From assembly GCA_021770825.1 (NCBI GenBank), contig JAETQD010000010.1:62227-126226 (forward strand): a DNA stretch of 64,000 nucleotides. Reading direction: 5' to 3'. Numbering within the stretch: position 1 is the stretch's first letter; each line of letters starts with the position of its first letter. The stretch comes from Clostridium sp. (lineage in GTDB: Bacteria > Bacillota > Clostridia > Lachnospirales > Lachnospiraceae). Positions 1 through 64,000 of the stretch are shown in pieces. Position numbers and translations under genes: made by a program. Under the pieces are notes generated by a model. The model saw only the letters and a list, made by a program, of their open reading frames with translations, was not told the DNA's origin and made no database searches.

Positions 1-974
1 GCAATGGCAACTACGATAACGATACCCTGTGCAATGTACTGGTAGTTGGTGTCAACGCCCAGGTACTGTAAGCAGGTCTTTAAGATCTCGAATACAAGAA
101 CACCGATCAATACGCCGGAGATACGTCCGATACCACCGTTTACGGATACGCCGCCGATGGTACAAGCTGCGATGGCCTCAAGCTCCCAGCCCTGGCCCAT
201 GTTTACGGAAGAACCGCCGGACTTGGCGCCTACTAAGAATCCGCCCAGTGCGTAAAGAGCTGCTGCTGTCATGTAAATGATGATTTTGGTCTTCTTTGTG
301 TTTACACCGGAAACCTCAGCAGACTGCTCGTTGCCGCCGATGGCGTACATATATTTTCCGTGTGGAGTCATGTTGTAGATGAACCACATTACAAGACCTA
401 CGGCGATGGCAATTAAGAACAGATACGGAATCAGGCCGAATAATTTACCTTTTGCAACGATGGTATATGCGCCGTGGTAGCCGCCGATGGGAGTTGCGTT
501 GGTGTAAACCAGGCAGACACCGTAAACGATAAGCTGCATACCAAGGGTTCCGATGAATGCCGGAACGTTTAAGTAAGAAATAACGATACCATTGATAAAA
601 CCAAAGAAACAGCATACGGCAACGCAGATAAGAAGAACTGCGATTACCCATAACCACCACATTCCGCCGAAATCCGGAAGTCCTTCATAGAACTTACCGC
701 TGTAATCCGGCTTCTGTAACAGGGTACCAGCCAGGCAGGCTGCGAGACCTACCATACGTCCGGCAGAAAGGTCTGTACCTTTTGTGATCAGACAGCCGGA
801 TACGCCGCAGGCGATGATGAAACGTGGTGCAACGTTTAATGCTACGTTAATCAGGTTGCCGCCGGAAAAGAATGTGGGCTGCATGATACCTGTATAAATA
901 GCCAGTAACACAAGAACAACGATGATTCCATTATTGATAAGGAAATCTTTTACATTAAAATTTTTCGCTTTCAT
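1..974 (-). CDS. Sugar ABC transporter permease, MglC/RbsC-like (BPD_transp_2). N-terminus is in the window; the C-terminus runs off the left edge.
   Basis: Reverse-strand ATG near 974 preceded by AGGAGG. Translation MKAKNFNVKDFLINNGIIVVLVLL... is multi-pass hydrophobic. Sits downstream of the ABC ATPase in an mglBAC-like order. Confidence 0.8.
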   Translation of the reverse strand, partial: MKAKNFNVKDFLINNGIIVVLVLLAIYTGIMQPTFFSGGNLINVALNVAPRFIIACGVSGCLITKGTDLSAGRMVGLAACLAGTLLQKPDYSGKFYEGLPDFGGMWWLWVIAVLLICVAVCCFFGFINGIVISYLNVPAFIGTLGMQLIVYGVCLVYTNATPIGGYHGAYTIVAKGKLFGLIPYLFLIAIAVGLVMWFIYNMTPHGKYMYAIGGNEQSAEVSGVNTKKTKIIIYMTAAALYALGGFLVGAKSGGSSVNMGQGWELEAIAACTIGGVSVNGGIGRISGVLIGVLVFEILKTCLQYLGVDTNYQYIAQGIVIVVAI

Positions 975-999
975 GACTTAACCTCCTCATGTGGCTTCT

Positions 1000-2529
1000 T
1001 TACTTTGATGAACCGCTCAAATCAAACTTTGTGGCAAAGGCCATAATCTTCTCCTGAGTTGCATCCTCACCTTCCACTTCACCGGTAATGCGGCCGTTGC
1101 ACATTACGATGATTCGGTTGGACATACCGATTAACTCCGGCATCTCAGAAGAAATCATAATGATGGATTTTCCCTGTTTTACCAGGTCAATCATAATCTG
1201 ATAAATCTCATACTTGGCGCCCACGTCGATACCACGTGTCGGCTCATCCATGATTAAGATATCAGGATTGTTGGCAAGCCATCTTGCGATAATTACCTTC
1301 TGCTGGTTACCACCGGACAGAGACTGAATCAGAGTCTTTCCGCTGGGTGTCTTGATTTTCAGTTTTGCAATACTTTCTTTTACTACCTTATCAACTTCGC
1401 TCTTGTTGATTTTTCCCATATGGGTGTAATTCTTATAAGAAGCCACGGCGGTATTGTCTTCAATGCTTAAGCAGCCGAAAATACCGTTTCCACGTCTGTC
1501 CTCGGTGATCATACCAACGGAGCTGGTGATAGCATCCTGGGGTCTCTTGATGTTTGTTTTCTTTCCAAGAACCTCCACTTCACCGCTGGCCACATGACGC
1601 ATACCGAAAATTGCTTCCATAAGCTCTGTTCTCTGTGCACCAACCAGTCCGCCGAATCCAAGAATCTCACCGCGCTTTAACTCAAAGGAGCAGTCCTGGA
1701 AAGAATTGGAATGGATACTGGACAGATGGCTTACTTTCAGTACGGTTTCGTCTGTGCGGTAGTCATCCTTGGGCGGGTACACGTTGGTAAGCTCACGGCC
1801 TACCATCTGTCTTACGATCTCATCGTCGGAGATATCTTCCATACGCCAGGTTCCCACATAGGTACCGTCACGCATGATGGTGATATCATCGGAGATCTGA
1901 CGAATCTCAGCCATTTTATGGCTGATATATATCATAGAAACGCCTCTGGACTTTAAGTCCCGGATAATACGGAACAGCGCTTCTACTTCATTATCAGTCA
2001 GGGAGGAAGTGGGCTCATCCAGAATTACCAGGTTGGCACTCTGGCTCACGGCCTTTGCAATTTCCACTGACTGCATCTGTCCAATGGATAAGGTTCCAAG
2101 CTGGGCCTTGGGGTCAAAGTTCATCTTAACGTCCTTTAACCATTTCTCGGCTTCGCTGTTCATAGCTGCATGGTCCACAACCTTGATGGGACCAACTTTC
2201 TTTAACGGATATCTTCCCAGGTACATGTTTTCTGCGATGGAGCGGGCCGGAATCGGCTGAAGCTCCTGATGCACCATGGCAAGTCCTTTGTGAAGGGCGT
2301 CATCGGGGTTTGCAATCTCCGTTTTCACGCCGTCGATGAAGACTTCGCCTTCATCCATTTTGTAGATACCGAACAGGCATTTCATCAATGTAGACTTACC
2401 AGCACCGTTCTCCCCCATCAGTGCATGAACGGTACCGGGGCGTACACGTAAATTTACGCCATCCAATGCCTTAACGCCTGGGAAGGTCTTTTTAATCCCC
2501 TTCATTTCGAGTCTGTACTGCTCTGCCAT
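1000..2529 (-). CDS. Sugar ABC transporter ATP-binding protein with two ABC cassettes (MglA/RbsA-like)
   Basis: 509 aa. Walker A GENGAGKST plus a second cassette. LSGGNQQK signature motif. Typical length of the fused double ATPase. Confidence 0.9.
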   Translation of the reverse strand: MAEQYRLEMKGIKKTFPGVKALDGVNLRVRPGTVHALMGENGAGKSTLMKCLFGIYKMDEGEVFIDGVKTEIANPDDALHKGLAMVHQELQPIPARSIAENMYLGRYPLKKVGPIKVVDHAAMNSEAEKWLKDVKMNFDPKAQLGTLSIGQMQSVEIAKAVSQSANLVILDEPTSSLTDNEVEALFRIIRDLKSRGVSMIYISHKMAEIRQISDDITIMRDGTYVGTWRMEDISDDEIVRQMVGRELTNVYPPKDDYRTDETVLKVSHLSSIHSNSFQDCSFELKRGEILGFGGLVGAQRTELMEAIFGMRHVASGEVEVLGKKTNIKRPQDAITSSVGMITEDRRGNGIFGCLSIEDNTAVASYKNYTHMGKINKSEVDKVVKESIAKLKIKTPSGKTLIQSLSGGNQQKVIIARWLANNPDILIMDEPTRGIDVGAKYEIYQIMIDLVKQGKSIIMISSEMPELIGMSNRIIVMCNGRITGEVEGEDATQEKIMAFATKFDLSGSSK

Positions 2530-2585
2530 CCCAAAACTCCTTTCAGTTGCATTCCCCCCAATTTGGGCGGCTTGTGCAATTTATA

Positions 2586-2625
2586 AAACCGAGTGTGTCA
2601 ATGGAACACACCCGGTTTCAATTAG
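2586..2625 (-). terminator. Intercistronic stem-loop between the binding-protein gene and the ATPase gene. Possible partial terminator or attenuator that raises binding-protein expression.
   Basis: Imperfect inverted repeat ccgagtgtgt...acacacccgg. On the minus strand it is followed by TTTTATAAATT. Confidence 0.3.
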
Positions 2626-2638
2626 TTACAGTTTAAAA

Positions 2639-3775
2639 TTACTTTAACTGATCCAAAATCTGCTGAGCGTTCTCCTGTGTAACCTTGGAGTAGTCAACCA
2701 TGTTTACAGCTTCAACGGTCTCGCCTGCAAGGAATTTAGCAGCGATGTCGCCAGCAGCCTTAGCCTGTGCAAAGTGGTCGTTGAATACGGTACCAGTCTG
2801 CTTGCCGTCGATAACGTTCTGTACAGCCTCTGTCAGAGCATCAACACCAACAAGGTAGATGTCTTCGTTTACGGTGCGGCCAGCAGCCTCGATGGACTGT
2901 AAAGCACCAAGAGCCATAGCGTCGTTGTTACAGAAGATAACTTCGATCTTGTCGCCGTACTGGTTTAAAGCATCCTGAGCGATCTGCTGAGCTTTTGCCT
3001 GATCCCAGTCACCACGCTGTAATAACAGCTCTTCTACTTCCATACCAGCATCTGTAAGAGCCTTAACAGAGAACTCTGTTCTATACTGAGCATCTACGTT
3101 CTCCGGGTCGCCCTGGATCATGATGTAGGAAACTTTGCCGTCGCCGTTGATATCACCCTTTGTGGATGTCTCAAGGATTTCTTCGCCCTGGTAAGTACCG
3201 GACTGTCTTGCGTCACAGCCAACGTATGTAGCAGCGATGCCCTCGGAAGCCCATCTTGCTTCTTCGTCAGCATCCGGCTCACGGTTGATGTAAACAACCG
3301 GGATTCCAGCTTCCTTACACATATCTGTGATCTCCGGAGCGGAGGAAGCCTGTACAAGGTTTAAGATAAGAACATCATACTTCTGAGTGATGAAGTTCTG
3401 AATCTGGTTGGTCTGCTCTGCCTGATCGCCCTTACCATCCTGAACAACTACGTTCTCAGCCTTGAATCCGAGGTCTTCGGTTAAGTAACGAACCAGCTCT
3501 GTTCTGTACAGAGTCATGAAGTTATCATCGAATTTGTAAATGCTGATGCCGACTTTCTTATCGGATACATCTGCAGTTCCTGCTGCTTCAGCGGCTGTGG
3601 TAGCTGCCTCTGCTGCTGCGGTTGTAGCGGCTTCTGTTGCTGCCTCAGTAGCTGCTTCTGTGGCAGCCTCTGTTGCTGCAGCAGTTGTTTCTGCCGGCTT
3701 GCTGGAGCATCCTGCTAAAGACATAGCCATAACAGATGCCAGAGCGATTGCTGTTGCTTTCTTTGCTAATCTCAT
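2639..3775 (-). CDS. Galactose/glucose-binding lipoprotein (MglB-like substrate-binding protein) with a Thr/Ala-rich repeat linker
   Basis: Lipoprotein signal ...SLAGCSS. (TEAA)n linker. DINGDGKVSYIMIQGDPENVDAQYRT resembles the GGBP Ca2+-loop region. The track ORF was trimmed to the MRLAKK start, which has GGGAGG upstream. Confidence 0.85.
   Translation of the reverse strand: MRLAKKATAIALASVMAMSLAGCSSKPAETTAAATEAATEAATEAATEAATTAAAEAATTAAEAAGTADVSDKKVGISIYKFDDNFMTLYRTELVRYLTEDLGFKAENVVVQDGKGDQAEQTNQIQNFITQKYDVLILNLVQASSAPEITDMCKEAGIPVVYINREPDADEEARWASEGIAATYVGCDARQSGTYQGEEILETSTKGDINGDGKVSYIMIQGDPENVDAQYRTEFSVKALTDAGMEVEELLLQRGDWDQAKAQQIAQDALNQYGDKIEVIFCNNDAMALGALQSIEAAGRTVNEDIYLVGVDALTEAVQNVIDGKQTGTVFNDHFAQAKAAGDIAAKFLAGETVEAVNMVDYSKVTQENAQQILDQLK
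3590..3700 (-). repeat. In-frame 12-nt tandem repeats encoding (TEAA)n in the binding-protein linker
   Basis: The protein reads ATEAATEAATEAATEAATTAAAEAATTAAEAA. The DNA shows the corresponding gcagcctctgtt/gctgcctcagta-like repeats. Confidence 0.5.
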
Positions 3776-3970
3776 TGTTTTGAATCCTCCCATTCAAAAT
3801 TAATTATTTGTCACTTTTGGGTACATTTACCTCAATGACAAATTTATTATACTTTCCCTTTGTGCATTTTTCCATACTTTTTTTTATCCAAAATTATTAA
3901 AATTCTTCGATTATGTACAAGAAATCCCGGATTTTCTTCTATTTTCTACATTTTTTTATGAAATGCCCCG

Positions 3971-4978
3971 TCAATCGGTCAATGGTTTCTGGGAACTCCA
4001 GTAATATTTCTCTGCATCCATTTTCTCCCCCATGGAAAGGCCGGCCGCCAGGTCAAAAATTGCCTTGGCATACTGAACCCGGTCCGATTCCACGGTTCCG
4101 AAAAGCTTCCCGGCCTTTAAGGCCTCCTGCCCCACAGGGGTCCCGTCGATTCCCACCACCTTTATGGTCTGAATCAGGTACCCGTTCCGCTCAATGGCGT
4201 CAATGGCGCCTAAAGCCATGTCGTCATTGTTGCAGATCACCAGCTCGATCTGCCCGTCATACTCCTTAAGCCACTGGTCCATCAGCGCAGACGCCTGGCT
4301 CCTCTCCCAGTTGGCGATTCCTCCGGCCAGCTTCTCCAAAGGAACCCCGCCGTCCTTTAAGGTCTGGATGGACCACTCTGTGCGGATTAAGGAGTCCTGA
4401 TGGCTGCTTTCTCCCTCCAAAAGCACATAGCTCACCGTTCCGTCTCCGTCCCGGTCCAGGGTTTCCGGATTTTCTTTGTAGGCATCCACTAAGATCTGCC
4501 CCTGGAGCACTGCCGATTCCTTGGCATCTGCCCCCACATAGTAAAGCTTTTCCCATCGGTTCATGTCCTCCTCCACCGGCTCCCGGTTGAAAAACACAAT
4601 GGGAATGTCCGCCGCCATGGCCTTATCAATCACCACAGAAGCTGCGGACCGGTCCACCATATTGACGCAGAGGGCATCGCACTCCAGGCCGATGAGCCGT
4701 TCCACCTGGTTGTTCTGGGTATTCTGGTTTCCCTTGGCATCCATCACATCCAGAATCACCTTGATTCCCGTCTCCTTCTCATACTCCTTTGCCCGCTCCT
4801 CCAGGGAAAGGCGCAGAGTTCCGATAAAGGTGTCGTCCCCCTGATACAAAAGGACTCCAATCCGCATGGAATTCTTCTTTTCCTCTCCTGCCTTGTCACT
4901 TCCGATTCCGGTAAAAAGCAGGACAGCCCCTGCCAGAAAAAGGACAGCCGCTCCTCCCAAAAACCATTTTTTCTCCAT
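3971..4978 (-). CDS. Membrane-anchored sugar-binding sensor protein (PBP type I / GGBP-like)
   Basis: Start MEKKWFLGGAAVLFLAGAVLLF forms a TM anchor, with GGGAGG 6 nt upstream. DRDGDGTVSYVLLEGESSH resembles the GGBP Ca2+ loop. Lies immediately upstream of mglB and downstream of the HK/RR pair. Confidence 0.6.
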   Translation of the reverse strand: MEKKWFLGGAAVLFLAGAVLLFTGIGSDKAGEEKKNSMRIGVLLYQGDDTFIGTLRLSLEERAKEYEKETGIKVILDVMDAKGNQNTQNNQVERLIGLECDALCVNMVDRSAASVVIDKAMAADIPIVFFNREPVEEDMNRWEKLYYVGADAKESAVLQGQILVDAYKENPETLDRDGDGTVSYVLLEGESSHQDSLIRTEWSIQTLKDGGVPLEKLAGGIANWERSQASALMDQWLKEYDGQIELVICNNDDMALGAIDAIERNGYLIQTIKVVGIDGTPVGQEALKAGKLFGTVESDRVQYAKAIFDLAAGLSMGEKMDAEKYYWSSQKPLTD

Positions 4979-4994
4979 TTCGTTCCTCCCGTTT

Positions 4995-5966
4995 TTATTC
5001 CATGGGATACAGAAGCTTCTCATACCTCCGCTCCCTCAAATCTTCCCCGGTGATATAATAGGATTCCATAAACATCTGTTCCCTGAGCCACATTCCCTGA
5101 ATGGCCTCCACCGCCATGCGGATGCTTAAATATCCCTCATCGTAGTCATTGACGGCCATCAGCCCCTGAATGAGGCCACGGTCCATTTTCCTCAGTATGG
5201 CCGTGTTGTTGCCAATGCCGTAAAGCCCGGTCACATGCTCTGCATATACGGTGCTGCCGCCGATGATATCGGAGGTCTCATCCAGGGATTTGGCATCCAT
5301 GGCGATGACCGTCACCTGCTTGGGATCCGGATATACGGTCTCCTCGATGGCCTGGCGGTAGGTGTCTTCATCTTCCCGCTCCACCAGCCGGTAGGAAAAT
5401 CCCTTCTCGTCCAGAATCGAACGGATTCCGTCATACAAATCTGTATTTCCTGTATAGGAAAGGCCCTCCGTAAAAATCCAGACAGGATGTTCGGGAGATT
5501 CCTCCGCCGCCACCTGGGCAGCCAGTTCCCTTCCGGTTTCATATCCGTTTGCGGATATGGATACAGCCACAGAATCGTTGACTCTGGTGGCACCCAGAAG
5601 AATCACCGGACAGTTGGGGGAAATTTCGTCCAGCCGCATGATGGAGCCGGATTCGTTTACGGGAGCCAGAACCACGGCTCTTGCCCCGTCCTTGATTTCC
5701 CTCTGCACCATCTCCATCTGCTCCTCTTCATCTTCCGCCTTGTAAAGGGTAATGAAGCTCACGTCAGCCTGGTACTTTTCTGCCGCCTTGTCCATGCCCT
5801 TCTTAAAATTCACATAATATTCGTCATTGGCGTCCTCCACAATCACCGAAATCGGATATACTTCCCGCTTCTTCTCCTTAATGATCAAATCCGTGGAAGA
5901 AAGCAGGAACAAAAAAACCAGAAGTCCGGCCGCGATGCACCATATGACTTTTTCCCTATTTGACAC
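4995..5966 (-). CDS. Second membrane-anchored periplasmic-binding-protein-like sensor domain protein
   Basis: N-terminal TM segment CIAAGLLVFLFLL. LacI/PBP-type fold pattern (ISVIVEDANDEYY...VVLAPVNESG...). Overlaps the histidine-kinase stop by about 11 nt. Confidence 0.55.
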   Translation of the reverse strand: MSNREKVIWCIAAGLLVFLFLLSSTDLIIKEKKREVYPISVIVEDANDEYYVNFKKGMDKAAEKYQADVSFITLYKAEDEEEQMEMVQREIKDGARAVVLAPVNESGSIMRLDEISPNCPVILLGATRVNDSVAVSISANGYETGRELAAQVAAEESPEHPVWIFTEGLSYTGNTDLYDGIRSILDEKGFSYRLVEREDEDTYRQAIEETVYPDPKQVTVIAMDAKSLDETSDIIGGSTVYAEHVTGLYGIGNNTAILRKMDRGLIQGLMAVNDYDEGYLSIRMAVEAIQGMWLREQMFMESYYITGEDLRERRYEKLLYPME

Positions 5967-7755
5967 CGCTTATCCCTCCTTCCGAAATTTCCCCATAGGG
6001 GACTGCCCGCAGATGGGCCGTCACACAGGTTCCCTCATCCAATTCCGACTCAATGGCCAGCCCATACTCCTTTCCAAAATAGAGCTTAATCCGTTCATTG
6101 ACATTTCTCACGCCGATGCCGGAACCACGCTTGGACGGCACATGATCGGTCTTTACGAGCATCTGCTCCACCTGCTCCCTGGTCATACCAAGGCCATTGT
6201 CAGAAACGCTCATGTAAAGGTCCTCTCCGTCTCTCCAGACACGGATGCGGATTTCTCCGTCTCCGTCCATGAATTCCATGCCGTGGTAGATGGAGTTTTC
6301 CACCAGAGGCTGAAGCATTAATTTAAGGCTTGCAAGCTCCATCACATCCTCTCCGGCCTCGATCTCATAGGAAAACCTGTTTTTAAACCGCATATGCTGG
6401 ATGGTCAGATAGTTCCTCACGTGCTCCAGCTCATCCCGCACGGTGATGATGCTCTTTCCCTTGCTGAGACTGATGCGGAAGAACCTGGCCAAAGCCGTCA
6501 CGGCCTTCACGGCATCGGCCTGCTTTTCATTCTCGATCATCCACACAATGATATCCAGCGTATTGTAAAGGAAATGGGGATTGATCTGGGACTGTAAAAT
6601 ATCAAACTCATTTTTTCTTTTTGACTCATGCTCCGCCACAATATCTTCCATCAGCTTTTTAATGCGGCTGGCCATGTTCTGGATGGACGTTCCCAGATGT
6701 CTGGTCTCATAGGAGCCCCCGATGTACACCTTTGCATCCAGATTCCCTGCCTCGATCTTATTGACGGATTTTTCCAGCTCCTTGATGGGGTCTGTAATTC
6801 TGGACGAAATGAAGGAGTTGATGATGGAAAGCAGAAAAACCACGAAAGCAATGATGAACACCACCAAAAGTCTGGTTTTTACGGCATTTAAGGTGATTCC
6901 TCCATAGGGTGTCACACCGATGATCTTCCATCCCGTATATCCCACGGTTTTTACGGTAATCATCCGCTTTTCTCCTAAAAATTCCTCTTCATGGTTTCCG
7001 TCCTTATACCCGGCCGCCGCCTTATGGTTTTCCTGGGCCTGCCCGGAATAAATGAGCTGTCCGTCCGGATGGTAGATGATCTCCCCGTCATTTCCGATCA
7101 TGTAAACATATCCGCCGTTTCCAAGGCTGACACCGTTAAAAAGCTGTTCCAAGCTGTCATACCGCACATCGATCATCAGAATACCCTGGGTCGTATAGGG
7201 TCCCTGGGTAATCTCCACCGCCCGGGATACGGAAACCACCCAGTTGTAGCGGTTTTCGCTGTTGTCAAAAATGTACTGGACGTGGGGCATGGAAAAGTGC
7301 TGGTTTTCCGTTTTTTCCAGGGCCGTCACAAACCATTTTTCCCCGGTCACGTCCACGTTCGGCTTTAGCATGGCCGCCGGAACTGCCTCTAAAAGCTCGC
7401 CCTCCCTGGAAAACAGCGCAATCTTTTCAATATTATCCTTATTATTATCGTATAGAAGCGTCATTTCCCTGCTGACTGATTCCTCCGACAGGTTGGCATT
7501 TTTTATGACGCCGTAATACAGCGAATCCGACAGCTTCATGATACTCCGGAGGTAGGAGTCCATGGCCCGGTTCACCTGCTGAATCACAATCTGGTTTTCT
7601 TCCTGGATGGACGCCGACATGATACCGGACAGTCTGGTATATAAGGACAGTCCGATGAAAATGCTGGCCGCCAGGGCGGTCACCGTAAAATAGATGAAAA
7701 TGCTGTACCGGATACTGGTGTTTTCCAGAAATTCCCTCCGCTTCTTAAAAAGCAT
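5956..7755 (-). CDS. Sensor histidine kinase, YesM/LytS family (two TM segments, HAMP, His_kinase, HATPase_c)
   Basis: NPHFLYNTLD H-box. C-terminal HATPase motifs (DNGLGM). N-terminal TM helices flank a periplasmic domain. Confidence 0.85.
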   Translation of the reverse strand: MLFKKRREFLENTSIRYSIFIYFTVTALAASIFIGLSLYTRLSGIMSASIQEENQIVIQQVNRAMDSYLRSIMKLSDSLYYGVIKNANLSEESVSREMTLLYDNNKDNIEKIALFSREGELLEAVPAAMLKPNVDVTGEKWFVTALEKTENQHFSMPHVQYIFDNSENRYNWVVSVSRAVEITQGPYTTQGILMIDVRYDSLEQLFNGVSLGNGGYVYMIGNDGEIIYHPDGQLIYSGQAQENHKAAAGYKDGNHEEEFLGEKRMITVKTVGYTGWKIIGVTPYGGITLNAVKTRLLVVFIIAFVVFLLSIINSFISSRITDPIKELEKSVNKIEAGNLDAKVYIGGSYETRHLGTSIQNMASRIKKLMEDIVAEHESKRKNEFDILQSQINPHFLYNTLDIIVWMIENEKQADAVKAVTALARFFRISLSKGKSIITVRDELEHVRNYLTIQHMRFKNRFSYEIEAGEDVMELASLKLMLQPLVENSIYHGMEFMDGDGEIRIRVWRDGEDLYMSVSDNGLGMTREQVEQMLVKTDHVPSKRGSGIGVRNVNERIKLYFGKEYGLAIESELDEGTCVTAHLRAVPYGEISEGGISGVK

Positions 7756-7773
7756 GCTTCCTCCTGTTTTCCC

Positions 7774-9408
7774 TTACTTACTTCCTCTGAATTTGGTGGG
7801 TGAAACTCCGAATTTCTTTTTAAACACATAGCTGAAATAATTCTGCTCCTGATATCCCACCTTGGAGGCAATCACATAGGTTTTATCGTCCGTTTTATTT
7901 AAAAGCTCCACGGCTTTATTAAGCCGCACATCCGTCAAGTAAGCCACATAAGTCTGCCCGGTGGCCTTTTTAAACATGGTGGAAAAATATGCAGGACTCA
8001 TGTGCAGATACCGGCAGATCTGCTCCACCGAAAGGTCCGGGTCCTGGTAATTATCCATGATGTACTGCTTGGCCCGCTCCATGGTCTGTCTGGCCGCATG
8101 ATCTCTCTCTTCATCCATGGCCCGGTTGATTCGGATGGCCAGGGGCAGAAGCCACTGGGCAAAGTTCTCCTTTTTAAGAATCTGGGGAATCATGGCAAAG
8201 GGATCGCTTCCTCCGGAGCCGGCCTCAAAAATCTGGCCCATGTCCAGATCATACTGCTGAATCAACTGAATCATACAGTTGGAAACACTTAACATGTAGG
8301 CCTGGTACTGTCTGAAATGGACCTTTGCGCCGTTCATCCGGTCCGTGATGTGCTCTACGGCTTCCCTGATCTTCTCATCGGGACCAAATTTTATGGCCAT
8401 GATCAGTTCCGATTCATCCTTTCCGTCAAACAAAAGCTTTCCGCCGTTTACGGGCTCCACGTCATTGATATAAATGGTGCTGCCGCCGCCCACAATGGCC
8501 TTATATCCCAGGGCATCCACCGCCGACTGGAATGAAACGGAAATGTTCTTAAGGGTCAGGGAGCTGTGGCCGATTCCCACGGTCACAGGCACCTGAAGAA
8601 TCTTCCGTATCTCCTTGCAGATATCGCCCAGAATGTTGATTAACCCGGTCTGGGTATTGGACGCATCGATGGCCACAATGCCCGCGATTTCCGTTCCCTC
8701 GCTTCTGGAAAAAGAAAACAGCACATGGCGGTAATAGTCCTTCAAATTGCCCTCCATGATCTGCATGACGGAAATGGGAATCAGCCCCTTTTCCTCATGA
8801 AGCGGCAGCTTTCCGTCCTCCTGCACCTCTTCCTGCTCAATGTCCACCGCCAGGGCAATCCACTTTTTGGCCCCTCCCAGGGAAATCCCGTATTCCGCCA
8901 GGCGGCTGTCCACTAAGGTCTCATCCATGGGACGGCTTATGAGGTCCATCAAAAACTGCTCCTTTAATATCGGCAGGCTCTTCACATAGTTTTCCCGAAG
9001 ACGGTCCACGTTGCGCTTTAACTCAATTTCCTCATCCAGATTTCCCCGAATCCGCTTTAAGATTGCTGTCAGCTCTTCCACATTCACCGGCTTCAAAATA
9101 TACTCGGTGACATTGAGCTTAATGGCCTTTTTTGCGTACTCAAAGTCGTCAAAGCCGGAAAAAATCACGATTTTCATGGACGGATATTTCTGCCGGATTC
9201 TCTCTGCAAGCGTCAGTCCGTCCATATAAGGCATACGGATATCCGTCAGCACCACATCCGGCTCCAGAGCTTCGATTTTTTCCAGGGCATCCTCTCCGTT
9301 TTCCGCATCCCCCACCACGGAAAATCCCACTGCCTCCCAGTCGATTTTCCGGATAATGCTCTTTCTCACTTCTTCCTCATCATCTACCAGAATAATTCTG
9401 TATAATTC
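7774..9408 (-). CDS. Response regulator with a REC domain and C-terminal AraC-type HTH (YesN-like)
   Basis: MELYRIILVDDEEEV...DIRMPYMDG receiver motifs. C-terminal AraC HTH (...ICRYLHMSPAYFSTMFKK...). GAAAGGA ribosome-binding site before ATG. The longer upstream extension in the track was rejected. Confidence 0.85.
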   Translation of the reverse strand, partial: ELYRIILVDDEEEVRKSIIRKIDWEAVGFSVVGDAENGEDALEKIEALEPDVVLTDIRMPYMDGLTLAERIRQKYPSMKIVIFSGFDDFEYAKKAIKLNVTEYILKPVNVEELTAILKRIRGNLDEEIELKRNVDRLRENYVKSLPILKEQFLMDLISRPMDETLVDSRLAEYGISLGGAKKWIALAVDIEQEEVQEDGKLPLHEEKGLIPISVMQIMEGNLKDYYRHVLFSFSRSEGTEIAGIVAIDASNTQTGLINILGDICKEIRKILQVPVTVGIGHSSLTLKNISVSFQSAVDALGYKAIVGGGSTIYINDVEPVNGGKLLFDGKDESELIMAIKFGPDEKIREAVEHITDRMNGAKVHFRQYQAYMLSVSNCMIQLIQQYDLDMGQIFEAGSGGSDPFAMIPQILKKENFAQWLLPLAIRINRAMDEERDHAARQTMERAKQYIMDNYQDPDLSVEQICRYLHMSPAYFSTMFKKATGQTYVAYLTDVRLNKAVELLNKTDDKTYVIASKVGYQEQNYFSYVFKKKFGVSPTKFRGSK

Positions 9409-9482
9409 CATAAAATATCCTTTCTTCTGCGGTCTGCTCTGTTGCATATGTATAGCATACCGCATTCCATTTGTTTTGGCAA

Positions 9483-9528
9483 GCGAGCGGAAAAAGGCCG
9501 CCCGGTTTCATTTCCCGGACGGCCGCAT
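9483..9528. terminator. Bidirectional rho-independent terminator between the regulator and the amidohydrolase
   Basis: GC-rich hairpin ggccgcccgg...ccggacggcc with T-runs on both strands (CATTTTTAC / TTTTTCC). Confidence 0.4.
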
Positions 9529-9543
9529 TTTTACATATTCTCT

Positions 9544-11007
9544 TTACATTTTCTCTCCCGGAACCACAGGAACTGCGCCCTCGGGAACCGGACAGAAATA
9601 TCCGCCGTAGCGTTTCATCTTCTTTTCGTACTCGTCTTTGGCTTCCTTTAATACCTCCGGCTTTTCGATCAGGTCAATGGCTGTGGCCGCAAGAATCTTT
9701 CCTGCTGCCAGCATGCCCTTATGGGCGATGGAGGTATGTCCGCAGGATACATTCTGCCAGGAATGACCAGGTGCCTGGGCCGGATAGGTGGCTGTGTTGA
9801 TCTGGGCTGTGGGAACACACCAGCTCACGTCACCCACGTCAGTGGAGCCCATTCTCTGCTTCTCGGAATAGTGGTAGGGAACCAGGAAATTGTTCATGGG
9901 TGTGGTGCCGTGGCAGGACTTCTCGTCCACAAAGTCATAGATTTCCTGGCTTTCACTGGTGGCCTCTCCCGGAAGGTCTGTGCTCTTCATTTCCACGGAA
10001 TCATAGATGGCCTTGGCATAGGCAAGCTCTTCCTCTGTGTAGGCGGGAAGGCCCACTTCACTGAAGTTCTCCCATAACAGGGATTCCAGCGTCTTGTTGG
10101 GAACGGTGTTGGAGCAGCCGTCGATGAATTTCTTTTCCATCTTTGTATCCGTCATCATGGAAGCTGCCAGAGCGATCTTATCCACTCTCTCCTGAAGTGC
10201 CAGGGCATCCTTGGCCCACACGGAACGCACCATGTAAAGCACCTGGGCTCTCGGCTGTACCACATTGGGGGAATCTCCGCCTGCGTCTGTGATGGAATAG
10301 TGGATTCTGGCGCCGTCCAGCATATGCTCCCGTAAGAACTGCACGCCGATGTTCATAAGCTCCACGGCATCCAGGGCGGAACGTCCCTTATCGGGAGCGC
10401 CTGCTGCATGGGAGGCAATTCCTGTAAATTTATACTCGGTCTGGATACAGGTGTTGCAGGTACCGGAGGTTACCTGGTTCACATTGCCGGGATGCCAGGT
10501 AAGGGCTGCATCACACTCGGCAAACACGCCGTCTCTTGCCATAAAGGCCTTGGTGGCAGCGCCTTCTTCACCGGGACAGCCGTAAAGGATGACCTTGCCG
10601 CTTCCCTCTCCCTTTTCCTCCAGATAGTGCTTAATGGCAAAGGCAGCCGCCATGGAGCCTGCGCCCAACAGGTTGTGGCCGCAGCCATGTCCGTTTCCGT
10701 TGGGAACCAGTTCCTTTCTCTCTGTGGAGCCTGCCACCTGGGAAAGTCCTGTGAGGGCATCGTACTCAGCCAGAATGCCGATCACCGGCTTACCGCTTCC
10801 ATAGGAAGCCCGGAATGCAGTCTCAATGTTGTTGAAGGGGTGCTCCACCTCGAAGCCCTCTTCCTTTAATACCTTCGCGTACAGATCTCCGGATTTATAT
10901 TCTCTTAAGGACAATTCTGCATAGCCCCAGATCTTATCGGATGTATCAATAATCACATCGGCCTTTTCATCAATATAGCCGAGAACCTTTTTCTTTTCCT
11001 CTGTCAT
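9544..11007 (-). CDS. M20 family amidohydrolase/peptidase (AbgB-like aminobenzoyl-glutamate hydrolase subunit B family)
   Basis: 487 aa. N-terminus resembles AbgB/amidohydrolase (…PVIGILAEYDAL…). M20 dimerisation region. GGGAGG before ATG. Confidence 0.7.
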   Translation of the reverse strand: MTEEKKKVLGYIDEKADVIIDTSDKIWGYAELSLREYKSGDLYAKVLKEEGFEVEHPFNNIETAFRASYGSGKPVIGILAEYDALTGLSQVAGSTERKELVPNGNGHGCGHNLLGAGSMAAAFAIKHYLEEKGEGSGKVILYGCPGEEGAATKAFMARDGVFAECDAALTWHPGNVNQVTSGTCNTCIQTEYKFTGIASHAAGAPDKGRSALDAVELMNIGVQFLREHMLDGARIHYSITDAGGDSPNVVQPRAQVLYMVRSVWAKDALALQERVDKIALAASMMTDTKMEKKFIDGCSNTVPNKTLESLLWENFSEVGLPAYTEEELAYAKAIYDSVEMKSTDLPGEATSESQEIYDFVDEKSCHGTTPMNNFLVPYHYSEKQRMGSTDVGDVSWCVPTAQINTATYPAQAPGHSWQNVSCGHTSIAHKGMLAAGKILAATAIDLIEKPEVLKEAKDEYEKKMKRYGGYFCPVPEGAVPVVPGEKM

Positions 11008-11020
11008 AGTCTGCCTCCCA

Positions 11021-11770
11021 TTAATATAATACCTTACTTAAGAATTCCTGTGTACGGGGATTCTGCGGATGGTTAAATACCTCATCAGGGCTGCCTTTTT
11101 CAGCAATGATTCCGCCGTCCATGAAAAATACCCGGTCAGAAATCTCTTTTGCAAATCCCATCTCATGGGTTACGATCACGGTGGTCATTCCGGTCTTCAC
11201 CAGGTCCTTGATAACATGGAGAACCTCTCCTACCATTTCCGGGTCCAGGGCCGATGTGGGCTCATCGAACAGCATCACATCCGGCTCCATGGCCAGGGCG
11301 CGTACAATGGCAAGACGCTGCTTCTGTCCGCCGGACAGCTTTTTGGGATACTGGTTGATCTTATCGTAAAGGCCAACCCGGTCCAAAAGCTCCTTCGCCA
11401 TTTCGTTTGCCTCCGCCTGGGTCTTCTTTCCGAGAAGCGTCGGGGCCAGGGTGATATTTTTTCCAACGGTCAGGTTGTTGAACACGTTAAAGTGCTGGAA
11501 CACCATTCCCATTTTCTGGCGGTGCAGGTTGATATCCACGTTTTTATCGGTGATATCCACCCCTTCAAAATAGATATGGCCGGAATTTGGCACCTCCAAA
11601 AGGTTTAAGCAGCGCAGAAAGGTACTTTTTCCGCCGCCGGAGGGTCCGATTACGGAAACTACCTCGCCTTTGGAAACATGCTCTGTCACGCCCTTTAACA
11701 CATGCAGGCTGCCGAATGATTTATGTAAGTCCTCCACACGGATGATTTCATTATTAGCGCTCACTTGCAT
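11021..11770 (-). CDS. Polar amino-acid ABC transporter ATP-binding protein (GlnQ/HisP-like)
   Basis: Walker [18 protein letters not shown] signature, 249 aa. Confidence 0.9.
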
Positions 11771-12443
11771 TCATCCTCCTTTCAAGTAAAGCAATCAGCT
11801 TGGACAGAACAAATGTCACAAGGAAGTAGATAATGCCGACGATGGTAAGCGGTTCAAGAACACGGAAAGTAATGCCGTTGATGGTCTTGAACTGGGTCAT
11901 CAGCTCGCCGATAAAGAACGTGGAGGCCAGAGATGTCTCCTTGACGATGGCGATGAACTCGTTGCACAGGGCCGGAAGGATATTTTTTATGGCCTGGGGA
12001 ATGACAATATGAAGCATGGTCTGCCGTCCGTTTAAACCAAGGGAACGGGCTGCTTCCGTCTGTCCGATATCCACAGCCTGAATTCCTGCACGGACGATCT
12101 CACAGACATAGGCGGTGGAGTTTACACAGCAGGCGATCATAACACAGGTAAATTCGCTTAAGTCCATGAAGGGAAGCCACTGGGGCAGCATAAAATAGAA
12201 AAAATACAACTGTAAAAGAATCGGTGTGCCGCGGATAATTTCTACATAAACGGCAGCAATGGCGCTTAAGGGCTTAAAGTTTCCGATTCCCCAGTTACTG
12301 CGGCGCATCATTGCCATTAAAGAGCCGGATACGGTACTGATCAGTACGGTCAGGACACCCATGTACAATGTCATGCCCAGACCATGTAAAAACAGGGTGC
12401 TGTACTCGCTCCAGACCTTTCCCATTACCACAAAAAATTCCAT
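11754..12443 (-). CDS. Amino-acid ABC transporter permease (HisM/GlnP family)
   Basis: 229 aa, hydrophobic, EAA-like loop. Overlaps the ATPase start. Confidence 0.85.
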
Positions 12444-12522
12444 CTGGGAGTTCTCCTTTCATTAGCAGACAAAGGTCTTCCCTGGCTTTCGGGGAAGACC
12501 AATGTGTTATGTTTCTTACTTT

Positions 12523-13476
12523 TTAGTTGTTGTTGATGCCAAGCTTTTCAGCAAGAGCCTGAGCCTCTTCGGTCCACTGGAAATAAATACCGGACTCATT
12601 GACTTCTTCGATGATTTCGTTGACTGCATCGATTAACTCGGTCTCTTCCTTAGCCATCAGAACGATGTTTCCGTCATCCTCATGATCAAATTTGAACTCG
12701 GTCATTGCAAGCTCCGGATAAGACTTCATTAACATCTCACCGTTATCCCAGGATACTGCAAGGGCGTCTGCCTTACCTGTAATCAACATCATAACACCGT
12801 CTGTAACGGCTGTTACCGGCTGGAAGGTGATGTCCGACGGAAGCTGTGTGCTTACCAGGTTCTGCTGTAAGGAAGCGTTCTGTGCCAGAACCTTCTTGCC
12901 GGAGAAGTCTTCTGGTGTCTTATAAGCAGAAGCGTTTTCCTTAAGAACCAGACAGGTATGTCCCTTGTCGTCAGGCTGTACGTTGTAGAGAATGGAGGTT
13001 CCATAGCTCTTTGCACGTTCTTCTGTATATGCAAATCCGGAAATACCTGCGTCAATGGTGCCGGAAGCAACGGCCTGCTGGATGGCGGAGAATTCCATTG
13101 CCTTGATCTCCAGCTCTACGCCCAGCTTATCGGCGATATATTTTGCAAACTCCATATCGGAACCAACGTATTCGGTCTTTCCGGAGCTGACATCCTTAAA
13201 TTCCATGGGAGCGAAGTCCGGGGCGGTACCGATTACAAATTTTCCTGCTTTTAAAACCTTTGCAAGGCGGCAGTCCGGATCCAGTTCACCCTCTGCCTCT
13301 GCGGCTGTCTCAGCTTCCTTTGCTTCCTCTGTGGTTGTCTCTGCTGCGGCGGTTGTATCTGCGGCTGCTGTGGTTGCGGCTGCTGTGGTTGCTGCAGCTT
13401 CCTTACTTCCGGAACATCCCGTCATAGCCGCCATGGAAAATGCTGCTGCCATTGCAATAAATACACTCTTTTTCAT
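12523..13476 (-). CDS. Amino-acid ABC transporter substrate-binding lipoprotein with a Thr/Ala-rich linker
   Basis: MKKSVFIAMAAAFSMAAMTGCSGS lipobox. AAATTAAATTAAADTTAAAETTTEE linker. SBP_bac_3-like body. GGAGGAGAG ribosome-binding site. Confidence 0.8.
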   Translation of the reverse strand: MKKSVFIAMAAAFSMAAMTGCSGSKEAAATTAAATTAAADTTAAAETTTEEAKEAETAAEAEGELDPDCRLAKVLKAGKFVIGTAPDFAPMEFKDVSSGKTEYVGSDMEFAKYIADKLGVELEIKAMEFSAIQQAVASGTIDAGISGFAYTEERAKSYGTSILYNVQPDDKGHTCLVLKENASAYKTPEDFSGKKVLAQNASLQQNLVSTQLPSDITFQPVTAVTDGVMMLITGKADALAVSWDNGEMLMKSYPELAMTEFKFDHEDDGNIVLMAKEETELIDAVNEIIEEVNESGIYFQWTEEAQALAEKLGINNN

Positions 13477-13672
13477 AATTCTCTCCTCCGATTTATATAC
13501 TGGATACATCTGTATGTTGTATCTCTGTGATGGTATGCATTATAATGCATAAATATTCTTTTGTAAAGTATTTTTTTTAGTTTTTATACATTTTTATGCA
13601 TCTTTTTACTTTTTTATACAGATGTATCCTGGTTCTTATGCAGTTTTACCATTTTATCGGGGAGAATCATTC

Positions 13673-16600
13673 TTATATCTTTGCAATATCAATGAGCGTT
13701 AATTCCTGGGCGCGGTTTTCCATGCTGGTCACCAGCGCTCTGGCCGTGTCGATGGCCGTGAGAACCGTAACGCCTGTTTCGATGGCGTTTCTGCGGATGA
13801 TGAATCCGTCATGGCTTCTCTCGGCACCCTGGGCCGGAATATCAATGACCAGATCGATTTCATGGCCTAAAATCAAATCCAGAACGTTGGGGGATTCCTG
13901 CTCAATCTTACGGATGGGGATGGTCACCACACCGTTCGCATATAAGTATCTGGCCGTTCCGTTGGTACAGAAAATCCGGTAGCCCTGGGACTTGAATCTT
14001 CTGGCAATGTCCACCATCTCCTCCTTGTCAGAGTCGCGGACTGTGATAATCATATTCTTATACTTGGGAAGCTTGATTCCTGCCCCCTGGAAGGCCTTAT
14101 AAAGGGCTTCGTTGAAGGTCTTTGCAATTCCCAGACACTCTCCTGTGGACTTCATCTCCGGTCCCAGGCTGATGTCGGCGCCGCGGATTTTCTCAAAGGA
14201 GAACACAGGCATCTTGATTGCAAAGTAGTCGGCTTCCTTCTGAAGACCCGGAGTATAACCCAGCTCTCTTATGGTGTGGCCGCAGATGATCTGGGTTGCC
14301 AGAGGTACAATGGGGATTCCTGTCACCTTGCTGATATAGGGAACGGTTCTGGAGGAACGGGGATTTACCTCGATGATGTAAACATCCTCTCCGTCCACAA
14401 TGAACTGGATGTTGATCATTCCCTTTACATGAAGGGCCCGCGCCAGCTTTTCGGTATAGTCCACGATGGTCCGCTTGTTGCCTTCGGTAATACTCTGGGC
14501 CGGATATACGGAAATACTGTCGCCGGAATGGATTCCGGTACGCTCAATGTGTTCCATGATGCCGGGAATCAGGATGTCGGTGCCGTCACAGATGGCATCC
14601 ACCTCGATCTCCTTGCCCATGATATACTTATCCACCAGAATCGGGTGCTCCTGGGCGATCTGGTTGATAATTCCGATGAACTCGTCAATGTCCTCATCGT
14701 TGATGGCAATCTGCATGCCCTGGCCGCCCAGCACGTAGGACGGACGCACCAGAACCGGATACCCCAGCTCTCTGGCTGCTTCCTTGGCTTCCTCGGCCGT
14801 AAAGACCGTATGTCCCTTGGGTCTCGGAATCTCACACTGTTCCAGAATCTTATCAAATAATTCCCTGTCCTCGGCCGCATCCACGTCTTCGGCTGCTGTT
14901 CCAAGAATCGGAACGCCCATCTTCATCAGGGCCTCGGTCAGCTTAATGGCTGTCTGGCCGCCGAACTGCACCACGGCTCCGTCCGGTTTTTCAATGTCCA
15001 CAATGCTCTCCACGTCCTCGGGAGTCAAGGGCTCAAAGTACAGCTTGTCTGCAATGTCGAAGTCCGTACTTACGGTCTCCGGGTTGTTGTTGACGATGAT
15101 GGTCTCATAGCCCTCTTTTTCAAAGGCCCATGTGCTGTGAACGGAGCAGAAGTCGAACTCGATTCCCTGGCCGATACGGATGGGACCGGAGCCTAAAACC
15201 AGCACCTTCTTTCTGTCTGTGGTGCCGTCTGCCTCGTTTTCACTGCCAAAGCAGGAGTAATAATAGGGGGTCTCAGCGGCAAACTCGGCGGCACAGGTAT
15301 CCACCATCTTATAAGCGGCGCGGATGCCGTTTGCATGGCGCATGGCCTTAAGCTCCTCCTGGGAGATTCCGGTGAGACGCGCAATCACATTGTCCGGGAA
15401 TTCGATTCTCTTGGCTTCCTTTAAAAGTTCCGGAGTCAGGTTCTTTCCCGCATCCTTTAAGGCCTGCTCCATTTCCACCAGAACGGCCAGCTTGTCGATG
15501 AACCAGATGTCAATTTTTGTGATGGAGTGAATCAGCTCGTAGTCGAAGCCGCGGCGCAGGGCCTCGGCAATGACCCAGATTCTTCTGTCGTCCACCTTCT
15601 TTAATTCTTCCTTCAACTGGGCTGTGGTAAGTCCGCTGTAATCGTAGGATAAAAGGCTGTCCACATGCTGCTCCAGAGAGCGGATGGCCTTCATAAGGCC
15701 GCCCTCAAAGCTGGTGCAGATACTCATGACCTCACCGGTGGCCTTCATCTGGGTTCCCAGACTCCTCTTGGCGCTTATGAACTTATCAAAGGGCAAGCGG
15801 GGCATTTTCACCACCACATAGTCCAGCATGGGCTCAAAGCTTGCATATGTTTTCTTTGTAACGGCATTTTTAATTTCGTCCAGGGTGTAACCTAAGGCAA
15901 TCTTTGCGGCCACCTTGGCGATGGGGTAGCCGGTGGCCTTGGAGGCCAGGGCAGACGAACGGCTCACACGGGGGTTTACCTCAATGACGCAGTACTCAAA
16001 GCTTTCCGGATGGAGGGCATACTGCACGTTGCAGCCGCCTGTGATTCCAAGCTCGGTAATGATCTTTAAGGCAGAGGTACGGAGCATCTGGTACTCCTTA
16101 TCTCCCAGGGTCTGGGACGGAGCCACCACGATGGAGTCTCCGGTGTGAACGCCCACCGGGTCAATGTTTTCCATATTACAAACGGTAATCACGTTTCCTG
16201 CTCCGTCACGCATTACCTCATACTCGATTTCCTTCCATCCGGCGATGCAGCGCTCCACCAGCACCTGGCCCACACGAGAAAGCCGCAGGCCGTTTTCCAG
16301 GATTTCTGCACACTGCTCCGGGTTTTCTGCAATTCCGCCGCCGGAACCGCCCAGGGTGTAGGCCGGACGGAGCACCACCGGGTAACCGATCTTTGCAGCC
16401 ACAGCCAGGCCGTCCTGGATGTTTTCCACGATCTCGGAGGGAGCCACCGGCTCGCCGATCTTTTCCATGGTCTCCTTGAACATTTCCCTGTCCTCGGCCT
16501 TTTTGATGGTCAGGGCTGTGGTTCCGATGAGACGCACATTGTATTTTTTAAGAACTCCGGCTTCCTCCAACTCCATAGCCAGGTTAAGACCTGCCTGTCC

Positions 16601-16873
16601 GCCTAAGGTGGGGAGGACGCTGTCGGGCTGTTCCTTCATGATTAACCGTTCCACCACTTCTGTGGTCAGAGGCTCGATATAAACCCGGTCTGCAATATCT
16701 TTATCGGTCATGATGGTGGCCGGGTTGGAGTTTAAAAGCACCACCTCAATGCCCTCCTCCTTTAAGGAGCGGCATGCCTGGGTTCCTGCATAGTCAAATT
16801 CTGCGGCCTGTCCGATGATGATGGGACCGGACCCGATCACAAGCACTTTTTTGATATCTGGATTCTTTGGCAT
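13673..16873 (-). CDS. carB: Carbamoyl-phosphate synthase large subunit
   Basis: 1066 aa with duplicated ATP-grasp halves and a C-terminal MGS-like domain. Unmistakable CarB sequence (…GPIIIGQAAEFDYAGTQAC…). Confidence 0.95.
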   Translation of the reverse strand: MPKNPDIKKVLVIGSGPIIIGQAAEFDYAGTQACRSLKEEGIEVVLLNSNPATIMTDKDIADRVYIEPLTTEVVERLIMKEQPDSVLPTLGGQAGLNLAMELEEAGVLKKYNVRLIGTTALTIKKAEDREMFKETMEKIGEPVAPSEIVENIQDGLAVAAKIGYPVVLRPAYTLGGSGGGIAENPEQCAEILENGLRLSRVGQVLVERCIAGWKEIEYEVMRDGAGNVITVCNMENIDPVGVHTGDSIVVAPSQTLGDKEYQMLRTSALKIITELGITGGCNVQYALHPESFEYCVIEVNPRVSRSSALASKATGYPIAKVAAKIALGYTLDEIKNAVTKKTYASFEPMLDYVVVKMPRLPFDKFISAKRSLGTQMKATGEVMSICTSFEGGLMKAIRSLEQHVDSLLSYDYSGLTTAQLKEELKKVDDRRIWVIAEALRRGFDYELIHSITKIDIWFIDKLAVLVEMEQALKDAGKNLTPELLKEAKRIEFPDNVIARLTGISQEELKAMRHANGIRAAYKMVDTCAAEFAAETPYYYSCFGSENEADGTTDRKKVLVLGSGPIRIGQGIEFDFCSVHSTWAFEKEGYETIIVNNNPETVSTDFDIADKLYFEPLTPEDVESIVDIEKPDGAVVQFGGQTAIKLTEALMKMGVPILGTAAEDVDAAEDRELFDKILEQCEIPRPKGHTVFTAEEAKEAARELGYPVLVRPSYVLGGQGMQIAINDEDIDEFIGIINQIAQEHPILVDKYIMGKEIEVDAICDGTDILIPGIMEHIERTGIHSGDSISVYPAQSITEGNKRTIVDYTEKLARALHVKGMINIQFIVDGEDVYIIEVNPRSSRTVPYISKVTGIPIVPLATQIICGHTIRELGYTPGLQKEADYFAIKMPVFSFEKIRGADISLGPEMKSTGECLGIAKTFNEALYKAFQGAGIKLPKYKNMIITVRDSDKEEMVDIARRFKSQGYRIFCTNGTARYLYANGVVTIPIRKIEQESPNVLDLILGHEIDLVIDIPAQGAERSHDGFIIRRNAIETGVTVLTAIDTARALVTSMENRAQELTLIDIAKI

Positions 16874-17946
16874 TAGTTTTTCTCCTCCATCATACGAATA
16901 AAGCGGTCAAAGAGGTATCCGGAATCCTGAGGTCCCGGGCATGCCTCCGGGTGATACTGTACGGTAAAAATATTCTTTCCCACATATTTAAGACCTTCGT
17001 TGGTCCTGTCGTTGACATTGATAAAGGCCGGAACTGCCACCTTCGGATCCAGGCTCTCCTCGTCCACGGCATAGCCATGGTTCTGGGATGTTATGTAAAC
17101 TCTTCCTGTCTCCAAATCCTTCACCGGATGGTTGCCGCCCCGGTGGCCGTACTTTAATTTGTAGGTCTTTGCACCGGTGGCCAGGGCCATAAGCTGGTGT
17201 CCGAGGCAGATGGCAAAAATCGGTACATCGGACTCATAGAGCTTTCTTACTTCCTTAATGATTTCCACATTCTCCGCCGGGTCTCCGGGGCCGTTGGAAA
17301 GCATGATTCCGTCGGGATTTGTCTTTAAAATTTCTTCTGCCGGGGTATCGGCCGGATAAACCGTAACCTCACAGCCCCTCTTTGCCAGATTGCGGGCGAT
17401 GTTGTTCTTTGCACCGCAGTCCAAAAGAGCCACTTTCTTTCCGTCTCCCGGAATCACATAGGGTTCCTTCACAGTTGTTTTTAATACCACGCCCGTCACA
17501 GTGTATTCCCGGATCCGTCTGGTCACTTCCTCCAGGTCATAATTGCCGTTGGTGGTAATCATACCATTCATGGTTCCTTTTTCTCTTAATATTTTTGTGA
17601 GGGCTCTTGTATCGATACCGCTGATACCTGGAATGTCTTGCTCTTCTAAGAAATGATTGATGGTGTCCCCGCTTCTGAAATTGCTGGGAATTCTGGATAA
17701 TTCTCTGACAATATAGCCGTCCGGCCATGCACATTTGGATTCCATATCCTCACGGCAAATACCGTAATTTCCAATTAACGGATAAGTCATTACCACAGCC
17801 TGTCCAGCATAGGACGGATCGGTAAGGACTTCCAAATAACCGGTCATGGATGTATTAAACACAATTTCGCTGATTACTTCCCTGGCAGAACCGATGCTTG
17901 TTCCTTCAAACACAGTTCCGTCTTCCAGTATTAAATATGCCTTCAT
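16873..17946 (-). CDS. carA: Carbamoyl-phosphate synthase small subunit (glutamine amidotransferase)
   Basis: MKAYLILEDGTVFEG… N-terminal CPSase small-chain domain plus GATase (…ICLGHQL…). Its TAA stop overlaps the carB ATG (TAATG). Confidence 0.9.
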   Translation of the reverse strand: MKAYLILEDGTVFEGTSIGSAREVISEIVFNTSMTGYLEVLTDPSYAGQAVVMTYPLIGNYGICREDMESKCAWPDGYIVRELSRIPSNFRSGDTINHFLEEQDIPGISGIDTRALTKILREKGTMNGMITTNGNYDLEEVTRRIREYTVTGVVLKTTVKEPYVIPGDGKKVALLDCGAKNNIARNLAKRGCEVTVYPADTPAEEILKTNPDGIMLSNGPGDPAENVEIIKEVRKLYESDVPIFAICLGHQLMALATGAKTYKLKYGHRGGNHPVKDLETGRVYITSQNHGYAVDEESLDPKVAVPAFINVNDRTNEGLKYVGKNIFTVQYHPEACPGPQDSGYLFDRFIRMMEEKN

Positions 17947-18063
17947 GACGCCACCCTTTCTTTTTTCTCTGCGGGTCCCTCTGATTTTGACCCAAATTTT
18001 CACTATTCTATCATGACTTCCACATTTTTTCAACTGGTATTTTCACTTTTTTTCCGGATGGCC

Positions 18064-18112
18064 TTTAAAAAGGAAGTCGTCCGGCAGACTTTCCGGCTGC
18101 CGGACGGCTTCC
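18064..18112 (-). terminator. Long GC-rich hairpin plus T-run downstream of cotJC
   Basis: Inverted repeat gaagtcgtccggcag...ctgccggacggcttc followed by a T-run on the minus strand. Confidence 0.4.
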
Positions 18113-18121
18113 TCATCCCTG

Positions 18122-18733
18122 TTATGACTTCACAAACTGTTTGTCAAACTCCGGATTGAAATAATAATAGTTATTGGCTGACAGATCCCACTTGATTTTT
18201 TCAAGGGCCTCGCCGAACCGCTGGAAATGGACCACCTCCCTGGCCCGCAAAAACTTAAGGGGTTCCCGCACCTCCGGATTCTCAATAACCCGGATCAGAT
18301 TTTCATAGGTGCTCCGGGCTTTTTGTTCCGCAGCCAGGTCTTCAAAAAGGTCCGTGATGGCATCGCCCTTACTCTGGAATTCACAGGCATTGAAGGGAAC
18401 TCCGGCCGCCGCTGTGGGCCAGAGGCCAGTGGTATGGTCCACGTAATAAGCGTCAAATCCGGCGGTCTTTGCCTGCTCCGGCGTGAGATTTTTGGTTAGC
18501 TGGTAAACCATGGCGCAGATGATCTCCAGGTGTCCCAGCTCCTCCGTGCCGATGTCCGTTAAAAGGCCGCCCACTTCCTTGCAAGGCATGGTATATCTCT
18601 GGGACAGATACCGCATGGAGGCCGCCAGCTCCCCATCGGGTCCGCCAAACTGGCTGATGATGAGGGATGCTGTTTTCGGACATGGTTTCGTGATATTCAC
18701 AGGATACTGAAGTCGTTTTTCATAATTCCACAT
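18122..18733 (-). CDS. cotJC: Spore coat protein CotJC (manganese catalase family)
   Basis: 203 aa with Mn-catalase/ferritin-like motifs (…TEELGHLEIIC…). Last gene of a cotJA-JB-JC arrangement. Confidence 0.85.
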   Translation of the reverse strand: MWNYEKRLQYPVNITKPCPKTASLIISQFGGPDGELAASMRYLSQRYTMPCKEVGGLLTDIGTEELGHLEIICAMVYQLTKNLTPEQAKTAGFDAYYVDHTTGLWPTAAAGVPFNACEFQSKGDAITDLFEDLAAEQKARSTYENLIRVIENPEVREPLKFLRAREVVHFQRFGEALEKIKWDLSANNYYYFNPEFDKQFVKS

Positions 18734-19039
18734 TTAAACAATTCCCCCTTCCCACGGCATCGGTCCGTCTCCCCAGGTGAAATGTTTCTGCCCCGGGTAT
18801 TTCGTGAGACTGTCTGTCCGGTTGTTGGTATCCGGGCAGACGCAGTCCATGGTCAGCGGTTCAAACTCTCCGGCGTAGGCCTCCAAAAGCTTCTTTCTCT
18901 GGTTCATAAGGTTGGAAAAGCACTTTAAGGCCTCCTGGTCCGTGGGATGGGTATCCAGATACAGGGTCAGATCGTTGATGGCGAAGCTGACTTCACCGAT
19001 TTCCTTCAATGACTTTGTGCGGTCAGCCATGGATTCCAC
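18734..19039 (-). CDS. cotJB: Spore coat protein CotJB
   Basis: INDLTLYLDTHPTDQEALKCF matches the CotJB signature (…LTLYLDTHP.DQEA…). The start could be M1 or M4. Confidence 0.75.
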   Translation of the reverse strand: MESMADRTKSLKEIGEVSFAINDLTLYLDTHPTDQEALKCFSNLMNQRKKLLEAYAGEFEPLTMDCVCPDTNNRTDSLTKYPGQKHFTWGDGPMPWEGGIV

Positions 19040-19220
19040 CTCCCGTTCTGTCGTCCGTCACATAAAACGGTTTGTTCAGTCCCGGAAATATGGTTCCCTG
19101 CTTTATGGCTGTTTCCGGCTCATAGGGTTCCTCCCAGGGCTCCATGGGAACTGACGCCATGGCAAGCACCAGAGACTCCGGCGCTTCTTTCTTACATGTG
19201 CAAAAATCCATCGTCAACAC
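19023..19220 (-). CDS. cotJA: Spore coat-associated protein CotJA
   Basis: 65 aa. …VPMEPWEEPYEPETAIKQGTIFPGLNKPF matches the CotJA pattern (VP.Q.W...Y....AL..GT.FPEL..PF). Confidence 0.7.
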   Translation of the reverse strand: MLTMDFCTCKKEAPESLVLAMASVPMEPWEEPYEPETAIKQGTIFPGLNKPFYVTDDRTGGGIHG

Positions 19221-19331
19221 TCCTTTCAGGATTTTTCCCTTTGATGGGCTTCCCTTTCAGTATGTGTCTCTGATGGATTTTCACGCCGGATGGTTTCTGT
19301 AAATGAAACCAGCCGTCTCCTGCTTTTCCTT

Positions 19332-19481
19332 TTATTTTTCGTTTTCTTTCACGATGTCTTCCAGAACGCGAATCAGGTCATGAATGGTGTTGATGGACTC
19401 GCCGCGCTCTAAAATCACTGCCTTCAAGTCTGCGGACAGGGTATCAAATTTATCCTGTACCTTGGGAGAAATATATGACAT
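19332..19481 (-). CDS. Small hypothetical protein (49 aa, helical)
   Basis: MSYISPKVQDKFDTLSADLKAVILERGESINTIHDLIRVLEDIVKENEK with GAGGTGA 7 nt upstream. Family not recognised. Confidence 0.3.
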   Translation of the reverse strand: MSYISPKVQDKFDTLSADLKAVILERGESINTIHDLIRVLEDIVKENEK

Positions 19482-19656
19482 AGCAATCACCTCATCCCAT
19501 ATTGTGTGCCTCATAACTGATTTTATACCTTTTTATACCTGGCTGGACATGTCTTCCTCCGTTTCCAGTTCTTCCCTAGGGCCATGGATGGAATTGTATG
19601 GTATGATTGTTTTGTAACATTTTTGTAATATTTATGTAATCTTAGGAGGAATTGCC

Positions 19657-20412
19657 ATGAAAAAATTATCTATCTATGCCATCACTGCTTTCAGCGCCCT
19701 CACCGTGACCGGAGCCATTCCGTTCCAGTCTTTTGCGGCCCCAAAGGCCATTGTCATCTCCGGCGGAAACTCCGGCAGCTGTCTTTCTGCTTTTGGCATC
19801 TCCAATCCGGACGCCCTGATTCCTGATACTTCCTGTCTGGATGTTTCCTGTCAGGACTCCTTCCCGTGGAGCTGCATTCCGGGGCTTTCCGACCTCTGCA
19901 CATCCAATCTGTGCAGCCCGGACTGTTCGCAGGCTCCCGGCACCTCAACTCCGGACCTTCCACAGCTTCCCGGCACCTCTACTCCGGACCGCCCGCAGCT
20001 TCCCGGTACATCCACTCCGGACACCGATGTGTCTTCTGATGCCTCCGTTGCCCAGGTGCTTTCCCTTGTCAATGAAGAGCGGGCCAAGGCAGGTCTTCCT
20101 GCCCTCTCCTTAAATACCTCCCTGTCCGCTGCCGCTTCCATCCGGGCCGCAGAGATTCAGACCTCCTTCTCCCACACCCGTCCGGGCGGAAAAGATTTTT
20201 CCACGGTTCTCAAAGAATCCGGCATCTCCTACCGTGCCGCCGGAGAGAACATCGCCTACGGCCAGACCTCTGCACAGAAGGTCATGACTGACTGGATGAA
20301 CAGCGCCGGACACCGCGCCAACATCTTAAATACATCCTACACAGAAATCGGCATTGCCCACGTAAAAAACGCATCCGGCACCGATTACTGGGTACAGCTT
20401 TTCATCCGTTAA
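19657..20412 (+). CDS. Secreted CAP/SCP-domain protein (YkwD-like) with an N-terminal Cys-rich region and PGTSTPD repeats
   Basis: Signal peptide MKKLSIYAITAFSALTVTGA. C-terminal CAP domain (…NEERAKAGLPAL…GHRANIL…TEIGIAHV…). AGGAGG ribosome-binding site. Confidence 0.8.
   Translation: MKKLSIYAITAFSALTVTGAIPFQSFAAPKAIVISGGNSGSCLSAFGISNPDALIPDTSCLDVSCQDSFPWSCIPGLSDLCTSNLCSPDCSQAPGTSTPDLPQLPGTSTPDRPQLPGTSTPDTDVSSDASVAQVLSLVNEERAKAGLPALSLNTSLSAAASIRAAEIQTSFSHTRPGGKDFSTVLKESGISYRAAGENIAYGQTSAQKVMTDWMNSAGHRANILNTSYTEIGIAHVKNASGTDYWVQLFIR
19936..20025 (+). repeat. About 2.7 copies of a 33-nt in-frame tandem repeat (PGTSTPDLPQL / PGTSTPDRPQL / PGTSTPDT)
   Basis: Direct DNA repeats cccggcacctcaactccggaccttccacagctt / cccggcacctctactccggaccgcccgcagctt / cccggtacatccactccggacacc. 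Confidence 0.6.
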
Positions 20413-20614
20413 TATTTCTTCGTAAAAGAATCCCGGTTCTCTCCATCAGGGGGAAACCGGGATTTCTCATCCAAAGGTCACACCAGCCGCAGCGTGTTCC
20501 CGGGATAATCATTGGCGAGACCGGACACCTGCGATACGGACATGCCGCACTCCTCCCGGAACTGATGTGACAAAAACATTATATGACAGAATAAAGAAAG
20601 TTTCAACACATGAT

Positions 20615-20959
20615 TCAAAGCTCCTCTTCATGCTCCGACAAATAGGCTACCAGTCCGTCGATGAATTGTCCGTTTCTCGGCTTTGCGTTGACTGGATAGG
20701 GAACGATCTCCTTTAACAGTTTCCTATTTCCCTGCTCCCATATGGTATCCACCACCGTTCGGATGTTCCGCTCCACACAAAAAGGAGTGGTGTTGTAGAG
20801 CTGGGCTACCTCATTGTACAGCCATTTGCACTGGTAAATGAACACTTCGCTTTTCATTACCATTTCAATGGCGCTGGCTGTATAGTAAAAACCCAGATAC
20901 CCTCCGTTGGCACCGAGCTGCCTCAGCAGACGGTGCGCTGCATTCTCTTTTTTAATCAT
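20615..20959 (-). CDS. Stand-alone Spo0A C-terminal (DNA-binding) domain protein with no receiver domain
   Basis: The 114-aa protein aligns to the Spo0A C-terminal domain. [13 protein letters not shown] aligns with [45 protein letters not shown] aligns with [47 protein letters not shown] aligns with KPTNSEFIAMVADKL. Confidence 0.75.
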   Translation of the reverse strand: [114 protein letters not shown]

Positions 20960-21065
20960 TTGTCAACTCTCCATTTCTTCTGTATGTTTTCCCTTCTATT
21001 TTAGTATGGGAAAACCGAGACGAAAACAGAATTGTCGCGACATCTTTCGACATCGTGTAAAATTA

Positions 21066-22295
21066 CTAATTTAACTCGGCAATTCTGGTGATTCCGACAT
21101 AGATATGGGAGATTTTGTACCAGGTGGCAAAATCCACCACTCCCGTGACCGGAAGGCCGAACACCGACTGGAAAGCCTCCACCGCATTTGCCGTGGCCTG
21201 GCCGTAGATTCCGTCGGGACGGATCCTGGGAATTGCCGTATAAATGGTGGCCACCGTATCAAGCTGCTCCTGTATCTGCTGGACCTTGTTTCCGCTGCTT
21301 CCAATGGTCAGGTCCGCTCCCGGCCAGGAAGACGGAATGCCGGAAATCTGTTCCGCCGTATTGATATACATGTCATCCCCGTAAAAATACCGCAGAATCT
21401 CAATGGGACTGTATCCTCTTTCGCCCAAATCACAAGACCCCCACTGAGTCATCCAGCCGGGACAAGTTACCTGTCTGCCGTCACAGTACTGGGTGAGAAT
21501 GGGCTGCTTCACCTCCGGCCTGGACAGGAAATTGTCAAAAATATCATCCACCACCACAGAGATGGACTCATAAATATTCCGCCCGTAAATCCATTTATGG
21601 TCATAGGCCGTGGAGGATGTAATGGTGAAATCGTATCCCTTGTTCCGGTACCATTCCGTGTACACCCGGTTTAGGGTGAAGGACATGATAGCCAGCACAT
21701 TGGCTGTGATGGAGGCCTGGGGCCAGGTGGCATAGATTTCACTGGACGCCACGTTTTTAATGTAATCCCGGTAGGGAACGTAATAGTTTTTTGCAGAGGA
21801 GTTGGAGGGGACCCCGTCATGGACCACCACAGTCTGGGGAACCACAACCCTGGAAAGCACAATCTCCCCGCTTTCCCCCATGGGTTTGATTTCACTCTCC
21901 GCGATTTTCGGAGGGAAGCTCCCATAAAGGGTGTGGTCAGGAATTACAATGTCTTCCTCGGCTCCCTCTGCCTGGGATAAGGGAATCAGCCTGGCCCCCT
22001 GGAGGGAGGTGGCCTCAGCCAGAATTTCCGAGCCGGAAATCACAAGCGGCTCATATCCCGGCGCCACGATGCGGATGGTATACTCTGCATAGGGCCGTAC
22101 CTCCACAGGATTTAAGCTGAGCTCCACCGGAGGCGCCTCCAGCGCCACATTCTCTGTCTGCCCGGAGCTGTTGGTGGTCAGCTCCTCCAAAATAACATCC
22201 GGTTCCTCCGTCTTCGCTATGGAAATTTTTGCATCTGTAATGGGAAAATTGTTGGTGTCAGAAACGACATCCACCTGCAAATAGCCTTGTGCCAT
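21066..22295 (-). CDS. SpoIID/LytB-like domain protein with a C-terminal peptidoglycan-binding domain (PG_binding_1)
   Basis: Central region (…SSEIYATWPQASITANVLAIMSFTLNRV…YDFTITSSTAYDHK…) follows the SpoIID/LytB hydrophobic pattern. The C-terminus GIYGQATANAVEAFQSVFGLPVTGVVDFATW is a classic PG-binding repeat. Confidence 0.5.
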   Translation of the reverse strand: MAQGYLQVDVVSDTNNFPITDAKISIAKTEEPDVILEELTTNSSGQTENVALEAPPVELSLNPVEVRPYAEYTIRIVAPGYEPLVISGSEILAEATSLQGARLIPLSQAEGAEEDIVIPDHTLYGSFPPKIAESEIKPMGESGEIVLSRVVVPQTVVVHDGVPSNSSAKNYYVPYRDYIKNVASSEIYATWPQASITANVLAIMSFTLNRVYTEWYRNKGYDFTITSSTAYDHKWIYGRNIYESISVVVDDIFDNFLSRPEVKQPILTQYCDGRQVTCPGWMTQWGSCDLGERGYSPIEILRYFYGDDMYINTAEQISGIPSSWPGADLTIGSSGNKVQQIQEQLDTVATIYTAIPRIRPDGIYGQATANAVEAFQSVFGLPVTGVVDFATWYKISHIYVGITRIAELN

Positions 22296-22354
22296 AACTG
22301 CCTCATAAAAAGGATGTTATGATAGCATATGGCCGCTCGAAAAAAAATGGAACA

Positions 22355-22400
22355 AAATCGCAGAAAAAACTTGTGGAATCCAGGATTTTGTGATATGATA
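22355..22400 (+). promoter_or_regulatory. Candidate sigmaA promoter for the tRNA pair (TTGTGG-17-TATGAT with TG extension)
   Basis: cTTGTGGaatccaggattttgTGaTATGATacttgcgat, about 9 nt before the tRNA 5' end. Confidence 0.35.
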
Positions 22401-22408
22401 CTTGCGAT

Positions 22409-22481
22409 GGGGCATTAGCGCAGTTGGGAGCGCGTTTGAATGGCATTCAAAAGGTCGTGGGTTCGAATCCCATATGCTCCA
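22409..22481 (+). tRNA. tRNA-Ala (anticodon GGC)
   Basis: Manual fold. Acceptor stem GGGGCAT/ATGCTCC with the G3:U70 Ala identity pair. D-arm GCGC-AGTTGGGA-GCGC. Anticodon loop AT-GGC-AT. T-arm GTGGG-TTCGAAT-CCCAT. Confidence 0.8.
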
Positions 22482-22486
22482 CTTTT

Positions 22487-23164
22487 TTATTTGCAGATAT
22501 GGTTCATCGGTAGAACGCTAGCTTCCCAAGCTGGAAAGGCGGGTTCGACTCCCGTTATCTGCTGACAATATGATTCATGGCATAAATCCTCTGGTTTTCC
22601 AGGGGATTTTTTTAATAGCTCCTCCATCTGCCTCACCCCGCGTTTCTGGGAGGTGATGATAGCGGTGAGAATGGGGACCAGGTCCGGGCAGATGTTCTGG
22701 GACAAGGCATTCTCCGACATGCGGATGGCTCCCATGTGATGGGGAATCATTTCCCGCATGAAATCTGTGTTCAGATCATTGTCCGCGGGCGCCGACCCCA
22801 TCTCGGAAAACATGGTTTTCATGATCGATTCTGTTTTATTCTGGTAAGCCCGCACATCCTGCGGCGGGTTCATAAGCCGCCTGCAAAGGGGAAGGGCCGC
22901 TTCCATGTCAGCAATGCTTTTTGTCTGCTCGGAAATAATCTGGAGGGCAATGTTCTGAAGGGGAATGTTGGTGGTAAACCGCAAAAGATTTTTGGACATT
23001 TCAATGGCTGCCCTGTGGTGGGGAATCATCTGCACAATAAAATTATGGGAGATGCTCTCTGTAAGCGGCGCCCCGGTCATCCCCTCGATGAGTTCTCTCA
23101 ATATCTTCTCATAGGTTCTCAAATATTCGGAAGTAACAAGACTCAGCGTATTCTGGCTGTTCAT
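22487..23164 (-). CDS. DUF305 domain protein
   Basis: Two MIPHHxxAIxMS motifs (MIPHHRAAIEMS, MIPHHMGAIRMS) typical of DUF305. Start trimmed to MNSQN. The last ~25 codons lie antisense to tRNA-Gly. Confidence 0.7.
   Translation of the reverse strand: MNSQNTLSLVTSEYLRTYEKILRELIEGMTGAPLTESISHNFIVQMIPHHRAAIEMSKNLLRFTTNIPLQNIALQIISEQTKSIADMEAALPLCRRLMNPPQDVRAYQNKTESIMKTMFSEMGSAPADNDLNTDFMREMIPHHMGAIRMSENALSQNICPDLVPILTAIITSQKRGVRQMEELLKKSPGKPEDLCHESYCQQITGVEPAFPAWEASVLPMNHICK
22493..22563 (+). tRNA. tRNA-Gly (anticodon CCC)
   Basis: Manual fold. Acceptor stem GCAGATA/TATCTGC. Anticodon stem CTAGC/GCTGG with loop TT-CCC-AA. T-arm GCGGG-TTCGACT-CCCGT. Discriminator U. Confidence 0.8.
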
Positions 23165-23311
23165 GGTTTCTCTCCCTGCTCCATATCCGCAGACGGCCAT
23201 GGCAGTTTTTCCTTCTATCTAAGAATATGCCGAAACGTCCTTCTCTGTCACTTTTTTGCGGGCCGTGTCTGTTGCCCTGCTCCAAACGGCAACAAAAAAA
23301 GAGGAGCGTCA

Positions 23312-24424
23312 CTACTCCTCTTTCCTGAGCTTTTGTATTTCCTTCACCAATAGCTTTACATTGTAAAGAAACGAATCAAAGGCTCCGTATTGATAAAATT
23401 TTATGAAAATCAGTCCCACGGGAACTGCCAGAATCATTCCGGCAATTCCGCGGAATTTAAATCCCAGATACAAAAAGAACAAGGTGGTAAGGGGCGGAAG
23501 TCCCATGCTGTCGCCCACGATCTTGGGCTGGACAATCTGCCGTATGGCCTGGGTCAGGACATAAAGCAAAACCAGTCCTACTCCGTAGGCATATTCTCCC
23601 GTAACCACCTTCACAATGGCCCATGGAATCAGGGCTGTCCCCGTTCCAAACATGGGAAGAAAATCCAGAACGGCAATCCCTATGGCGATGATGAAGCTGT
23701 ACCGGACGCCAAGCAGCAAAAGTCCCGCAAACAGCACCACGGCCACCACGAACATGATCTTGAACTGGGCCAGGAAATATCCGCTGATGAGGGCTTTGGT
23801 GTCCTTTTTTAAGAAAGCGCCGTACTGCTTTATGCTCTCCGGCATCAGCCGCCTGATCTTTTCCACCAGAACATCATGCTCTGCCAGGAACAGATAGGAG
23901 GAAACCAGTGTCACGATCACATTGACAAGCACCTCCGGCAGCGTCCGCGCCACGGCTCCGCCCGCCGATGCGGCCAGGTCCTGCAAAAACTCGCCGATGG
24001 AAGCCCCCACGCTGTCCATGATCTGTCCAAAGGAATTTTCCATGTCCTCCGGTACAAAATTGAAGGTGTGGCTGAGACTTCTGTATGCCTGGGTCACCTC
24101 CTCCTGGATGGTCTCGTACAGTCCGGGAAGGGCCTCCACGAAGTCCTTCATCTCCCTGATGCACCAGCCCACAAGAAAGTATAGACCGAAAACCACCAGG
24201 GCCAAGACAGCCACCAGAAGCACCATGGAGCTGTGCTTTCTGACGATCTTTATTCTCCGTTCCAGAAACCGTACCAGAGGATTGGCAATCATGGCCACAA
24301 TCCACCCGATCACAAAGGGCATGAAAAAGACCAGGAGCCGCACGCCCCAGACGCACACTGCGTATACCGCAAGCACCGGAATCAAAATGTTCAAAAAAAT
24401 TCTCACATAAGTTCTGATATCCAA
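23312..24424 (-). CDS. AI-2E family transporter (UPF0118, PerM/YtvI-like)
   Basis: 370 aa, 7-8 TM segments, characteristic family architecture. Confidence 0.8.
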   Translation of the reverse strand: MDIRTYVRIFLNILIPVLAVYAVCVWGVRLLVFFMPFVIGWIVAMIANPLVRFLERRIKIVRKHSSMVLLVAVLALVVFGLYFLVGWCIREMKDFVEALPGLYETIQEEVTQAYRSLSHTFNFVPEDMENSFGQIMDSVGASIGEFLQDLAASAGGAVARTLPEVLVNVIVTLVSSYLFLAEHDVLVEKIRRLMPESIKQYGAFLKKDTKALISGYFLAQFKIMFVVAVVLFAGLLLLGVRYSFIIAIGIAVLDFLPMFGTGTALIPWAIVKVVTGEYAYGVGLVLLYVLTQAIRQIVQPKIVGDSMGLPPLTTLFFLYLGFKFRGIAGMILAVPVGLIFIKFYQYGAFDSFLYNVKLLVKEIQKLRKEE

Positions 24425-24445
24425 ATCACCATCCCGTTTTGTCTG

Positions 24446-25642
24446 CTATTTTACAAGTCCATACTCCCGGGCGATTTCCTTAAAGGCCGGAAGGGAACGT
24501 TCAATCTGCTCATAGGATACGCAGTAAGAGATTCTCACATACCCCGGACACGCAAAAGAGCTTCCCGGAACCATAAGAACGTGATGCTTTTTAGCTGCCT
24601 CACAGAATTCCTTTTCATCCGCCACCGGGGACTTTAAGAACATATAGAAGGCGCCGTCCGGCTTTGCACAGGTGAATCCATACTCCATCAGGGCATTGTA
24701 GAGAAGATTCCTGTTTTTCTCATAGGCTGCCACATTGACCGTCACATCATGATCGATACAGTACTTGATCACCTTCTGAATTAAGGACGGAGCGTTGACG
24801 CAGCCGAGAACACGGTTTGCAATGGTGGCTGCTGTGATTAACTTTTCACTGTCCTCCACCTCATCGGGAATCACCAGGTATCCGATTCGCTCGCCAGGTA
24901 TGGAGAGGGATTTGCTGTAAGAATATCCCACCACGGAATTACGGTAATACTTCGTCACAAAGGGAACCTCTGCGCCGCCGTAAGCCAGCTCTCTGTACGG
25001 CTCATCGGAAATCAGTACGATGGAAGTTCCGAATTCCTTTTCCTTTTTCTCCATGATGGCAGCCAGTGCCTTTATGGTCTCCTCTGTATAGACCACACCA
25101 CTGGGGTTGTTGGGGTTATTGATGATCACGGCCTTAGTCTTTTCGGTGATCTTCTCCTCAAACTCCGTAAGCTTCGGCATAAAGGTTTCCGTATCCGGAG
25201 AGATCACCACAACGGTTCCGTCGTAGTTTCTCACATATCCGTTATACTCCACAAAATACGGGGCAAACACGATTACCTCATCGCCGGGGTTTAAAATACT
25301 CTTTAAAATCACATTGAGTCCGCTGGCGGCGCCCACGGTCATAATCAGGTTCTTCTGGGAGAAGGCGGTACCGAACCGTTTGTTTAAGGATTCGGCGATG
25401 GTCTGGCGCACGTCCTCATATCCGGCGTTGCTCATGTATCCGTGCAGGGTATTGAAATCCTCTGTCTTCAGGATTTCCATGATGGCCTCGTTGACCTCCG
25501 GCACCGGAACATTGGGGTTTCCCAGACTGAAATCATATACATTTTCCTTACCGTAAATGGCAGCCATCTTCTTTCCTTCCTCGAACATGGCCCGGATTGC
25601 GGAATTGTTCTCCATAAACGGCTTCATTTTTTCTGATACCAT
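24446..25642 (-). CDS. PLP-dependent aminotransferase, class I/II (aspartate/alanine aminotransferase-like)
   Basis: 398 aa. …YDFSLGNPNVP…, PLP-lysine region …SYSKSLSIPGERIGY…. Confidence 0.85.
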   Translation of the reverse strand: MVSEKMKPFMENNSAIRAMFEEGKKMAAIYGKENVYDFSLGNPNVPVPEVNEAIMEILKTEDFNTLHGYMSNAGYEDVRQTIAESLNKRFGTAFSQKNLIMTVGAASGLNVILKSILNPGDEVIVFAPYFVEYNGYVRNYDGTVVVISPDTETFMPKLTEFEEKITEKTKAVIINNPNNPSGVVYTEETIKALAAIMEKKEKEFGTSIVLISDEPYRELAYGGAEVPFVTKYYRNSVVGYSYSKSLSIPGERIGYLVIPDEVEDSEKLITAATIANRVLGCVNAPSLIQKVIKYCIDHDVTVNVAAYEKNRNLLYNALMEYGFTCAKPDGAFYMFLKSPVADEKEFCEAAKKHHVLMVPGSSFACPGYVRISYCVSYEQIERSLPAFKEIAREYGLVK

Positions 25643-27024
25643 AGCTGTTTTCCTCCACTGTCTTTAATTTTCTTTATGATCTCCACATATACTGCCGCAG
25701 CTCCCGTGGACGCAAAGTAGAACCAGGTGGCCGGGTTGGAATACCATGTGGTAAAAAACGAAAGCATAAAATACATGGCAGTCTGTGCATAAAACAACTG
25801 CCAGAACGGATTTCCGGAGCCGGAAACCTTTTTCATCAGCCATGCGGCAAAGACTCCCAGGGCCGCCGCGAAAAAGAACACCCCGGCGGTGCCGAAATCA
25901 TAGTAGGCATCGTAAAACAAGGTCACCGTTGTAAGCTCTTCCTTGGTGGTATAAATGGGATAGGCCACAAGCTCCGGCTTTAAAAACTTAAGTCCCGTGA
26001 GGGCCCAAACCGGGAACAGCCCCTTGATTCCATAGGCATGTGCCGGAAGCTCCTTCACCAGACAGTTGAAATTGTCGTAATTGTTTGCAATATACATGTA
26101 GGGCTGGGTAATGAAGATCGGGGTATTCTCATTCTTCATCTCAAAAATCCCGTTCAGATACGTCACATCATGACTTCTGGCCACCGTAAGCACCACATAT
26201 AAGGGCACAAGTGCTGCCGCCGCCAGAAACAGATACCGGATTTTCTTTTCCCCCGAAATCTGCATAAAGGTGAGCACTGCCAGAATCACTGCAAAAATAA
26301 GCTGGAATCTGGAGACGCACAAAACGGGAATGCCAACTGCAAGGGCTGCCGCCGCTGCCGCAAAGAACTTCTTCTTCCTTCCGGCTTCCCTGCACTTTAA
26401 AAAGTAAATCACTGCCATGGAGGGCACCAGCACACAGGATACGGTGAAATAATGCACCCCGGAAATATGAAAATAAGAATATGCATGGGGAACTCCCCGC
26501 AGGAAAAACGGCACATAGCCAAGCACGGACGCTTCCAGAAGAAAGGCGCCGAAGGAAACGGCCGTCAAAAGAAGAATGGCCGTAAACAGGCCTGTTTCAT
26601 ATCCGGAGTCAACTAAAGTTTCCTCCTGCTTCCCTGTTCCTTCCCGCCGATTCCTTCTTCCCCGAAGCTTCGTCTCTTCCAACCGCTCCGCTTTTTCCCC
26701 GGCTGCTGCCTTCTCCTGTCCCGCCAGCAATTTCTGTGCAAATTCAAACACCGTCCAGAACGCCGCAAGGGCCACGAAGAAACAGGCCCAGGTGGTATAT
26801 TCCCAGTCCGTCTGAAGCCTGCTTAACTTAAAACAGGAGATTCCCTGGCCGCCCACCCAGAAAAGGGAAAACAGGGCCCTTAAATGAAGCGGGTTCCCGG
26901 TTCTTTTGTAATCGTAAACATACAGGTACAGAGCCGCCATGAGAAGACTGACCCCGGACATATAGTAATGGGCGCTGGATGCAAAAAGCATACCGGCGCC
27001 ATAACAAATCAAATAAACCAACAT
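25624..27024 (-). CDS. Polytopic membrane protein, O-antigen/oligosaccharide repeat-unit polymerase (Wzy)-like
   Basis: 466 aa with about 12 TM segments and a large loop. No catalytic motif could be verified. Confidence 0.35.
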   Translation of the reverse strand: MLVYLICYGAGMLFASSAHYYMSGVSLLMAALYLYVYDYKRTGNPLHLRALFSLFWVGGQGISCFKLSRLQTDWEYTTWACFFVALAAFWTVFEFAQKLLAGQEKAAAGEKAERLEETKLRGRRNRREGTGKQEETLVDSGYETGLFTAILLLTAVSFGAFLLEASVLGYVPFFLRGVPHAYSYFHISGVHYFTVSCVLVPSMAVIYFLKCREAGRKKKFFAAAAAALAVGIPVLCVSRFQLIFAVILAVLTFMQISGEKKIRYLFLAAAALVPLYVVLTVARSHDVTYLNGIFEMKNENTPIFITQPYMYIANNYDNFNCLVKELPAHAYGIKGLFPVWALTGLKFLKPELVAYPIYTTKEELTTVTLFYDAYYDFGTAGVFFFAAALGVFAAWLMKKVSGSGNPFWQLFYAQTAMYFMLSFFTTWYSNPATWFYFASTGAAAVYVEIIKKIKDSGGKQLWYQKK

Positions 27025-27030
27025 ATGCGA

Positions 27031-27294
27031 TTATTCTCCAAGCCCGCTCTCCACAAGCTGAACCATATCCGCCAGGGCCCTCTTTTCATCCGGCCCTTCA
27101 CAGATAAACGTAATCTCATCTCCGCTTTTTACGCATGCCCCCAGCACGCTTAAAACGCTTTTTGCATTGGCTGTGGAATGCCCAAACTGAAATTTAACCG
27201 TTGACTGGTATTTGAGGGCTTCCTTGCACAGAATCCCCGCCGGCCTCAAATGCAGGCCGGTGGGATTTTTAATTGTAACCTTTTGACTTACCAT
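27031..27294 (-). CDS. ptsH: HPr-family phosphocarrier protein
   Basis: 87 aa. His15 sits in GLHLRPAG and Ser46 in AKSVLSVLG. It lies 12 nt downstream of cdaR. Confidence 0.75.
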   Translation of the reverse strand: MVSQKVTIKNPTGLHLRPAGILCKEALKYQSTVKFQFGHSTANAKSVLSVLGACVKSGDEITFICEGPDEKRALADMVQLVESGLGE

Positions 27295-27306
27295 ATCGTT
27301 TTCCTT

Positions 27307-28698
27307 CTACTCCTCCGATGCTTCCGAGGTGCTTTCCTCCTGGCTCTCATGAGCACCAGCATTGACCGTCTCAGCCGCTGACCCGTCCTCTGCTTCTGAA
27401 GAAGCCTCCATACTTTCGGCTCCCGGTCCGTCTGCACTGGACGCCTCGGTTTCCGGCTCCTCCTTTTCCACAATAACATTTCCGGCTGTGATGCTGACCA
27501 CTTCATATACCTGATCCAGTTCCAGATTCAACTGAACCTCCGCTGCATATCTGCCTTCTTCCATGGATGATACATCAATGGAAATATCCCGTGCCGTAAG
27601 ATTCAGGCTGTCCAGCTCCTCCTTCAGGGCCCGTATGCGGATCATCACATAATCCGGCTCCGCCTGGTAAATGTATTGGTCATCCTTTCCTTCATAGCAG
27701 CTATCCTCAAGGTCCACCGTATAAACGCGCTCTTCCAACTTCTCCACCGTCAGAATCACGTTGATTTCGTGGCGCCCGGTTCCCGCCAGGGAAACTCCCA
27801 CTGGCAGAAAATCATTTAAGTCGATGGTCTTCACCACATTGGTTCTGGCTCCATCCAGATTCAGGCTGTCCGCCGGAATAGAAATGGTATTTAAGGATGC
27901 CAATACAGACTTTAAGCCAATGACCGGAACGTTCTTCACATCACATTCCACACCTGTAAACCGGAATCCGTCCGCAACCTCACCGGAAACGGCAAAGTCC
28001 AGAGTCAGGTTCTTCACCTTGAGAATCTGAAGCTTATAGGAAACGGAATCGCAGTTGCTTTCAATCCTGCTGCTTAACTCAATCCTGTTTCCGTTGGCGT
28101 CATAATACAGCGGCGCCGTGGTTCCTTCTGCATCGGCCGACAGGCCTTCCAGGGAAATCTCCACTCCCACGCTGCTGATCTGTCCGATTAAGGACTCCGG
28201 ACCTTCCACATACAGATGTTCCGGAGACAGGGTGAGCTCACCAAGCTCGTATCCGTCCTCCAGTTCTCCGTTTAATGTGGATCCGATCTCAAACCGCTTT
28301 CTCTGGAGCGGTTCCGTCTCGATTTTTATGGTTGACACGCGGCTCACCGGATTGGAAACCAGATAATCCCCGTGATTTAAAACCTCTACTTTTACCGGAA
28401 TGGAGCCGGTCACAGACCACAGCTCCGTCATATCCGCATAGGCTCTGAAATCCGCCGGGCGGATTCTGTGGGCATTGGTGGTTTTCACCTCATACACCAC
28501 GGTTGTGGTTTTCTTTCCCACAATTTCATAGGTCAGACCGTTCTTCTCCAAAACTTCTGCATTGACAATCTCAACCGGAACCTCCACGGTGTCTGTCATG
28601 ACCGGGTCGGCCACATTGACAACGCCAAGCCAGACGAGAAAAGCACACAGAAGCGACAGAAGTTTAAGTCCCCAGCGCTTATTCTGTTTTTCTTTCAT
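27307..28698 (-). CDS. cdaR: CdaR (YbbR-domain regulator of diadenylate cyclase)
   Basis: N-terminal TM segment, multiple YbbR-like repeats, acidic C-terminal tail. Overlaps the cdaA stop by 20 nt. Confidence 0.8.
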   Translation of the reverse strand: MKEKQNKRWGLKLLSLLCAFLVWLGVVNVADPVMTDTVEVPVEIVNAEVLEKNGLTYEIVGKKTTTVVYEVKTTNAHRIRPADFRAYADMTELWSVTGSIPVKVEVLNHGDYLVSNPVSRVSTIKIETEPLQRKRFEIGSTLNGELEDGYELGELTLSPEHLYVEGPESLIGQISSVGVEISLEGLSADAEGTTAPLYYDANGNRIELSSRIESNCDSVSYKLQILKVKNLTLDFAVSGEVADGFRFTGVECDVKNVPVIGLKSVLASLNTISIPADSLNLDGARTNVVKTIDLNDFLPVGVSLAGTGRHEINVILTVEKLEERVYTVDLEDSCYEGKDDQYIYQAEPDYVMIRIRALKEELDSLNLTARDISIDVSSMEEGRYAAEVQLNLELDQVYEVVSITAGNVIVEKEEPETEASSADGPGAESMEASSEAEDGSAAETVNAGAHESQEESTSEASEE

Positions 28699-29548
28699 TT
28701 TTATGCCTTCCCTTCCAGAGTTTGAAGCGTCCTCCGTTTACTTCCTCCTTGGATTCCACGGTGAGAGCTGCCCGCAATGCCTCCTGATCGTTCATCCGCA
28801 CCAGCTTTCCGCCCTGTGCCAGGGAAACCCGTCCGGTCTCCTCGGATACCACCACAGTCATGCTGTCTGAGCTTTCGCTGATTCCAAGAGCCGCCCGGTG
28901 TCTGGTTCCCAGGTCTTTACTGATGGTCAGATTGTCAGAAAGGGGCAGATAACAGGTAGCTGCCGTAATTCTGTTTCCGCGGATTACCACAGCACCGTCA
29001 TGAAGAGGCGTATTGTGCTCAAAGATATTGATCAGGAGCTGGCTGGTGACAATTCCGTCCACCGCGATTCCCGTTCTCTCAATTTCCTGAAGGGGCGTCT
29101 CCCTCTCAATGACAATCAGGGCTCCTGTTTTCACCTTTCCCATCTCATAAGCCGCACGGACAATTTCATTGACTGTCTTATCCGTATATCCCTCCGCCCC
29201 GCGGACATCCTCCGTTACGAAAAGATCCGTGAGGATATTTTTGCTTCCAAGCTGTTCCAGGGCTTTCCGCAGCTCCGGCTGGAAAATGATGATAAGGGCA
29301 ATCAAGGCAAGCTGGCCCATATGATTGATCATCCAGGTAATGGTGCTGAGCCGCAGCACAGATGCCATCAGATAAAAGACGATGATCATAAGACCGCCTC
29401 GTAAAAGCATCCAGGCTCTGGTATTCTGCACCCAGGTCAATATTTTATAGATCAGAACGGAGATAATCAGAATTTCAAACAGATTCATCAGCGTAATCTT
29501 CGGAACAAACGCAAACCAGGAATACATGTTTCCGAGAAATTCTGTCAT
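28679..29548 (-). CDS. cdaA: Diadenylate cyclase CdaA (DisA_N/DAC domain)
   Basis: Three N-terminal TM helices and a DAC domain with DGA and RHR motifs (…PLHDGAVVI…GTRHRAALG…). Confidence 0.9.
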   Translation of the reverse strand: MTEFLGNMYSWFAFVPKITLMNLFEILIISVLIYKILTWVQNTRAWMLLRGGLMIIVFYLMASVLRLSTITWMINHMGQLALIALIIIFQPELRKALEQLGSKNILTDLFVTEDVRGAEGYTDKTVNEIVRAAYEMGKVKTGALIVIERETPLQEIERTGIAVDGIVTSQLLINIFEHNTPLHDGAVVIRGNRITAATCYLPLSDNLTISKDLGTRHRAALGISESSDSMTVVVSEETGRVSLAQGGKLVRMNDQEALRAALTVESKEEVNGGRFKLWKGRHKNERKTE

Positions 29549-29577
29549 ATCTTCACCCCCATTCTCTTTTTTATGTT

Positions 29578-30531
29578 TTAATTATTTCTTTCATGCTTTG
29601 TGGATTTTCTGGAATAAATCCGGTGTACCTTCACATCCGGAGCGGAGACGGCAATTTTGGGAACCGCCTTCACATAATAGTAATACTCATCATCCTCATA
29701 CTGAAGGTACTCAGTCCTTGTGTAATCCACCGCAAACACGAAGAACTGATAAATTAACGCCAGAATCACCGACACCAGGATTCCCAGGACCATGGGGCCC
29801 ACGGAAACCGGAAGATTAAAGTTGAAATCTCCGATGAAGATTACCACAAGCTGCGTAATCACTCCGGCGATGATGGCGATGGACCAGGCATAGTCCACCG
29901 ACATGTTTTTGATGATGAACACCACCAGAATGGCGGCTGCAAAGGCTGCCACCATGACCCACATCAGCTCATTTCCAAATACATTTTTCACGATCTGGAT
30001 AAACCGGTCGGCCATCTCCGACATGGAGCTTCCCGCGAGAAGTCCTGCATTCTGCTTTAAGTACATCAGGATGTAATAAATACAGACGCCGCAGCTCACC
30101 GGAACCACAGACACCAGACTCCCGGAAAGGCCCACAAGAAGCGGCACCACATAGGGAATCTTAAGGAAAAACATCATCGGGGTCAATAACAGCAGATATC
30201 CGTCTCCCGGACGGAAGCCGTAATATAACATCATCACTACCAGCATGAATACCAGGATGATCAATGCAATCTCCAGAGATACCTGTGACACATGGGCCAG
30301 GATAAAACAGCCCGCCAAAAAGGCTGTCACTCCATAGGGCACAAAGGAAGCCACCAGCCCCATGACCAGAGGAATCAGAGGATTCTTGAGTCTTGTCATG
30401 AAACCAACGTTTGTGTTAATCAGGTAAAAGGCCGTCGCTCCCACCAGAAACTTTACAAGGGGAGTGATGTACATGTTGTATTTTCCGTAAAATTGTTTCA
30501 GTTTTTCTTTAAAGACCAAAAGCCCCATCAT
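29578..30531 (-). CDS. Polytopic membrane protein of unknown function
   Basis: 317 aa and strongly hydrophobic. Sits upstream of cdaA on the same strand. Confidence 0.4.
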   Translation of the reverse strand: MMGLLVFKEKLKQFYGKYNMYITPLVKFLVGATAFYLINTNVGFMTRLKNPLIPLVMGLVASFVPYGVTAFLAGCFILAHVSQVSLEIALIILVFMLVVMMLYYGFRPGDGYLLLLTPMMFFLKIPYVVPLLVGLSGSLVSVVPVSCGVCIYYILMYLKQNAGLLAGSSMSEMADRFIQIVKNVFGNELMWVMVAAFAAAILVVFIIKNMSVDYAWSIAIIAGVITQLVVIFIGDFNFNLPVSVGPMVLGILVSVILALIYQFFVFAVDYTRTEYLQYEDDEYYYYVKAVPKIAVSAPDVKVHRIYSRKSTKHERNN

Positions 30532-30953
30532 AGATGCCGTTCCTCCTCGCTTTCCTTCTGGCCGGACTGGGATTCATATTTTTTCTCCAGCCGGCGCAGC
30601 TTTGCCTGATAGATTTTCATGCTCTTACTGGCCCGATCATACCGTCTGGAATATACCCAGTACGTCAGTAACAGATAAACCAGAAGTCCTGCTGCGTAAA
30701 AGATCCCGATATGCTTTGCCGATTCCAGAAGTATGGAAAACTCCATGGTATTCAGCAGGTCCTCCAACTGGTAGAGCACCCACAAAGCCAGACATACGGC
30801 ACAGGCAAAGGTATAGGTCAGAAAGGAACGGATCAGATGGCTTCCAATGTAATCGCTCTTAAAATAGCGGCTTGCAGGAAGAATTTCCTTTTTGGCCTTC
30901 TTTTCAAACATGGCGATTCCCGTCATCAGCCTGATTTTTTCCTCATTCAGCAT
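30528..30953 (-). CDS. Small membrane protein of unknown function
   Basis: Start MLNEEKIRLM, two predicted TM helices. The 4-nt overlap with the downstream gene suggests translational coupling. Confidence 0.35.
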   Translation of the reverse strand: MLNEEKIRLMTGIAMFEKKAKKEILPASRYFKSDYIGSHLIRSFLTYTFACAVCLALWVLYQLEDLLNTMEFSILLESAKHIGIFYAAGLLVYLLLTYWVYSRRYDRASKSMKIYQAKLRRLEKKYESQSGQKESEEERHL

Positions 30954-31054
30954 AGCTTTCTCCTTATTTTGTCTGCCACTAATATAACACACTTTCCCAT
31001 CCTTGGCGAGTTGATTACCGGCATTTTATGGAAATGTTAAGGAAATTGAAACAA

Positions 31055-32554
31055 TTAACCGCCGATATGGGTGATGAAACGGCCAAATGCCTCTCTTCCC
31101 TCTTCGGTTCTCTTATAAACTCCGGCATCCTCAAGGACCTGGGCGAACACATGGCCCACTTCTGCCTGCAGAATATCCATGATATTCTCTTTTGTCACAG
31201 ACTCATACTTTGGAAGGAACTCCTCCACCCAGTCTGCATGCTTTTCGATGGACGCTTCGCTGCGGATATCCTTACCTTCTATAATATAGGATGCCAGAAG
31301 TGACAGCTCCTCTTTCAGTCTCGCCGGAAGCACTGCAAGGCCCATGACCTCGATGAGGCCGATGTTCTCTTTCTTGATATGATGCAGCTTCTGGTGGGGA
31401 TGGTAAACGCCCAGAGGATGTTCTTCTGTGGTAATATTGTTTCTGAGAACCAGGTCCAGCTCATAGGCATCGCCGCGCTTTCTGGCAATGGGAGTGATGG
31501 TGTTGTGAGGCTCTCCATCGGTTTCTGCAAAGATGAAGGCTGCTTCATCGGTGTAGCTTCTCCATGCCTTTAAGATCTTATCGCCCAGCTCGATGATTCT
31601 TTCGATGTCTTTGCCGCTCAAACGAATGACAGACATGGGCCACTTGACGATTCCTGCATTCACATCCTCAAAGCCCTCCACAGTGAAGGATTTCTCCACC
31701 GGAGCCTTTGCCATGGCAAACTCATAATGACCGCCCTGGAAATGGTCATGGGTTAAAATGGAACCGCCGACGATGGGCAGGTCCGCATTGGAACCCAGGA
31801 AATAGTGAGGGAAGGTCTTGACGAAATCGAACAGCTTCACAAAGGTGCTCCTGTCAATTTTCATCGGCGTATGGGCCCCGTTGAACACGATGCAGTGCTC
31901 GTTATAGTACACATAGGGGGAATACTGGAATCCGAATTCCTCTTGGTTCATTGTGAGCGGGATAATTCTGTGATTGTCTCTGGCCGGATGATTGACACGG
32001 CCTGCATAGCCCACGTTTTCCATACAGAGAAGACATTTGGGATATCCGCTCTGCTTGGCAAGCTTTGCGGCTGCAATGGCCTTCGGATCCTTCTCCGGCT
32101 TGGATAAGTTCACCGTCACATCCAGAGCGCCGTACTCGGTCTTTGCAATCCATTTCATGTCCTTGCAGACACGGTATCTTCTGATATAGTCGGAATCCTG
32201 GCTCAGCTTGTAAAAATACGCCGTGGCCGCTTCGGGGGATTCCTCATACAGGTTTTTAAAGGTTTTTATCACTTCACTGGGACGCGGCATCAGGCAGTTC
32301 ATCAGCTTGGTGTCAAATAAATCTCTATATACAACGCTGTTGTTTTCGAGGATTCCGTTCTCCGCTGCGTAATCCAAAAGTTCCTTTAATGTTTCCTCCA
32401 GGGAAATTTCTCCCGCAGCCTCACAAGGCTCCTCGTATTCACTAAGTCCCAGCTCCCGTAAGATCTGGTTTCTCGCATACAGCTCGTCTTCCTTTTCAAT
32501 TAAGCCCGCGTTCAGGCCGTACTGCACTAAATTCCGGATTGCTTTATAAATCAT
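31055..32554 (-). CDS. galT: UDP-glucose--hexose-1-phosphate uridylyltransferase, Firmicutes-type GalT
   Basis: About 500 aa. N-terminus MIYKAIRNLVQYGLNAGLIEKEDELYARNQILRELGL matches family-2 GalT (…DELYHRNQLL…). Confidence 0.8.
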   Translation of the reverse strand: MIYKAIRNLVQYGLNAGLIEKEDELYARNQILRELGLSEYEEPCEAAGEISLEETLKELLDYAAENGILENNSVVYRDLFDTKLMNCLMPRPSEVIKTFKNLYEESPEAATAYFYKLSQDSDYIRRYRVCKDMKWIAKTEYGALDVTVNLSKPEKDPKAIAAAKLAKQSGYPKCLLCMENVGYAGRVNHPARDNHRIIPLTMNQEEFGFQYSPYVYYNEHCIVFNGAHTPMKIDRSTFVKLFDFVKTFPHYFLGSNADLPIVGGSILTHDHFQGGHYEFAMAKAPVEKSFTVEGFEDVNAGIVKWPMSVIRLSGKDIERIIELGDKILKAWRSYTDEAAFIFAETDGEPHNTITPIARKRGDAYELDLVLRNNITTEEHPLGVYHPHQKLHHIKKENIGLIEVMGLAVLPARLKEELSLLASYIIEGKDIRSEASIEKHADWVEEFLPKYESVTKENIMDILQAEVGHVFAQVLEDAGVYKRTEEGREAFGRFITHIGG

Positions 32555-32621
32555 ACTGTTACCCTCCCAATAAAAACTTTCATTGTTTATTATAATAAAA
32601 ATGTGCTGACAATACAATCGT

Positions 32622-33137
32622 TTAATTCAGGTTTTTTACGAATTTTCCCAGCCGCTCAGTCAGAATTCCGCCCAGAATTCCGATCACGGTTCCGGCCGCG
32701 CACCCTGCCGCAAGAAGCGCCGGAAGATAGTAATAAAGTCCCGGTGTCTCCACAATGACAGCCGCAAAGGTGATCTGCCCGATGTTATGGAAAACGCCTC
32801 CCAAAATGCTGATTCCCACCTGGGAAAACAGGCGGTATTTTTTCGCAGCCGCCATCACAAAGAGACTTAAAAAACTTCCGGAAAGCCCGTATACCATGCT
32901 GTACGGATTTCCAAAGGTGAGCCCCACAAGTACCACCCTTAAAAGAGTCACGCAGATGGTTCCGGGAATTCCCACCAGATAGAGTCCCGTGATCGTCACC
33001 AGGTTGGCAAGTCCCACCTTCACACCGGGGACCGGGATGGGGAGGGGAATCAGGGATTCCACAAAGCTCATCACCATGGCCAGTGCAATTAAGATTCCGT
33101 ATAGGGCTGTCTGTTTTGCCAAATTTTTTCCTTTCAT
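32622..33137 (-). CDS. Gx transporter family protein (heptaprenyl diphosphate synthase component I-like, PF07456)
   Basis: 171 aa with four TM segments, Gly-rich. Commonly found next to ApbE. Confidence 0.55.
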   Translation of the reverse strand: MKGKNLAKQTALYGILIALAMVMSFVESLIPLPIPVPGVKVGLANLVTITGLYLVGIPGTICVTLLRVVLVGLTFGNPYSMVYGLSGSFLSLFVMAAAKKYRLFSQVGISILGGVFHNIGQITFAAVIVETPGLYYYLPALLAAGCAAGTVIGILGGILTERLGKFVKNLN

Positions 33138-33229
33138 GCTCGTTCCTTTCCTCTTCTTCCCTTTTCTTGACTTTAAAGACCCTGTTTGCTAGAATGGGAC
33201 CAGTAAATCCATAGAAAGACTGGTACATC

Positions 33230-34249
33230 ATGAAAAAACAAACCTGGATTAGCCTGTGCACTGCGGGAGCCTTATTGTTAGCCGGCATGTCTGTCCTCGG
33301 CACCTCCCGCATCAAGGAAAACTCCACAGAGCCCATTCACAAAAGCAGCTTTCTTTTAAACACCTTTGTGGACGTGACCCTCTATGACACCGATGACACT
33401 GCTATTTTAGACCATGCCCTGGACATTTGTAAAGACTATGAGGCCCGTTTCAGCAGGACCATGGAAACCAGCGAAATTTATAAGCTGAACCACCGGGGCC
33501 CCGATGAGACCACCTTCACCCTGTCGGAGGAGACGGCTGACCTGCTTTCTGAAGCCCTTCGCTATTGTGAGCTTTCAGACGGTGCCTTCGATATCACCAT
33601 AGAGCCCTTAAGCTCCCTGTGGGATTTTTCCGGCGGCAAAAATGAAATCCCCCGGCCGGAGGCAATTGCCCGGGCCGTCCAAAAGGTGGGATATGAAAAT
33701 CTCCGGCTGGAGGGAAATACCCTGACCTTCTTATCACCTGACACCACCCTGGATCTGGGCTCCATCGCCAAGGGCTACATTGCGGACAGAATCAAGGATT
33801 ACCTGGTGGAAGCCGGAGTCAAAAGCGCCATCATCAATCTCGGAGGCAATGTGCTGTGTGTGGGCGGGCGCCCCGATGGCTCTCCCTTCCAGATCGGACT
33901 CCAGAAGCCCTTTGCAGAGCGCCAGGAAACGGCGCAAATCCTGGCGGTGACCGACTTATCCGTGGTTACTTCCGGTGTTTACGAAAGGCATTTTATCATA
34001 GACGGAAAAAATTATCACCATCTTTTAAATCCCGAAACGGGATACCCCTATGAAAACGGCCTGATTTCCGTCACCATCCTGTCTTCTTCCTCCTCCCAGG
34101 GCGACGGCCTTTCCACCGCCTGCTTTTCTCTGGGATTAGAGCGGGGAATGGAGCTAATTAATTCCATGGACGGCGTTTACGCCTGCTTCATTGATGAGGA
34201 TTACAACTTCTACTATTCCGATGGAATGGAAGATTTTATCAAAAAATAA
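33230..34249 (+). CDS. apbE: FAD:protein FMN transferase (ApbE family lipoprotein)
   Basis: Lipoprotein signal MKKQTWISLCTAGALLLAGMS. ApbE core (…DLGSIAKGY…). Confidence 0.85.
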   Translation: MKKQTWISLCTAGALLLAGMSVLGTSRIKENSTEPIHKSSFLLNTFVDVTLYDTDDTAILDHALDICKDYEARFSRTMETSEIYKLNHRGPDETTFTLSEETADLLSEALRYCELSDGAFDITIEPLSSLWDFSGGKNEIPRPEAIARAVQKVGYENLRLEGNTLTFLSPDTTLDLGSIAKGYIADRIKDYLVEAGVKSAIINLGGNVLCVGGRPDGSPFQIGLQKPFAERQETAQILAVTDLSVVTSGVYERHFIIDGKNYHHLLNPETGYPYENGLISVTILSSSSSQGDGLSTACFSLGLERGMELINSMDGVYACFIDEDYNFYYSDGMEDFIKK

Positions 34250-34254
34250 CCCGC

Positions 34255-34300
34255 CAGTCATATCCATTTTCGGATATGTCCGGCGGGTTTATCCGCTTTT
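34255..34300. terminator. Composite hairpin terminator between convergent apbE and the HD gene
   Basis: Nested inverted repeats cccgccag / catatcc...ggatatg / ccggcggg followed by TTTATCCGCTTTT. Confidence 0.4.
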
Positions 34301-34305
34301 ATGAC

Positions 34306-34908
34306 TTATACGCTGAGTCCCATGGCTTCCATTTCTTCGCCTATGGAATCCTCGCAGGAACGCATGGCGAGAATGGTCATTTCCATTAACTTCGGAAGTT
34401 CCCATCCCAGCTTTTCAGCGCCCAGAGTGATAATGTCTCTGGAACATCCTGCGGCAAACCGCTTATCCTTGAATTTCTTTTTAAGGCTGGATACCTCCAT
34501 GTCCTTGGTGCTCTTGGACGGACGCATCTTGGCTGCCGCCCAGATTAAGCCTGTCAGCTCGTCTGCCGCATAGAGGACCTTTTCCATCTCATGATCGGGG
34601 CTTGCGGTCACGGCCTCATGGTGTCCGTAGCCATGGCTGCACACCGCATGAATCACTTCCTCCTCGGCTCCGCCTTCCTTTAACAGTCTCGGAGCCACCA
34701 GGCAGTGCTCATCGGGATATTCCTCAAAGTCGATATCATGAAGAATTCCGCAGATTTCCCAGAAGTCTGCTTCCTCTCCGTATCCCAGCTCGTTGGCGTA
34801 CCACTTCAATACGCCGCCCACGGTCAATCCGTGGAGCACATGGAACGGTTCCTTATTATGTTCTCTTAAAAGCGCAATGGCTTTTTCTCTTGTAAGTGCT
34901 GTCTGCAT
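34306..34908 (-). CDS. HD domain (HDIG) phosphohydrolase
   Basis: HGLTVGG…ILHDID…H..H motifs in a 200-aa protein. Confidence 0.75.
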   Translation of the reverse strand: MQTALTREKAIALLREHNKEPFHVLHGLTVGGVLKWYANELGYGEEADFWEICGILHDIDFEEYPDEHCLVAPRLLKEGGAEEEVIHAVCSHGYGHHEAVTASPDHEMEKVLYAADELTGLIWAAAKMRPSKSTKDMEVSSLKKKFKDKRFAAGCSRDIITLGAEKLGWELPKLMEMTILAMRSCEDSIGEEMEAMGLSV

Positions 34909-34935
34909 GTCACATACCTCCTCGTTTGTTTCAGC

Positions 34936-36174
34936 CTATTCTGGATTATAGCAGAAGAGAAACCTGTTTAAAAGAGTTTTTGCACAAAAATCCAGATTCC
35001 ATTTTCGGACCCGCCTGGTGGTTTTTATGGGGAAGCTGGCGATCAAGTCGTCTCCCACATAGTAGTCCACCTGTCCTGCCGCCATGCCGGGCTCCACCGG
35101 AGCTTTCAGAGTCTTAGCCACCTTCTTTTTTATGGTCACGGGATCGTCCTTCTTCATCAGGACCTTCAAAGACAGCTCGTCGGGGTACTCCACCAAAAGT
35201 CCCGTATCCGCCTCAATCCCATCGGTTACGGGAATATCCGGGAACTCGATCCTTTCTTTCAGAATCTCATAATAGTCAAAGGTTTCGTTTCCGTAGGAAA
35301 TTAACTTCCTCATGTCCTGCCACTTATAAGTCTTATGGGGCGGCCAGCCGCATCCCAAAAGAGCAGCGATGAAGGTCTTTTCCCCTTTCTGCACGGCTCC
35401 CACATAGCAGTATCCGGCTCCGTTGGTGAATCCCGTCTTACCGGACACTGCCCCCTCCATGGTGGTCAGCAGGGCGTTGTGGTTGATGCAGGAAAAGGAG
35501 CGGGTTCCCTCTGCATTGGAGAACGCATGGGACGGGGCTCTGGTGATTTCTAAAAATTCTTCCTTTTGGGGGGACAAAAACAGGCAGTACCGCATGATCA
35601 GAGCCAGTTCCTTTGCCGTGGTGGAGTGGATTTTTTCTCCGCCCTCCTCCTTCGCATCCAGGCCGTTGGGGGTGATAAAGCAGGTGTTGGTACATCCGAT
35701 ATCCCTGGCCTTCTGGTTCATCATGTCTGCAAAGGCCTCCCTGGATCCCGCCACATGCTCGGCGATGGCCACGGCCGAATCGTTGTGGGACTCTAACATC
35801 AGGGAATACAGAAGGTCCTTTAACCGATAGGTCTCCCCCTCCCGGATGCCAAGCTGCACATCGGGCATGGATGCTGCATAGGAAGATACGGAAACGATGT
35901 CCTCCGGCGAGGCGTATTCCAGAGCCAGAATGCAGGTCATGATTTTCGTGGTGCTGGCCATGGGATGAATCTGGTCCTCGTTTTTCCCCAGAAGGACTCT
36001 TCCGCTTTCCCCGTCCATAAGTACCGCCGCCTGGGCCATGAGATTTGGCTCCTCAGAAGCTGTCCCAGCCCATGAAACCATGATCTGCCCCAGTACCATC
36101 CACACGCTTAAAACTGCCGCCCTCCAGATCATTTTTCTTCTATTTCCTGTTCCCATCCTGAAACTTCCGCACAC
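34936..36174 (-). CDS. D-alanyl-D-alanine carboxypeptidase (serine-type; DacB/DacF-like PBP5)
   Basis: SxxK (ASTTKIM), SxN (ESHNDSA) and KTG (SGKTGFT) motifs. Signal peptide. C-terminal PBP5_C domain. Confidence 0.85.
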   Translation of the reverse strand: MCGSFRMGTGNRRKMIWRAAVLSVWMVLGQIMVSWAGTASEEPNLMAQAAVLMDGESGRVLLGKNEDQIHPMASTTKIMTCILALEYASPEDIVSVSSYAASMPDVQLGIREGETYRLKDLLYSLMLESHNDSAVAIAEHVAGSREAFADMMNQKARDIGCTNTCFITPNGLDAKEEGGEKIHSTTAKELALIMRYCLFLSPQKEEFLEITRAPSHAFSNAEGTRSFSCINHNALLTTMEGAVSGKTGFTNGAGYCYVGAVQKGEKTFIAALLGCGWPPHKTYKWQDMRKLISYGNETFDYYEILKERIEFPDIPVTDGIEADTGLLVEYPDELSLKVLMKKDDPVTIKKKVAKTLKAPVEPGMAAGQVDYYVGDDLIASFPIKTTRRVRKWNLDFCAKTLLNRFLFCYNPE

Positions 36175-36245
36175 ATTTTGTTACAAATATATGCGGTTTC
36201 GTTTCTTTCTTGCCAGCTTTCTGAACCTGTGGTAAAATTCCCTCT

Positions 36246-37187
36246 ATGAAAACCACATTTACTTATCTTGTCAATCAAACGGAACACGGTATGACTATCT
36301 CCCGTTTTCTCCTGTCCCATGGATATTCCAGCCGCCTGGTGGTTCATCTTCGGAATACGCCCGGAAGCTTTTATGTGGGAACGGTTTTGGTCTTTTCCAA
36401 CCACTGCCTGCGGGAGGGCGATCTTTTAACGGTCCATCTTGTGGAGAAAAAAGGCTCTGAGGCCATTGCCCCGGTTCCCATGGAGCTTTCCATCATTTAT
36501 GAGGATGAACACCTGATGGTGGTCCATAAGCCTGCGGGAATGCCGGTCCATCCCTCCCAGGGCAATTACGGCAATACCCTTTCCAACGGCATCGCCTGGT
36601 ACTTTAAGGAAAAGGGCCAGGACTTTGTATTCCGGGCGGTCAACCGTCTGGACCGGGATACCTCCGGTCTTCTTCTGGTGGCCAAGCATATGTTGAGCTC
36701 CTGCATCCTCTCTGGGCAGGTGATGCACCATGAAATCCACCGGGAATATGCCGCCATCGTCTCCGGAAAAACGGAGCCCTCCGGCACCGTCTCCGTCCCC
36801 ATTGGGAGAAAGCCAGGCTCTGCCATTGAGCGGATCCCTGACCCCCACGGAGACCCGGCCGTGACCCATTATAAGACACTTTCCTACAATAAAGACACGG
36901 ACCTTTCGTTCCTTCGCCTGCTCCTTGAGACAGGGAGGACCCACCAGATCCGTGTCCATATGAATTATATCGGCCATCCCCTCCCCGGGGATTTCCTCTA
37001 CCATCCCGACTATCGTTTCATCAGCCGCCAGCCGCTCCATTCCGCTTACCTTTGTTTCGTTCATCCGATCACCAAAGAAACCATGGAATTTGAAGCACCC
37101 CTGCCGGAGGATATGAAACGGCTGTTTCCGGAGCTTAAAACCTCCGGTCCATGTTTTCCCTATGGTCTTCGCAGTCCCTTGGGGTAG
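36246..37187 (+). CDS. RluA-family pseudouridine synthase
   Basis: NRLDRDTSGLLLVAKH catalytic Asp motif. Length 313 aa. Confidence 0.85.
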   Translation: MKTTFTYLVNQTEHGMTISRFLLSHGYSSRLVVHLRNTPGSFYVGTVLVFSNHCLREGDLLTVHLVEKKGSEAIAPVPMELSIIYEDEHLMVVHKPAGMPVHPSQGNYGNTLSNGIAWYFKEKGQDFVFRAVNRLDRDTSGLLLVAKHMLSSCILSGQVMHHEIHREYAAIVSGKTEPSGTVSVPIGRKPGSAIERIPDPHGDPAVTHYKTLSYNKDTDLSFLRLLLETGRTHQIRVHMNYIGHPLPGDFLYHPDYRFISRQPLHSAYLCFVHPITKETMEFEAPLPEDMKRLFPELKTSGPCFPYGLRSPLG

Positions 37188-38593
37188 TGGTTCTTTAAGG
37201 TTCCCCGGTCAGCCTTTCCAAAGCCCAGGGAATATCCGCCACAGGTCACTAAAACCCACCCCTTTAAGGTTTCCTCACAGGGAAGGGATTCTCCCCGTAA
37301 ATATTTTTCCGCCAGCTCCCCGGTTCCGATTTCCACCGTCCTGAGGGCCTGGTCTTTCTTTAAAAACAGCGCCAGCGCATGGGACGGCTCCATCCGTCCC
37401 TTTTTTACGGTTCCCAGATGAAGTCCGGCCCGCAGTACCTTAAGGCCGGAAAGGTCCGGCATTTCCTCCGGAATCAGATACAGGTTGTCGCCAAAGGTCA
37501 CAAACCGTCTGCCCTCTGTGATACCCTCTGCGTGGAGCAGGTTTTCTTCAAAAAAACTGTGAAATTCTTCCAGTCCCACAGGTTTTCGTTTCCCTTTTCC
37601 CTTTTCTCTGGTTTTCTCCCGGCTTTTTTCTTCTTCCGGGCATCCGTTCTTCACAAAAAGGGCCATGAAATGGCCTTCTCCCCTGGTACGGTGGGGCCAT
37701 ACCCTGACGGTCTTTTTCACCTCTTCTTCCCCTCCGGCCCATTCCGGTCTTCCCTCGGAAAAGAATTGGGCGCACGCTGTATGTTCCAGATGAAATTCCG
37801 GGTGCCTCTTTAAAAACCGCACGGCAGTCCCCTCATTTTCCTCCGGGGAAAAGGTGCAGGTGGAATACACCATGCGCCCGCCGGACTTCACCATGGCCGC
37901 AGCACAGTCTAAAATTTCATCTTGTCTGCGGGCACAGAGGGTCACATGGTCCGGGCTCCACTCCTCTCTGGCATTTTCGTCCTTCCGGAACATTCCTTCC
38001 CCGGAACAGGGCGCATCCACCACAATTCCGTCAAAAAAGCCGGAAAACACAGGCACCAGCCCGGCCGGTTCCATGTTGGTCACCACCGCATTTCCGATTC
38101 CCATGCGTTCCACATTCTGGGAGAGGATTTTTGCCCTGGCCGGATGGATTTCATTGCAGACTAAAAGGCCTTTCTGCCCCATTTTCCCGGCCAGATGAGT
38201 GCTTTTACCGCCGGGAGCCGCACAGAGATCGAGAATTTTCTCTCCCGGCTTTGGTTTTAAAGCCTCCGCACAGATCTGGGCGCTGGGTTCCTGAATATAG
38301 TAAAGTCCTGCCTCATGAAAAGGATGTTTTCCCGGCCGCATGGCCTCCTCATAATAGTATCCCTCTTCGCTCCAGGGGATGTTCTCAAGACCTCTTAAAA
38401 ACTCCGGCAGCTCTCCTGATATCTTTAACGGATTGATTCTCAATCCAAAAGACCGCTCCCTGTCATAACTTTCAAAAAACTCTGCCGCTTCTTCGCCCAG
38501 AAGTCCCTGCATTTTTTCCACAAACGCTTCCGGCAGCCCTTTCATGTCTGTATTTTCCTTGTTTTTCATTGTATCGTTTCCTGCCTTTCGCAC
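37160..38593 (-). CDS. RsmB/RsmF-family rRNA cytosine-C5 methyltransferase
   Basis: SAM-binding motif LDLCAAPGGKS. Catalytic DAPCSGEG. C-terminal RsmF-type extension. Confidence 0.8.
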   Translation of the reverse strand: MRKAGNDTMKNKENTDMKGLPEAFVEKMQGLLGEEAAEFFESYDRERSFGLRINPLKISGELPEFLRGLENIPWSEEGYYYEEAMRPGKHPFHEAGLYYIQEPSAQICAEALKPKPGEKILDLCAAPGGKSTHLAGKMGQKGLLVCNEIHPARAKILSQNVERMGIGNAVVTNMEPAGLVPVFSGFFDGIVVDAPCSGEGMFRKDENAREEWSPDHVTLCARRQDEILDCAAAMVKSGGRMVYSTCTFSPEENEGTAVRFLKRHPEFHLEHTACAQFFSEGRPEWAGGEEEVKKTVRVWPHRTRGEGHFMALFVKNGCPEEEKSREKTREKGKGKRKPVGLEEFHSFFEENLLHAEGITEGRRFVTFGDNLYLIPEEMPDLSGLKVLRAGLHLGTVKKGRMEPSHALALFLKKDQALRTVEIGTGELAEKYLRGESLPCEETLKGWVLVTCGGYSLGFGKADRGTLKNHYPKGLRRP

Positions 38594-38616
38594 ACCATAA
38601 CACCAGGAGGCGACAT

Positions 38617-39201
38617 ATGATTACACTATTTTCCTGGTTTCTCATCCCCTGTGTCACCTTTTTTGCGGCAGGCGGCACAGGCTATCTCACATCCAATTTT
38701 TCCGTGACGGCCAGCCTGGCTCCGGGAAGCTGTCTGCTGCTCGCATGGGCCGCCCTGACCGGGGGATTTTTCCATTTTCTCATAAAGCGCATCATCGGCC
38801 AGGCCAGTTTCTTTCTTTCCGTTGGAAAGGAACCGCGCCTGACCGATCTTGCCGTATTTCTTTTAATGTTCTCTGTTTTGCTTCCCTACACTCCGGAAAA
38901 GCGTCCCGGCATTTCAGCCCTTCATGTGATGTCTGCGTTCACAGCCACCGTACTCTTTTATGTGGTCATCACCATGCTGGACTTAAAGCTCTATTTTCAA
39001 TACCCGGACCATTTTTCTTTCTTAACCGGGCTTTTGGTCCTTGCCATCGCCGGGACCTTCAGTCTCCTGATCCTGGCAGATTTTCTCATTTCCAGCGCCC
39101 TGGAAATCTTTCTAACGGTTTTTGCAAGTCTCTGGCTGGATACATTTTATAAAAAGGTATTGCGCCTTTCCAAGAAACTATCGGCCAAAGAGGGTATCTA
39201 A
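38617..39201 (+). CDS. Hypothetical membrane protein (194 aa)
   Basis: AGGAGG before ATGATTACAC. Six hydrophobic segments. Confidence 0.4.
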   Translation: MITLFSWFLIPCVTFFAAGGTGYLTSNFSVTASLAPGSCLLLAWAALTGGFFHFLIKRIIGQASFFLSVGKEPRLTDLAVFLLMFSVLLPYTPEKRPGISALHVMSAFTATVLFYVVITMLDLKLYFQYPDHFSFLTGLLVLAIAGTFSLLILADFLISSALEIFLTVFASLWLDTFYKKVLRLSKKLSAKEGI

Positions 39202-40728
39202 CAGTCCGCGGCCCAGGGCAGCCCCCACGTTTCCGCCCAGGCGTTTTCCAAAGGAACCGCCCACCTTTTTTCCGATTTCATTTCCAAGCTCTCTTCCAAT
39301 GGTGCCGGAAGCGCTTCTGGCCACCCGCCCGATGGCGGCTGTCTGCTTCTTTTTGGCCTTTTCCTTCTGCTTGTCCTCTTCCTTTTTGGCCTCGGCCCGT
39401 TCCTTTTCCTCTTCCTTTAAGTTCTCCTCTTCCAGATTTTTTCTCTGTAAGAACTCGTATGCGGAATCCCTATCCACCATCTCCCCATAGCGCACAGACA
39501 ATGGACTCTCCCCGGTCTTCTGCTTTCTGAGACTGTCCTCAATGGCTCCCATTTTACTCTGGGGCGGCAGAATACTGCCCTTTTCCACCATGGACGGCCG
39601 CCCTTCTTCATCCAGAAAGGAAATCAGGGCCTCGCCAATTCCAAGGTTTGTGATGGCCTCCAGAGTGTCAAAGGCCGGATTTGGCCGGAAGGACTCGGCC
39701 GCTGCCTTCACCTTCTTTTGCTCCGCGGGAGTGTAGGCATGAAGGGCATGCTGCACCTTATTTCCAAGCTGGGCCAGCACATCGTTGGGGATATCGGACG
39801 GATTCTGGGTGATAAAATAGATTCCCACACCCTTGGACCGGATTAACTTCACCACCTGCTCAATTTTCTGGAGCAGGGCCTTTGGCGCATGGTCAAAAAG
39901 CAGATGGGCCTCGTCAAAAAAGAACACCATTCTGGGCTTTTCCAGGTCCCCGGCTTCCGGCAGCGTCTCAAAAAGCTCCGACAGCATCCAGAGCATGAAG
40001 GTGGAATACATCACCGGAGTGTTGATTAAGCTCTGGCAGTCCAAAATGTTGATGGTTCCCCGGCCGCTTGTGTCCGTGGAAAACCAGTCCCTGATATTTA
40101 AGGCCGGCTCGCCGAAAAACTGATCGCCTCCTGCATCCTCCAGCGCCACCACAGCCCTTGTGATGGCTCCCAGGCTCTGCTTACTCATATTTCCGTACCG
40201 GGCCGAATATTCCTTGTTGTTTTCGTACACATACTGAAGCATGGCCCGGAGGTCCTTGGTATCAATCAAAAGCAGTCCGTCGTCGTCTGCAATCTTAAAG
40301 ACCACCCGCAGGATGTCGCTCTGGGTGGGATTTAAGTCCATTAGTCTGGCAAGCAGTGTGGGCCCCATTTCGCTGATGGTGGTCCGCAAAGGAATTCCTG
40401 ACTTTCCGAAAATATCCCAGAAGCAGACCGGATAAGCATGGAAGGAAAAACCGGATTCCGAAAGGCCAAACCGCTCCATCCGTTTCTTCATGTCCTCCGT
40501 CTCGGTTCCGGGCTCGCACATGCCCGCCAGATCGCCCTTTACGTCCGCTAAAAATACAGGAACTCCGCAGTCACTGAAGGACTCCGCCATGACCTTTAAG
40601 GTGATGGTCTTTCCTGTGCCTGTGGCTCCCGCGATGAGTCCATGACGGTTTGCCATCCGGGGAAGCACGGAGATTTTCTTATCCCCTGCAAGCGCCATCC
40701 AGATTTCATTCTTTACATACATAACCAA
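39178..40728 (-). CDS. DUF853 / HerA-like P-loop ATPase (YjgR family)
   Basis: Walker A GATGTGKT. Walker B MVFFFDEAH. A Lys/Glu-rich coiled region followed by a Gly-rich C-terminal tail (…GGSFGKRLGGNVGAALGRGLLDTLFGR), typical of YjgR. Confidence 0.7.
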   Translation of the reverse strand: MVMYVKNEIWMALAGDKKISVLPRMANRHGLIAGATGTGKTITLKVMAESFSDCGVPVFLADVKGDLAGMCEPGTETEDMKKRMERFGLSESGFSFHAYPVCFWDIFGKSGIPLRTTISEMGPTLLARLMDLNPTQSDILRVVFKIADDDGLLLIDTKDLRAMLQYVYENNKEYSARYGNMSKQSLGAITRAVVALEDAGGDQFFGEPALNIRDWFSTDTSGRGTINILDCQSLINTPVMYSTFMLWMLSELFETLPEAGDLEKPRMVFFFDEAHLLFDHAPKALLQKIEQVVKLIRSKGVGIYFITQNPSDIPNDVLAQLGNKVQHALHAYTPAEQKKVKAAAESFRPNPAFDTLEAITNLGIGEALISFLDEEGRPSMVEKGSILPPQSKMGAIEDSLRKQKTGESPLSVRYGEMVDRDSAYEFLQRKNLEEENLKEEEKERAEAKKEEDKQKEKAKKKQTAAIGRVARSASGTIGRELGNEIGKKVGGSFGKRLGGNVGAALGRGLLDTLFGR

Positions 40729-40858
40729 TTCCCCCTGTCCGCTTCTTTTCCATAGATTCTGCCCCTATTATATACGGGATTCCATGAAATCACAAGACAA
40801 AAAGAGCATGGGATCCATCGCAGATTCCATGCTCTCTCCTTACCTTCCTGAAACGAAA

Positions 40859-41254
40859 TTAAAGCTCGATCTTATACTGGTCAGAGCCCTCGCCGTTTAC
40901 CACATAGTAAGCGGCGCTCTCCTCCGGCTTCACATAAACGTCCAGAGTCTTAATGTCGGAAGCCTTGTTTCCAAGGGCCACATAAGCCTTCTTTGCAGCG
41001 TCCACCAGATCTTTCTCTGCGAACTCTTTTCCTGCAAACTGTACATATACAGCACTCTTAACGGTCTTTGTGGCTCTCTTTGCCGGAGCCTTTGTCTCCT
41101 TAAGAGTCTCATCGGCCTTTTCAGCCTTGGTTTCAGTCTTCTTTGTGGTCTTTGCTTTGGAAGTCTTTGCAGCTTCCTTCTTATCAGCAGCCAGTGCTGC
41201 AGCAACAGTCTTTGTCTCAACAGCATCAGCAGTGGTCTTCTTTGTACCTGCCAT
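40859..41254 (-). CDS. Lys/Ala/Thr-rich (histone H1-like) N-terminal region plus a conserved C-terminal domain. Hypothetical.
   Basis: AGGAGG before ATGGCAGGT. The N-terminal 80 aa are low-complexity basic (KKEAAKTSKAKTTKKTETKAEK…). The C-terminal region is …VYVQFAGKEFAEKDLVDAAKKAYVALG…. Confidence 0.45.
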   Translation of the reverse strand: MAGTKKTTADAVETKTVAAALAADKKEAAKTSKAKTTKKTETKAEKADETLKETKAPAKRATKTVKSAVYVQFAGKEFAEKDLVDAAKKAYVALGNKASDIKTLDVYVKPEESAAYYVVNGEGSDQYKIEL

Positions 41255-41432
41255 AATTTCTCCTCCTAAAAAAAACATTTCCAAATTCTGTCGAATCCCC
41301 TGTTGTCTCATTCTTTAGTAATCATGGTGTTATTTTCATTGGTTGAGGGAATTATAAGCCTTGAAGCGGATTTTGTCAATAAAATCACATACTTTCCACA
41401 TTTTCCACAATTTTCGGGAGGATTGTTTTCAA

Positions 41433-43094
41433 TTATTGTTCCAATTTGAACCCTGGAATCACCTCGCTCCAGTTTGAAATCCCTATAATTTCCTTGGCAA
41501 ATTCCGTATACTTTAAGGACTGCTTGGTATCAATATATTTGAAAACATTGTAAATATTCTTCGGCATGACGGCAACCACCTTGTCATTTCTCGTCATATC
41601 CACGGTCCATATTCCAAAGGCGCAGGACGTATTGACCTCCACCACGGAATCCACCTGGCGGTTTAAGATAAAGGCGTCAATATAGGGGTTGGCATCCACC
41701 AGGTAGTAGGCGTACGCATAGGCCGCCGCCTGAATGTCATAAACCTTTCCTCTTGTGGCGCTGTCCGATGTGAAGCCCTCCTCCGACAGGATAATATGGC
41801 GGACCTCACCGTTTGCCGTACGCATATGGGACTGCTGGAAGTAATCGGTCAGCACATTTAAATTCTTAAAGTTTACTACCGGGGAGTCATAGGTATCATT
41901 GACCGCTCCTGTCTGGTCATCGTCCCAGAATTCCGGTTCTGTCAGCGGATGGGGGTAGGGATGGTAGGCAAGGCCCCAGTCGATATTTCCCTCAGCCCGG
42001 ATTCCCGCATTGAAAAGATCAATGAAATCCCTGGCCCCGTACATCAGCGTACTGTTGGCCCGTCTCCACTCGTAGTCGGTGGAAAAGAAGACGCGGGCAT
42101 TCTTGCTGTGGCTCTTGATGGCCGTGTAGGCCACACGGAAACATTTCTCATAGAGCTTCGTGTAGGGAGCCAGATCCATGGGTCCCACATAGTTCCAGTT
42201 CTTATTGTTGTTGACCTCATTTCCCACAATCCAGTTGGACACCCGGCCATGGTTGTAATTGGCGCCGGAATACCGTTCCGCCATGAAGGATAACAGCGCC
42301 CTTGTGGTCTCATATCCCTCTTTTGTGGATACATTAAAGCCATAGTAGAAGGCGCCGGAGGTCTTTTGCACGCCAGCCTCATGGAGCTCCGGGAAGGACT
42401 CGTTCCAGCCGTTTAACAGAATGGCCGTTACGATGATTCCCTTATTGGAAAAGGAGCTGATCATCTTATCATAGCTCTCAATCAGTTCTTTGTTGAAATG
42501 ATAGGTCACTCCATTGTAGTTGTATTCCAGCTCCCCGCCGATTAAGTGATGGTAGGGGATATTAATGGTGGTGTGTTTTACGCCGAGGTTCAGGGCGTCT
42601 CCCAGCATATCCAGCTCAATGAGCAGGCCCTTTTTACTCATGGCATCCGGATATTCTTCCGTAAAGGAGGCCATGTCTCCGGGGTTGGTGATATAAATGG
42701 GGTTACTGATGGCCCGGTATGTATTTCCTGTCTTTAAAGCCACCACAAACCGGGAGTACAGCATGGAATCCGCCACATCTCCGGAATACGGCAGACTGAA
42801 TTTCAGTTCGCTGCCCTTGTTGCACCAGGAAATATAGTCGGTCCTGGATCCGATTTCCGATTCATAGGGATGAAGCTCGAAGAGATAATAGTATCCGTCA
42901 TCCGGCGTCTCTCCCTCATTTAAAGCCCCTGAAGCGGCCGCTCCGGTCACCACAACGGTGTTTCTGTTTTCCACTGTACATGTTGTAAGGGATGCGCTGT
43001 CATAAGCAAAGCTTGTGAAGCATCCAAAAACCGCTGCCGTAAGAAGTCCCAATAAAAGAACTGCCCCGGCGCGGAATTTTTTTCCTTTTCTCAT
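41433..43094 (-). CDS. Secreted TIM-barrel glycoside-hydrolase-like protein (DUF5722-like)
   Basis: Signal peptide. IVGNEVNN motif resembles the clan GH-A acid/base NE(P) motif. Confidence 0.45.
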   Translation of the reverse strand: MRKGKKFRAGAVLLLGLLTAAVFGCFTSFAYDSASLTTCTVENRNTVVVTGAAASGALNEGETPDDGYYYLFELHPYESEIGSRTDYISWCNKGSELKFSLPYSGDVADSMLYSRFVVALKTGNTYRAISNPIYITNPGDMASFTEEYPDAMSKKGLLIELDMLGDALNLGVKHTTINIPYHHLIGGELEYNYNGVTYHFNKELIESYDKMISSFSNKGIIVTAILLNGWNESFPELHEAGVQKTSGAFYYGFNVSTKEGYETTRALLSFMAERYSGANYNHGRVSNWIVGNEVNNNKNWNYVGPMDLAPYTKLYEKCFRVAYTAIKSHSKNARVFFSTDYEWRRANSTLMYGARDFIDLFNAGIRAEGNIDWGLAYHPYPHPLTEPEFWDDDQTGAVNDTYDSPVVNFKNLNVLTDYFQQSHMRTANGEVRHIILSEEGFTSDSATRGKVYDIQAAAYAYAYYLVDANPYIDAFILNRQVDSVVEVNTSCAFGIWTVDMTRNDKVVAVMPKNIYNVFKYIDTKQSLKYTEFAKEIIGISNWSEVIPGFKLEQ

Positions 43095-43179
43095 CCAGTA
43101 TTCCTGCCTTTCCAAATTTTGTCTTATTCATTATACTATGCTAACCTTAAATTACACTTATAATATTTTTACATTTTGC

Positions 43180-43809
43180 TTAAGAAAGTAAGGCAAATTT
43201 CACGACAATCAGGGCCGCCAGATTGGCCGCTCCATGAATCAGCACCGGAGCCTTCACCGTCCGGCAGACCTCCATGGAGTACGCCAGAATAAGCCCCATA
43301 AGGAAGCCGTAAATGCCCTGGCTTACGTTTCCATGGTACAGGCCAAAGAAAACGGCGGAAAGAAATCCGGCCGTCCCCGCTGAAAACAGCTCTTTCAAAC
43401 GCATGTAGAGAACTCCCCGGAAAAACAATTCCTCCAGCAGGGGGGATGCAAGAAGAAGTACCAGGGCCTGAAGCCAGAAAGCCCCGGACAGAAGGGCTCC
43501 TTCCGCCTGTCCGTAGTCCATATTCCCCATGGCTGCCGCCAAAAACCTGGAAAAAAGCGACAGGAGAAAGCCGGCCATGACGCAGAGCGCGGCCCGTTTT
43601 AAGTTCCAGCACTCCTCTCCCCGAAACACTGCATCTTCCTTATAAAAATACATCAGCACGGGAACTGCCAGGATTGCCCGAAACAGCGTATCCCACAAAA
43701 CGGCCGCTTCCCCAAATAACGTGGTCTGTCCCATGGGAATTTCAATCAGGCAGGCCACGGAAAGGCAAAAAAACACCGGAATCAAAATTCTTCGTATTCG
43801 TATTTTCAT
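43180..43809 (-). CDS. CPBP family intramembrane metalloprotease (CAAX protease / Abi)
   Basis: EELFFRG…FFGLYHG…HGAANL motifs. The start was chosen at MKIRIRRIL; the longer upstream extension was rejected. Confidence 0.7.
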   Translation of the reverse strand: MKIRIRRILIPVFFCLSVACLIEIPMGQTTLFGEAAVLWDTLFRAILAVPVLMYFYKEDAVFRGEECWNLKRAALCVMAGFLLSLFSRFLAAAMGNMDYGQAEGALLSGAFWLQALVLLLASPLLEELFFRGVLYMRLKELFSAGTAGFLSAVFFGLYHGNVSQGIYGFLMGLILAYSMEVCRTVKAPVLIHGAANLAALIVVKFALLS

Positions 43810-43937
43810 TGGTTTTCCATCCCTTTCTCTTGACTTCTGCCATCTTACCACAATTTCTCCGCCGCTTCCACCATTTTCCGTCATGGGACAATTTGCCGCC
43901 CCATATGCTTTATAAAAAAAGAAGAAGCAAACATCCC

Positions 43938-44771
43938 ATGTCAAAACTCAAGCACTGGAAGGCGGCCGCTGCCGTCCTTCTCCTTTTCAATTTCGCCTTC
44001 GGAGCCGGAACCCTGGCGGCCGCCGTCACCCAGAAGTTTTCAGGGACCACTGCCACTGCCGCTTCCGCCTCCGCCGACGGAAACTGGGGCTTAAGCTTCC
44101 AGACCGAGGGAAAGCCGCCGGTGGCCAACGCCACAGCGGACCAGCTAAAGGCCTACAATGCCAGCTATGCAGAAATGACCGAAGAAAAGGTGATCTATCT
44201 GACCTTTGACGCAGGGTATGAAAACGGAAATACCCCGGCCATCCTGGATGCCCTGAAAAAGCACCAGGTGCCTGCGGCCTTTTTCGTGGTGGGAAACTAC
44301 CTGGAAACCAGCCCGGACCTCATAAAACGCATGATTGCAGAAGGCCACATTGTGGCAAACCATACCTATCACCACCCGGACATGTCGAAAATCGCGTCAA
44401 AGGAGGCTTTTTCAAAGGAACTCACAGACCTGGAGACCCTGTATACGGAGATCACCGGACAGACCATGCCGAAATACTACCGCCCTCCCCAGGGGAAGTA
44501 CAGCGAAGCCAATTTACAGATGGCAAAGGACCTGGGATACCATACCTTTTTCTGGAGCCTGGCCTATGTGGACTGGTATCAGGATAAGCAACCCTCAAAG
44601 GAGGAGGCCTTTAAAAAGCTTCTGGGCCGCATCCACCCCGGCGCCGTTGTGCTGCTCCACAGTACCTCCTCCACCAACGCCGCCATTCTGGATGAACTGC
44701 TGACCAAATGGGAGGAGATGGGCTACACCTTCAAATCCATTGACGCCCTGGCGGCTTCCGATACGGTGTAA
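43938..44771 (+). CDS. pdaA: Polysaccharide deacetylase PdaA-like (delta-lactam-biosynthetic de-N-acetylase)
   Basis: Signal peptide MSKLKHWKAAAAVLLLFNFAFGAG. The NodB core VIYLTFDAGYENGNTPAILDALKKHQVPAAFFVVGNY…HTYHHPDM aligns closely with Bacillus subtilis PdaA. Confidence 0.8.
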   Translation: MSKLKHWKAAAAVLLLFNFAFGAGTLAAAVTQKFSGTTATAASASADGNWGLSFQTEGKPPVANATADQLKAYNASYAEMTEEKVIYLTFDAGYENGNTPAILDALKKHQVPAAFFVVGNYLETSPDLIKRMIAEGHIVANHTYHHPDMSKIASKEAFSKELTDLETLYTEITGQTMPKYYRPPQGKYSEANLQMAKDLGYHTFFWSLAYVDWYQDKQPSKEEAFKKLLGRIHPGAVVLLHSTSSTNAAILDELLTKWEEMGYTFKSIDALAASDTV

Positions 44772-44780
44772 TAAAAACGA

Positions 44781-44818
44781 ACCGCCGCCCTTTTTGCATC
44801 CACCGGGCGGCGGTTCTT
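44781..44818. terminator. Bidirectional rho-independent terminator
   Basis: 12-bp GC-rich stem gaaccgccgccc...gggcggcggttc with T-runs on both strands. Confidence 0.45.
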
Positions 44819-44823
44819 CTTTC

Positions 44824-45531
44824 TCAATCTGGCTCCACAATTCTGTACCCCACTCCCACTTCCGTGAAAATATACTGGGGCTCTGCCGGATTTTTTTCAA
44901 TTTTTCTCCGGATATTGGCCATATTGACCCGGAGAATCCTGTTGTCATTTTTCATGTTGGGGCCCCAGATTTCCTTGATAATGTAATCGTAAGTCATAAC
45001 CTTTCCGGCATACTTGCCAAGAAGACTCACAATCTTATACTCATTCTGCGTAAGCCCAACGTCCCTGCCTTCCACATACACCCTGTGCTTGTCATAATCG
45101 ATGGTCAGGTCTCCGGACACGAACAGGCCGCTTGCAGCCCCGTTCTGGTTCAAACAGGCGGTGCGGGTATGGCGGATGGCGGTGCGGATTCTGGCCAGCA
45201 GTTCCGATGTGCCGAAGGGCTTTGTGATATAATCGTCAGCTCCCAAATCCAGCGCCTCCACCTTATCCTTTTCATGGGTTCTCGCTGACACCACAATCAC
45301 CGGCATGGTGGACCATTCCCTGACGCTTTTCAGTATCTTCATACCGTCCATGTCCGGCAGTCCCAAATCCAGAAGCACCACATCAGGACACTGGGAGGTG
45401 ATCAGGCTGTACGCCTCCGCTCCCGTCTGTGCCATAATCACATCATAGTGATTGGCCTCCAGCACGGTCTTGAAAAAATTGCTGATTCTTCTGTCGTCCT
45501 CCACCACCAAAACTCTGTCTTTGATTTCCAT
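44824..45531 (-). CDS. OmpR-family response regulator (KdpE-like)
   Basis: REC domain (VLVVEDD…DLGLPDMDG) plus winged helix (…YIFTEVGVGYRI). Confidence 0.85.
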   Translation of the reverse strand: MEIKDRVLVVEDDRRISNFFKTVLEANHYDVIMAQTGAEAYSLITSQCPDVVLLDLGLPDMDGMKILKSVREWSTMPVIVVSARTHEKDKVEALDLGADDYITKPFGTSELLARIRTAIRHTRTACLNQNGAASGLFVSGDLTIDYDKHRVYVEGRDVGLTQNEYKIVSLLGKYAGKVMTYDYIIKEIWGPNMKNDNRILRVNMANIRRKIEKNPAEPQYIFTEVGVGYRIVEPD

Positions 45532-45541
45532 ATCCTGTTCC

Positions 45542-46639
45542 TCACTTCTTCGGAAGCCAGAACATCATTCTGGCGCCGCCTGCTTTTCTGTTTTCCGCTT
45601 TCATATTGCCCTTGTGGGCTTTTACGATACTCATACAGACAGAAAGCCCGATTCCCATGTTGCGCTTGGAATCGCTTTCTTCTCCGTCCTGGGGCTGAAG
45701 ATTCCCCTCAAACATTTTCGGAAGTATATTTTCCCGGATTCCCAGTCCGTTGTCGTCCACAAAAAACTGTACTCTGTCCTCCTGCTCCACAACCGTAATC
45801 GTAATCTGCGACGTTACCTTTCCGTGGAGCACGGAATTTTCCAGAAGATTCACCAGCAACTGTTCAATGAGAATTCCGTCCATGGGAACCAAAAGCAGCT
45901 CCTGGGGCAGATTCACAGACACCTCCACATCGGGAAATCTCTTCTTAAATTTTAACACGGCGCTTCCTATAATTTCCTCCACCAGCTCTTCCTGTTTGTC
46001 AATTCTGGCGTTTTCTCCGCCCATCCGTGTGATGGAGAGAAGATTTTCCACAATCCGGATTAACCACTGGGCCTCTGCCCGGATGTCCTTCACGAAAGCC
46101 ATCCGTTTTTCCTCAGTCAGGGCGTCATGGTTGTCGATGATGACGGAGGCGGCGCCGACAATGGAGGTTAATGGAGTGCGGATATCATGGGAAACGGCCC
46201 TCAAAAGATTTCCCCGCATTTTTTCCTTCTCCACCTCCAGCCGAATCTGCTCCTGCTTTTTAATTCTGGTGGTCATGGCGCTGACACTGCACGCCACAGC
46301 CAGCATGGCCACAAAGGTTAAGGGATAGCCTGTGATTGTAAAATTTATTTCAAAATAGGGATAGGTGAACACATAGTTGACTCCCACCACGGCAATCATG
46401 GACGCCAGAATCCCGTATACATACCCCTCGGTCAGCCTGGAGACGAAGAGCACGGCCAGCACAAACAGCAGGGGAACGTGGGTGTCAGATTCGGAAAAAG
46501 GCTGAATCAGAAAGCAAAACGAGGTTACAAACCCTAAGATTCCCAGGGTAATGGCAATGTTTTTTATGATATTCCACTTTTTAGAGGGCATTAAAATTTC
46601 ATCCTTACTTTTGCATATATCTGGTACACAGTATATCAT
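45542..46639 (-). CDS. Sensor histidine kinase with a DUF4118-type membrane domain (KdpD C-terminal-like)
   Basis: Four TM segments. HisKA SHDIRTPLTSI. HATPase DNGLGI…GIGLSVC. Confidence 0.85.
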   Translation of the reverse strand: MIYCVPDICKSKDEILMPSKKWNIIKNIAITLGILGFVTSFCFLIQPFSESDTHVPLLFVLAVLFVSRLTEGYVYGILASMIAVVGVNYVFTYPYFEINFTITGYPLTFVAMLAVACSVSAMTTRIKKQEQIRLEVEKEKMRGNLLRAVSHDIRTPLTSIVGAASVIIDNHDALTEEKRMAFVKDIRAEAQWLIRIVENLLSITRMGGENARIDKQEELVEEIIGSAVLKFKKRFPDVEVSVNLPQELLLVPMDGILIEQLLVNLLENSVLHGKVTSQITITVVEQEDRVQFFVDDNGLGIRENILPKMFEGNLQPQDGEESDSKRNMGIGLSVCMSIVKAHKGNMKAENRKAGGARMMFWLPKK

Positions 46640-46726
46640 ATTTTTCTGTTAAGATTCCGCTAAATTTGAAAAAGGATGGGCCTTCGCGCATTCCCGCGCC
46701 GAACGCAGCTTCTCCGGTATACAGAA

Positions 46727-46763
46727 AAAAGCCCCCTGACGGTCTTGTCAGAGAGCTTTTTCC
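46727..46763 (-). terminator. Rho-independent terminator (minus strand)
   Basis: Hairpin ctgacggtcttgtcag. The minus strand reads ...GGGGCTTTTTTC after the stem. Confidence 0.4.
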
Positions 46764-46766
46764 TTC

Positions 46767-46979
46767 CTAGTAATATAAGGAATACCCGTATTTCAATTTG
46801 CGGTAACATTTCCATGCGATCATAACCGGAATACATGCGGTAATCGCGATGGTCGGAAGTCCTCCCACCAAGGCAATGAGAATCATCATAATTACACTGA
46901 CTGCGCTGCCCATATTTATGCCCTTCTTTCTTCTTTTTGAAATTTCGTTTAGCATGATACCATACAATATGCGTTCCAT
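46767..46979 (-). CDS. Small hydrophobic membrane protein (48-70 aa depending on start)
   Basis: GSAVSVIMMILIALVGGLPTIAITACIPVMIAW… makes two TM helices. Followed by a terminator. Preferred over the overlapping 107-aa basic ORF. Confidence 0.3.
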   Translation of the reverse strand: MERILYGIMLNEISKRRKKGINMGSAVSVIMMILIALVGGLPTIAITACIPVMIAWKCYRKLKYGYSLYY

Positions 46980-47131
46980 CCATGGTTCTCCCCCCTTTTT
47001 AGCCGGGGCTTTATTTCCGATTTGATTTTTTTAACAGGAATTTTACAAAAATGGACAAAATTCTTGAAGGACTGGCCCTATGATGCTATAATATTATGCA
47101 TAAAATCCGCAAGATCACGGAGGAATTCTAA

Positions 47132-48607
47132 ATGGATAAAAGCCGCGCCAGTAATAGTCAGATAATTAATGGAGTTGCATTCTTCTTCTCCGCATTTTTT
47201 CTTCTCTCCGCTCTGGTGGCTGCCTTTTATACCGGTGAGCTGGGGAGCGTGTTTTACGACTGGTACCTGATCATGATTTCCCCATGTCCCCTGGTGACCG
47301 ACTACCTGGCCATCGGCGGTCTGGCCAGCGCCATGCTAAATGCCGGGGCCTGCGGCATGACCTGTTTTCTGTTTATGATCCTTTTAAAAGGGGAGTCCCA
47401 TGCCAACACCCTGGCAGGCTATTTTCTTGTGGTGGCCCACTGCTTTTACGGCCTGAATTTTCTCAACATGTGGCCCTGCTTTCTGGCTCCCTTTCTCTAC
47501 TTCAGACTGAAACAGCTGGACTATAAAAATAATCTCCATGTCTGCATGTTTGCCACCTCCTTCGGGCCCTTCATCAGTGAATTCCTGTTCCGTTATACCC
47601 AAAAAGAGCCCCACGTCTTCGGCCAGGCCAACCTGACCTTTTCCGGAGTTCTTCTGGCCCTTTTATTCTCTATTATACTGGGCTTTGTGATTCCGGCCAT
47701 TCTGCCCGGCGCAAGGGCCTGGCATAAGGGCTACAATCTTTATAACGGCGGCCTGGCCTTCGGCATTTTCGGATTTCTGGTTTTCAATTTCATGTACAAA
47801 ACCATGGGAATCGAACCGCCCGCAAGCCCCCAGTACATCAACCCCATTTATGACAGCTTCGGCCATTCCTACCGGGTCTACGGCACGGTTTTCTTCCTGA
47901 TTTTATTTTCTGTCTGCATTCTTTCCGGCTTTTACTTAAACGGCAAAAGCTTCCGGGGCTACATGCATCTTGTGAAGGATACGGGATATGTCAGCAACTT
48001 TGCAGAAAAATACGGAATGCCCCTCTGCCTCATCAACATCGGCATTTACGGGCTTTTCTTCCTTCTCTATATCAACCTGGTGATTCTTTTTACGGAAGGC
48101 GCAGGCTTCACGGGACCAACCATCGGTGTCATTTTAGCAGCACTGACCTTCACGGCCATGGGACAGCACCCAAGGAATGTATGGCCCATCCTGGCCGGCT
48201 ACCAGCTTTTATACATCACCACGATCTTCTTCTGCTCGGCCAATGAGCGGGAGCTGACCTGGTCCATTTCCACCCAGGGCTACATAAACGGCGTGGCCTT
48301 CGCCACCGGGCTCTGTCCCATTGTGGGGCGGTACGGAATCCGGGCCGGACTTGCCGCCGGGTTCATGTGCGCCTCCATGTGTACGGCCACCAGTGCGCTC
48401 CACGGCGGTTTTGTCCTCTATAACGGCGGCTTCACCGCAGGAATCACAGCCTTAATCCTGCTGCCGATTTTGGAGCACTATGTCCCCACCGTCCGGGAAC
48501 AGATGAAGAGCCAGTCTACGCTCTTAAAAAACATGATCGCCCTGGACGAAACCTCGCCAGGCAGAAAAAAACAGAGCCAGGATTTCCATGGCTCTGCCGG
48601 ACATTGA
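47132..48607 (+). CDS. Polytopic membrane protein, probably DUF1576 family
   Basis: 491 aa and highly hydrophobic with many Gly/Phe/Tyr. Ribosome-binding site GGAGGAATTCTAA…ATG. Confidence 0.45.
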   Translation: MDKSRASNSQIINGVAFFFSAFFLLSALVAAFYTGELGSVFYDWYLIMISPCPLVTDYLAIGGLASAMLNAGACGMTCFLFMILLKGESHANTLAGYFLVVAHCFYGLNFLNMWPCFLAPFLYFRLKQLDYKNNLHVCMFATSFGPFISEFLFRYTQKEPHVFGQANLTFSGVLLALLFSIILGFVIPAILPGARAWHKGYNLYNGGLAFGIFGFLVFNFMYKTMGIEPPASPQYINPIYDSFGHSYRVYGTVFFLILFSVCILSGFYLNGKSFRGYMHLVKDTGYVSNFAEKYGMPLCLINIGIYGLFFLLYINLVILFTEGAGFTGPTIGVILAALTFTAMGQHPRNVWPILAGYQLLYITTIFFCSANERELTWSISTQGYINGVAFATGLCPIVGRYGIRAGLAAGFMCASMCTATSALHGGFVLYNGGFTAGITALILLPILEHYVPTVREQMKSQSTLLKNMIALDETSPGRKKQSQDFHGSAGH

Positions 48608-48609
48608 TT

Positions 48610-49305
48610 CTATTTATTTTTCTCGATACTTTTTACCGTGAGGACCTGGTTCTTCACGGTAAATTTAATTTCGTACCCTGCAAACTCCATTCCATACACC
48701 CGCTCGGGGTCATTCTGGTAGGAGGGCCTGGGATCATGGGCCAGGACGGCCATGAGGGAGGCTCTCTTTTCTTCCTCCACAAGCTCCATCCACTGCTCCC
48801 CAATCTCCACCGTAAGCCCATACTCCCTGGTGCGGTCGGTAAATCCCCCGGCGGCTTCGGGATGGCTGTCCACAAAGGGCAGATACGGCTTGATGTCAAA
48901 GATGGGAGTTCCATCCATCAGATCGGCACCGGACACATGGAGCACAGGGCCCCGGTCCGTATGGAGCTCCACCGAATCCAGCCGGACGCAGGATAATCCC
49001 ACGGCATTGGGCCTGAACGGCGAGCGGGTGGCGAACACGCCCTTTCTTATGTTTCCGCCCAGCCTCGGAGGCCGCACCGTTGCAGACCATCCGTCCCGCA
49101 CGGCTTCTGAAAATTCCCAGATCAGCCAGATATGGGAAAACTCCTCAATTCCCCTTAAGGCCTCGGGATTTCTGTATTCCTTTTCAAATACAATTTCTGC
49201 TTTCAGATCTTCAATGAGACCGCTCTGCCGCGGAATCCCAAATTTTGTTGGGAAATCCGTATGGATCCTGGCGATCACATGGAAATATCGTCCCCGCTCT
49301 TCCAA
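48610..49305 (-). CDS. trmO: tRNA (adenine37-N6)-methyltransferase TrmO/TsaA (YaeB-like)
   Basis: FATRSPFRPNAVGLSCVRL matches the TsaA signature (SRSPFRPNPIGLS). Confidence 0.8.
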   Translation of the reverse strand: MEERGRYFHVIARIHTDFPTKFGIPRQSGLIEDLKAEIVFEKEYRNPEALRGIEEFSHIWLIWEFSEAVRDGWSATVRPPRLGGNIRKGVFATRSPFRPNAVGLSCVRLDSVELHTDRGPVLHVSGADLMDGTPIFDIKPYLPFVDSHPEAAGGFTDRTREYGLTVEIGEQWMELVEEEKRASLMAVLAHDPRPSYQNDPERVYGMEFAGYEIKFTVKNQVLTVKSIEKNK

Positions 49306-50255
49306 TTTTCTGCCACCCGCTTATATTTTCTCTTGAACTGGTACATGGCTGTATCCGCCTGTTCCAGTATTTCTTCCAGTGTCTGCGTTTCTTTCCCGTC
49401 TCTGTTCACCTCTGCCACTCCAAAGCTGAAGCCAATGGGGTACATCTCACTGCTTCCTGCCATGAAGTGCTGCCTTGCCTCCTTAAGCTTTCTTTCGGCA
49501 AACTCGCTGGGACAGTTCTCCATAATAATGCAGAACTCATCGCCTCCGATTCTGGCAAATACGTCAGAGATTCTGAAATGGGACCGAATGGTATCGGTGA
49601 ACTTGCGGATGTATTCATCTCCTGCCAAATGTCCGTAATGATCGTTAACATACTTGAGGTCATCCAGATCCATATAGCAAAGGGCCGCTTTCCTGCCCGA
49701 TTCCAGAATATCCTTCATGGTTTCCTCAAAAAACAGGCGGTTGTAGATTCCGGTGGAGGCATCATGATAGGCCTTGTTGGTAAGGCGTCTGGTCTTCTGT
49801 CTCTCATTGGTAATATCGTCAATGACATGGGCACAGGCATGTTTTCCCCTCCATTCCATCTGAAAGGAGGTGACGTGATAGACCGTATTGTCCTTGCTTT
49901 CCGCATCCCATTCCTTAACCTGTTCAAAATTCTGTACATCCAGGATTCTGTCCAGACAGGGCAGACGTTCCGTACAGGTATCGCAGTAGGATACGCCGTC
50001 TTCCTGTACCTTTTCCCGGTTGCAGTAAAGAATGTCTCTGGTCTCCATGTCGGCCACCAGAATCCATTCCTGTCTCTTTTTTGTGAGCTCTGTCAGAAGC
50101 TCCATCTTTTGGATGGCGTTCTGTAACTCCATGAGTCCCTGTCCCAGACATTTATGTTCTTCGTCCAGGGATTCCAAATCTATGGCTGTAATATGGGAAT
50201 CGTAAAGGATGCTTTGTATATACTCAAGTAAAATTCTGCAGCTTTCATTTTCCAT
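49275..50255 (-). CDS. GGDEF-domain diguanylate cyclase with an N-terminal sensory region
   Basis: …YNRLFFEE…CYMDLDDLKYVND…RIGGDEFCII… (GGDEF motif present). Confidence 0.8.
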   Translation of the reverse strand: MENESCRILLEYIQSILYDSHITAIDLESLDEEHKCLGQGLMELQNAIQKMELLTELTKKRQEWILVADMETRDILYCNREKVQEDGVSYCDTCTERLPCLDRILDVQNFEQVKEWDAESKDNTVYHVTSFQMEWRGKHACAHVIDDITNERQKTRRLTNKAYHDASTGIYNRLFFEETMKDILESGRKAALCYMDLDDLKYVNDHYGHLAGDEYIRKFTDTIRSHFRISDVFARIGGDEFCIIMENCPSEFAERKLKEARQHFMAGSSEMYPIGFSFGVAEVNRDGKETQTLEEILEQADTAMYQFKRKYKRVAENWKSGDDISM

Positions 50256-50276
50256 ATTCGAGTCTCCAAGTCTTTT

Positions 50277-51338
50277 TTAATTAATTTTTTCTAAAATTGC
50301 ATCGCCGACCTGTGAAGTGGATGCTGTGCCGAAAAGGTCCGGTGTCAGGTACCTGCCATCCTCCAGTACGGCCTCGATGGCGTCCAACACCTTCTTTCCC
50401 CAGTCCTCATGACCGAAGAAGTCTAACATCTGGGAAGCTGCCCATACGGATGCCATGGGGTTTGCAATTCCCTTCCCTGCAATATCAGGTGCAGAGCCGT
50501 GAATGGGCTCAAACATGGACGGATACTTCCGCTCCGGATTTAAGTTTGCTCCGGCTGCCAGACCCATTCCGCCGGAAATGGCGGCACCCAGATCGGTCAG
50601 GATATCTCCGAATAAATTGCTGGTCACCACCACCTCAAACCGCTTGGGGTCCTTTACCATGAACATGCTGGCGGCGTCCACCAGATAGGAATGGGTTTCC
50701 ACATCCGGGTACTCCTCGCTCACCTCTTTAAAGATCTGGTCCCAGAAAACCATGGAATAGTTGAGAGCATTTCCCTTGCTGATGCTGGTCAGACTGCGTT
50801 TTTCCTTTCTTGCGGTCTCGAAGGCATAGCGGATAATCCGCTCACATCCCACTCTGGAAAAAACTCCGTCCTGGATGACCACCTCATTGGGCTTATTTTT
50901 AAACAGCCAGCTTCCGCTTCCGGCATATTCTCCCTCGCTGTTTTCCCGAATGAAGGTCATATTGATATCTTCCCGGGCCACATCCTTTAAGGGACAGGGA
51001 GCGCCCTTTAAAAGCTTCACCGGGCGCAGGTTCACATACTGGTCAAAATTCTTACGGATCGTCAGCAAAAGGTCCCAGAGGGAAATATGGTCCGGCACTC
51101 CGGGATATCCCACTGCCCCCAGGTAAATGGCATCAAAGCCCTTTAAAATTTCGATTCCGTCCTCCGGCATCATACGGCCGTTTTTCAGATAGTATTCACA
51201 GCCCCAGGGAAACCAGGTATCTTCAAACCGGAACTGGCCGGAGAGCTCCGACACCCGCTTTAACACCTTCATTCCCTCGCGCAGCACCTCTGGTCCCACG
51301 CCGTCACCGGGAATCACTGCAATTTTATATGTATCCAT
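50277..51338 (-). CDS. Tartrate dehydrogenase/decarboxylase family (isocitrate/isopropylmalate dehydrogenase superfamily)
   Basis: MDTYKIAVIPGDGVGPEV… N-terminus and overall length match TtuC/D-malate dehydrogenase. Confidence 0.75.
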   Translation of the reverse strand: MDTYKIAVIPGDGVGPEVLREGMKVLKRVSELSGQFRFEDTWFPWGCEYYLKNGRMMPEDGIEILKGFDAIYLGAVGYPGVPDHISLWDLLLTIRKNFDQYVNLRPVKLLKGAPCPLKDVAREDINMTFIRENSEGEYAGSGSWLFKNKPNEVVIQDGVFSRVGCERIIRYAFETARKEKRSLTSISKGNALNYSMVFWDQIFKEVSEEYPDVETHSYLVDAASMFMVKDPKRFEVVVTSNLFGDILTDLGAAISGGMGLAAGANLNPERKYPSMFEPIHGSAPDIAGKGIANPMASVWAASQMLDFFGHEDWGKKVLDAIEAVLEDGRYLTPDLFGTASTSQVGDAILEKIN

Positions 51339-51358
51339 TCTTCGCCCCTCCATCCTCT

Positions 51359-52093
51359 TTAGTTTTCTTCGATATTGTGCAGCGACCAGGCGCGGATGTT
51401 GATGGTCTCCATCGCCAGACCGCAGTACTCACAGAATTTGGCCCCCAGATTTTTTAAGGGCGCTCCACAGTTGGGACAGTTGACACCGAACGCCTTCATC
51501 TTTTCCGGCAGCTTTTCCACATCCTGGACATATACCCACTCCATATCATAGCGGGTCTGCTTCTTTTTAAGTTCCGGCTCCTTTTCCTCTTTCTTCCATC
51601 TGGCATACCGGTACTCCACCGCCGACTGGAACACCACCGTACAGCACCCGGCAGCCTTTTCGTATCTGGAAATGGCTGACTGGTGAATCCTTATGTTCTG
51701 GAATTTTTCCCGGATTCCCTGCCTCTTATCATCCTCAATCCACAGGCGGATCTGATTTTTCAAATCCGGGGACGGATTCTTTAAACAGGCCATATCCTGG
51801 TTTTCCACTGCAGCAAGGGCTTCTTTTAGCTGGTTTTCCGATTTTTGGAGAAATTCCTCATAGGAAAACTCCGGAAAATCTTTGATGATTCTCGGAAGGC
51901 AGAGCTTTGTCATTCCCGATACGGATTTTGGCCTTTCTGCCGCCAGCTCCTCCTGCTTTTTTATCCCCTCGATCAGGGAATCCGTTCCAAAGGCAGCCCT
52001 GGAAATCCGTTTCAGTTTCTGCTGAATATAAAACACACTGATTCCGGCCCCGATCACCAGAACCAGAATAACGATCAGAATGACTTCCTTCAT
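51359..52093 (-). CDS. Membrane-anchored protein with a C-terminal zinc-ribbon (CxxC…CxxC)
   Basis: N-terminal TM segment MKEVILIVILVLVIGAGISVF. C-terminus NCPNCGAPLKNLGAKFCEYCG. Confidence 0.4.
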   Translation of the reverse strand: MKEVILIVILVLVIGAGISVFYIQQKLKRISRAAFGTDSLIEGIKKQEELAAERPKSVSGMTKLCLPRIIKDFPEFSYEEFLQKSENQLKEALAAVENQDMACLKNPSPDLKNQIRLWIEDDKRQGIREKFQNIRIHQSAISRYEKAAGCCTVVFQSAVEYRYARWKKEEKEPELKKKQTRYDMEWVYVQDVEKLPEKMKAFGVNCPNCGAPLKNLGAKFCEYCGLAMETINIRAWSLHNIEEN

Positions 52094-52962
52094 ACGGCCT
52101 CCCCCGAACCGGACGCATACCAGGAAATCAGCTCATCCAGACAGCTTTTTGCATCCTGATATCCGGTTTCGTACGTTCCAATAATCTCGTTCCCATCGTG
52201 GGACATTCGCCCGATGGTCAGGGCCTTTGACGGGCGGATTACAAAGATTTTCCCCTCCGCCTCCAGCCGCTCAATTTCTTTTATGGTCTCATTGTATACT
52301 CTCGGACGGCTTTCCAGGGTTTTTGCAAACTCCGGATACCTGCGGTAAAACCGCCTGGCCATGGCAGAGTGTCCCTCTTTTTTCATATAGCCCTTTTCCC
52401 TGGTGAGGACCACCACATTTCTCTCGAACCCCATGTCCATAAAAGCCTTTACGGGGATACTGTCAGCGCAGCCGCCGTCCAGAAGCTTTTTCCCCTCCGC
52501 TTCCACGATCTTTGACACATAGGGAAGAGACGCCGAGGCCCGCATACAGTCGATCTGGGTCCTCATGTCCTCCATTTTAATATATTCCGCCTTCCCGGTC
52601 TCCACATTGGTACAGGTCACATAGAACTCTGTTTTGGACCTTTGAAAGGCATCGTAATCATAGGGATCCAGCACCTCCGGCAGATCATGGTAACAAAACT
52701 TCTCATCTACAATGTTTCCGGTGCGGAAGAAATTCCAATAGCTCATGAACCGCTTATCCCGGTAATATTTTTTATAGTAGCGGATACTTCTTCCCTTCTG
52801 GTTGGAAACAAAAGAGCACCCGTGGATGGCTCCGGCGGAAACCCCGATGACACCATCAAAGGTAATCCGGCGTTCCATAAATGCATCCAGAACTCCGGCC
52901 GTATAAATGCCCCGCATGCCGCCGCCTTCCAGCACCAGACCTGTCTTTTTTCTGTTTTCCAT
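52090..52962 (-). CDS. Patatin-like phospholipase
   Basis: GGGMRG oxyanion motif and GVSAG nucleophile motif. Confidence 0.8.
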   Translation of the reverse strand: MENRKKTGLVLEGGGMRGIYTAGVLDAFMERRITFDGVIGVSAGAIHGCSFVSNQKGRSIRYYKKYYRDKRFMSYWNFFRTGNIVDEKFCYHDLPEVLDPYDYDAFQRSKTEFYVTCTNVETGKAEYIKMEDMRTQIDCMRASASLPYVSKIVEAEGKKLLDGGCADSIPVKAFMDMGFERNVVVLTREKGYMKKEGHSAMARRFYRRYPEFAKTLESRPRVYNETIKEIERLEAEGKIFVIRPSKALTIGRMSHDGNEIIGTYETGYQDAKSCLDELISWYASGSGEAV

Positions 52963-53072
52963 CGCTGTCTTTCACTCCTTTGCCAGTCTGATTCCCGTGT
53001 GTTTCTATTCTATCCTATTCTCTCCTTCAAGTCAAGGAACCGCAAAGAAGGGCCGGCATAATGCCAGCCCTT

Positions 53073-54185
53073 TTATGTCTCTGCTCCGGAAGTCCCCATA
53101 AGCTCCGAAAGCTGCTCCAGGATTCCTGTTCCGCCATGGAGGGAAATGGTTCCCACCTTGTCACAGATTTTCTCCAGATACTCAAGCTCTTTTAACTTAA
53201 ACAGGGTTTTGTTCTCCTCCATGAGTCTTGCCGTATTCAAAAGGCTTCTGGTGGAGGCCACCTCTTCCCGCCTCATGATCACGTTGGCCTGGGCCTTTTT
53301 CTCAGCCACCAGCACCGTATTCATGATGTCGCGGATTTCACCGGGAAGAATGATGTCCTTGATGCCGCCGCCTGTCACCTCCACACAGAGCTCCTCCTGC
53401 TTTTCTCTCATTTTTTCTAAGATATAGCGCCCGATTTCCTCCTTCTGGGCCAACAGCTCATCCAGACGGTACTTTCCCACATACTCCCGGATAATCAGCT
53501 GGGCCGTGGTATAAAGCTGGGTGGAAGCTCCGTCTACATTCTGTACCAGGCGCTCCGGGTCTGTGATCCGGTACTGACAGATGACGTTGAGTCTCACGCC
53601 CACCTTATCGGCTGTCAAAATCTCCTGGCCGGAAATTTCAAGCTGCTGAATCTTCATGTTGAAGATTTTCGCAGTTACCTCCACTCCGTAATTCCAGAAA
53701 TACCAGGTTCCCGGCCCCAACTGCTTCTCAAACCGGTTATCAAAATACAAAAGTCCAAGTTCTCCGTCCTTTACCACGATCTTTTTATAGAACTTCACCG
53801 GAAGCAAATCCATATACATTCTCGGAATGTTCTGGTCCATATACGGATTTGTGATATTCAGAATCCGGAACTCATTCTTCTCATACACATTCCAGAACCA
53901 GGTTTCCGCCTCTGTCAGCACCTGGCGGTAGGCACCGTTTACAAAGTGCAGGGCAATGGAAGTATCGGGAAGCTTCGCCGCCGTTACCCTGGAGGCGAAC
54001 TCCGGGCACTGCATCAAAACATCCATGGGTATGTCCTTAGTGTCCACCTTTCCGGTCATGGGAACGATCAGAACCTCATAACCGAGATTTTTAAAATATG
54101 TATGCTTTCCAGCCAAAAGGAGTGTCACAAAGCGGCCGTTTTTCATGAGATAGCCGCATTCCTGCTCTTTAATCATCCATTTCAT
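53073..54185 (-). CDS. SPFH/Band-7 (slipin-like) domain protein with no obvious TM anchor
   Basis: The C-terminal 200 aa fit the SPFH domain plus coiled coil (…RLNVICQYRITDPERL…AEKKAQANVIMRREE…). Start chosen at MKWMIKEQ, which has AGGAGG 8 nt upstream. The track's 85-aa extension was rejected. Confidence 0.6.
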   Translation of the reverse strand: MKWMIKEQECGYLMKNGRFVTLLLAGKHTYFKNLGYEVLIVPMTGKVDTKDIPMDVLMQCPEFASRVTAAKLPDTSIALHFVNGAYRQVLTEAETWFWNVYEKNEFRILNITNPYMDQNIPRMYMDLLPVKFYKKIVVKDGELGLLYFDNRFEKQLGPGTWYFWNYGVEVTAKIFNMKIQQLEISGQEILTADKVGVRLNVICQYRITDPERLVQNVDGASTQLYTTAQLIIREYVGKYRLDELLAQKEEIGRYILEKMREKQEELCVEVTGGGIKDIILPGEIRDIMNTVLVAEKKAQANVIMRREEVASTRSLLNTARLMEENKTLFKLKELEYLEKICDKVGTISLHGGTGILEQLSELMGTSGAET

Positions 54186-54543
54186 TTCGCATTTCCTCCT
54201 TAAATTCTTTCCTGTTCCCGCTGGTCTCCCGGCTTCCTGACGGCCGCATACAGATGGTGCAGGCGGTATCCAATCCGGTGCAGGCTTTTTTGGAAGTGCC
54301 CGACGGCCGGAAACCGGACTCCATACGGTCGTTTGGTTGTAAATCATCTCTTTTTGAACATCCGGTCCGGTATACCGCCCGGCATCGCCGCCGGCACCCC
54401 AAGGGCCGCCCCTATGGCATCCCTCCGGTTCTGGAGCCATCTGTTCCTTTGTCTTTCGACACCTACATCCTACCGTTTTTTTCCAGAAAAATCATTTAAA
54501 AAAAGTTGCGAACCTGCTCATACTATCCTTGGAGGTGATAACA

Positions 54544-54684
54544 ATGTGCCATAAACCGCGTAAAACCAATTCTGACCGCTACGGCGATGGTGATATTCCG
54601 AAGGTGGATACAGACCCGTACAAAAATGTGGAACCGCTTCCCGAATCCAAACGGGAACGCCGCGATGGCCCCGGAGGAGAGTAG
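54544..54684 (+). CDS. Small hydrophilic protein (46 aa), not in the ORF track
   Basis: GGAGGTGATAACA before ATG. Translates to MCHKPRKTNSDRYGDGDIPKVDTDPYKNVEPLPESKRERRDGPGGE. Confidence 0.3.
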   Translation: MCHKPRKTNSDRYGDGDIPKVDTDPYKNVEPLPESKRERRDGPGGE

Positions 54685-54728
54685 AGGCTTTATGCCTCTA
54701 TTTTTCTCCGGACAGGATTCTTCCTTGT

Positions 54729-54757
54729 CACCTCTTGTCCGTTTCCTACATATCATA
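54729..54757 (+). promoter_or_regulatory. Candidate sigmaK-type sporulation promoter (AC-17-CATATCATA) upstream of the Cys/Pro-rich peptide gene
   Basis: tcACctcttgtccgtttcctaCATATCATAtagc matches the Bacillus subtilis SigK consensus AC-N16/17-CATANNNTA. It lies about 33 nt upstream of the ATG. Confidence 0.25.
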
Positions 54758-54789
54758 TAGCATATCAAATATTTAAATGGAGTTATCCC

Positions 54790-54972
54790 ATGCCAGATAA
54801 TTATAATAATCTTTTTCAAAACAATCCCATGCAGGAACAGCAAAACCACCGCCCCTGGGGCTGCCCGCCATGTCCACCCTGCCCGCCCCCCCGCTGCCCC
54901 GGCGACCGTTGGGACAACAGGCCCGGAAATCGCTGGAACAATCCAGGCGGCAGCAACTGGCCCTGGAGATAG
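54790..54972 (+). CDS. Small Cys/Pro/Asn/Trp-rich protein (60 aa). Candidate spore coat/crust or metal-binding peptide.
   Basis: MPDNYNNLFQNNPMQEQQNHRPWGCPPCPPCPPPRCPGDRWDNRPGNRWNNPGGSNWPWR. Ribosome-binding site AAATGGAG. Followed by a double-hairpin terminator. Confidence 0.5.
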   Translation: MPDNYNNLFQNNPMQEQQNHRPWGCPPCPPCPPPRCPGDRWDNRPGNRWNNPGGSNWPWR

Positions 54973-55009
54973 AAACAGAGCCGGGAGCTGCTTTCGCAGC
55001 TCCTGGCTC

Positions 55010-55046
55010 CGACTCCGGCAGCCCGTAAGGCTGCCGTATTTTCTCG
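55010..55046 (+). terminator. Rho-independent terminator. A further upstream hairpin at about 54976-55008 also serves the convergent histidine kinase gene.
   Basis: Hairpin gagccgggagctgc-tttc-gcagctcctggctc, then cggcagcc-cgtaa-ggctgccg followed by TATTTTCTC. Confidence 0.45.
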
Positions 55047-55102
55047 AATTCCATTCACTCTCTCTGCCAGTTTGCGCCCGGGCAGGCAACATCTTGGCAT
55101 TA

Positions 55103-58090
55103 TTATTTAGCGGTTACCTTTTTCAAAGCGGTGGGATTGCCCATCCACCGCTCCATGCAGTTCAGCAGCAGCTCGACATTCAATGGTTTCGTCAGATGTT
55201 CATTCATCCCCACCATTTTACTGCGCTTGATGTCTTCTACAAAAGCGTCCGCCGTCATGGCAATAATCGAAATTTCCGATGCATCTCTCCGGTCAAGATT
55301 CCGGATTGCAGACGCTGCATCATATCCATTCATGACCGGCATCTGAATATCCATAAAAATCAGGTCATAGTAGTTCTCGCCCATCTGCTCAAATCGCTCC
55401 ACGGCTTCCCGGCCATTGGACACACTCTCCACAATAACGCCGGTCTGACCGATCAGCTCCTCCGCAATCTCCTGGTTCAATTCATTATCTTCCGCCAGGA
55501 GAACGCGTCTTCCCTGCAATTTCTTTTCCGCTATAAGATTCCCACCGCGCTTTTTCGGGATTTTATCCTCTCCGACAATCTGATTAAACAAATATACCAG
55601 CCTGGACTTAAAAAGTGGTTTTGAGATAAAACCATTGACTCCGGCACTGCGGGCTTCCTCCTCCACGCTGCTCCAATCATAAGCTGACAGAATAATAATC
55701 GGAACATCCGGACCAACCTTCTTGCGGATTGCTCTGGCAGTCTCAATCCCATCCATCTCCGGCATCTTCCAATCCAAAATTACGGCAAAAAAGTCTTCCC
55801 CTGCCTGATGCTGTTCCCAAACTCTCCTCACAGCATCTTTGCCGCACAGTACATATTCTCCCTTCATGCCGATATTTTCCAGAATCAGGCAAGTCATCTC
55901 ACTTGCCTCCTGATCATCGTCCGCAACCAGTATCGGCAGGTCCAGTAAATGTTCCGTACACGGTTCTGCAGTATCCGCAAGCCGGAAAAACAGCGATACT
56001 GAAAATTGTGTTCCTTTTCCAATCTCACTTTCCACTGTAATATCGCCATTCATCCTTCGGGCAATATTTCTCGCAATGGTCATTCCCAGACTGGTTCCTT
56101 CTATCTTACTGATCCGCGAATCCTCCGCCCGGCTGAAGGGCTCAAACATTCTTTCCTGGTATTCCCGGCTCATACCGATTCCCGTATCCCGGAAAACAAA
56201 CTCATATCTGCCATATCCATAGGTGTTTGAATGCTTTTCCGTAATATCCATATCAATTCTTCCGCCTGAAGGAGTGTACTTTACGGCATTGCTCAGTATA
56301 TTCATAAAAATCTGCTGCAGCCTCATAGAATCACCGATCACGCACTCATGCGTGACATTTCCGATATGCACAGAAAATTCATGGTTCTTCTCCTCCATGG
56401 ACGGCCGGATCATCGTTACCAGATTTCCAATCAGATCAAACAGATTGATTTCCTCTTCCGCAAGATCAATTTTTCCGGATTCTATCTTGCTCATATCAAG
56501 GACCTCGTTAATCAGCGACAGAAGATGTCTGCTGGATACGGTAATCTTCCCAAGACAATCCTCCACGCGGTCCCTGTCATCCAGATATTTTCCTGCAATG
56601 GCAGTCATACCAATAATCGCATTCATTGGTGTTCTGATATCATGGCTCATTCGCGACATGAACTCACTCTTGGCCGCGTTTGCATGATTAGCCGCCTCAC
56701 AGGCTTCCTTGAGAGCCTGATGTTCCTTTTCTTCCTTCAATTTGCTGTCTGTCACGTCCTGGGCAACGTACAGGGCACGCTTCGGTCTACCGTCATAAGT
56801 CGTCTCAGCCAGTATAATGGTCGCACGGATCCATGCTTTTTCTGTATCCCTGTCGGTCTGTTTCCTGTATTCAATAGCAGTCAGAGGCTGTTCGCTGCTC
56901 AGCATTTTAAGAAGCTTCGGGTACGCAATATGATCCAGATACGCCTCCTGGTCATCCGGGTGAACAAAGCACTTTGCATACATCTGGATTCCCTGTTCGT
57001 AATTTCTCTCATCTCCCAGGACGCTGCCAACTTCCGCCTTCTGCGTGATCGGCCGAAATGTGTTCTTTTCCAGATCAATATAGTAGGTTGCAAAAAACAT
57101 ACTGCTGAGACAGCTGATGATCGATCTCTTTTCCATCGAATCCCTGAGGGCATGCTCCTCCGCAAGCTTTTCTTTTGTGATATCACGGCCCAGTATGTTG
57201 ACATTGATATCGGTTCCCTGCCGTATGTATAATATATGCTCTTCCGTCCACAGGATCGGATTTCCTTTGTGGCGGTATTGTACGACTTCTTCTTTAAATT
57301 CCTGTACACCGGCAGCATTCTCCCGGAGCTTATCAAACGATAAGGCATTCCAGAACCGCTCTTTGTCCGCATCCACCACCGCATTCTCCAAAGCCTGACG
57401 GATATAAATGGAGTAATCGCCGACCACTGCTCTGTCGGAATCGGTCTTTCTCAGATAAAGGCGTTCACACAATCCCGTTTCCAGATCAACTGTGTTCAAA
57501 ATGCTGTAACCTGATTTTATAATAGCAGCCATCCTTTTATCATTCCGGGACTGCCTCATATCCTTCTTCGTCTGCTCATCTACGTCCTGAAATGCCAGAA
57601 TCACATACGGATCGCCATTATACTTCTCCTTAAAATGGGCAGTTACCAAAACATACCGCCATTGCCCCTGTACCAAGGCCCTGCATACCAGTGTCTTCTT
57701 TTCTCCTGCCTTCCATGCCGTCCGCATCCCTTCCATGGAGAACATATTACTATACATTTCCCGGTCTTCTGATGCGATATAACGAATTCCTCTGTTAAAA
57801 AAGCTGCTGTCCCAAAGAAAAATATCCGACTGGAAAGTCTCTTTGACTAACGGTGTTGTCCGAACGATACTGACACCGCCGGTACTTAAATCCACAACAT
57901 AAACAGCGAAATTGTCTTCTCCAAGCGCATTGATGATTTCCTGATTGCGGATATTGATTTCTTCTCTTTCCAGGCCCTCAATCAGAATGTCATGTACATC
58001 CTTCAAATAAACCATGACACTTTGATTATCATCCGCATAATCAAAGGCCGGAACAATCTCCAGGGTATGCCAGCGAAATCTGTCCCCCAT
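55103..58090 (-). CDS. Soluble hybrid sensor histidine kinase with a ~470-aa N-terminal sensory region (PAS-like), HisKA, HATPase and two C-terminal REC domains
   Basis: HisKA SHDIRTPMNAIIGM. HATPase DTGIGM…GTSLGM. REC1 ILVADDDQ…DWKMPEMDG. REC2 VLLAEDNELN…DIQMPVMNG. No TM segments. Visibly more AT-rich than the upstream core. Confidence 0.85.
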   Translation of the reverse strand: MGDRFRWHTLEIVPAFDYADDNQSVMVYLKDVHDILIEGLEREEINIRNQEIINALGEDNFAVYVVDLSTGGVSIVRTTPLVKETFQSDIFLWDSSFFNRGIRYIASEDREMYSNMFSMEGMRTAWKAGEKKTLVCRALVQGQWRYVLVTAHFKEKYNGDPYVILAFQDVDEQTKKDMRQSRNDKRMAAIIKSGYSILNTVDLETGLCERLYLRKTDSDRAVVGDYSIYIRQALENAVVDADKERFWNALSFDKLRENAAGVQEFKEEVVQYRHKGNPILWTEEHILYIRQGTDINVNILGRDITKEKLAEEHALRDSMEKRSIISCLSSMFFATYYIDLEKNTFRPITQKAEVGSVLGDERNYEQGIQMYAKCFVHPDDQEAYLDHIAYPKLLKMLSSEQPLTAIEYRKQTDRDTEKAWIRATIILAETTYDGRPKRALYVAQDVTDSKLKEEKEHQALKEACEAANHANAAKSEFMSRMSHDIRTPMNAIIGMTAIAGKYLDDRDRVEDCLGKITVSSRHLLSLINEVLDMSKIESGKIDLAEEEINLFDLIGNLVTMIRPSMEEKNHEFSVHIGNVTHECVIGDSMRLQQIFMNILSNAVKYTPSGGRIDMDITEKHSNTYGYGRYEFVFRDTGIGMSREYQERMFEPFSRAEDSRISKIEGTSLGMTIARNIARRMNGDITVESEIGKGTQFSVSLFFRLADTAEPCTEHLLDLPILVADDDQEASEMTCLILENIGMKGEYVLCGKDAVRRVWEQHQAGEDFFAVILDWKMPEMDGIETARAIRKKVGPDVPIIILSAYDWSSVEEEARSAGVNGFISKPLFKSRLVYLFNQIVGEDKIPKKRGGNLIAEKKLQGRRVLLAEDNELNQEIAEELIGQTGVIVESVSNGREAVERFEQMGENYYDLIFMDIQMPVMNGYDAASAIRNLDRRDASEISIIAMTADAFVEDIKRSKMVGMNEHLTKPLNVELLLNCMERWMGNPTALKKVTAK

Positions 58091-58141
58091 TTTTCGCCGG
58101 TACGAACAGGTCAGGACTTTTGTCCCCTTTTTAAACTCCTT

Positions 58142-58820
58142 CTACAGCTTCGATATCTGTATAAAATGGAGATATCGCTCCAAATCCTCCTTATAGATAT
58201 ATTTCCGGCTGGCAATTCCTTCCATCCACGCAGAAAACGAATCCATATACTCTCTCATATCCAGCATTTCCGCTTCATCCACGTTGATGATGTCAAACGT
58301 ATCGCTGCTTAAGTTGGCCCGCAGCACTTTGTGATATACCTGATTCGACACCTCCGCGTGCGGCGTTACTGTGATCAAAAAAGCGAGAATCTCATCTTCC
58401 CAACAGATTCTCGTTGCAGCAATCTCCACGGCCTTTCCGAAGGGATCATCATAACTGAACGAACGGGCCTTATCCCCGTTGCCAATATAGAGCAATGGAC
58501 AGTTCCCGCATGTTCCTTTCCATAGCTCATGACAGACCATACCTATTTGTATGTTCGGTGCCACATCTTTTACCCGCTTGTTATAATATAAAATCAAGTT
58601 TTAAAAGTTTGTTATATGTTAAATACAGGATCTTTTTATCTTGAGGTATCAACTCACACAAATACTGAATTGCTGTAGTTTTTCCGCTTCCTATACATGC
58701 CTCCACAAGAATATTCCCACCTTTTAGAGCAAATTCAATGAACTCTCTTTGCTCTTCAGACAAGCTGAATTCACTATTTCTTATCTTCATGTGTTCATAC
58801 CCCCCCTCTTTCGCTATCAA
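58142..58820 (-). pseudogene. Frameshifted and 3'-truncated UvrD/PcrA-like helicase remnant (N-terminal ~225 aa only)
   Basis: The 58820-58581 fragment carries Walker A (NILVEACIGSGKTTAI). A +1 frame at about 58590 continues with IGMVCHELW (motif Ib-like TFHSFC) and FDIINVDEAEML (motif II-like). A stop follows about 40 aa later and motifs III-VI are absent. Confidence 0.5.
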
Positions 58821-59152
58821 TCAACATTTCTAAGCATTCCTTAAATCTCCCATCATGCTCTTACGTAGCACTCTTGCTTCGTTCATAAATGTCTGCCGAA
58901 CATCTTTTAATAAATCAATGTAATTTTTTCGTTTAAAACATCAAGCTCATTACTGCCATACAGCACTTCCTACTTGCCGAAAAAGTATTCTTACACCCAA
59001 AAATATTTCTTCACTTTAGGCTGCCTATCCCCCTAGGTAAATCAATTCCCTCATACCCATTCTACGGAAACTTAAAACACACATCCATATTTGCCCCAAA
59101 TCACCCAACCGCTTTGATTTAGCGGGCTTTCCTCGACAGCAGAGCGACTGTC

Positions 59153-59254
59153 TCAACATGTGTGGTTACCGCAGTTGAAACACATATCCTCTGCCTCGTG
59201 TCCTGAAAAAGAACACATATCGTTATCATTCAACAAGTCGTGATTATCGCTCAT
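59153..59254 (-). CDS. Small Cys-rich ORF (33 aa) immediately downstream of the recombinase, not in the ORF track
   Basis: Perfect AGGAGG 9 nt upstream. Translates to MSDNHDLLNDNDMCSFSGHEAEDMCFNCGNHTC (C-x10-C-x2-C-x4-C). Begins 24 nt after the recombinase stop. Confidence 0.3.
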   Translation of the reverse strand: MSDNHDLLNDNDMCSFSGHEAEDMCFNCGNHTC

Positions 59255-59277
59255 TTTAAAGCTCCTCCTTGTTGTTT

Positions 59278-60969
59278 TTATACTGCCTGCTTATGAAGAT
59301 TTTTGTACCTGTCCTTTGCATGCGGCACACTACAGTCATCCATACCCTTTAATACAAAAGTAAGCTTGTATGGGTCAGTACTGCCATCCTCTGCAATCTC
59401 TCCGACAATCACCTTCTCCACAATGCTTTCAAATACCAGTCTGTCAAATTCATCCGTCACATCGGCATTCTTAAGCTTTGCTCTAATGATTTTCATACGG
59501 CTTGCAATATTCTTTTGGGACATAGCATTCTCGGAAAACAACAGCTTTTCTTCCTCACACTTGTCCAGTTTGTGATTCAATTCACTGTATTTTTCTTCAT
59601 AAGCCTCTTTAGAAATTTTATCATCCAGATACATGTCGGTCAATTTCTTTCTCTTTTTTTCAAGAGTCGAAATTTCCTTCTCCACCCGCTTTAGCTTCTC
59701 AGTGCTGTCATCCTTTGAAATAGCAGCTTCCAATGATGAAAGCACCGATTCCAGCACATCATCAAAATTCTCAGCCAGTAGCCGAAACATCTCCAGAAAT
59801 GCATTCTCTATGATAACCTCATCAATTGCCTTGCTGTGCGGACAGTTTTCAATTCCTTTATTGGCTGCTGTCCTGCATTTCCATACAGGCTTTTTATGCT
59901 GTGTATCCTGATGATGGGAACGCCTTGTAAGATTCGTTCCACAGAAACCACACTGACACATACTGCTGAATGCGTACTTCCTTGCAAACTTGGTTCTTGC
60001 CCCATCGGACACATTCTCATTGGTACGATATCTACTCTCGCGAATCTCCTGTGCCTTGTTCCATATTTCCTCCGAAATAATGGGCTCATGATGGTTCCTT
60101 GTATAATATTTATTGGATTCCCCACGATTATCAAGCCGCCTCTTGGAAATCGGATCAACGGTATAAGTCTTACCCATAAGCAGGGCGCCCTTATACTTCT
60201 CATTCTTTAGAATGCCCCGGATACCGCTATCCGTCCACTTAACCTCGCCCTTCTTATTCACTTTGCCCCGCCTCGTAAGTTCCTTGGCAATGGTATAAGC
60301 ACCATATCCCTGCACATACAAATCAAAAATCATATGGACTGTCTCAGCCTCTTTTTCATTGATGGTAATGCTTTTGTCTTCCGGGTGATAATCATATCCG
60401 AGACAACCATTGAACCCCATCAGCTCCCCTCTGGACATCTTCATCTGAACGCCCAGGGAAACATTCTGTGACAGAGATTCCACCTCATTCTGCGCCAGTG
60501 CTGATAGAAGTGATAACTGCATTTCACTCTCCATGGTGGAAGTGTCAATATTTTCTTTCTCAAATATGACTGTCACTCCCTTTGCCTTCAACATTCTTGT
60601 ATAAGAAAGCACATCCACAAGATTTCTCGAAAATCTGGATACCGACTTGGTAATGACAATATCCACCAGACCGTTCATACAGTCATCAATCATGCGCAAA
60701 AACTCATCTCTCTTGGTGGTCTTAGTTCCCGTTATGCCCTCGTCCGCATAAATGCCTACAAGCGCCCACTCCTTATTTGCAGAAATTTTGTCCTGATAAT
60801 ACTCCTTCTGAGACTTAAAACTCTGCAACTGCTCCTCTGCATTTGTACTGACACGCACATATGCCGCCACTCGTTTTCTTGTGATGGTAAGTGGCTTCCC
60901 CACCAGTCTTCGGTCCCTGATAACAGGACCTTCAACTTTCTTAATTACTTCTACTTGTCTTTCTTCCAT
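59278..60969 (-). CDS. Large serine recombinase (resolvase/invertase catalytic domain, recombinase domain, zinc ribbon, coiled-coil)
   Basis: N-terminal catalytic domain AAYVRVSTNAEEQLQSFKSQKEYY (Ser nucleophile). Recombinase domain. Zn ribbon C…CGFCG…C. Long C-terminal coiled coil. 563 aa. Confidence 0.9.
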   Translation of the reverse strand: MEERQVEVIKKVEGPVIRDRRLVGKPLTITRKRVAAYVRVSTNAEEQLQSFKSQKEYYQDKISANKEWALVGIYADEGITGTKTTKRDEFLRMIDDCMNGLVDIVITKSVSRFSRNLVDVLSYTRMLKAKGVTVIFEKENIDTSTMESEMQLSLLSALAQNEVESLSQNVSLGVQMKMSRGELMGFNGCLGYDYHPEDKSITINEKEAETVHMIFDLYVQGYGAYTIAKELTRRGKVNKKGEVKWTDSGIRGILKNEKYKGALLMGKTYTVDPISKRRLDNRGESNKYYTRNHHEPIISEEIWNKAQEIRESRYRTNENVSDGARTKFARKYAFSSMCQCGFCGTNLTRRSHHQDTQHKKPVWKCRTAANKGIENCPHSKAIDEVIIENAFLEMFRLLAENFDDVLESVLSSLEAAISKDDSTEKLKRVEKEISTLEKKRKKLTDMYLDDKISKEAYEEKYSELNHKLDKCEEEKLLFSENAMSQKNIASRMKIIRAKLKNADVTDEFDRLVFESIVEKVIVGEIAEDGSTDPYKLTFVLKGMDDCSVPHAKDRYKNLHKQAV

Positions 60970-61078
60970 GCAAAAACTCCTTTCAAAAATCTGTCTGTAT
61001 ACGTTAAGTAGGCAGCAACAAAATATCTGCTACTGCCTACACTATAAATCATAATGAAAATGTTAACGAATGTGCGGA

Positions 61079-61222
61079 TTATGCAGTCATAAAACTGATA
61101 ACATCATATTCGCCCATAATATGAATTCTTGTTCTGTTGTACTCATCTTCCGTAATCAGTCCCTTACGAAAAATCCATCCCAACACCGCAAGCTTCTTAC
61201 TCAACTCCAGCTCCTTCGTCAT
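61079..61222 (-). CDS. Small ORF (47 aa) upstream of the recombinase on the same strand. Hypothetical, possibly a recombination directionality factor or XkdX-like.
   Basis: Translates to MTKELELSKKLAVLGWIFRKGLITEDEYNRTRIHIMGEYDVISFMTA. AGAGGGG about 6 nt before ATG. Not in the ORF track. Confidence 0.3.
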   Translation of the reverse strand: MTKELELSKKLAVLGWIFRKGLITEDEYNRTRIHIMGEYDVISFMTA

Positions 61223-61417
61223 AAGCTAACACCCCTCTTTCCTAATAATCTGACTTATCACCTTCTTTCTGCATAAATGCTGTGATAATACACGAATTGC
61301 TGATAAGATAAAGTTCTTTTGGCTTCCATTCGTATCCTATGCCGTCAGCGTTACAGCTGACCTTTAGCTCATTGCCTGCGGGCTACTCCTGCTCGAGTTC
61401 CTTTCCCACCTTTATTC

Positions 61418-61437
61418 AAGAATGCCTCGGCATTCTT
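61418..61437. repeat. Perfect 20-bp palindrome AAGAATGCC-TC-GGCATTCTT (9-bp arms around a non-palindromic TC dinucleotide)
   Basis: Read directly from the sequence. No T-run follows on either strand, so it is not a classic terminator. Confidence 0.6.
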
Positions 61438-61439
61438 GT

Positions 61440-61524
61440 GGCAAAACGCACACCGTGTGTAACACGGTAATTTCCTTGTGCGTTTCTGCCATCCGCCGGA
61501 GGCTTCTTTATGTGAATAAAGAAG
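61440..61524. repeat. Nested inverted repeats. 13-bp arms GGCAAAACGCACA/TGTGCGTTTCTGCC enclose a CCGTG-tgtaa-CACGG hairpin. A perfect 9-bp stem CTTCTTTAT-gtga-ATAAAGAAG (GNRA-like loop) follows.
   Basis: Read directly from the sequence. Together with the palindrome they fill the divergent intergenic region between the recombinase operon and the STAND gene. Confidence 0.5.
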
Positions 61525-61645
61525 TGTCTTCCCTCGCTCCTCCTAACTTCTCAGTTCTCCTCGCAAGGTCTGTTGGCATAAGATACAGCTCATGAATCCG
61601 TTTCCGGATTGTTTATCAAGGTTCAAAATACAAAAAGATTTAGTA

Positions 61646-61672
61646 GAACATTTGTTCTTTTTGTGTTATAAT
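61646..61672 (+). promoter_or_regulatory. Extended -10 promoter (TGtTATAAT) with an overlapping LexA/Cheo box GAACATTTGTTC, upstream of the STAND gene
   Basis: tagtaGAACATTTGTTCtttttgTGtTATAATc. GAAC-N4-GTTC is the Firmicutes LexA operator core. The -10 is consensus with a TG extension, about 110 nt upstream of the ORF. Confidence 0.5.
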
Positions 61673-61781
61673 CTTCTTGTAGCCAAGCCATTTCTCTCAT
61701 GGCTTCTGGTGGCTACGTTTTCATGGGTTAATGATACGAAATTTTGTCTTGGATTATCATTGACGGAAAGTTGACCGGAAG

Positions 61782-63845
61782 TTGACGAAAAAGTTAGGAA
61801 GTGATGAATTGCAGAACCGCATTACCTTCTCCAACGTAATCGGAGTGTTATTGGAAAATAAAAAGAAAACTTATGCACAGTACCAGATGATTGAAGACAT
61901 CTTCTACGACTGCCTGGGCAACATGGATTTATTTGAAAAAGAGGATTTTGAAAAAAATGTTACCTACAGCAGATGGTGTACCGGAGAGCGCCCGATACCC
62001 AAGGAAATATTATCCTTTTATGACAATTGCGGATTTGACGGCATTCAGGATAATATTCAGGATGATGTAATTCCAAACCTTATCAATGTGCCAGCCACAA
62101 GGAAACTGCTTTTAGAATTGGTTATGGACAGTGTGGATGTAATTGGTACAAAAAAGGCGGATGAATTTGCCCAGATAACCGATGATGCAGAGCTTATCAC
62201 TGCCCTTATCCGCTACGCCATATTAAATGACCATGACAGCAGACACACCCTGTTATCACCTAATTTATCGGATATTCTTCTGAGTAACAAGCTTCCTTCT
62301 GTAAACCGCTATTTTCTCGGAAGAAAAGAGGAAATAAAGGTCGTTAGCAAAGCTTTGCAGGAAAACAATCTTGTATTTATCACCGGCACTGCCGGTATGG
62401 GTAAAAGTGAACTGGCAAAGGTCTATGCCAAAAAGAATGAAAAGAAATACACCAACATCATTCACTTATTTTACGATGGTGATTTAAAGAAATGTGTTGC
62501 TCAGATGGAATTTAGTGATGATACCGCGGACATGAGCGAAGATATGCTCCTAGACAGACATATGAAACTATTAAAAAAGCTCCACTCTGACAGTCTCATT
62601 ATCATTGACAACTTCAATGTTCTGCCAAAAGAGGATGCTTTCTTTAAGGAATTTATAAAAATGAACTGTAAGATACTGGTTACCAGCCGGTGCAATATCT
62701 CTCAGTTTAAGACGGTAAAAGTTTCTGAAATGGACGCAGATACAGAGCTTGTAGAACTGTTTTATAAGCATTGCCCTTCTGCAAAGAGTTCTGAAGATGT
62801 GGTAAAGGACATTATCCAGACGGTGGGCTGTCACACCCTTACTGTATGCCTGTCTGCATTATCCCTGACAGCCAGCGGCATGGAACCGGAAGAACTGCTT
62901 GCTGAACTGAGAACTTGTGGGCTGAATATCGCCTCCGGGGAAGATGTGGAACTGTATAAAGATGATGATTTTACTGACGGACTGATGATCGAGCATTTAC
63001 GCAAACTGTTACAACTTGGCAAATTGTCCAATCAGCAATTGGACATTCTTTGCAATCTGTCTCTGCTACCAGTTGCCGGCATATTAAAGAACAGCTTCAA
63101 GAACTGGATGAGACTTGATAACCTTGCGGATGTAAACCACCTTATTAAATACGGATTTATCAACGAAGATACAGATAACAAGAAAATCAGCCTGCATCCA
63201 CTGTTACAGGAAGTGATTTCCATTGAAACCATACCAACCATAACTGCCTGCCGGACTCTGCTTAATAGCCTCCACCTTGTCTGCCTGGCACATGGCTTGG
63301 AACTTCGCAGGCCGGAAAATATCATTGCTTCCCTTATCAGTGTATCAGAGCGCATTATAGTAGATGATGGTGCATATTTCTTACTGTTTTTACAGGATAT
63401 GTTCCCATATCTGGACAAATACCTTGTATCGGATTACCTGCCGAAACTAACTGATAGAATCAGCTATCTTATGGAAGAATACAAGCTGGAATCTCCATGT
63501 GACAGGGCATTGCTACTGGATTATAAGGCAGAGTGTTTTCTGTTGAAAAAGGATTACGCAAATGCAGTTAAGGAACGTGAAAAGGCAATCAACATCATGG
63601 AAAAGATGCATACAAAAGATGCAGATATGCGAACTGCAAACCTGCTATCCAATCTGTACAACAACCTTTCCAACACTTATCTGCTGATGAAGCGTGGAAA
63701 TGAGGCAGCCAATGCACTCCGTACAGCCTTTGATATCCGTATGGAATATACACACTTGGGACTTACCGAATCCCATGATTCCCTGCAACAGATGATGAAC
63801 CTTATCAATATACTGTTGCTGGCAAAGTATACGGTAAATAGCTAG
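61782..63845 (+). CDS. STAND-class NTPase with an N-terminal ~190-aa (possibly HTH-like) domain, an NB-ARC-like P-loop ATPase and C-terminal TPR-like helical repeats
   Basis: Walker A FITGTAGMGKSELAK. Walker B SLIIIDNFN. ILVTSRC (hhhTSR/TTR-like). GCHTLTV at the GxP position. C-terminal ~300 aa are helical repeats. WCTGERPIPKEIL resembles the XRE-HTH W-x-x-G-x-R-x-P pattern. The start is uncertain: TTG at 61782, or more likely TTG at about 61809 with AGGAAG 7 nt upstream. Confidence 0.8.
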   Translation: MTKKLGSDELQNRITFSNVIGVLLENKKKTYAQYQMIEDIFYDCLGNMDLFEKEDFEKNVTYSRWCTGERPIPKEILSFYDNCGFDGIQDNIQDDVIPNLINVPATRKLLLELVMDSVDVIGTKKADEFAQITDDAELITALIRYAILNDHDSRHTLLSPNLSDILLSNKLPSVNRYFLGRKEEIKVVSKALQENNLVFITGTAGMGKSELAKVYAKKNEKKYTNIIHLFYDGDLKKCVAQMEFSDDTADMSEDMLLDRHMKLLKKLHSDSLIIIDNFNVLPKEDAFFKEFIKMNCKILVTSRCNISQFKTVKVSEMDADTELVELFYKHCPSAKSSEDVVKDIIQTVGCHTLTVCLSALSLTASGMEPEELLAELRTCGLNIASGEDVELYKDDDFTDGLMIEHLRKLLQLGKLSNQQLDILCNLSLLPVAGILKNSFKNWMRLDNLADVNHLIKYGFINEDTDNKKISLHPLLQEVISIETIPTITACRTLLNSLHLVCLAHGLELRRPENIIASLISVSERIIVDDGAYFLLFLQDMFPYLDKYLVSDYLPKLTDRISYLMEEYKLESPCDRALLLDYKAECFLLKKDYANAVKEREKAINIMEKMHTKDADMRTANLLSNLYNNLSNTYLLMKRGNEAANALRTAFDIRMEYTHLGLTESHDSLQQMMNLINILLLAKYTVNS

Positions 63846-63920
63846 TACCGTGCCAGTTTCGCTAAAATCTGAGATAATCAACTTTGAAAAAACTAAGTTT
63901 TTATAGAGGAGGACTATCTC

Positions 63921-64000
63921 ATGGATAAATCAACCCATCAGATCCGGCGTGAACAATGGACTCAGATCATCAATAACTGCCTTGCCAGCGGCCAGTCTAA
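63921..64000 (+). CDS. 5' end of an ORF running off the window. Possibly an HTH-containing transposase or regulator N-terminus.
   Basis: AGAGGAGG ribosome-binding site, then ATG. Translates to MDKSTHQIRREQWTQIINNCLASGQS… Only 26 codons are visible. Confidence 0.25.
   Translation, partial: MDKSTHQIRREQWTQIINNCLASGQS

What the first reader, a model, noticed from the sequence alone, without database searches (positions are those of the whole stretch)
61646..61672. LexA (Cheo-type) box overlapping the extended -10 promoter of the STAND gene
GAACATTTGTTC is a perfect GAAC-N4-GTTC palindrome, the Firmicutes LexA operator core. It sits 9 nt upstream of a TGtTATAAT extended -10. This predicts SOS-inducible expression of the STAND protein, a hallmark of prophage and mobile-element genes. 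The combination of an SOS box and a STAND NTPase is not commonly described.
Basis: partly seen in the sequence, partly recalled or inferred. Interest (0 to 1): 0.55.

Follow-up and report, generated by a model that had tools for sequence, protein, structure and literature searches.

The report
Conserved LexA box at STAND promoter
A DNA-damage (LexA/SOS) repressor site sits on the promoter of a large ATPase-sensor gene next to the integrase of a gut-bacterial mobile element, and the same site recurs at related genes in dozens of species, so it is very probably real, though no experiment has tested it.

Summary
GAACATTTGTTC lies at 61646-61657 and TGtTATAAT at 61664-61672. One such palindrome in 64 kb is what chance gives (0.83 expected), so the site proves nothing alone. 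The evidence comes from relatives.

- **Recurrence:** In 76 loci encoding relatives of the downstream STAND/TPR protein (28-96% identity, mostly Lachnospiraceae), 36 carry an exact GAAC-N4-GTT[CT]. Another 13 carry a one-mismatch version. All abut an extended -10.
- **Operator-like pattern:** The arms are kept while the central bases, the flanks and the distance to the -10 change.
- **Match to proven sites:** The site nearly equals C. difficile LexA operators verified in vitro (recA, lexA, ruvC).
- **Reading:** A host-LexA operator most likely makes the STAND gene SOS-inducible. This is inferred, not shown.
- **Context:** The gene lies beside a large serine recombinase, or a Tn916-type integrase in other loci, on integrative elements. 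The window copy is truncated at 63830.
- **Side finding:** A covariation-supported structured RNA absent from Rfam lies on the minus strand at 61326-61591, between the box and the recombinase operon.

This is a new LexA-regulon member of a known kind, with an unusual target gene.

The parts
61646..61657 (.). LexA (Cheo/DinR-type) operator candidate GAACATTTGTTC. The extended form AGAACATTTGTTCT spans 61645-61658.
   Evidence: Searches place it. Searches show it conserved at the same promoter in 36 loci exactly and 13 with one mismatch, out of 76. Its core is 11/12 identical to the C. difficile recA/lexA operator core.
61664..61672 (+). Extended -10 promoter element TGtTATAAT. A weak -35 TAGAAC at 61644-61649 lies inside the box.
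   Evidence: Read directly. TG-n-TATAAT/TATGAT is conserved in nearly all related loci. The simple promoter scan did not list it because its -35 is poor.
61678..61717 (+). Stem-loop at the predicted 5' end of the STAND mRNA (GTAGCC...GGCTAC), followed by GTTTTC.
   Evidence: predict it. The base of the stem is kept in 21 loci, with compensatory changes in 3 of 6 pairs and U.G pairs that fit the + strand. The -10-to-stem distance and the leader length (116-120 nt) are nearly constant.
61760..61786 (+). Three direct TTGAC repeats at 61760, 61771 and 61782 (11-nt period) in the 5' leader. Function unknown.
   Evidence: Nearly invariant across loci of 43-96% protein identity.
61809..63845 (+). STAND-type P-loop NTPase with C-terminal TPR and an unassigned helical N-terminal domain. 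Start TTG 61809 with RBS AGGAAGTG. The window copy is truncated: similarity to full-length 781-aa relatives stops at 63830.
   Evidence: Pfam matches are sub-threshold: AAA_18, AAA_22, nSTAND1/3/6, NB-ARC, TPR_12. Full-length homologs are 781-790 aa. The truncation point comes, and the same truncation appears in independent assemblies.
61326..61591 (-). Structured RNA candidate, a multi-helix junction closed by a 12-bp helix. It lies upstream of the small ORF and recombinase on the same strand. The window copy carries a ~100-nt insert.
   Evidence: Model R1 scores 119 bits here and hits 47 loci plus 3 viral loci, always on this strand. Pairs form in 95.4% of cells, 23 of 31 pairs show compensatory change, 0 of 500 shuffles match, and slid controls reach at most 49%. 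There is no Rfam match.
61079..61222 (-). 47-aa ORF preceding the recombinase. It might be a directionality or regulatory factor; this is not tested.
   Evidence: Called in related contigs. Conserved at 40-100% identity wherever the serine recombinase is present. No family match.
59278..60969 (-). Large serine recombinase, 563 aa.
   Evidence: Resolvase, Recombinase and Zn_ribbon_recom domains all exceed the Pfam cut-offs. NCBIfam similarity to CcrB/CcrC/XisF is below their cut-offs.
59159..59277 (.). Left end of the DNA shared with related elements. The junction lies at 59158/59159, about 120 nt past the recombinase stop.
   Evidence: window and L001 are 98% identical from 59159 rightwards and unrelated to the left.

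Best explanation
The palindrome is most likely an operator for the host's LexA repressor, laid over the core promoter of the STAND/TPR gene. That promoter has an extended -10 at 61664-61672 and a predicted start near 61679. In undamaged cells LexA would occupy the -35/spacer region and block RNA polymerase. After DNA damage, RecA-stimulated LexA self-cleavage would free the promoter, and the STAND mRNA would be made with its 130-nt conserved leader. The gene belongs to integrase-bearing integrative elements of Lachnospiraceae and related Clostridia. The arrangement therefore couples a signal-sensing ATPase of a mobile element to the SOS response.

Shown here: the sequence features, their conservation pattern, their near-identity to proven clostridial LexA operators, and the mobile-element context.

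Inferred: LexA binding, repression, DNA-damage induction, and what the STAND protein does once made. Because the box is palindromic and lies between divergent units, it could also gate the minus-strand RNA/recombinase operon. I found no convincing minus-strand promoter, so that extension stays open.
For: - **Enrichment:** 36 of the 51 GAAC-N4-GTTY matches in 701 kb of related loci lie immediately upstream of the STAND extended -10. About 35 matches are expected over the whole 701 kb.
- **Census of 76 loci:** 36 exact, 13 with one mismatch. Among the 28-32% identity clades, 20 of 29 loci have a box with at most one mismatch, although their promoters are otherwise unalignable.
- **Operator-like variation:** The N4 centre varies (ATTT, ATAG, ATAT, ATCT, ATCA, ATCC, ATAA, ATAC, ACAC, ATTC). 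The gap to TATAAT is 4 to 10 nt in the listed promoters. The arms, A5, T6 and the 3' G stay fixed.
- **Placement in a distant clade:** The box CGAAT-ATAT-GTTCG fills exactly the 17-nt spacer between TTGAAT and TATGAT.
- **Match to proven sites:** The window site read on the minus strand is AAGAACAAATGTTCTA, against C. difficile recA GAGAACAAATGTTTGT and lexA AGGAACAAATGTTTGC. L055/L048 TAGAACATAAGTTTGT match ruvC TAGAACATAAGTTTTT. All three C. difficile sites bind LexA in SPR (PMC4234289).
- **A Clostridia lexA promoter:** Acetoanaerobium noterae shows three such boxes, one followed by TGTTATAAT as here.
- **Host factor favoured:** The STAND N-terminal domains of the clades are only 18-25% identical yet the site is the same. 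That fits a conserved host factor better than an element-encoded one.
- **Promoter reality:** The -10, the -10-to-hairpin distance and the leader length are conserved.
- **Precedent:** LexA represses the promoters of the ccr large serine recombinase genes on SCCmec (PMC5397144).
Against: - No binding or expression data exist for this site.
- No lexA, recA or other SOS gene lies in the window or in any fetched locus. The site could therefore not be scored against the same organism's own SOS boxes, and no Lachnospiraceae lexA promoter was retrieved.
- 23 of 76 loci lack the box, including a coherent 56-59% identity clade with TTCGACAC at that position. LexA control is thus not obligatory for the family.
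- The loci are related by descent, so the counts are not independent events.
- The -35 is weak (TAGAAC), and the generic promoter scan did not call this promoter.
- The window's STAND copy is truncated, so in this genome the regulated product may be non-functional.
Confidence: 0.75

Rival explanations
1. The site is an operator for an element-encoded regulator rather than host LexA. The candidate is the STAND protein's own N-terminal domain (autoregulation) or the 47-aa protein.
Confidence: 0.1
2. The conserved bases are simply promoter elements (a -35 or UP-like sequence) of a strong extended -10 promoter, and no repressor is involved.
For: TAGAAC sits at the -35 distance in the window. The -10 is itself highly conserved.
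Against: The distance from the box to TATAAT varies from 4 to 10 nt between clades, and in distant clades a separate TTGAAT/TTGTCC -35 lies upstream of the box. Both arms of an inverted repeat are kept while the centre varies, which -35 recognition does not need.
Confidence: 0.05
3. The box mainly controls the minus-strand unit (structured RNA, small ORF, recombinase), so that SOS triggers excision. Its overlap with the STAND promoter would be secondary.
For: The box lies about 55 nt upstream, in minus-strand sense, of the RNA's closing helix. LexA control of serine recombinase genes is known for SCCmec. A T-A dinucleotide before GAAC is conserved and reads TATAAG-like on the minus strand.
Against: No acceptable sigma-70 promoter was found on the minus strand: the candidate -10 hexamers lack the final T, and the spacing to the RNA varies by tens of nt (my reading of the alignments). 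In the L084-type clade the box lies between same-strand genes directly before STAND, with no divergent recombinase promoter nearby. The RNA is absent from the 28-32% clades that still keep the box.
Confidence: 0.08
4. The match is a chance palindrome with no function.
For: One match per 64 kb is the chance expectation.
Against: The site recurs at the homologous promoter in 49 of 76 loci, including relatives of 28-32% identity.
Confidence: 0.02

Closest known systems
LexA (DinR) operators of Bacillota: the Cheo box GAAC-N4-GTTC of B. subtilis, and the GAAC-N4-GTT[CT] operators of C. difficile, C. perfringens and C. acetobutylicum
   Same: It has the same inverted repeat, the same A/T-rich centre with A at position 5 and T at position 8, and the same placement over a core promoter. 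It is near-identical to the C. difficile recA, lexA and ruvC operators (PMC4234289).
   Different: The gene it controls is not a DNA-repair gene but a STAND/TPR protein of a mobile element. The 5' flank is usually TA rather than C. Binding has not been tested.
LexA-repressed promoters of the ccrC1/ccrAB large serine recombinase genes on SCCmec (PMC5397144)
   Same: A Bacillota integrative element with large serine recombinase(s) is wired to host LexA through a box over the -35/-10, so DNA damage acts on the element.
   Different: There the box is on the recombinase promoter and is degenerate. Here it is a near-consensus box on the divergent STAND gene, and control of the recombinase is not shown.
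Host-LexA-controlled switch genes of temperate phages: coliphage 186 tum and Gifsy antirepressors (my own knowledge), GIL01 (PMC6182141, listed)
   Same: A mobile element relies on the host's LexA rather than a self-cleaving repressor, through one operator at one regulatory gene near the integration module.
   Different: Those products are small antirepressors or early lytic genes. Here the product is a 781-aa P-loop/TPR protein whose role in the element is unknown.
STAND NTPases: transcription switches (MalT, AfsR/SARP) and antiviral Avs proteins (my own knowledge)
   Same: The tripartite layout is the same: an N-terminal output domain, a P-loop NTPase (GTAGMGKSE) and C-terminal TPR repeats.
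   Different: No Pfam STAND model reaches its cut-off. There is no Avs match in PADLOC. The N-terminal domain matches no known effector or DNA-binding family.

Membership tests
LexA (Cheo/DinR-type) operator | Inverted repeat GAAC-N4-GTT[CT] | tested here: met
   GAACATTTGTTC lies at 61646-61657.
LexA (Cheo/DinR-type) operator | Overlaps or abuts the core promoter of the regulated gene | tested here: met
   The box ends 6 nt before the TG of TGtTATAAT and covers the -35 position. The same relation holds in 49 of 76 related loci. The promoter is predicted, not mapped.
LexA (Cheo/DinR-type) operator | Position preferences of known sites: A/T-rich centre, purine at position 5, pyrimidine at position 8, G after GTTY | tested here: met
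   In 39 distinct promoters A5 occurs in 37, T6 in 39, T8 in 31 and G13 in 33. These agree with the C. difficile operators and the lexA promoter.
LexA (Cheo/DinR-type) operator | Conserved at orthologous promoters beyond neutral drift | tested here: met
   Arms are fixed while the centre, flanks and spacing vary, across relatives of 28-96% protein identity.
LexA (Cheo/DinR-type) operator | The host encodes LexA with this specificity, and the site scores within the host's own SOS regulon | not tested
Only other Clostridia were checked.
LexA (Cheo/DinR-type) operator | Bound by LexA; gene derepressed by DNA damage | not testable with these tools
   This needs EMSA or SPR, and RT-qPCR or RNA-seq after mitomycin C.
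STAND NTPase | P-loop NTPase core matching a STAND/NB-ARC model | tested here: inconclusive
   The Walker A motif GTAGMGKSE is present. nSTAND1, nSTAND3, nSTAND6, NB-ARC and AAA_16 hits all fall below their Pfam cut-offs, with E-values of 1e-4 to 8e-3. NCBIfam FxSxx_TPR matches only partly: 46.9 bits against a cut-off of 300.
STAND NTPase | C-terminal repeat sensor domain (TPR) | tested here: inconclusive
   TPR_12 scores 20.2 bits against a cut-off of 30.1 in the truncated window copy. Full-length relatives carry precomputed PF13424 hits.
Avs (antiviral STAND) defence proteins | Match to a defence-system model | tested here: not met
   PADLOC gave only a weak mad8 hit (E = 2e-4, 18.9 bits) and no Avs model.
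Large serine recombinase | Resolvase, Recombinase and Zn-ribbon recombinase domains | tested here: met
   All three exceed the Pfam cut-offs at 104, 89 and 47 bits.
Any Rfam RNA family (for the minus-strand RNA and the STAND leader) | Covariance-model match | tested here: not met
   Nothing reached gathering score in the window except two tRNAs. Only chance-level hits appeared for 60800-61900. There were no hits at E up to 10 for the insert-free copy in L016.

The most novel reading that the evidence does not exclude
The LexA-gated STAND/TPR protein is the decision switch of a widespread family of small integrative elements in gut Lachnospiraceae. DNA damage lets it be made. Its TPR domain senses a second signal, and its helical N-terminal domain then acts on the element's own control region: the three TTGAC repeats and/or the previously undescribed structured RNA that precedes the excision/integration genes. 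That action would trigger excision. If so, the module of LexA box, STAND gene and RNA is a new kind of two-input induction circuit shared by elements that use unrelated recombinases (serine and tyrosine).
Probability: 0.2. Interest if true: 0.75.

Novelty: new member of a known kind. Interest (0 to 1): 0.55.

Why it matters
If LexA controls this promoter, DNA-damaging drugs and genotoxins in the gut would switch on a large sensor ATPase. That protein is carried by very common mobile elements of Lachnospiraceae: one variant alone was seen on 631 contigs. This would add a new and unusual class of gene to the SOS regulon of Clostridia.

The finding also gives an entry point to an uncharacterised STAND family that is consistently linked to integrases. 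The conserved module further contains a structured RNA that no database describes. Together these define a compact set of testable hypotheses about how these elements decide to move or to act.

Tried and rejected
- **Group II intron or known riboswitch in 61220-61640:** rejected. Rfam shows nothing, and the neighbouring 563-aa ORF is a serine recombinase, not a reverse transcriptase.
- **The two 563-aa ORFs of the window as repeats:** rejected. They are unrelated.
- **ATG/GTG at 61801-61806 as the STAND start:** rejected. They are out of frame. TTG 61809 fits the RBS and the 781-aa homologs.
- **A minus-strand sigma-70 promoter around the box for the RNA/recombinase unit:** none was convincing (alignments).
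- **Pairing between the RNA's CCGUCAA and the leader's UUGACGG:** dropped, because loci that lack the former keep the latter.
- **Defence-system assignment:** PADLOC gave no hit.
- **lexA/recA in held sequence, to build a same-host PWM:** none found. PLSDB yielded only non-Lachnospiraceae Clostridia.
- **Naming the host:** cluster look-up returned no names.
- **Identifying the DNA inserted after 63830:** no plasmid match.
- **Exact element ends:** comparisons give different right-hand limits (8368 against 8532 in L007 coordinates). I therefore do not claim a defined 5-kb transposon.

Full report
**1. The observation**

- GAACATTTGTTC occupies 61646-61657, and TGTTATAAT occupies 61664-61672.
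- It is the only GAAC-N4-GTTC in the window. One is also what chance predicts: mean 0.83, with 57 of 100 shuffles having at least one. Relaxing the pattern to GTTY adds one site inside a coding region.
- The motif is therefore real but uninformative on its own.
- Geometrically the box covers the -35 position and upstream spacer of the promoter. It lies 9 nt from the TATAAT hexamer and 6 nt from the TG.

**2. Surroundings**

- Upstream on the minus strand lie a 563-aa large serine recombinase (59278-60969) and a 47-aa ORF (61079-61222). The recombinase has Resolvase, Recombinase and Zn_ribbon_recom domains above their cut-offs.
- Downstream on the plus strand lies a P-loop/TPR protein with sub-threshold STAND hits.
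- The first in-frame start listed is TTG 61782. Homologs are called at 781 aa, and a good RBS (AGGAAGTG) precedes TTG 61809, which I take as the start.
- Full-length relatives are 781-790 aa. The window copy loses similarity at 63830 and stops at 63845, so it is truncated. Independent assemblies show the same truncation.
- Similarity to related elements begins at 59159.
- The block of recombinase, small ORF, intergenic region and STAND gene recurs with different flanks on both sides. It also assembles as contigs of about 5.1 kb. Its right-hand limit is not sharp.

**3. The comparative test**

A representative search showed a large family with full-length relatives down to about 25% identity. 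A genome scan returned 80 loci of 28-96% identity. Most are Lachnospiraceae: Agathobacter, Roseburia, Blautia, Dorea, Lachnospira, Coprococcus and Eubacterium ramulus.

- Of 76 loci with usable upstream DNA, 36 have an exact GAAC-N4-GTT[CT] next to an extended -10. Another 13 have one mismatch, 23 have two or more, and 4 have no recognisable extended -10.
- Thirty-six of all 51 matches in 701 kb are at this one position.
- The 39 distinct promoter sequences keep GAAC, A5, T6, GTTY and a following G.
- The centre varies, the flanks vary, and the distance to TATAAT takes values from 4 to 10 nt.
- In one 29-30% identity clade the sequence is cTTGAAtCGAATATATGTTCGtgtTATGAT. There the box fills the 17-nt spacer of a different promoter.

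This is the signature of a repressor operator laid over promoters, not of a -35 element.

**4. Identity of the binding protein**

- C. difficile LexA operators verified by SPR include lexA AGGAACAAATGTTTGC, recA GAGAACAAATGTTTGT, ruvC TAGAACATAAGTTTTT and uvrB AGGAACTAATGTTCGA (PMC4234289).
- The window site on the minus strand reads AAGAACAAATGTTCTA. L055/L048 read TAGAACATAAGTTTGT.
- The lexA promoter of Acetoanaerobium noterae (Clostridia), fetched here, carries three such boxes. One is followed by TGTTATAAT. Vescimonas has CGAACAGTTGTTGC.
- The STAND N-terminal domains of the different clades share only 18-25% identity. An element-encoded binder would be expected to have drifted together with its site. 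An unchanged site points to a conserved host factor.
- I could not retrieve SOS genes of the same host or of any Lachnospiraceae.

**5. Support for the promoter**

- The extended -10 is conserved.
- A stem-loop (61678-61717) begins at the predicted transcript start. It keeps its base pairs, with some compensatory changes and plus-strand U.G pairs.
- The leader length is nearly constant at 116-120 nt.
- The leader also holds three TTGAC repeats with an 11-nt period, almost invariant across loci of 43-96% identity. Their role is unknown.

**6. What the gene belongs to**

- In other loci the same STAND gene lies beside serine recombinases that are only 53-79% identical to the window's.
- In others it lies beside Tn916-type tyrosine integrases.
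- In the distant clades it lies beside other large serine recombinases, sometimes two in tandem.
- Seventeen IMG/VR contigs carry relatives, several at contig ends next to a phrog_95 serine integrase.

The family is therefore an integrase-proximal gene of integrative elements, some of which may be prophages. Its function is open:
- PADLOC finds no defence model.
- The N-terminal domain folds as a helical bundle (pLDDT 80.5).

**7. Mechanism proposed**

Host LexA occludes the STAND promoter, and DNA damage relieves it. Steps shown: the sequence, its conservation, its similarity to proven sites, and the context. Steps inferred: binding, repression, induction and downstream function.

Known parallels are the LexA-repressed ccr recombinase promoters of SCCmec (PMC5397144) and LexA-controlled switch genes of temperate phages (my own knowledge).

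**8. Exceptions**

- A 56-59% identity clade replaces the box with ttcGACACaagattta.
- L053 has a decayed box, GAGCATTTATTC.

LexA control is therefore common but not universal in the family.

**9. Side finding**

Between the box and the small ORF, on the minus strand, lies a structured RNA candidate.
- Model R1 (177 positions, 31 pairs) finds it once per locus in 47 genome loci and 3 viral loci. It is always on that strand, and the window copy is at 61326-61591.
- Pairs form in 95.4% of cells, 23 of 31 pairs show compensatory change, and 0 of 500 shuffles reach this. Slid controls reach at most 49%.
- Near-invariant U.G and G.U pairs and GNRA loops fix the strand.
- It accompanies the STAND gene whichever recombinase type is adjacent. 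It is absent from the 28-32% clades and has no Rfam match.

**10. Verdict**

- It is a new member of a known kind: a LexA operator on a mobile-element gene.
- The target gene is unusual, and the conserved module around it deserves experiments.

Noticed in passing
window 61326-61591 (minus strand); also L016:2149-2311(-) and 46 other loci: A structured RNA candidate that Rfam does not hold. It is a multi-helix junction closed by a 12-bp helix, with GNRA loops and variable insert sites, and lies upstream of the small ORF and recombinase/integrase. Covariation is strong: 23 of 31 pairs compensatory, 95.4% of cells paired, 0 of 500 shuffles. It accompanies the STAND gene next to serine and tyrosine recombinases alike. 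Its promoter, 5' end and function are unknown.
   Followed up: partly
window 61760-61786 (plus strand): Three direct TTGAC repeats with an 11-nt period lie in the STAND 5' leader, just before the RBS. They are almost invariant in loci of 43-96% protein identity. They look like a protein-binding array and match no regulator motif I could name.
   Followed up: no
window 61678-61717 (plus strand): A conserved stem-loop sits at the predicted 5' end of the STAND mRNA and is followed by GTTTTC. It could be a 5' stabiliser or a weak attenuator. Covariation is limited (3 of 6 pairs).
   Followed up: partly
window 63830-64000: The STAND gene is cut at 63830 relative to 781-aa homologs. Unrelated DNA follows, with a new ORF starting at 63922 (MDKSTHQIRREQWTQIINNCLASGQS...), possibly an insertion sequence. 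Independent assemblies end at the same point, as expected for a repeat.
   Followed up: partly
L026, L027, L029, L033-L036, L046, L059, L064, about 150 nt upstream of the STAND start: A 56-59% identity clade lacks the LexA box. At the same position before TGATATAAT it has aaaaTTCGACACaagattta. TTCGACA is the reverse complement of the Spo0A 0A-box consensus TGTCGAA (my own knowledge), which hints at a swap of regulatory input.
   Followed up: no
L097:765-800: A second copy of the box-plus-promoter cassette (cTTGAAtCGAATGTACGTTCGtgtaTATGAT) lies 7 kb from the STAND promoter in a viral contig. No obvious gene follows it.
   Followed up: no
window 58142-58820 (minus strand): Short ORFs with weak DEAD/UvrD helicase N-terminal similarity lie just left of the element junction at 59158/59159. 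They may be remnants of a gene disrupted by the integration.
   Followed up: no
window 61420-61520: The window's copy of the RNA region carries an extra stretch of about 100 nt made of strong hairpins. L001 has a 40-nt shorter version and most loci lack it.
   Followed up: partly
L007-L012, L001-L006 flanks: The DNA around the recombinase-STAND block is rich in defence-type genes: AbiEi/AbiEii, Abi_2, a TIR/SLFN protein, and restriction-modification genes. IS256-family transposases are also present.
   Followed up: no

Follow-up and report, generated by a model that had tools for sequence, protein, structure and literature searches.

The gene at 61782..63845 of the window (the whole stretch of 64,000 nucleotides analysed here) is an interrupted copy of a gene whose family, as judged by profile searches and alignments, is large, unannotated and mostly found in Lachnospiraceae, with proteins in which a novel N-terminal domain precedes an NB-ARC-type NTPase and kinesin-light-chain-like TPRs. 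Comparison of the surroundings of these genes indicates that the family belongs to the backbone of integrative (mobilizable) elements in Lachnospiraceae and other Clostridia, and that the STAND gene and the recombination operon of the element form a fixed divergent module, with either a serine recombinase and a 47-aa ORF or a tyrosine integrase and Xis on the recombination side. Since the STAND gene in gut Clostridia is almost always found back-to-back with recombinase genes and a structured RNA, it looks more like a part of the control module of the element than like a classical antiphage sensor. The features of the locus are collected in Table 1.

Table 1. Features of the STAND locus and of the divergent recombination operon (positions in the window)
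Feature	Position	Strand	Remarks
Small Cys-rich ORF downstream of recombinase	59153..59254	-	Cut at 59159
Large serine recombinase, 563 aa, intact	59278..60969	-	Pfam: Resolvase 8e-30, Recombinase 3e-25, Zn_ribbon_recom 4e-12
47-aa ORF between RNA and recombinase	61079..61222	-	Weakly SHOCT-like (E=0.007)
Structured RNA motif (model R1)	61315..61593	-	Reads towards 47-aa ORF and recombinase; cmsearch 131 bits, E 4e-40, full length
LexA (Cheo)-type box GAACATTTGTTC	61646..61657	+	Overlaps -35/spacer of STAND promoter; invariant in alignment A2
Extended -10 TGTTATAAT of STAND promoter	61664..61672	+	Read from sequence; invariant in alignment A2
N-terminal domain	61809..62324	+	Family residues 1-172; acidic, predicted all-alpha, ~10 helices
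STAND NTPase module (NBD, helical and winged-helix parts)	62325..63278	+	Invariant columns in alignments A1, A3 and A6
Walker A, GTAGMGKS	62385-62408	+	Residues 202-209 of window ORF
Walker B, LIIIDNFN	62595-62618	+	Residues 272-279 of window ORF
TSR	62682-62690	+	Residues 301-303 of window ORF
'GCHTL' at GxP position	62832-62837 (HT)	+	Residues 349-353 of window ORF
MHD-like 'LHP'	63192-63200	+	Residues 471-473 of window ORF; TPRs follow
TPR sensor, remaining part	63279..63827	+	TPR_12 match; C-terminus gone in alignment
Foreign insertion inside STAND gene	63828..64000	+	Last blastn match to intact loci at 63827

The 687-aa ORF and its STAND motif order, as given by the original prediction, were confirmed on the forward strand, and in an alignment of 42 members with 23-53% identity the motif positions are invariant or nearly so. 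The invariant residues, all present in the window ORF, are F169/G171/R172 (of the FxGR(E) strand ahead of Walker A), G193/G196/G198/K199 and D267 in the family numbering (K199 being K208 of the window ORF), while TTR (R294) and LHP (H/P464) are near-invariant; the proposed GxP-like segment keeps its position but reads H-T (H342/T343) instead of GxP. The start of the ORF is likely the TTG at 61809 (MQNRITF...), in agreement with the N-termini of the whole family. The AT-richer block described around the gene was recovered as well, with a GC content of 0.39-0.44 over 58000-64000 against ~0.45-0.55 upstream.

The window ORF is a truncated allele. Homology to intact loci ends at 63827 and the homologues are 776-790 aa long compared to 687 aa for the window ORF, from which it follows that the insertion at 63828 has cost the TPR sensor its final ~100 aa. 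The protein departs from its homologues past residue 682, where the insertion contributes five codons and then a stop (63843-63845); another ORF begins at 63922. Searches with the insertion, which may be IS66-TnpA-like, gave no match among plasmids or in any locus compared. The window copy is probably inactive, and the gene should be annotated as an interrupted, truncated allele.

In a full-length protein of the family (781 aa) the N-terminal domain is followed by the NTPase and the TPRs. The window protein itself passed no threshold in Pfam, NCBIfam or PADLOC (NB-ARC 15.9 against a cut-off of 23.5, nSTAND1 22.7 against 27.1). Among the 42 family members, AAA_16 was matched by 38, nSTAND6 by 25 and NB-ARC by 11 (best 1e-9), with TPR_12 in 31 and TPR_MalT in eight, and the family profile matched kinesin-light-chain TPRs at 1e-18 over positions 545-765. 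The best PDB profile matches of the NTPase module were all to STAND proteins, namely PH0952 (2e-5), Avs4 (2e-3) and Apaf-1 (0.01), and AfsR and MalT appeared as weak matches to the TPR part. Relatives with a Pkinase-NB-ARC-TPR layout pass the NB-ARC cut-off (47.7 bits). These matches support the proposed identification as a STAND/NB-ARC-like ATPase with TPRs, and its place on a mobile island is supported as well. Single-sequence AF2 modelling of the full protein reached a pLDDT of 40 only. Human-gut Lachnospiraceae carry the family in abundance: one variant occurred on 631 contigs, and at least 1,000 contigs had relatives.

The N-terminal domain of ~170 aa is acidic (median pI 4.6, net charge -9) and matched nothing in Pfam, the PDB or fold searches, and a model of the domain built with an MSA gave nothing when run with Foldseek against the PDB and BFVD. 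It appears as a novel all-alpha domain of ~10 helices without a known fold relative, in agreement with its earlier description as the uncharacterised part of the protein. The claim that it holds no recognisable enzymatic effector also stood, as neither catalytic-looking invariant residues nor a cell-killing effector (nuclease, protease, SIR2, TIR, TM etc.) could be found at the N-terminus. The reading of its segment as XRE-HTH-like was rejected: a conserved 'RWxxG...P' motif resembles helix 3 and the following loop of HTH_3, and the profile gave very weak matches, to 5d50, a repressor of XRE type, at E 0.37 and to YdiL at E 0.72, but a search of 25 N-domains yielded no HTH family even at E<=1 and the HTH-like segment has a net charge of -3. 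In the STAND protein as a whole no DNA- or RNA-binding domain was detectable.

Upstream and divergent to the STAND gene, the predicted large serine recombinase was identified with all three Pfam domains above their cut-offs, and in NCBIfam it is CcrB/CcrC/XisF-like below cut-offs. The 47-aa ORF preceding it is called in all related loci, with phmmer finding it in >25/80 genome loci, and is possibly an accessory or directionality factor. When comparing species-representative loci with STAND proteins of 29-59% identity, a divergent recombinase was found immediately upstream of the STAND gene in 62 of the 73 assessable loci (47 serine, 15 tyrosine with Xis), leaving 11 without an adjacent recombinase, and the same arrangement was seen in all close metagenomic loci. 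Isolates in which the module is intact include Roseburia porci MUC/MUC-530-WT-4D (L092), Lacrimispora amygdalina DSM 12857 (L043) and Eubacterium sp. 14-2 (L073). The pairing with the recombinase operon and the RNA holds from 29 to 99% identity, and no defence gene is equally constant. The deep-branching relatives lie inside IME backbones with ParM-like ALP_N, RepA_N, IstB-like, DUF3847 and MobA_MobL genes and without defence genes, and some behind sigma70_r2/HTH ORFs. Recombinase and STAND genes are discordant in DNA identity (64% against 85% in one comparison, 97% against 84% in another), and with such discordant phylogenies the two are no co-evolving protein pair.

In close copies the recombinase, RNA and STAND genes form a block of 5,234 bp, 99.85% identical, which is constant between unrelated flanks while the surrounding cargo varies, and within it the intergenic blocks are better conserved than the recombinase gene. 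Homology to the loci L001, L002, L015 and L017 begins at 59159, where four different left flanks meet; the conserved block has its left edge here, and the position is a candidate crossover or att site (imperfect palindrome ..CACA|TGTGTGG..). The block also assembles as separate contigs of ~5.06-5.09 kb, which were considered as excised circles but show no terminal overlap and are assembly breaks at the block edges. An autonomous transposon of 5.2 kb was not established either, the ends showing imperfect palindromes but no shared repeats, and a phage origin was rejected, with only three short unannotated fecal contigs in the phage collection and 18 loci in IMG/VR.

When analysing the intergenic region, a structured, covarying RNA was found, a new motif in leader position, 5' of the recombinase operon and in the same orientation. 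In the MAFFT alignment 91% of the cells are paired compared to 35-44% in slid controls, and 19 compensatory pairs were counted (0/500 shuffles), while in the CM alignment 33 of 41 pairs covary. The window copy carries an extra hairpin insert of ~66-100 nt in a junction loop. Rfam 15 gave no match in the window at gathering scores and, up to E<=10, chance-level ones only (E>=1). A search with the RNA pattern alone led to a divergent STAND homologue in 64 of 65 assessable loci and to a serine recombinase downstream of the RNA in 58 loci, and RNA and STAND gene stay joined where the recombinase family is exchanged. An RNA on the plus strand was rejected: the fold z-score there is -0.2, compared to -2.0 on the minus strand, G-U pairs are many, and loops of the GNRA/UUCG kind can be read on the minus strand only. 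Small conserved peptides in the intergenic blocks were rejected too, since the candidate ORFs span the variable insert. Neither the conserved RNA nor the truncation of the STAND copy had been mentioned in the original prediction.

The LexA box proposed for the promoter was found over the STAND promoter with a conserved position, but as a lone box it amounts to chance expectation, one GAAC-N4-GTTC being present in the 64-kb window against 0.83 expected, so that the single match is not significant alone. Of 76 loci compared, 11 have a LexA-type box at -158..-178, members of the 29%-identity subfamily among them; this density is 18-fold above background, and the significance of the box comes from this position (~-160), conserved in distant subfamilies, and only from that. 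We infer that the STAND promoter is under LexA control.

The neighbourhood of the close copies is rich in defence genes, as the mobile-cargo context of the prediction would have it, with AbiD, Avs2, Pycsar, SymE, type I RM, AbiE, Lamassu, TIR-SLFN and Gabija-like genes, although the constant partner is the recombinase operon with its RNA. A 30%-identity subfamily has no defence neighbours. PADLOC gave no defence-model match to the STAND protein beyond the P-loop (mad8, 18-21 bits, for the window protein and for P0011, P0121 and P0272), while in the same search the neighbours were detected at 8e-66 (AbiD) and 2e-175 (Avs2). The gene for AbiD lies directly downstream of the STAND gene in the groups of 98-99% (P0011), 91% (P0061) and 54% (P0121) identity, and in 6-7 of 80 genome loci. 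A two-gene operon of STAND and AbiD as a general rule was rejected, as AbiD has its own TTGACA-17-TATATT promoter, a hairpin separates the two genes and the arrangement occurs in a minority of loci. Lee et al. (2026, PMC13581612) report an association with defence for about one third of the prokaryotic STAND clades, most of which have TPR-like sensors.

The explanation that we prefer, tentatively and short of calling it probable, is that the STAND protein would act as an SOS-linked ATP switch of the recombination or induction module of the element. DNA damage would relieve LexA repression and lead to production of the STAND protein, the TPR array would take a protein or ligand cue upon which the NTPase switches or oligomerises, the N-terminal domain would relay the signal by protein-protein (or protein-RNA) contact to the leader and recombinase module, and the relayed signal would gate excision or induction of the element. 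Architecture, truncation, synteny, RNA structure and the conservation of the box are observed; that STAND activity is coupled to recombinase expression, and what kind of cue is sensed, we infer. Such a switch is consistent with the recombinase synteny, the joint retention of RNA and STAND gene, the result of the RNA-first search, the constant block amid variable flanks, the intergenic conservation and the position of the LexA box, as well as with the deep relatives in IME backbones devoid of defence genes, the lack of a PADLOC match and an N-terminal domain without catalytic-looking residues. Against it, literature searches found no STAND regulator of element excision and nothing relevant on the element family, and the acidic N-terminal domain, with no DNA- or RNA-binding domain detected, leaves the output step without explanation. 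Avs-type sensors would account equally well for the tripartite layout of STAND and TPRs and for the many defence genes around close copies, which include RM genes, integrase-adjacent genes are also classic cargo hotspots, and the discordant phylogenies and the 11 loci without an adjacent recombinase speak against the switch too. A more far-reaching version seems unlikely to us: STAND NTPase, RNA and recombinase operon together would be a new mobile-element switch in which an SOS-primed NLR-like sensor, cued by a phage protein, a helper element or a damage signal, acts on or through the leader RNA and licenses excision or escape. A pattern-recognition receptor would then be wired to site-specific recombination, not to cell death. 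Or else the STAND protein would bind the RNA directly, or work with it, in a defence system that depends on RNA.

That the gene encodes an Avs/NLR-like antiphage (or anti-MGE) sensor, fixed as cargo at the integrase-proximal end of the element, is possible but on balance doubtful. The TPRs would then recognise a phage protein, the NTPase would oligomerise and the helical N-terminal domain would be an effector without enzymatic activity or an adaptor resembling a death fold, perhaps alongside a separately encoded effector such as AbiD, and the RNA may or may not be involved. The order of domains, the presence of Avs4 and Apaf-1 among the few PDB profile matches, the defence genes around close copies, AbiD downstream in several groups and the share of defence-associated STAND clades all agree with this, but the PADLOC models for Avs, NLR and bNACHT were not matched, an enzymatic or membrane effector is lacking, and a partner effector is missing from most loci, the 5.2-kb core among them. 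AbiD is under its own strong promoter and present in a minority of loci. The STAND gene is moreover constant while neighbouring defence genes vary, the opposite of hotspot cargo, and the 30%-identity subfamily lacks such neighbours. A transcription factor of the GutR/MalT/AfsR type, with a degenerate N-terminal HTH (the RW-x-x-G segment) binding intergenic operators and activating or repressing the divergent promoters, agrees in size and in the NOD and TPR layout, in the TPR_MalT and weak AfsR and MalT matches, in the HTH_3-like motif with its very weak 5d50 and YdiL matches and in its location at divergent promoters beside int/xis, as for phage and ICE regulators. We nevertheless hold it to be very unlikely, with no HTH in 25 acidic N-domains and no catabolic operon beside the gene, the neighbours being recombinases, IME replication and mobilisation genes or defence genes; the GutR/MalT-like alternative first put forward is refuted by this context and by the lack of a DNA-binding domain. 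Little credence is likewise given to mere linkage, where the RNA would be a plain leader of the recombinase operon and the STAND protein a passenger without relation to it, serving in signalling directed at the host. Ser/Thr-kinase-NB-ARC-TPR signalling proteins are indeed its closest relatives among those with another N-terminus, and the histories of recombinase and STAND gene are discordant, but the RNA keeps to the STAND gene when the recombinase family changes, the RNA-first search returned STAND homologues in nearly every assessable locus, and the pairing lasts from the most distant to the closest copies.

Bacterial STAND/NLR proteins are known as antiphage sensors and as transcription factors; of a third role, as a fixed part of the recombination-control module of integrative elements, no description was found. 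The elements carrying the module ferry AbiD, Avs2, Pycsar and Lamassu, and its trigger may therefore control the movement of defence islands between gut bacteria. Two new objects are now at hand for testing, the ~170-aa N-terminal domain without a known fold relative and a strongly covarying RNA absent from Rfam.

Structured non-coding RNAs directly upstream of or beside a recombinase gene are known from Rfam int-alpA and similar leaders, the IS110 bridge RNA and the omega RNAs of IscB/TnpB, but the RNA described here tracks the STAND gene and not one recombinase family, and shows no evidence of a guide function. Regulatory modules next to int/xis, such as cI/cro, ImmR/ImmA and Stl/Str in phages, ICEs and SaPIs, and LexA-controlled antirepressors such as Tum of coliphage 186, likewise combine SOS input with a divergent promoter region between recombination genes and regulator, whereas their regulators are small HTH proteins or proteases; to our knowledge none is a STAND NTPase and none has such a leader RNA. 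GutR of B. subtilis, MalT of E. coli and AfsR of Streptomyces share the NOD and TPR sensor, the similar size and the logic of a ligand-gated ATP switch, but the present family has no recognisable DNA-binding domain and is located in recombination modules of mobile elements and not beside catabolic or biosynthetic operons. The best match of solved structure, PH0952 of Pyrococcus horikoshii (PDB 6mfv, E 2e-5), is a TPR-sensor STAND whose match to the NTPase module runs over FxGR, Walker A, Walker B and TTR, but it is archaeal, lacks an equivalent N-terminal domain and is similar over ~130 residues only. In the Pkinase-NB-ARC-TPR proteins the NOD and the kinesin-light-chain-type TPRs are homologous (match from query residue ~155 on, E ~1e-43), while the N-terminus is a Ser/Thr kinase and the proteins are longer (930-1170 aa). 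The Avs (antiviral STAND) proteins Avs1-5 and Avs7-21, reportedly described by Gao et al. in 2022 and treated by Lee et al. in 2026, have an N-terminal output domain, a STAND NTPase and a TPR-like sensor and occur on mobile elements near defence genes, as does the present family, which differs in its much smaller protein, its non-enzymatic acidic helical N-terminal domain, the lack of a PADLOC Avs match and its constant pairing with a recombinase operon and a structured RNA.

The STAND gene of the window is part of a constant unit, in which a recombination operon led by a structured RNA motif is read in one direction and the STAND gene, behind a LexA-type box, in the other, while the defence genes around it are variable neighbours. 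The AT-richer block of the original prediction (GC 0.39-0.44 at ~58000-64000) and the adjoining large serine recombinase were both found.

Features of the window in and around the STAND gene
Feature	Position	Strand	Remarks
AT-rich stretch	58091..59158		Outside the conserved block; especially 58581..58820(-)
Small Cys-rich ORF MSDNHDLLNDNDMCSFSGHEAEDMCFNCGNHTC	59153..59254	-	Cut at 59159, left edge of the conserved block
Serine recombinase gene	59278..60969	-	Complete
Conserved 47-aa ORF	61079..61222	-	Between RNA and serine recombinase; weakly SHOCT-like (E 0.007)
Structured RNA motif, new	61315..61593	-	Always between recombinase operon and STAND gene
LexA-type box GAACATTTGTTC	61646-61657		Over the -35/spacer of an extended -10 TGTTATAAT
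STAND 5' UTR	61680..61808		Conserved hairpin GTAGCC..GGCTAC; inverted repeat AATGATA-N18-TATCATT
STAND ORF	61782..63845	+	687 aa
Insertion cutting the STAND gene	63828..64000		New ORF from 63922 (MDKSTHQIRREQWTQIINNCLASGQS...)

The predicted ORF is present with Walker A (GTAGMGKS), Walker B (LIIIDNFN) and TSR followed by TPRs; the position of the proposed GxP-like segment is also occupied, but by an H-T dipeptide, after which an MHD-like LHP precedes the TPRs. These motif positions are (near-)invariant across 42 aligned relatives of 23-53% identity. Since the N-termini of the family read M-[EQ]-[NR]-R-x-[DT]-F-S, the sequences indicate a TTG at 61809, and not 61782, as the true start. The window protein stayed below every curated threshold in Pfam, NCBIfam and PADLOC, its best scores being AAA_18 (29.0 bits), nSTAND1 (22.7) and NB-ARC (15.9), and reached 37 bits against FxSxx_TPR (cut-off 300). 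When representatives of 50%-identity clusters were searched exhaustively, 3,439 relatives passed E<=1e-3 and 369 passed E<=1e-30, among them many of 750-790 aa that align from residue 1; where given, their names are "tetratricopeptide repeat protein" or "AAA family ATPase" and the sources Lachnospiraceae, Mediterraneibacter, [Ruminococcus] torques and Agathobacter. Among the 42 members Pfam matched AAA_16 in 38, TPR_12 in 31, nSTAND6 in 25, NB-ARC in 11 (best 1e-9) and TPR_MalT in 8. Profiles run against the PDB gave PH0952 (2e-5), Avs4 (2e-3) and Apaf-1 (0.01) for the NTPase module and kinesin-light-chain-like proteins (1e-18) for the TPRs, and the nearest relatives with another N-terminus are Pkinase-NB-ARC-TPR proteins above the NB-ARC cut-off, which together make the STAND assignment sound at the family level.

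Close homologues (89-99% identity) are all 776-790 aa, and the window protein departs from them past ...LLLAK, with a stop five codons on. DNA identity to intact loci is 98-99% over 59159..61440 and 61475..63827 and ends within the gene at 63827 with foreign sequence beyond, so that the TPR sensor lacks about 100 residues; the window gene is an interrupted allele and, with this loss, probably inactive. The sequence from 63828 on had no match among plasmids or any fetched locus, and its ORF may resemble an IS accessory protein.

The RNA motif has a core of ~180 nt, and an additional hairpin insert brings the window copy to 279 nt. Fifteen diverse copies, aligned with plain MAFFT, gave a structure of 41 pairs in seven helices, in which 91% of the cells are paired compared to 35-44% with the partners slid, and 19 pairs showed compensatory changes, values that none of 500 shuffles matched; on the fitted alignment 33 of the 41 pairs covary. 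The strand follows from the frequent G-U pairs and from the GNRA/UUCG loops of the variable hairpins. Run over 1.3 Mb from 88 sources, the covariance model (R1) detected a single copy per locus in 54 of them, always antisense to the STAND gene and ~230-430 nt upstream, and scored the window copy at 131 bits (E 4e-40), while Rfam 15 had no match to the region. Since the RNA reads into either the 47-aa ORF and serine recombinase or Xis and a tyrosine integrase, it holds a leader position in recombination operons, and it stays with the STAND gene where the recombinase family switches. A metagenome scan using an RNA-only pattern revealed 71 loci, 65 of them assessable; in 64 of these a divergent STAND homologue (~11 being decayed remnants) lies 250-790 nt on the 5' side, and 58 loci have a serine recombinase on the 3' side. 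A recurrent decayed module in metagenome loci (L125, L135, L136, L144, L157, L158, L162-L164, L171) retains, besides the RNA, no more than a STAND fragment of ~96 aa (residues 233-328) and a short piece of the recombinase.

The pairing was followed in 80 species-representative genomes, nearly all Lachnospiraceae or other Clostridia, with relatives at 29-59% identity (one locus 81%). A divergent serine recombinase lies within 1.3 kb upstream at 47 loci, and at 15 the divergent gene encodes a tyrosine integrase, usually accompanied by an Xis-like gene. Together these make up 62 of the 73 assessable loci (85%); 11 have neither type and at seven the upstream sequence is too short. AbiD directly follows the STAND gene at only 6-7 of the 80. 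The ~30%-identity subfamily is embedded in IME backbones (ALP_N (ParM-like), RepA_N, IstB-like, DUF3847, MobA_MobL), partnered by two serine recombinases and a 55-aa ORF or by sigma70_r2 and HTH_3 ORFs, with no defence genes nearby. At L029-L033, L026 and L111 (e.g. Mediterraneibacter gnavus AP031446.1) a ~10-kb IME-like block adjoining a comM-like gene holds the STAND gene behind sigma70_r2 and HTH_3 and before ALP_N...MobA_MobL, without recombinase or R1 RNA; given its sigma-like neighbour, the gene may have a role linked to transcription. In several predicted proviral contigs among the IMG/VR loci (L190-L193 and others) a distant homologue lies right where the predicted viral region ends, which suggests a place at the edge of integrated elements.

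In close copies the STAND gene is always divergent from the serine recombinase and a 47-50-aa ORF. The relative position of this ORF is the one taken by Xis where the integrase is of the tyrosine type, and the ORF may serve as a directionality factor. Rec-sORF-RNA-STAND measures exactly 5,234 bp and is 99.85% identical in loci L009 and L010, whose flanks are unrelated, and in many samples forms its own contig of 5.06-5.09 kb ending ~10 nt past the STAND stop codon, the signature of a constant block amid variable surroundings. Its left edge, at an imperfect palindrome (..GTCTCCACA/TGTGTSGGGAC..), appears in at least four different contexts including the window, where the junction at 59159 is a candidate recombination site within a gene. 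The AT-rich stretch beyond it, probably what is left of an older island, contains an N-terminal helicase fragment of 78 aa, UvrD/GajB-like (PADLOC GajB 4e-5), and a 150-aa ORF without matches. The identities of recombinase and STAND are discordant, at 64% and 85% between L002 and L010 but 97% and 84% between L002 and L015. The modules thus undergo recombination, and a breakpoint lies in the stretch between the two genes. In group P0061 (L015-L020, 7586..9264(-)) the recombinase is split into ORFs of 438 and 121 aa by a frameshift or programmed shift, with STAND gene and RNA intact.

The intergenic DNA is more conserved than the recombinase gene. The LexA box of the original prediction is present, but as a single occurrence it is at chance level (one observed, 0.83 expected per 64 kb); what speaks for it is that 11 of 76 loci, the 29%-identity subfamily included, carry it at -158..-178 relative to the STAND start, 18-fold above background density, which supports a real, putatively LexA-binding operator on the STAND promoter. 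Further loci show the box with one mismatch. In the 5' UTR two or three direct AAGTTGAC repeats lie right before the start codon, and L010 carries a 69-nt hairpin insert past the -10.

As the unit is constant and its defence neighbours vary, a role in the element backbone, controlling the recombination/induction module, is tentatively favoured. SOS would prime the STAND protein, which would act as a ligand-gated ATP switch on a presumed cue and, through protein-protein or protein-RNA contacts, might control expression or activity of the module. Mere linkage is improbable and fits the RNA-first scan poorly. The main rival, an Avs-like sensor carried as fixed cargo, is somewhat less likely than the backbone role, although it accounts for the architecture and for the defence-rich flanks of close copies, with Abi_2/AbiD, a protein of 1,397 aa identified by PADLOC as Avs2 (2e-175), Pycsar-type cyclases, SymE, type I RM, AbiE, Lamassu parts, TIR-SLFN and OLD/UvrD (Gabija-like). 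It leaves without explanation the leader-like RNA common to two unrelated recombinase types and the absence of any defence-model match; the same PADLOC search recognised AbiD (8e-66) and Avs2 and gave the STAND protein 19 bits, P-loop only. In L002 (12506..17681) and L015-L020 the intact STAND gene is directly followed by AbiD, which in L002 has a strong promoter of its own (TTGACA-17-TATATT), and a convergent bona fide Avs2, so this element carries a genuine Avs beside a non-Avs STAND.

Cargo of the Avs kind also leaves the lack of an effector unexplained. That no enzymatic effector would be recognisable at the N-terminus was borne out: an AF2 model (25-sequence alignment) is confident and all-alpha with ~10 helices (pLDDT 80.8, pTM 0.74), Foldseek against PDB and BFVD gave no match, Pfam matched no family in any member even at E<=1, and invariance is confined to structural residues (F, W, G, P), none catalytic. 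The proposed XRE-HTH-like segment did not survive, the best PDB profile matches being two XRE-type proteins at only E 0.4-0.7 and the domain being acidic (median pI 4.6, net charge -9). With these searches, the acidity and the structural invariants, the domain cannot be recognised as an enzyme, nor is it credible as a DNA-binding HTH; it is read most economically as a protein-protein adaptor. A DNA-binding regulator of GutR/MalT type, with TPR_MalT matches in some members, is for the missing HTH and the acidic domain hardly probable.

Regarding known systems, no account of a STAND-RNA-recombinase module was found in the literature compared (the STAND census PMC13581612 lying outside the comparison). 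The STAND NTPase itself is of a known kind; new are the N-domain and the systematic association with recombinase operons, both undescribed, and the RNA motif. The main value of the finding lies in the module rather than in the interrupted allele of the window.
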